From Coleofasciculus chthonoplastes F2-STO-03 (lineage in GTDB: Bacteria > Cyanobacteriota > Cyanobacteriia > Cyanobacteriales > Coleofasciculaceae), in NCBI GenBank assembly GCA_040222015.1, contig JAVJWO010000148.1, positions 1 through 14,776 on the forward strand: a stretch of 14,776 nt of DNA, in the 5' to 3' direction. The translations under genes were made by a program, and so were the position numbers. This document shows positions 1 to 14,776 of this stretch, piece after piece. The first letter of the stretch is position 1. The number at the start of each line of letters is the position of its first letter. The notes under the pieces were generated by a model. It was not told the origin of the DNA and did no database searches. It saw only the letters and a list, made by a program, of their open reading frames with translations.

Positions 1-1
1 T

Positions 2-550
<549 letters not shown>

Positions 551-577
551 TAAGTTGGGTTTAGTCATCAACTTGGC

Positions 578-607
578 TCCCCTACCTTCGGGTGGGGGAA
601 TTTTTTT
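578..607 (+). terminator. Intrinsic terminator of psbD
   Basis: TCCCCTACC-TTCG-GGTGGGGGA stem with C(UUCG)G loop, followed by A and 7 T. Confidence 0.9.
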
Positions 608-727
608 CTGTTCATGGTTCATGGTTGACAACTCAAAACTTGAATGGGGCGGGTTTAAGTAGTCTGACAAAAGAAAACGGCACGCTCACGCTTGTGCAAG
701 TAAACAAGCCTCAAACCCTTACACTTA

Positions 728-780
728 CAAATGACGAATGACAAATGACGAATGACGAATGACGAATGACGAATGACGAA
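728..780 (+). repeat. STRR heptamer array (CRAATGA) x ~7.5
   Basis: caaatga cgaatga caaatga cgaatga cgaatga cgaatga cgaatga cgaa read directly. Confidence 0.95.
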
Positions 781-799
781 AAACTTTCCTGGCTTCCCC

Positions 800-827
800 T
801 TGCCAAATCCAAATGGTGTGTTATCCT
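800..827 (+). promoter_or_regulatory. Putative sigma70-type promoter for the 6S-like RNA
   Basis: TTGCCA (800-805), 16-nt spacer, extended -10 TGnTATCCT (819-827); predicted start near 833. Confidence 0.5.
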
Positions 828-900
828 AATTAAAGGTGAATAAACACCAGATAACTAACGGAAATCAAAAAACCGTACAGGGATTAAGGAGGTGATGCCC

Positions 901-954
901 ATGAGCGATAGTAGTAAAAGCATGGGTCATCTGATTGGAGTTAGCCGGCTGTGA
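901..954 (+). CDS. Candidate 17-aa micropeptide MSDSSKSMGHLIGVSRL overlapping the 6S-like RNA
   Basis: TAAGGAGGTGAT (885-896) directly upstream of ATG 901; TGA at 952-954. Confidence 0.35.
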   Translation: MSDSSKSMGHLIGVSRL

Positions 955-1078
955 GCCGGGGCTGTTCTCTAACAGTTAGCTCAGTTCTCTTCGGAGAACT
1001 CATATATTGAGAAACTGGGCTGGTTAAGGAGTTCCTTCCGGCAGTCTGGTTTCAATCAGAAGACCCGCTAGACCGCTC
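903..1078 (+). ncRNA. ssrS: Probable 6S RNA (ssrS/ssaA); ends approximate
   Basis: ~176-nt rod: 924-944 pairs with 1046-1066 (20/21 positions, several G-U, which favours the + strand), GCCGG/CCGGC, a large central bubble, then apical stem 974-989 with 1009-1025. Size and rod-with-bubble fold match 6S RNA; promoter upstream and terminator downstream. Confidence 0.72.
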
Positions 1079-1136
1079 TCACTATAAGCACTGAAGATTT
1101 TATCTAAGTGCTTCCCGTGAGAGCGGATAGTTTTTT
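1068..1136 (+). terminator. Long terminator-like hairpin after the 6S-like RNA
   Basis: CCGCTCTCAC (1073-1082)/GTGAGAGCGG (1117-1126), inner AAGCACT/AGTGCTT, then T6 at 1131-1136. Confidence 0.75.
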
Positions 1137-1171
1137 GGGAATTTTTTTAAGTTGAAGGTGGCAGAAAAAGT

Positions 1172-1456
1172 ATGGCTGAGTTACTCAGTGGCGCAGAAAT
1201 TCAAGAAAAAGTCAAGTCACTAGATGGCTGGACGATTGAAGGCAAAGAGTTACGCAAAACTCGCCAATTTAAAGATTTTGTCGAAGCGATCGCGTTTGTC
1301 AATAAGATTGTTGAACCAGCAGAAGCGGCTGGACATCATCCTGATTTAGCGATTTCGTATAACAAGGTGACAATTAATCTTACCACCCATGAGGCTGGGG
1401 GGTTGACGGCTAAAGATTTTGAGATGGCTCAGACGTTGTCCAAGTTAAGCGTGTAG
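1172..1456 (+). CDS. Pterin-4a-carbinolamine (4a-hydroxytetrahydrobiopterin) dehydratase
   Basis: 94 aa with FKDF..AIAFVN, AEAAGHHPDL and LTTHEAGGLT..DF motifs of the PCD/PhhB family. Confidence 0.93.
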   Translation: MAELLSGAEIQEKVKSLDGWTIEGKELRKTRQFKDFVEAIAFVNKIVEPAEAAGHHPDLAISYNKVTINLTTHEAGGLTAKDFEMAQTLSKLSV

Positions 1457-1698
1457 CAGTAAAACCCTATATATGGCAAGGGCTTAAGTACCACTTTCAA
1501 AAGCTTGACAGACTGAGGCTGTTTGTGTAATACAAAGAACTAATTTAGTTTTATAATGGCGGTGTTAGCCAAAACTTAACCGACTGGCAGATGAACAAGG
1601 GTTCCAAGACGAACCGGAAAATTAAGCGAAAAAATACCATCTGCCAAATAGACGATGTACCATAGTGCGAGAAGGGCAATCTAATTGTTTCTGTAAAG

Positions 1699-1707
1699 GT
1701 GTGAGGA
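1699..1707 (+). promoter_or_regulatory. Yfr1 sRNA seed-target site at the porin ribosome-binding site
   Basis: GTGTGAGGA is complementary to 9 of the 11 nt of the conserved Yfr1 loop ACUCCUCACAC; 6 nt before the ATG; som porins are known Yfr1 targets. Confidence 0.7.
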
Positions 1708-1713
1708 CAGAAG

Positions 1714-3519
1714 ATGTCAAAATTACTGTGGAAGTCTCTACTTATTAGCCCAGCGGTATTAGGTGTAACCTTAGTTGCATCAACGATGGGAGTCCGTGCA
1801 GCCGATAGCGCCAAGTTGCCTATCGCTGACACTCAAACAGCAACACCAGAAGTTCAGTTCGATGGTGTTGCTGATATTACGGTTTCAGAGGAAATTGCGG
1901 TTAATCCGGAACAGTTAACTCCAGCTAGTCTGGAGGTGAAGCCAGAGGCACAACCGTCCTTGGCTCAAGCGGTTCCTGCGACGCCCAATGATGCTGAAAT
2001 TTTAAATCAAATCAATGACTATAGCAGCGAAGGAAACTCTAGCGGACAAGTGACCAGTGTCGGTCAGTTACGCGACGTTTCTCCGGGAGACTGGGCGTAT
2101 GAAGCGCTACGTAGCCTAGTCGAACGCTACGGCTGTATCGCTGGGTATCCAGATGGTACGTATCGTGGCAATCGGGCGCTGACTCGTTACGAATTTGCCG
2201 CTGGTTTGAATGCTTGTTTGAACCAAATTGAGCGTTTGATTGGTCCGGGTGGTTTTGACCCGACTGAGTTAGAAACCCTGCGGCGGTTAATTCAGGAATT
2301 TGAAGCAGAACTGGCGACGCTAGGGGCGCGAGTCGATAATCTAGAAGGTCGTGTGGCGTTCTTGGAAGATAATCAGTTTTCCACGACGACTAAATTACGG
2401 GGTGAAGTGATTTTTGCCCTCACCGACGAGTTTAATTCTGACTTTGACAATAACACTGTCTTCCAAGACCGGGTTCGTTTAGAACTGAATAGCAGCTTCA
2501 CCGGTCAGGATCGGTTAGTGACTCGTTTAGCTGCAGGTAATGCGGATCTACTTAATACTGGTGCAGGTTTTGAGGCGACTCAGACCTTCAACATAGGGAA
2601 CACAGGTGGCAATGATGTTATTGTAGACTGGCTAGCTTACTACTTCACCTTTGGTAGCTCGAAAGTTTACGTGGCTGGCACTGGCGGGATTCATAGTGAC
2701 TACGTTCCTACCCTCAATCCTTACTTTGAAGACTATGACGGTGGTAATGGTGCATTGTCTGCCTTTGCCTCTGAAAGCCCCATCTATCGAATCGGTGGTG
2801 GTGCAGGTGCAGCCTTTAGTCTAGGCGCGGGTCCCCTAGAAAGGGTATTGGGACCAAGTACATTGACTTTTGGTTACTTGGCAGGTCCTGGCGCAGAAAA
2901 TCCAGGTGATGACTTTGGTGTATTCAATGGTGAATATGCGGCACTAGCCCAGTTGAATTTCAACCTTGGCGATCGGATTGCCCTCGGTGCAACTTATGTC
3001 CATGGTTACCATAATTCTGGTACTAACATCTTTGATATTGGTGCAGGAAGCTCGGCGGTTGTCGGTACTGGGTTTGCCAATAACCCAGCTTCCTTCGCGG
3101 CAAATGATAATGTGCCTATGGTCACGAATACCTACGGCATAGAAGCAGCATTGCGCCTTAGCGAAACAATTTCAATTAGTGGCTATGGTGCTTACACTGA
3201 TGCAATCCTAGTTGGTCGAGGCGGTAGCGAAATCTGGACTTATGGTGCTGGCGTTGCCTTGGCTGACCTGGGTAAAGAAGGTAACGTTTTGGGAATTTTT
3301 GGCGGTGTACAACCCTACGCCGGAAATATTGATGTTCCAAGCGGAGATTTCCGACGAGATAATGACAGTTTACCCTGGCACGTTGAAGCCTTCTACAAGT
3401 ACCAACTCACGGATAATATCTCGTTTACTCCGGGTGTCATCTGGTTGATGAATCCCGACCAGGATAGTAATAATGAGGATGCGGTCATCGGTACACTCAG
3501 AACAACTTTCACGTTCTAA
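1714..3519 (+). CDS. Cyanobacterial outer-membrane porin (SLH domain + OprB-type barrel, Som / 'iron uptake porin' family)
   Basis: Signal peptide; QVTSVGQLRDVSPGDWAYEALRSLVERYGCIAGYPDGTYRGNRALTRYEFAAGLNACL SLH motif; coiled coil; QFSTTTKLRGEVIF; C-terminal GTLRTTFTF. Confidence 0.96.
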   Translation: MSKLLWKSLLISPAVLGVTLVASTMGVRAADSAKLPIADTQTATPEVQFDGVADITVSEEIAVNPEQLTPASLEVKPEAQPSLAQAVPATPNDAEILNQINDYSSEGNSSGQVTSVGQLRDVSPGDWAYEALRSLVERYGCIAGYPDGTYRGNRALTRYEFAAGLNACLNQIERLIGPGGFDPTELETLRRLIQEFEAELATLGARVDNLEGRVAFLEDNQFSTTTKLRGEVIFALTDEFNSDFDNNTVFQDRVRLELNSSFTGQDRLVTRLAAGNADLLNTGAGFEATQTFNIGNTGGNDVIVDWLAYYFTFGSSKVYVAGTGGIHSDYVPTLNPYFEDYDGGNGALSAFASESPIYRIGGGAGAAFSLGAGPLERVLGPSTLTFGYLAGPGAENPGDDFGVFNGEYAALAQLNFNLGDRIALGATYVHGYHNSGTNIFDIGAGSSAVVGTGFANNPASFAANDNVPMVTNTYGIEAALRLSETISISGYGAYTDAILVGRGGSEIWTYGAGVALADLGKEGNVLGIFGGVQPYAGNIDVPSGDFRRDNDSLPWHVEAFYKYQLTDNISFTPGVIWLMNPDQDSNNEDAVIGTLRTTFTF

Positions 3520-3568
3520 GTCAATTTTATGAACGGCAAAATTCGCCTGAAAATTGATTAATTTGATC

Positions 3569-3592
3569 ACCCCGCCATTGAGCGGGGTTTTT
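3569..3592 (+). terminator. Intrinsic terminator of the porin gene
   Basis: ACCCCGC-CATTGA-GCGGGGT followed by TTTT. Confidence 0.85.
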
Positions 3593-3672
3593 CAGCTTGC
3601 CTAAGCTAAACCAACAAACCCCACCGGGAAACCGGAGTATACTAGGAATGATTGCCCTGACATGAATTAACT

Positions 3673-4110
3673 GTGGAACTCTCCTGTAAGACTGAATACA
3701 CCCTACTGGCTCTCCTAGAACTCACGGGTCATTACAATCAGGGAGAACCCTTACAAATCCGACAGATTGCCGCGCAACAAAATATTCCCGATCGCTATTT
3801 AGAGCAACTTCTGGCAACCTTGAGACGTGGCAATTTAGTCCGTAGCCAACGGGGGGCTAAAGGGGGTTACATTCTGGCGCGGGAACCCTGGACAATTACT
3901 CTATTGGATATAATGAATTGCCTAGATGGTTCAACCGCCACAACGTCTGGTAGCCAAACCAATGCGATAACTGAAGCCAGTGCTATCGTCCAAGAAACAT
4001 GGCAAGAAGTCCGCGATCGCACCAATGATATCTTGCGAGACTATACCCTGCAAGATTTATGGGAGAAACTGAATAATAGACGACAGTTGAACATTATGTA
4101 TTACATCTAA
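3673..4110 (+). CDS. Rrf2-family transcriptional regulator, CymR-like
   Basis: GTG start; IAAQQNIPDRYLEQLLATLRRGNLVRSQRGAKGGY Rrf2 signature; no IscR Cys triad; C-terminus IMYYI resembles the CymR tail (MFYI). Confidence 0.9.
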   Translation: MELSCKTEYTLLALLELTGHYNQGEPLQIRQIAAQQNIPDRYLEQLLATLRRGNLVRSQRGAKGGYILAREPWTITLLDIMNCLDGSTATTSGSQTNAITEASAIVQETWQEVRDRTNDILRDYTLQDLWEKLNNRRQLNIMYYI

Positions 4111-4120
4111 TATTATGACG

Positions 4121-4146
4121 TCCCTGTTCCCTGCTCCCTGTTCCCT
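4121..4146 (+). repeat. STRR heptamer (TCCCTGY) x ~3.7
   Basis: tccctgt tccctgc tccctgt tccct. Confidence 0.85.
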
Positions 4147-4165
4147 AACAAAGGACATAAGACAT

Positions 4166-4579
4166 AGATCATACAATACTGACACTCACCTAGAAATCTG
4201 GTTGCAGCAAGTCTATAAACCAGTGAACCGATTGATTATTCCCATTCTCAAATCCCTAAACACTCAAATCAATCAACTCGCGGCTGATCCCTTTGATGAC
4301 GAACTCATGGAAGACTTTCAAGCCTATCTAGAAAACTGTCGTCATGATCTCAATCAGGCTCAGATTACCTTTCGTTCCCAACCTAATCCCGCCCCTGTTG
4401 CTGGTGTTGCAGCTTCCTTGTATTACTGTCTCAATCAGTTGGGAGATGGTATTGATGAGCTAGAACGGTTTACCTTCAATTACGACGAACATTACCTGCA
4501 TACCGGTCAAGAACTCTTCAGAATCGCCACCAGCTTACGCCACGACGCTGAAGATGCCATTAAGCATCTAAATTATTAA
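4166..4579 (+). pseudogene. C-terminal part of a cyanobacterial J-domain (DnaJ type III-like) protein, N-terminal J domain missing
   Basis: WLQQVYKPVNR..LAADPFDDELMEDFQAYLE..FRSQPNP..LYYCLNQLGDGIDELE..YDEHYLHTGQELFRIA recalled as the C-terminal region of cyanobacterial J-domain proteins; no HPD motif; the 4115 start only translates STRR/intergenic sequence. Left boundary inferred. Confidence 0.65.
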
Positions 4580-4602
4580 TTATAAATTATTAATTCCCTG
4601 TT

Positions 4603-4641
4603 CAATGACCAATGACCAATGACCAATGACCAATGACCAAT
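4603..4641 (+). repeat. STRR heptamer array (CAATGAC) x 5.5
   Basis: caatgac repeated five times plus caat. Confidence 0.95.
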
Positions 4642-4719
4642 ATTCGTTTATCCTATAAATAAGGTTAATTTACAGAAATTGGGTTCTTCCGTACCTGTTA
4701 TGCTAAATTGCCTCAGACG

Positions 4720-4756
4720 ACGCCCAAAATCCTTGCTTAGCAAAGATTTTGGGCGT
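4720..4756. repeat. Near-perfect intergenic palindrome
   Basis: ACGCCCAAAATC-C-TTGC tta GCAA-A-GATTTTGGGCGT. Confidence 0.8.
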
Positions 4757-4958
4757 TATTTCGAGTTAACTTAGACTGTTGAGGCATAAAATCACGGTAT
4801 AACTAAATTTGGAGCCGTTTTAACTAACAGTTTGGCATAGTAAGTCCGGAAGAGCCCCGAAAACATTGCGCGTGTTATCTGGCAAAAGTTAGCACCTTTT
4901 TTGCCACTTGTCAAGATCCAGCTATTTGAACATCCAGAACTTTGGGCTGATTATTTAG

Positions 4959-5271
4959 CTTATCCGGCGATAGGTTCCCCACGCTCTAATCTTCGATTGA
5001 GCGTGGGATGAATCGCCAGTTTATTATTGACAACTTGCTTGTTGTAAGCTAATATTAAGGGTAAATTGTTTTTGTATTTAATTGACAAAGCTGTAAAAGC
5101 TGGTAAATTGACAGCAAAAACTAAATTCCATAACTACAGTTTCTCTGGCGATAAGCAAGAAGTGGGTTCTTGCGTATTCCCCACTATAAAACGCCGGAAG
5201 CGTCGTTCTGAAACGGAACCCCAAAGGAAGCCTACAACCGTACCCGTAGGGTCGGTGTAGGAGGACGTCAC
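4959..5271 (+). mobile_element. 313-bp non-autonomous IS200/IS605 derivative (internally deleted tnpB element)
   Basis: Inserted after TTAG without target duplication; left hairpin CCCACGCTC..GAGCGTGGG inside GGCGAT/ATCGCC; right end GAAG-CCTACA.ACCG..CGGTGTAGG-AGGACG-TCAC; short GKLFLYLIDKAVKAGKL remnant resembling TnpB. Confidence 0.85.
5027..5055 (+). promoter_or_regulatory. Consensus-like sigma70 promoter within the mini-element
   Basis: TTGACA (5027-5032), 17 nt, TAATAT (5050-5055). Confidence 0.7.
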
Positions 5272-5681
5272 GAAACGGAATGGAAGCATATCTCACCGTA
5301 TCGACCAACTTTAGCGCCGCTCATCGGCTGGCTCATCCCCAACTCAGTTATGACCAAAACTGTGAAATCTACGGCAAATGCGCTCGCCCGAACGGTCACG
5401 GACATAATTATCATATAATTGCCATCTATATTCGGCAATTGCTCCAGTCACCGATCCAAAAATTAGGAGCGAAACTGCATAAAGTTAAACTCATTGAAAG
5501 TCCCAATAACTCCTGTGAAGTCTATTGTACAGGTGAAACATCATCGGTAGAACCGGACGCGATCGCATCTCCTGTTCTCACATTTGTTTAGGGAGAAGCA
5601 TCATATCTATTCTATGATGATGTTGGTCTATTAGTCAGCGAGCAAACCCCTGCTTCTGCCTTCCATAGTCGTTAAGAGTAT

Positions 5682-5714
5682 AGATCCCCGACTTTTTAGA
5701 GAAGTCGGGGATCT
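5682..5714. repeat. Palindromic dispersed repeat / possible terminator
   Basis: AGATCCCCGACTT-tttagag-AAGTCGGGGATCT, perfect 13-bp stem. Confidence 0.8.
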
Positions 5715-5780
5715 GGGTGCTGTTTGGCTTCCGGATGCTTCTTTCCCACTCACGTAACGAGTGAATAGAAGAGGGGAACA

Positions 5781-5828
5781 TTGACATTCTCCCACCGTTA
5801 AATCAAAGATTGTAGCGGGATCATTCTC
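5781..5828 (-). mobile_element. Isolated, degenerate IS200/IS605 right-end-like hairpin
   Basis: Minus strand GAAT..CCCGCT..aatctttgatt..ACGGTGGG-AGAATG-TCAA, similar to the tnpB element end (GGTGGGGAGGATGTCAA). Confidence 0.55.
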
Positions 5829-6004
5829 GCTGATTGAGGTAAATGAGCCAGGTATGGCAGAGTTTGAGTATCAGTTTTTTGCTTCCACCGAAGTCATGAG
5901 AAAACTTTTGGTAAGATAGGCGAAAGCTTAATATTCTGCCTATTCTACCCATCCTGCTCAGACAAACGATAAAATGTCCTACTTGAGGTCACAGTAGAGG
6001 AACT

Positions 6005-6520
6005 ATGGAACCGAATCCACAAAAATCCGAATATACTGAGGGTAATCCCCCAGAGGTCAAGACAGCTCAAGCCGACGCTACAAAAAGCCCAGAGTCTAAA
6101 GTAGATGTCAATGTTGACCAACCTGGGACAGTCGCCCAACTCCCGGCTAATAATCAAGCCAAGCTTCCCGCAGGGGGTCAAACCACGGATCAAGCTTGGC
6201 AGGAATGGGTACAGCCTGTGTTTGACTTCCTGTCCAAACTTCCGGCGATAATCAGTGCATTTTATTACGAGTACCAACAAGCCATCATTTTGATTGGGCT
6301 AGTGATAGCTGGCTTTATCACCGTGTATGTCACCCTAGCTGTACTGGATGCCATTAACGACATTCCCTTATTAGCCCCAATTTTTGAACTGGTTGGGATT
6401 GGTTACACAATCTGGTTTATTGCCCGTTATCTTTGGAAAGCTGAAAGTCGCCAAGAATTGGCTCAAGAGTTTGATTCTCTTAAAGGACAATTGCTTGGCA
6501 AAGACTCGACTCAGAGTTAA
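6005..6520 (+). CDS. curT: CAAD-domain thylakoid curvature protein (CurT/CURT1-like)
   Basis: Low-complexity N-terminus, two TM helices, AVLDAINDIPLLAPIFELVGIGYTIWFIARYL...RQEL motif; GAGGA SD upstream. Confidence 0.88.
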   Translation: MEPNPQKSEYTEGNPPEVKTAQADATKSPESKVDVNVDQPGTVAQLPANNQAKLPAGGQTTDQAWQEWVQPVFDFLSKLPAIISAFYYEYQQAIILIGLVIAGFITVYVTLAVLDAINDIPLLAPIFELVGIGYTIWFIARYLWKAESRQELAQEFDSLKGQLLGKDSTQS

Positions 6521-6586
6521 CTTACTCCCTATCCCCATCTGAATCTCGGATTTGGGTGGGGATAATTCTAAAAAACCAGTCCTGGG

Positions 6587-6816
6587 ACTTATGAATAAGG
6601 GCGGGTTTTGTTTATAAGCTATTGGTGACAAGCTAAAATTAGTGGCTAAACCCGCCCCTACAGTTGACTGATAACTTATGAATAAGGGCGGGTTTTGTTT
6701 ATAAGCTATTGGTGACAGCTAAAATTAGTGGCTAAACCCGCCCCTACAGTTGACTGATAACTTTGTTTATAAGCTATTGGTGATCAGCCAACTTTATGGC
6801 TAAACCCACCCCTACA
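6587..6816. repeat. Tandem array of GTAG-type REP-like units (87 bp, 86 bp, partial third)
   Basis: 6587-6673 and 6674-6759 differ by one indel; each holds AGGGCGGGTTT...AAACCCGCCCCTAC; third copy diverged and truncated. Confidence 0.92.
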
Positions 6817-6817
6817 A

Positions 6818-7231
6818 TTAACTTAAATTAACTCGAATAATTTTAGGTAAACGAACAATTTCTGACGCCCCCTCCTCACTGAGTTGATGTGCCGTTAATG
6901 ACTTCACTAAATCAGAAATGCCTTCTGCTCCGGTTTTTTGCAGGATTTGCAAAAGCTGATAACTATTGCTAATTAACTCTGTAACCTGAATTTCCTCATA
7001 AATAGGTTGGTAGTCACCTAAGCGTCTAATTCCCTCCCCAAGCAAGATGACAGCGCCACGCCAGTTAAGATTATTGAGATGGTAGCAGGCTACCGAAATT
7101 TGTAATATACCTTGATAAAACTGTTTGTTTGGTTCGGCTGCCTCCATCCACAATGCCTCTAAGGTGTCATGACAGGCATAAAATTCCTGTTGATTAAATT
7201 GCTCGACACCTTGCCAAAATTGCTTAGTCAT
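6818..7231 (-). CDS. DUF309 domain protein
   Basis: GVEQFNQQEFYACHDTLEALW..FYQGILQISVACYHL..N..GA..LLGEG signature. Confidence 0.9.
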   Translation of the reverse strand: MTKQFWQGVEQFNQQEFYACHDTLEALWMEAAEPNKQFYQGILQISVACYHLNNLNWRGAVILLGEGIRRLGDYQPIYEEIQVTELISNSYQLLQILQKTGAEGISDLVKSLTAHQLSEEGASEIVRLPKIIRVNLS

Positions 7232-7253
7232 AGGTGATCAATTCCAGATTATG

Positions 7254-7291
7254 AGTCATTGGTCATTTAGAGTTGAAAATGACCAATGACT
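7254..7291. repeat. Hairpin made of two inverted STRR doublets
   Basis: AGTCATTGGTCATTT (7254-7268) / AAATGACCAATGACT (7277-7291), perfect 15-bp stem. Confidence 0.85.
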
Positions 7292-7300
7292 TAAAGACAA

Positions 7301-7666
7301 TTAAGCCATGCTATCTCGAACGGATTGAAGCTCCTCGATGGTAATTTCCTGCTGTTGTCCAGAAAATTCGTTGTCTGGTGTCAAAAACAACATACAGTGG
7401 CATTCTTTGCGCTCACGCATGGGGATGCAAGGACAATTCCAGTAGGTGGCTTTCACCTCAGCTTCTTTGTCTTCGTAATGACGGCATGGACATAGGGGTG
7501 AACCTAAATCATCTTTGTGTTTAGCTAATCCTTCGATGACGACAGCCGTTACCGAGGGGTCAGCACAAAAGTATGTGCCAGTTCGTTTAGCATAAGTTTC
7601 GGCAAAATTCTTCATTGCTGCCAGTGTTTTCTCACTGGAAAGATTTGTGCTTTCTGATGTACTCAT
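7301..7666 (-). CDS. ftrC: Ferredoxin-thioredoxin reductase catalytic subunit
   Basis: PLCPCRHY, WNCPCIPMRERKECHCMLFL: the CPC/CPC/CHC motifs of the FTR catalytic chain. Confidence 0.97.
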   Translation of the reverse strand: MSTSESTNLSSEKTLAAMKNFAETYAKRTGTYFCADPSVTAVVIEGLAKHKDDLGSPLCPCRHYEDKEAEVKATYWNCPCIPMRERKECHCMLFLTPDNEFSGQQQEITIEELQSVRDSMA

Positions 7667-7798
7667 AAGTTAAATTCGCTAGATACCCTATTCTTTAGTG
7701 TGATCGTTCACTTTTCTTTGCATTTTAACGCAAGCCTTCTACCGGATACGGAAATTGACATCCTCCCCACCTTACTTCGTTGAAGGTGGGGATTCCCA

Positions 7799-9046
7799 TC
7801 ATTGCTGATGAGATTTCCTGGCTCTACGAGCAACCTTACTTTTTGGGGTTTCCCCCTCCAAGCAGCGGGTCATCTCATCCCCAGGCGTAACTTTCCGAGT
7901 GCCCCTCGGTAGTTGAGCTAGTCCCTGTAATGCTTTCATCAAAATATTAATGGCAGCATTCACATCTCGGTCGTCCAAATAACCGCAATGCGGACATTTA
8001 TGAGTACGGGAGGACAAAGCTTTCTTAACTTCCTCTCCACAGTTGGAACAGTCCTGGGACGTGTAATGAGGTGCAACAGCAATTACTGGCACATCAAACA
8101 CCTTCCCGAAATATTCCAACCACTGCCTAAATAATGTCCAACTAGCGTCAGATATTGACTTGGCTAGATGATGGTTTTTTACCATGTTCCGCACTTTTAG
8201 GTCTAGCCTTCGGCAAGCCGCTGCCGCGTCTACAATGGCTACCAAGTCTGCCGACTGGACAAGCGCCCTTGCAGTCTTAACCACAAAGTCTTTACGCCGC
8301 CTTGACACCTTGAGATGCGTTCTGCCTAGCTGCTTGATGGCTTTGAGACGATTCTTGGAACCCTTACCTCTACGAGACACACGCTTCTGTGCGCGTTTTA
8401 ATGCCTTTTCAGACTTTCTCAAGAACCTAGGGTTCTCTACTTTATTGCCATCGGAGTCAGTGTAGAAATGGTTTAGACCAACATCTATGCCTACCATGCG
8501 GTTGGTGGGTTCATGATGTTCTCTACGTTCTTGGTTAATGGAAAACTGGACGTAGTATCCATCAGCCCGACGCACAACACGAACTCGCTTAATTTGCTCT
8601 TTTTGGTAAAAGTGCAAGTCACGAGTACCCCACATCTTAAAGGTTCCAGCCTTGAAGCCATCCCTAAACGTAATGGTTAATCGGTCATCCGATAGTACCC
8701 ATCCATCAACCTTGTACTCGACAGAGCCGTGAGTTTGATGTTTTTTAAATTTGGGAAAACCTTTCTTACCTGGAACCTTTTTCTTGCAGTTATCAAAGAA
8801 TCTAGCAATGGCGCTCCAAGCTCTCTCGGCGCTAGCCTGACAAGCTTGAGCCGATAACTTCTTGCACCATTCAAACTGTTCTCTGAGAACCTTGCAATAT
8901 TTATTGAGGTCGTATCTACCAACCCCTTTGTTATCCATCCAGTATCGGAGGCAACTATTACGCACAAAGCGAGCAGTGCGAATCATCTCATCTAGGATGG
9001 CGTACTGCTCGTCTGTTCCTCGTAATTTTGCCTCAAATACTAACAT
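7799..9046 (-). CDS. tnpB: TnpB RNA-guided endonuclease, probably nuclease-dead
   Basis: N-terminal HTH, GFPKFKK, RuvC-I VGIDVGL, zinc finger CSNC..CPHC, RuvC-III DRDVNAAINI; RuvC-II reads AI-VDAAAACRRL-DL instead of AIEDL. Confidence 0.93.
   Translation of the reverse strand: MLVFEAKLRGTDEQYAILDEMIRTARFVRNSCLRYWMDNKGVGRYDLNKYCKVLREQFEWCKKLSAQACQASAERAWSAIARFFDNCKKKVPGKKGFPKFKKHQTHGSVEYKVDGWVLSDDRLTITFRDGFKAGTFKMWGTRDLHFYQKEQIKRVRVVRRADGYYVQFSINQERREHHEPTNRMVGIDVGLNHFYTDSDGNKVENPRFLRKSEKALKRAQKRVSRRGKGSKNRLKAIKQLGRTHLKVSRRRKDFVVKTARALVQSADLVAIVDAAAACRRLDLKVRNMVKNHHLAKSISDASWTLFRQWLEYFGKVFDVPVIAVAPHYTSQDCSNCGEEVKKALSSRTHKCPHCGYLDDRDVNAAINILMKALQGLAQLPRGTRKVTPGDEMTRCLEGETPKSKVARRARKSHQQ
8201..8232 (-). 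repeat. 27-bp small dispersed repeat-like insertion in tnpB
   Basis: Minus strand TAGAC GCGGCAGCGGCTTGCCGAAGGC TAGAC; 5-bp direct repeats 27 bp apart; frame preserved. Confidence 0.8.
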
Positions 9047-9233
9047 GGCGTCTTCAATACTATGTCGCTTATTTTAAAATAGGACACTAAGAATAGCAAA
9101 AAACAGGTATATTGAATACCCGCTTTTTGCTTGGGGGAGTGAAGGCATCCCCGCCCTGCTCCACCTCGTTTCGCTGAGGACGGGGTTCTATTGCTCCCCC
9201 AAACCCCCACACCTTGATAGGGGTATTTCAGAT

Positions 9234-9336
9234 GTAGCCGGGGCGGGTTTAGTCGCATTTGAGTGAAGTAAAAAACTTTAGTAGTGAAACCCGCCCCTAC
9301 AGTGAAACCCGCCCCTACAGTGAAACCCACCCCTAC
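9234..9336. repeat. GTAG-type REP-like element with triplicated 18-bp right arm
   Basis: GGGGCGGGTTT...(AGTGAAACCCRCCCCTAC) x3 at 9283-9336. Confidence 0.9.
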
Positions 9337-9353
9337 AGGAAACTCAAAACTTG

Positions 9354-10520
9354 TTAAATCCGGCTAAGGGACTGTTGTAGCTGACGTTGTAAGGGTTCCT
9401 CTGTATCAATAATTTGACCCGTGCAATTAGTCAGTCCTGAAGTGTGTCGGTCAGGTTGGGCTACTGTGGATGGAGACCAAAATAACCAACGACTGCCAGG
9501 AGGAAGGGAATTGAGACTGGCGGATTGTTGCGTGAGCCAAATTAAGGGAAGATGGGGCGGATTGCCAGCGTCTGCATCTTCTCCCGGTTGGGTCGCAGCT
9601 AGGGCTTCTAATACAACTTGATTACCGTGTAATAATCCGGTTCTAGCTGTCCAGAGTCTAGCGTCAAGCTGGCGAGAACAGGCATAAAAATAGAGGGAAG
9701 CAGCAGCAATAACGGCTGATTCAAAATCCTCGGATTGCCAACTTACCGCACTATCGAGGCAAATGACAATTTCTTGAGACCCCGTAAAGACTTCTAACTC
9801 CCGTACCATCAATTCTCCATACCGGGCGCTGGTACGCCAATGAATCAGACGAGTTGGATCACCCACTCGGTAAGGTCGTAGCGATCGCGTCAGGTCTTCT
9901 GTGGCGGATTGAGAACGGCGATCGCTTAACAGTTGTAGACTATCATCTGTGCCAATTTCGTCAACGATTGGACAACTGGTTAAGGGTAATACTGTAGGAT
10001 ACACAATCGCTGTGGCTGGCGCATGGCGGCTACGACGACACCAAAATAATCCTAAGGGGTTTCCAGTTCTTAGTTGGATTTCATGCCAGTGATAGACCCC
10101 CCGCTTAGTGGTGGAATGGAAATAAACCCAGTGATAGACCCCCCTCGGCGCAATGGTTTCGATCGCGGTTTGCACGGGTTTTCCCAGTTGCGATTGGAGA
10201 ATGTCCTGAACTTGTAATAATGTTTTGGGTTTAGGGGTGGGATTTTCGATATCAATTTCAATGGTGAGTTCGTCACCCACACTAACCGGAAAGAGGGGAT
10301 GTCGGTGGACTTTAAGATGACGTAGCGATCGCGGCGGTAAAATGACAGCTAACCCCAATAGCGCAAACGTTATACCACTGATGACATACAGCCACCCTGA
10401 CATAGTATTGGTCGCCGCACCAAAGAAACAAATCGCAATACCTGCTAATATCCATCCAGCATAAGCAGGAGTGACCCAATGGGTTTCTAACCAATCCGTG
10501 ATTCGAGTAATGATTCCCAT
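9354..10520 (-). CDS. DUF58 domain membrane protein
   Basis: N-terminal TM helices, RGVYHW..GNPLGLF, LRPYRVGDPTRLIHWRTSARYGELMVRELE, ICLD, FESAVIAAASL. Confidence 0.92.
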   Translation of the reverse strand: MGIITRITDWLETHWVTPAYAGWILAGIAICFFGAATNTMSGWLYVISGITFALLGLAVILPPRSLRHLKVHRHPLFPVSVGDELTIEIDIENPTPKPKTLLQVQDILQSQLGKPVQTAIETIAPRGVYHWVYFHSTTKRGVYHWHEIQLRTGNPLGLFWCRRSRHAPATAIVYPTVLPLTSCPIVDEIGTDDSLQLLSDRRSQSATEDLTRSLRPYRVGDPTRLIHWRTSARYGELMVRELEVFTGSQEIVICLDSAVSWQSEDFESAVIAAASLYFYACSRQLDARLWTARTGLLHGNQVVLEALAATQPGEDADAGNPPHLPLIWLTQQSASLNSLPPGSRWLFWSPSTVAQPDRHTSGLTNCTGQIIDTEEPLQRQLQQSLSRI

Positions 10521-10587
10521 CTGATATCAAATTACATGTTGGTATTGCTCAAGGCAGCAGAACTCCTATCACGCTCAAGCGAGGGTA

Positions 10588-11109
10588 TTAACATTCTGAT
10601 TGATGAAACCATGCCGTTAACGCCACCGCCAAAGCATCGGCGGCATCATCTGGCTTAGGTATACTCTCTAAATTTAACTCTCGCGCCACCGCTTGCTGTA
10701 CCTCGTGCTTGTCTGCATTCCCATAACCTGTCAATGCTTGCTTCACTTGTCCAGGTGTAAACTCTACCATTGGCAGCTGATGCTGGGCTAACACCAAGGT
10801 GACAACCCCCCGTGCCTGAGCCACAGTAATTGTATTACCCATCCGGTAAAAAAACAGCTTCTCTACGGCAACTAGATCCGGTTGGCACTGCTCCAGGATC
10901 GTATGTAAATCTTCGTAAATTGTACAGAGTCGCTTTCCCAGTTCCGTCCGCGCTGGCGTCTGAATTACACCAAAATCCAATAACTGTACAGATTCAGATG
11001 TCGATTTTCCCCGAACCTTGGTCATTTGTTTAACTTCAGCTTGGCAGATAATTGCCCCAAAGCCTAAAATCGCTAACCCTGGGTCTAGTCCTAAAATTCG
11101 CTTTCCCAT
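10588..11109 (-). CDS. ruvC: Holliday junction resolvase RuvC
   Basis: [52 protein letters not shown]. Confidence 0.97.
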
Positions 11110-11124
11110 CTACCTTGCTGTCTC

Positions 11125-11224
11125 CTAGAACACCAGTCTAGTGCATGACGGATGATTGTGTAGCTCGTGTTACAGTTTTGAAGAATTCTAGCATCGACTT
11201 CGATGACACCGACTGGTGTTCTAG
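11125..11224. repeat. 100-bp segment bounded by perfect 14-bp inverted repeats
   Basis: CTAGAACACCAGTC (11125-11138) / GACTGGTGTTCTAG (11211-11224). Confidence 0.85.
11159..11174. promoter_or_regulatory. Candidate NtcA box
   Basis: TGTA-gctcgtgt-TACA matches TGTA-N8-TACA; no -10 at the canonical ~22-nt spacing. Confidence 0.4.
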
Positions 11225-11435
11225 TCGTTGTGATTATTGACGTTCTCCGTTGGATTAATCAGTCGTCCCGGTATAATTTCCAAAATGTATCCTGACCAAC
11301 CCATCCTCCCAGCTAATAAAAGAATATGGCACAGTTGACAGCAGACAATCCTACACCTCCCGTCAAGGACTTGAGCAATTGCCCTGCTCTTAGCTAAAGT
11401 CTATCCAGTTTTGTTCTCCGTTTCTGGTATCAGCA

Positions 11436-12806
11436 ATGTCCTCAATTAGTCTCCTCAAACGCGCTCTACGAACCCTGCATAACGAGTCAAGAGGTAGGAC
11501 GCCCCGACAAGTGAATCGGTGGTTTAAGTGGTTAGCCCCTGGACTATTCGTCAAACGCTGGTTGCTTCTCAGTGCCATAGGTGTACTACTAACGAGTCTG
11601 GGGGTAGCGATTTGGGCAAAGCTGACCCCCATTTTTTACTTAATCCAACTCACGTCCACCATTCTGGAAACCATCACCACGGTTATTCCCAACTATGTAT
11701 CCGGACCGATCGCGATTATTTGTGGTCTGATGTTTATCTTCTGGGGACAAACCCGGACGGTGGGTTCGATTACGGAGGCATTAAAACCCGGAGGCGATGA
11801 AGAACTGGTAGACGTGCTGATCGCCCATCGTCGCCTGTATCGTGGTCCGAAAATTGTCGTCGTGGGAGGCGGTACTGGGTTGTCTACCTTACTCCGAGGA
11901 CTGAAAATTTACAGCGCCCATATCACTGCCATTGTCACCGTAGCCGATGATGGCGGCTCCTCTGGGCGGCTGCGGCAAGAATTTGGGGTTCTGCCTCCGG
12001 GAGATATTCGCAACTGTTTGGCAGCTTTAGCAGACCAAGAAAAACTATTAACCGAACTGTTTCAATACCGTTTCTCAGCGGGGAATGGTCTAGTAGGTCA
12101 CAGTTTTGGTAATTTATTTTTGACGGCAATGAGCGAGATTACGGGGGACTTAGAACGGGCAATTGCCGCCAGTTCTGAAGTTTTAGCGGTGCGAGGACGA
12201 GTTCTTCCCGCGACATTGAGTGATGTCTGTCTCTGGGCAGAATTAGAAGATGGGCGTCGGATTGAAGGCGAATCGAATATTACGGCTGCCAATGGTAAAA
12301 TCGTCAAGATGGGTTGCACGCCAGAAAATCCTCCAGCTCTTCCCGCTGTTCTCAAAGCGATTCACGAAGCCGATTACATTATTATTGGTCCGGGTAGTCT
12401 GTATACCAGCATCCTGCCGAATCTGTTAGTGCCAGAAATTACGGATGCGATCGCGGCAAGTACTGCTCCCCGAATCTATGTGTGTAATATCATGACTCAA
12501 CCGGGTGAAACGGACGGATATACGGTTGCTGATCATATTCGCGCCCTGGACAATGGTTGTGGTCACTCTTTGTTTGATGCGGTTTTGGTGCATCGAAAAG
12601 TGCCTTCTGCCGAAGCATTGATTAAGTATGCCCAAGTCAATTCCCACCCGGTTTTTCTGGATCGCGAAGCAACCGAGGAGTTAGGACGCCGCATTGTTTT
12701 AGCGAATGTCATGGATGAAGATGAGCACACGAATCTAGTGCGCCATAATCCAGAAAAGTTAGCACGGGTGTTACTGCGTTGGTATAGTCGCGCTCATCTG
12801 ATGTAA
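11436..12806 (+). CDS. yvcK: YvcK/GlmR-family (gluconeogenesis factor, UPF0052) protein with N-terminal TM helices
   Basis: [67 protein letters not shown]. Confidence 0.93.
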
Positions 12807-12816
12807 AAAGGTAGGA

Positions 12817-13281
12817 ATGAGTAAACTCCGTCTAACCGATGCACAAGCCACGCGATCGCTAGGTGTTCGTCTGGGGGAATCTTTGCCCGCAGGTACTGTG
12901 ATTTTGCTAGAGGGGGATTTAGGTGCGGGTAAAACCACACTGGTGCAGGGAATGGGTGCAGGCTTGGGAATCACCGACGCAATCGTCAGTCCCACGTTTA
13001 CTCTGATTAACGAATATCCCGAAGGACGCATTCCCCTCTATCATCTAGATTTGTACCGCCTAGAACCTGAAGCCGTAGCCGCGTTAGACATAGAAAGCTA
13101 TTGGGAAGGCGTGGAAATGCCCTTGGGAATCGTCGCGATCGAGTGGGCGGATCGATTACCCTATTTACCAGAATCTTATCTGCATTTGAATTTAACCTAT
13201 TTAAGCGAAGGTGGACGTCAAGCCCAACTGATTTCTGTCTCGACGGTGAAATCTGAGGCGGCGATAGAACTGCCTCTATAA
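12817..13281 (+). CDS. tsaE: tRNA t6A biosynthesis ATPase TsaE
   Basis: LEGDLGAGKTT, SPTFTLINEY, LYHLDLYRL, IEW motifs. Confidence 0.97.
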   Translation: MSKLRLTDAQATRSLGVRLGESLPAGTVILLEGDLGAGKTTLVQGMGAGLGITDAIVSPTFTLINEYPEGRIPLYHLDLYRLEPEAVAALDIESYWEGVEMPLGIVAIEWADRLPYLPESYLHLNLTYLSEGGRQAQLISVSTVKSEAAIELPL

Positions 13282-13323
13282 GGATAAGTAAGTAGGTGGG
13301 GACAATTAAAGTTAACGGTGGGG

Positions 13324-13369
13324 TTCGTCATTTGTCATTTGTCATTTGTCATTCGTCATTTGTCATTTG
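13324..13369 (-). repeat. STRR heptamer array (CRAATGA on the minus strand) x ~6
   Basis: ttcgtca tttgtca tttgtca tttgtca ttcgtca tttgtca tttg. Confidence 0.93.
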
Positions 13370-13420
13370 TAAAGATTTGAGGCTTGTTAACATTTCTTAG
13401 TCCAGCGGACAAATGATAAA

Positions 13421-14359
13421 TCACTCCAAATTCGCCAAATTCATTTTATTAGAGCCCTTTTTAAACTCATTCTGATAGGCATTTATTTTCTCGATAAATT
13501 CTTCTGTCAACCGCATAAACGCTTTTGCCCCTGAAGAATTGGGAGAAGCGATAACCGCAGGCATAAAACTATCAACCGCCTTAGCCACATTCACATCCAT
13601 CGGAATGCGATTCTTAAACAATTGCGTCGGCACAAAATCTTCTGTTACCCGATTCATCACCTGCTTGTAATATCGACCCAGCAATCCTCCGGATAAAATA
13701 AAGACAATGCCTAATAACTGTAAGTCGAGAGATGTGCCAGACTTATGACTCTCCTTCAATTTGGCAATCCGCCGTTCTAAAAGTTGAATTCCCACAACTG
13801 ATAAAGGTTCAGGACGAGCCGGAAGTAAATAAAAATCACTGGCAACAATACCGCTACGGGTTAACAGATTATAGCCAGGAGCGCAATCTAAAATAATAAA
13901 GTCGTAGTTATCAATAACCGGTTCTAAAATACTTTTAATCAACAGCCGCTCAAACCGATTCCACACCTGATTAAAATTGGGAGTCTCTTCGCGACTGGCT
14001 TCTTGATGCAGCATCTCGGAGACTAAATACTCATCATACAGATCAATATCTCCGGGCAATAAATCCAGTCCTTTTACCGAACAAACGTAAGATTGAATCA
14101 CATCCTGAATCGTCAGTTTGGCGTGGCGATTGGGACGAATTGCCTTATCAATTAACTGATTCAGCGTGCGTCTCGCTTTTCTGGATTTAGCAAAATCTTG
14201 AGGGGCGATTAAGCTGAGTGTAGCGCTGATTTGGGTATCTAAATCAACCACTAAAACCCGTTTTTGATGCTGTTTCGCCAAGCAAGTTGCCAAGTTGACG
14301 GTTAGCGTCGTCTTTCCAACGCCGCCTTTCATGTTAACTGTGGCAATGACAAATCCCAT
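13421..14359 (-). CDS. ParA/Soj-family ATPase (orphan)
   Basis: Deviant Walker A KGGVGKTT, VLVVDLDTQ, YDFIILDCAP; no parB adjacent in the window. Confidence 0.92.
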   Translation of the reverse strand: MGFVIATVNMKGGVGKTTLTVNLATCLAKQHQKRVLVVDLDTQISATLSLIAPQDFAKSRKARRTLNQLIDKAIRPNRHAKLTIQDVIQSYVCSVKGLDLLPGDIDLYDEYLVSEMLHQEASREETPNFNQVWNRFERLLIKSILEPVIDNYDFIILDCAPGYNLLTRSGIVASDFYLLPARPEPLSVVGIQLLERRIAKLKESHKSGTSLDLQLLGIVFILSGGLLGRYYKQVMNRVTEDFVPTQLFKNRIPMDVNVAKAVDSFMPAVIASPNSSGAKAFMRLTEEFIEKINAYQNEFKKGSNKMNLANLE

Positions 14360-14503
14360 GATAAAATCCTCTTGGAGAAACGTTACCCAGTTCGGTATCA
14401 GCCAGCCTAGATTATCAACGCTGTATTGCGTCTGAATTTTCCCTAGCTTTCGGCAACAGTCTACTATGGTAAGCGATTTTACCCATCAAGTGAACAAGTT
14501 TCT

Positions 14504-14564
14504 GTAGGGGCGGGTTTCACAACTATCGTTTCTTTCCCCACCCATAAGTAAGTAAAGCCGCCCC
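14504..14564. repeat. GTAG-type REP-like element
   Basis: GTAGGGGCGGGTTT...AAAGCCGCCCC; another left arm AGGGCGGGTTTAG at 14614-14626. Confidence 0.8.
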
Positions 14565-14776
14565 AAGGGTAAAATTGTCACATGGTATGTCTTTACTCCC
14601 TGTTTTCACCAGAAGGGCGGGTTTAGTCAAGTTATGGGTAAAGAACTGTAACCAAATCTCTATAGACATCTACGCAAACCTAATCAAAATGCATAGCTAT
14701 AACCATCCTTACGGTGAATCGGTGTGCAGTAATCCAATCGGGTTGACCTCCTTTTCTTGTCGATAACGAACTCGCC

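Follow-up and report, generated by a model that had tools for sequence, protein, structure and literature searches.

Which RNA carries the strong Shine-Dalgarno sequence and the 17-codon reading frame downstream of psbD in Coleofasciculus chthonoplastes F2-STO-03, and what is gained by its translation? The element lies on the window's forward strand, the window being the whole stretch of 14,776 nucleotides that was analysed, and the coordinates of the features are collected in Table 1. The genes present mark the window as cyanobacterial. A sequence-only reading had placed it in the 5' arm of a 6S-like RNA and had suggested that ribosome loading gates folding or maturation and links translation to the sequestration of RNA polymerase, or that a micropeptide is produced. 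The signals were found as described: the Shine-Dalgarno sequence TAAGGAGGTGAT at 885-896, an ATG at 901 and a frame running to the TGA at 952-954. Bases 886-896 form 11 contiguous pairs with the 16S rRNA 3' tail of a genome of the same genus (G002), from which the tail was taken, the own assembly (G000) being without one. A duplex energy of -18.5 kcal/mol surpassed the best start of each of the 4,227 long ORFs scored in the genome (best -18.1, median -5.9 kcal/mol); the earlier impression of a Shine-Dalgarno sequence stronger than those of the protein genes was borne out on the genome scale. Nine copies of the 11-mer are present on both strands of the 7.7-Mb genome, two of them ahead of an ATG. 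A GTG inside the Shine-Dalgarno sequence (window 892-903) shares the frame of the ATG and precedes it by three codons; for lack of a Shine-Dalgarno sequence of its own, it can probably not serve as a start. The transcript start, which had been predicted near 833, agrees with an extended -10 element and with the published transcript of Nostoc PCC 7120, which begins at the base homologous to window position 834 (Table S3, PMC4734099).

The RNA that hosts these signals is almost certainly Ncl0160 and not 6S. Published Ncl0160 sequences and the window show the same motifs in the same order from the start site to the terminator. The RNA, known under its Synechocystis name, was described by Brenes-Alvarez et al. 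2016 (PMC4734099) with 83 homologs in 89 genomes, each with a ribosome binding site, a start codon and a frame of 23-25 amino acids; all three stop codons are used. Since this publication gives both the ribosome binding site and the frame, the core observation of the sequence-only reading was already in print as a prediction. The copy in the window has the 5' start, the Shine-Dalgarno sequence and start codon before the conserved frame, the 3' motif and the terminator in common with the published RNA, but its frame is closed at codon 18. We file it as an Ncl0160 variant, because 17-codon forms recur in families f31, f33, f34 and f64. Ncl0160 resembles 6S (SsrS) RNA in size and in its rod-like fold; at the window locus, folding supported a rod with internal loops. 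In contrast to 6S, it possesses a conserved Shine-Dalgarno sequence and ORF, and covariance models did not recognize it: Rfam at gathering scores yielded no match over the window, RF00013 none at E values up to 10 in positions 540-1200, and none at three homolog loci. The true 6S gene of this genome is located on a different contig (C168:8729-8911, 98.8 bits with RF00013).

Other identities were considered. PmgR1 (Ncr0700) is likewise an abundant, conserved cyanobacterial sRNA of comparable length, but on inspection its published sequence shows no relation to the window copy, its level is highest in darkness, and just 1.6 % of it is found in gradient fractions 14-18 (see below). A mobile or phage origin was rejected, as plasmids and phages gave no match and the locus is single-copy in the genome. 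A full-text literature search for ncl0160 returned PMC4734099 as the sole paper naming the RNA; searches by topic revealed no functional study, as judged from the listings, and searches by sequence motif no match. Ncl0160 is highly expressed in growing Synechocystis and widespread, yet no function is assigned to it in the literature searched. The consulted parts of PMC4734099 do not mention 17-codon alleles, a picocyanobacterial form, covariation over the ORF, co-sedimentation with 30S subunits or a function. As far as our searches reach, the 17-codon forms, the wider range including the picocyanobacterial form and the 30S signal are new; the 6S interpretation is removed, the short picocyanobacterial form and natural 17-codon alleles are added, and public data point to a complex with the 30S subunit.

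Table 1. Features of the Ncl0160 locus and its surroundings in the window
Feature	Position	Strand	Basis
psbD, 3' part; usual upstream neighbour with own terminator at about 578-609	2..550	+	ORF sequence; terminator scan
Predicted sigma70-type promoter (-35 TTGCCA 800-805, extended -10 819-827)	800..827	+	Promoter scan; TGTGTTA-type -10 visible in many homologs
Ncl0160-family RNA of about 300 nt; start site inferred, end at the terminator	834..1136	+	Homology to the 283-nt Nostoc PCC 7120 transcript (Table S3, PMC4734099)
Conserved CC-N5-GG motif upstream of the Shine-Dalgarno sequence	873..881	+	153 of 192 distinct homologs
Shine-Dalgarno sequence, 11 contiguous pairs to the 16S tail	885..896	+	Pairing, duplex energy; GGAGGTG in 117 of 120 loci among the matches listed (3'-only pattern)
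Predicted transient hairpin H1 (897-903 with 921-927), would hide the start codon in nascent RNA	897..927	+	Folding; no double compensatory change, weak in f33
17-codon ORF, translation MSDSSKSMGHLIGVSRL, stop TGA (codon 18, usually Cys)	901..954	+	Sequence; allele also in contigs of runs X1, X2 and X3
Usual 23-codon frame, TAA stop retained at 970-972	901..972	+	Homolog comparison
Rod: P1 924-928/1062-1066; P2 931-939/1051-1059 (covarying); P3 and B:C helices 944-961/1036-1050; apical variable domain about 973-1030	924..1066	+	Folding, covariation
Intrinsic terminator with covarying 3-bp base below the main stem	1068..1136	+	CTA/TAG 188, CGA/TCG 46, CCA/TGG 7 of 250
Pterin-4a-carbinolamine dehydratase, frequent but not fixed downstream neighbour	1172..1456	+	Domain match; 75 of 110 loci, distance varies
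SLH-OprB porin, shared neighbourhood	1714..3519	+	Domain match

Ncl0160 is present in most cyanobacterial families searched. The region 820-1100 is single-copy in the genome and was matched in 33 of 40 relatives; the miss in the same-genus genome G002 is an assembly gap rather than a true absence, for its contig begins just past the element. A pattern made from the 3' part found at least 120 loci; among the matches listed, the three loci without a plain GGAGGTG comprised two incomplete ones and one variant Shine-Dalgarno sequence, and the ORF had 23 codons in 109 loci, 24 in six and 22 in two. BLASTn detected the element in 141 of 401 genomes of the phylum, a sequence-only profile in 98 of 121 genomes of the class. 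In family f33, taken as the picocyanobacteria, 114 of 151 genomes carried it, the two weakest matches being probably chance. A profile of the f33 form had its sole match in the Coleofasciculus genome at window 884-970 (E 0.002), and the f33 element, too, had no match in Rfam. Upstream of the RNA, psbD was present in 53 of the 84 homolog loci with at least 400 nt of upstream sequence; among 29 f33 loci, psbD was upstream in 11 and a porin downstream in nine. One f33 genome contained a second, weaker copy of the element (G238:C1:2023847-2024006, E 1e-14). Many of the smallest f33 genomes (1.6-1.9 Mb) gave no match to the element, and neither did six of six genomes of genus g93 (family f35).

The 17 codons in the window are a shortened allele of the 23-codon frame. 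Codon 18 is TGC or TGT in all seven matched genomes of the same genus, here it is TGA. A954 recurs in contigs of runs X1, X2 and X3, which stem from three studies, and the X1 contig differs from the window at other sites; the TGA is therefore genuine and an assembly error was rejected. The cysteine codon, with C at position 954, was seen in run X16 and in a second contig of X3. Recoding of the UGA to selenocysteine was dismissed, as SelA is missing (no PF03841 match in the genome, which is 99.99 % complete). Stops at codon 18 were also observed in f31 (TGA; G087, G447), f34 (TAG; G411, G289, G155, G145, G500) and f64 (TAG; G508, G478, G489). Codon 18, just beyond P3, was the sole site at which early stops appeared, in this genome and in these three families, and in three of the f34 genomes (G411, G289, G155) the stop at codon 24 has decayed. 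The picocyanobacterial form is equally short: in all 50 f33 loci examined, the Shine-Dalgarno sequence is present, the start lies 23 nt before GGGTC, and the frame has 17 codons with TGA, TAA or TAG as stop. A 2-nt insertion after codon 12 shifts its frame and changes the tail residues. The form of family f59 counts 24 codons and differs at the N-terminus.

Conservation of Shine-Dalgarno sequence, start, frame and stop, a check of the kind that the sequence-only reading had asked for, holds across the phylum. For the analysis of the frame, 213 of 219 loci were anchored, representing 192 distinct homologs; six loci stayed unanchored and 13 rows were placed on the in-frame GTG inside the Shine-Dalgarno sequence. 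Among the 192 distinct homologs, the distances from the start to GGGTC differed by multiples of three only. The 5' strand of the rod had a single spacing in 189 of them; the spacing of its 3' partner was 23 nt in 128 homologs and took other values, usually differing by 1-2 nt, in 45, and the partner was unanchored in 19. At codon 11, 8.6 stops were expected from the column frequencies and none occurred in 165 sequences, the other two frames showing about the expected numbers; these column counts ignore relatedness and the figures are rough. The stop codon itself is exchanged freely (TAA 95, TAG 65, TGA 3). Judged by this conservation pattern, the frame is very probably translated. Constraint on the residues was lower: omega, a rough estimate by parsimony for 178 sequences on a tree built from the element itself, came to 0.59-0.71 over the whole frame, to 0.79-0.95 in codons 9-17 and to 0.27-0.29 in codons 18-23. 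Almost all sequences have aspartate or glutamate as residue 3, with a free third base, S4 and G9 are also well kept, and G9 and L17 are encoded by nearly a single codon. The 23-residue form had no match in Pfam or NCBIfam, a weak test for so short a peptide. With regard to dual-function sRNAs, whose peptide is made and acts, selection for translation is strong and selection for residues weak.

The ORF overlies the 5' strand of the rod, as had been noted, and this strand is under selection as RNA: in P2, above codons 11-13, two-sided changes occurred at all nine pairs among 128 sequences. P1 and P3 are uninformative for covariation because they are nearly invariant. With frame and stop retained, weak constraint on the amino acids and covariation in P2, translation is maintained while much of the peptide follows the pairing of the RNA. 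In truncated window transcripts the spacer and the AUG were predicted to pair with codons 7-9 (H1, probability about 1.0); in the full-length window RNA P1 would replace H1, and the Shine-Dalgarno sequence was predicted to be unpaired at 0.87. The same change from H1 to P1 was predicted in 141 of 163 folded homologs. For 160 folded homologs the terminator was predicted to stay formed (0.99), and the folds showed no antiterminator. The folding also predicted a partly unpaired UUCC bulge. The 3-bp stem at the base of the terminator (window 1068-1130) shows covariation throughout the phylum, is set off by a small internal loop and possibly represents a protein-binding or tertiary motif.

Public data sets on the Synechocystis homolog, which lies on the chromosome's reverse strand from 484860, provided hints on abundance and partners. 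Read counts of the transcription unit TU475 were 1,656,605 for exponential growth, 162,252 for stationary phase and 76,346 for darkness; the unit runs 434 nt past the RNA (supplement of PMC4195498). In the Grad-seq data of PMC8136920, the four ncl0160 rows had 32-54 % of their signal in fractions 14-18, with a peak in fraction 16/17; the pool in fractions 6-8 was of similar size or larger. Eight comparators picked by hand (6S, tmRNA, PmgR1, ncl1350, ncr1420, norf1, cpcB, psbD2) had 1.6-3.5 % in fractions 14-18. Over fractions 9-18 the profile correlated with the rows r03/r04 (r 0.97-0.98), hardly with the fraction-18 row r02 (0.05-0.13) and negatively with 6S (about -0.7). We infer that r03/r04 represent 16S rRNA, as the two remaining pairs are found together in fraction 18. 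As an indirect measure of association with RNA polymerase, 12 % of Ncl0160 (0.117) was present in the polymerase fractions 9-12 versus 69 % of 6S (ssaA, 0.694). The suggested link to polymerase sequestration thus falls together with its 6S premise. Co-sedimentation is no proof of binding. In E. coli, co-sedimentation with 30S subunits is common for short coding RNAs (PMC7498339); by analogy, it may be a general property of very short coding RNAs, or it could arise after lysis. Neither ribosome footprints nor a detected peptide were found for the RNA; the main text of a Ribo-seq study (bioRxiv 10.64898/2025.12.20.695498) does not name ncl0160.

Tentatively, we favour translation itself, rather than the peptide, as the main function of Ncl0160. 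According to the homolog data, the transcript is abundant, equipped with its own start site and terminator, and in Synechocystis highest in exponential growth and low in darkness. The nascent RNA would hide its start codon in H1 until the 3' GACCC is made and P1 forms, so that mainly the complete RNA would load ribosomes. The 11-bp Shine-Dalgarno duplex may hold free 30S subunits, as the co-sedimentation suggests. A ribosome reaching at least codon 17 would melt P1-P3 and thereby change the fold, the access of nucleases or the exposed 3' strand, and the state of the RNA would track ribosome availability. Such a switch would explain the retention of frame and stop, the drift of the residues and the early stops only just past P3. 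Of the earlier proposal, the gating of folding by ribosome loading may stand, given the phylum-wide conservation of Shine-Dalgarno sequence, start, frame and stop and the overlap of the ORF with a covarying rod; its 6S context does not. Several results weaken the interpretation as a switch. The low omega of codons 18-23 together with the well-kept acidic residue 3, S4 and G9 indicates that some selection on the peptide is possible. H1 lacks a double compensatory change and retains about four pairs in f33. The predicted accessibility of the ribosome binding site in full-length homologs was about 0.4 on average, and masking a ribosome in the fold caused almost no rearrangement, the mask being seemingly ineffective. 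The gradient comparators were hand-picked and the 16S label of r03/r04 was inferred. An output of the switch was not found. In its widest form the proposal is possible but doubtful: an ancient, near phylum-wide housekeeping RNA would capture free 30S subunits with its 11-bp Shine-Dalgarno duplex, a single short round of translation would open its rod, and the RNA, on its own and linked to light and growth, would sense or buffer the availability of ribosomes, the peptide being a by-product. If true, a free-standing RNA switch run by the ribosome would give photosynthetic bacteria a novel means of coupling their translation capacity with regulation.

The micropeptide of the sequence-only reading, already proposed in PMC4734099, is the alternative that survives best, possible though on the unlikely side: a peptide of 17-24 amino acids with the core M-x-D/E-S-S-K-x-M-G would be the functional product and the rod would control its synthesis or the stability of the RNA, as in the mRNA of a small protein. 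The phylum-wide conservation of start, frame and stop, the acidic residue 3 with its free third base and an omega of about 0.28 in codons 19-23 are consistent with such a product, and association with the 30S subunit revealed E. coli RyeG as the mRNA of a small protein (PMC7498339). However, omega approaches 1 between codons 9 and 17, five families have lost the tail, f33 has it in a shifted frame, f59 has a remodelled N-terminus, and protein family models did not recognize the 23-residue form, at a length where this counts little. The comparison with RyeG/YodE has its limits: both appear as sRNAs with a short ORF that co-sediment with 30S subunits, but RyeG is a prophage mRNA of low copy number that encodes a toxic protein of 48 amino acids, whereas Ncl0160 occurs across the phylum, is abundant and has a strongly constrained RNA structure. 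Dual-function sRNAs such as SgrS, SR1 and RNAIII (compare PMC6596454) and leader-peptide attenuators likewise have a short ORF in a regulatory RNA whose translation could alter the structure; in Ncl0160, by contrast, the ORF lies within the main helix, and neither a fixed downstream gene nor an antiterminator was seen.

A sponge or store for small ribosomal subunits is improbable. The extra-long Shine-Dalgarno sequence, the strongest in the genome, would trap 30S subunits in an initiation complex that proceeds slowly, and the role of the frame would be limited to letting trapped ribosomes terminate and recycle. The high abundance of the homolog and a heavy pool that parallels the presumed 16S rows (r 0.98) but not the rRNAs of fraction 18 speak for it, but the covarying rod and the restriction of early stops to codon 18 are left unexplained, and expression peaks in growth, when sequestration of 30S subunits would cost most. 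Even less probable is a leader-peptide attenuator or read-through cassette for the dehydratase and porin genes. The dehydratase starts 36 nt past the terminator in the window and follows the RNA in the majority of loci (Table 1), and the Synechocystis transcription unit extends beyond the RNA; however, the downstream gene and its distance vary widely, the predicted terminator is almost always formed and unopposed by an antiterminator, and the frame contains no run of regulatory codons.

Messenger RNAs of type I toxins have a very long Shine-Dalgarno sequence and a metastable hairpin, and Ncl0160 with its predicted H1 resembles them in both; a toxin-like mRNA silenced by folding is nevertheless highly unlikely, as the peptide is polar and charged by inspection, without a hydrophobic transmembrane stretch, and the locus, single-copy and syntenic, shows high expression during growth. 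A second 6S-like RNA, binding RNA polymerase under ribosome control, for which the long rod with internal loops speaks, is hardly credible given the absence of an RF00013 match, the 6S gene elsewhere in the genome and the anticorrelation of the gradient profiles.

Three further observations concern the surroundings of the RNA. Between psbD and the promoter, window 730-780 contains a tandem 7-base repeat; the stretch varies among genomes of the same genus and is replaced in run X1. An ORF of 103 amino acids at window 5280-5591 resembles, by eye, a short or truncated 6-pyruvoyl-tetrahydropterin synthase. On the reverse strand, an ORF of 415 amino acids at window 7799-9046 resembles, also by eye, an IS200/IS605 TnpB.

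Follow-up and report, generated by a model that had tools for sequence, protein, structure and literature searches.

The window analysed here, a 14,776-nt stretch of the Coleofasciculus chthonoplastes F2-STO-03 genome, carries on its minus strand a tnpB-only element of the IS200/IS605 family, in which a short repeat occupies the codon of a catalytic residue (Table 1). The neighbours between positions 35 and 14359 are ordinary: a Photo_RC fragment, Pterin_4a, an SLH-OprB porin, Rrf2, CAAD, DUF309, FeThRed_B, DUF58, a RuvC resolvase, a CofD-family protein, TsaE, and a ParA-type ATPase; positions 4115–4579 gave no Pfam match. A short PTPS-like ORF (5280–5591) matches only profile positions 2–31 of 121 and may be an internally deleted copy. 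Two kinds of repeat are also present. Heptamer tandem repeats (AATGAC-N), which we take to be typical of cyanobacterial intergenic DNA, lie at 725–784, 4607–4637, and 13324–13372, and copies of a AAACCCGCCCCTACAG repeat (GTAG-type on the other strand) occur at 6608–6823, 9240–9341, and 14499–14628, in arrays with spacings of 86, 68, and 18 nt, one of which abuts the left end of the element.

Table 1. Positions, in the window, of the transposon, its tnpB gene, and the inserted repeat.
Feature	Position	Strand	Remarks
tnpB-only IS200/IS605-family element	7755–9216	minus	from alignment with relatives
CTAT transposon-adjacent motif	9217–9220	minus	found before the left end here and in 6 of 8 close relatives
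Left end with subterminal hairpin (9149–9187)	9149–9216	minus	from alignment with relatives
tnpB ORF	7799–9046	minus	415 aa; frame open; VDAAAACRRL in place of Glu272
RuvC-I Asp188 codon	8483–8485	minus	intact; residue invariant in alignment
DNA directly upstream of the insertion point	8233–8262	minus	candidate annealing tract (putative role)
28-nt double-hairpin mini-repeat (SDR-like)	8205–8232	minus	takes the place of the A in the RuvC-II Glu codon
Target-derived AGAC	8201–8204	minus	last base of the Glu codon plus Asp codon; gives an apparent TAGAC repeat
Zinc-finger Cys333/336/351/354	7985–8050	minus	intact; invariant in alignment; Pfam PF07282
RuvC-III Asp361 codon	7964–7966	minus	intact in alignment
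Right end (hairpin 7765–7791, closing GGATGTCAA at 7755) and putative omega-RNA scaffold	7755–7910	minus	upper limit approximate
Putative guide (flanking DNA)	7735–7754	minus	

The element terminates in TCAA, and its ends align with those of uninterrupted relatives, whose flanks differ. The putative omega-RNA scaffold overlaps the end of the tnpB ORF in a region conserved among relatives. Both end hairpins hold short AACGAAG-type loop segments, which may be older mini-repeat insertions; their copy number varies between relatives, L029 and L031 having two, and in L034 they are replaced. No tnpB is present at this locus in any of the seven congeners with a recovered flank; the flank of an eighth congener was not found. 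The spacer between the ferredoxin-thioredoxin reductase and DUF58 genes diverges among the congeners (L069–L075) from about position 7742, and in this comparison approximately 13 of the guide's 20 bases belong to this strain only. An exact empty site of the element was sought in the same congener spacers and none was recovered.

A profile search assigned the protein to NCBIfam guided_TnpB (NF040570) at 293 bits against a cut-off of 100, with additional matches to Pfam PF01385 and PF07282, and its nearest named homologues are found in Coleofasciculus and related filamentous cyanobacteria. Translation of the ORF bore out the RuvC-II region described in an earlier sequence-only reading of this DNA, QSADLVAI-VDAAAACRRL-DLKVRNM. 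That reading had proposed an alignment with relatives as a check for the displaced Glu, and among 120 aligned homologues this residue was indeed present in 117 of the 119 that cover the site; of the two exceptions, one has Ala and the other (P0117) has the same insert as the window copy. Alignment with homologues and relatives likewise confirmed its statement that both Asp residues, the zinc finger, the reading frame, and the element ends are kept. The DED triad is nevertheless incomplete, with Val at the position of the Glu, and a substitute Glu sought in residues 260–271 was not present. Because the available text of a preprint (bioRxiv 10.1101/2023.11.30.569447) states that a change of any DED residue abolishes TnpB cleavage, the nuclease of the window TnpB is most likely dead. 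A structure model of the insert-bearing protein had a mean pLDDT of 69.4 and a pTM of 0.47 with a low-confidence RuvC region; the uninterrupted control P0003, modelled with the same 47 sequences, reached 72.8 and 0.48, its RuvC region being low as well.

The insert had been described as an in-frame 27-bp repeat that removes the catalytic Glu and lies between TAGAC direct repeats. The loss of Glu and the preserved frame hold, whereas the unit itself is 28 nt long and replaces one A, giving a net change of +27. This definition follows from the bases to the right of the insert, which vary with the target in each carrier (AGAC in the window, AGAT in C106, GGAC in L037, where Glu is GAG, and ACA in L014). 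These bases are target-derived, so TAGAC was rejected as a target duplication. To the left, the tract directly upstream encodes D-L-V-A-I and, at its end, the G of the Glu codon. Compared with the form found in the other 11 carriers of our tree (below), the window insert differs by one base. Positions 7710–8369, insert included, are covered by a contig of an independent public run, with three differing letters and one gap, none listed inside the insert; the insert is thus no assembly artefact.

Folding with DNA parameters predicted the same two small hairpins for most repeat variants, while folds under RNA parameters varied, and the fold energy of the insert was no better than that of shuffled sequences (z −0.9). 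Across 13 repeat sequences the 5′ stem is invariant and each pair of the 3′ stem is broken in one to three; double changes occur in two of the six hairpin pairs, all in the 3′ stem, together with some breaks. A search for insert removal at the RNA level disclosed no 27-nt skip joint in contigs, which drop rare forms, from three RNA-library runs and one DNA run. Rfam returned only a chance-level match (E 0.43) and nothing relevant, a promoter scan gave one site against 2.3 expected, and viral contigs searched for phage carriage of the repeat contained no match.

Within the 7.72-Mb genome, the 22-nt core of the repeat occurs in three copies at ≤3 mismatches, all at the RuvC-II Glu codon of tnpB. 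As tnpB-associated DNA makes up only 1.1% of the genome, this placement is not due to chance. The three occupied genes are 52–63% identical to each other's reference, and each has uninterrupted siblings. A genome-wide count had been suggested earlier; it shows that the exact variant is no genome-wide repeat and is confined to tnpB in this genome. The same preference extends beyond it. In a species-representative collection seven of eight exact matches lie at the Glu codon, as do four of five in metagenomes, where the fifth is the Kastovskya locus again; L008 is nearly duplicated by two of the four. Sixty-one relatives yielded 15 repeat matches in nine genomes; all 11 matches within the genus are at the tnpB Glu codon, and the four outside it are all in tandem-repeat DNA, as judged from sequence. 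The same codon is thus occupied repeatedly in paralogues of only 50–95% identity. With 11 filled against 41 unfilled matches of the tnpB target motif in the genus, about a fifth of its TnpB target sites have probably been disabled by one type of event.

In the family (G067 excluded), 144 of the 147 target-motif matches listed code for Glu, and there are 90 further matches. One Val-coding match among those listed, C44, belongs to a tnpB that ends just after RuvC-II (G000:C44:2095–2976, minus strand) and reads GTA GAC (Val-Asp) at the Glu site with no insert. It had been predicted that losing the repeat would leave V-D, and this truncated gene has exactly that sequence. The GTA GAC is likely an excision footprint of the repeat, although a point mutation could also yield it.

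To place the carriers relative to one another, we extracted 52 tnpB copies, dropped 10 below 340 aa, and built a tree of the remaining 42 with the insert masked; 12 are carriers, two of them included for carrying the insert. The carriers are spread over six lineages and require 10 changes or more. The uninterrupted L030 is the sister of the window copy, and a clade joining the latter to its closest carrier, L029, was rejected (p-AU 0.003), as was one other within-subfamily group of carriers (p-AU 0.010); a clade of L047 and C208 is compatible with the data (p-AU 0.28). The tree, which tnpB mosaicism could distort, also contains two pairs of sister carriers. Carrier pairs within subfamilies differ at dS 0.40–1.7, yet 11 of the 12 inserts are identical. 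Each copy retains the flanking bases of its subfamily to within 2 nt of the insert on the left and 0–1 nt on the right, and carriers have different host DNA outside the element. Because at least 10 changes are needed and near-identical inserts reside in hosts separated by dS of at least 0.4, these comparisons indicate that the repeat is spreading by repeated, base-precise insertion. None of the 12 tree carriers has an internal stop. The dN/dS values of carriers (0.04–0.14) and uninterrupted copies (0.05–0.13) overlap in the 20 of 42 leaf comparisons available, and those of carriers cannot separate the time before insertion from the time after it.

Cross-subfamily identity around the site is lopsided. 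It reaches its highest peaks, 0.81 and 0.77 (mean 0.58), in the 20-nt and 30-nt windows that end there, and homology is one-sided, since windows centred on the site rank only 61/1150, 74/1140, and 145/1130.

The repeat belongs to a wider family with the pattern TAGACGCG-N(1-3)-AGCGGCTT-hairpin-T and units of 27–29 nt. With G067 excluded, 24 of 40 genomes from the family contain it. Twenty-nine sampled contexts of it are mostly short tandem or palindromic repeats, none with a tnpB match. Two sister variants in the genome have empty sites (1 and 10, respectively) that hold a single A, and they occur with their own contexts. At G000:C187:8283 and C197:9748, a sister repeat with the same 3′ hairpin and another 5′ hairpin sits in the loop of a palindromic repeat; at L096:1501 and L104:1501, one mini-repeat apparently lies inside another. 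The tnpB Glu codon of family f7 holds three further 5′ modules, each attached to the same 3′ hairpin: an in-frame insert of 25 nt in G286, one of 23 nt that shifts the frame in G238, and another of 25 nt in G268, where the gene is truncated. With these, the different 5′ hairpin modules at this codon number four. The segment VRRSRCRRL is found at the same site in proteins from Gloeotrichia and UBA11148. A junction pattern searched in 301 genomes gave 18 matches: seven in the genus, three real ones in f7, and eight that we judged to be chance because they have no hairpin (control about 16). L106 was rejected as a chance match.

Other positions of tnpB also receive short repeats. A protein search found the Glu codon to be the site most often occupied, in 10 of 40 near-full copies against three at the next site. 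Besides the Glu codon, nine of the 42 tnpB copies carry 10 other in-frame short-repeat inserts, all at non-catalytic positions. Residue ~89 is occupied three times, in different subfamilies (L036, L042, L058), by a GTAGAGAC-type palindrome; the pattern of this palindrome family matches G000 at 387 places, 11 of them near tnpB. The remaining copies are L031, L043, L055, L057, G000:C165, and G000:C208. One insert near residue 370 is present in four homologues and needs four changes on the tree. A 5′-truncated tnpB (G000:C153:87176–87490, minus strand) has a different in-frame repeat insert of eight residues a few codons after the Glu site.

How the repeat reaches this codon can be explained in several ways. 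The explanation we favour, and which we consider about evenly balanced between right and wrong, is that the repeat is copied again and again from an occupied into an empty tnpB via short homology, an event predicted to leave a dead nuclease without a new job. A single-stranded donor, either the ssDNA transposition intermediate of an IS605-type element or a transcript or its cDNA, would anneal through the conserved 20–30 nt upstream of the Glu codon; the looped-out 28 nt would become fixed, and flanking mismatches would be resolved to the recipient. Mismatch correction to the recipient while a loop escapes is behaviour known from oligonucleotide recombineering. Such an extra step is needed because ordinary gene conversion would transfer flanking bases, and none were seen to be transferred. 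The target would then be set by the context that already holds the repeat rather than by the repeat's own sequence, and the catalytic codon may be struck as a by-product of its conserved DNA. Insertions would persist because TnpB is dispensable for the host, and recombination across the TAG ends may remove the repeat again, leaving Val. The genome encodes proteins that could be relevant to copying or insertion, with 17 matches to Y1 HUH proteins and four to reverse transcriptases. That context seems to carry the address is suggested by G022 and G026, whose near-identical repeats reside only in tandem-repeat DNA and leave the tnpB target motif unused despite four and 10 matches to it, all 10 of those in G026 coding for Glu; the loop bases of these repeats differ from the genus form, which weakens the argument. 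In its boldest form, which we hold to be doubtful, the repeat would be a 28-nt protein-free homing element using an undescribed templated pathway, with about 20–30 nt of imperfect one-sided homology and no flank transfer, and would act as a spreading anti-TnpB device in cyanobacteria. If this were true, the templated homing pathway could be redirected to write small, precise insertions.

Alternatively, an HUH protein (TnpA/RAYT-like) or other enzyme could read the hairpins and insert the repeat at the target motif with no homologous donor, which we regard as the leading competitor and yet unlikely. The single-base precision without transfer of flanks would suit such an enzyme, several REP-type candidates exist among the 17 Y1 matches, and the four 5′ modules at one codon could mean that the site itself attracts an enzyme instead. 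Filled sites often read GTAG followed by a hairpin, as REPs do in the accessible portion of PMC3733652, but the G is target-derived here, with A in its place in several copies. Roughly R-A-R is all that the family targets have in common, GARGAY alone occurs 14,982 times in the genome, and in G022 and G026 the tnpB motif goes unused by near-identical repeats. A different proposal separates landing from retention: repeats land broadly, and copies are retained where a genotoxic nuclease is silenced, as a filter of selection or host defence. It would explain why the Glu codon is the most frequently occupied site, and it resembles the defence role proposed for SMR-A against IS605 elements in Haloquadratum in the available text of PMC3119063. 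Broad landing, however, predicts copies at neutral sites, and none of the 11 in the genus is at one; any frameshift would disarm TnpB more easily; and the other in-frame inserts occupy non-catalytic positions, one of them three times. We therefore consider this proposal improbable. The sequence-only reading had similarly suggested a host repeat disarming a selfish nuclease, of which the likely effect stands, while the data show no selection for disarming.

Two further explanations appear very improbable to us. Under inheritance, one or a few old insertions would have been inherited and then multiplied as dead elements transposed, amounting to plain pseudogenisation. The two sister pairs of carriers fit this, and tnpB-only elements can move in trans; the changes counted on the tree, the two rejected groups, and inserts that are identical across saturated synonymous distances oppose it, and this explanation is already largely refuted. 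Under TldR-like domestication, the in-frame insert would have produced a dead but RNA-guided repressor retained by the host, a route that had been raised for this gene and that fares poorly here. The insert leaves the frame, the zinc finger, both ends, and the scaffold region intact, open frames are kept in 12 of 12 tree carriers (which is also expected of recent events), and an RNA-library contig carries the insert, although transcription is not thereby proven. Against a repressor with a host function, the transposon ends are retained, the locus has no tnpB in the seven congeners, and the carriers form no clades and sit at different host loci, so that their guides differ. A search of the 7.7-Mb genome (219 contigs) with the putative guide found no match to CTAT plus 10 nt, one at 9 nt, and three at 8 nt. 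Only one of the three DED residues is changed, a frameshifting variant and a truncated carrier exist at the same codon, and the low dN/dS (~0.06) is no different in uninterrupted pairs and may date from before the insertion.

The mobility of the repeat is directly testable, because there is a single defined target, filled and empty alleles coexist in the same genomes, and the loss of TnpB cleavage offers a selectable read-out. About one in four or five related tnpB genes of the genus has been struck at the same codon, and full-length, probably dead TnpBs of this kind risk being taken for TldR repressors or usable editors. Our literature search, which covered few subscription papers, showed no account of a mini-repeat that homes to the catalytic codon of TnpB, and no paper combining tnpB, cyanobacteria, in-frame insertion, and a repeat.

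Among known systems, the small dispersed repeats (SDRs) of filamentous cyanobacteria come close. SDR1 to SDR8 were reportedly described by Elhai et al. in 2008. Such an SDR is a dispersed non-coding repeat of ~21–27 nt with a conserved structure and compensatory changes; how SDRs move is, to our knowledge, unexplained. Like them, the present repeat and its variants are non-coding hairpin units of 23–29 nt inserted with base precision into a defined sequence, with both filled and empty sites found, and the family is common in tandem and palindromic repeats. Unlike SDRs, the tnpB variant is confined within the genus to one catalytic codon and is found outside Nostocaceae; the likeness to SDR1–8 drawn here is one of description. 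An SDR-type repeat inserting in frame had been invoked from the sequence, in agreement with the SDR-like mini-repeat that replaces the Glu. A preference for a target is known for SDR5, which inserts into HIP1 according to the accessible text of PMC5861425 and PMC4390886.

GTAG REPs and their RAYTs, as far as the available portions of PMC3733652 and PMC6006769 describe them, share with our repeat the short hairpins, the occasional in-frame position in genes, and a GTAG at the 5′ junction. Here the G is target-derived (A in L095 and L097–L101), two small hairpins replace one long stem, the copy number is low, and no adjacent RAYT was shown. The window protein resembles TldRs in being TnpB-derived, with a damaged RuvC triad and possibly a guide RNA. 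According to the accessible part of the preprint (bioRxiv 10.1101/2023.11.30.569447), TldRs have at least two DED changes (a screen criterion), sit with new partner genes, and carry guides that point to conserved promoters, and transposon ends have been lost in the flagellin-linked clade; the window TnpB has one DED change and kept ends, with no such partners or promoter guide seen. The host element is like other tnpB-only IS200/IS605-family elements (NF040570) in its hairpin ends, CTAT, TCAA right end, and lack of an internal tnpA, and unlike intact ones in its 10-residue segment in place of the catalytic Glu. Finally, SMR-A of Haloquadratum is likewise transposase-free, makes no target duplication, and prefers IS605-type elements, its mobility being unexplained and a defence role proposed, in the text available from PMC3119063. 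There, SMR-A is described as ~110 bp long with inverted terminal repeats and located mostly in near-terminal palindromes outside the ORF, whereas the tnpB repeat is 28 nt long, has no terminal inverted repeat, and sits on the catalytic codon.
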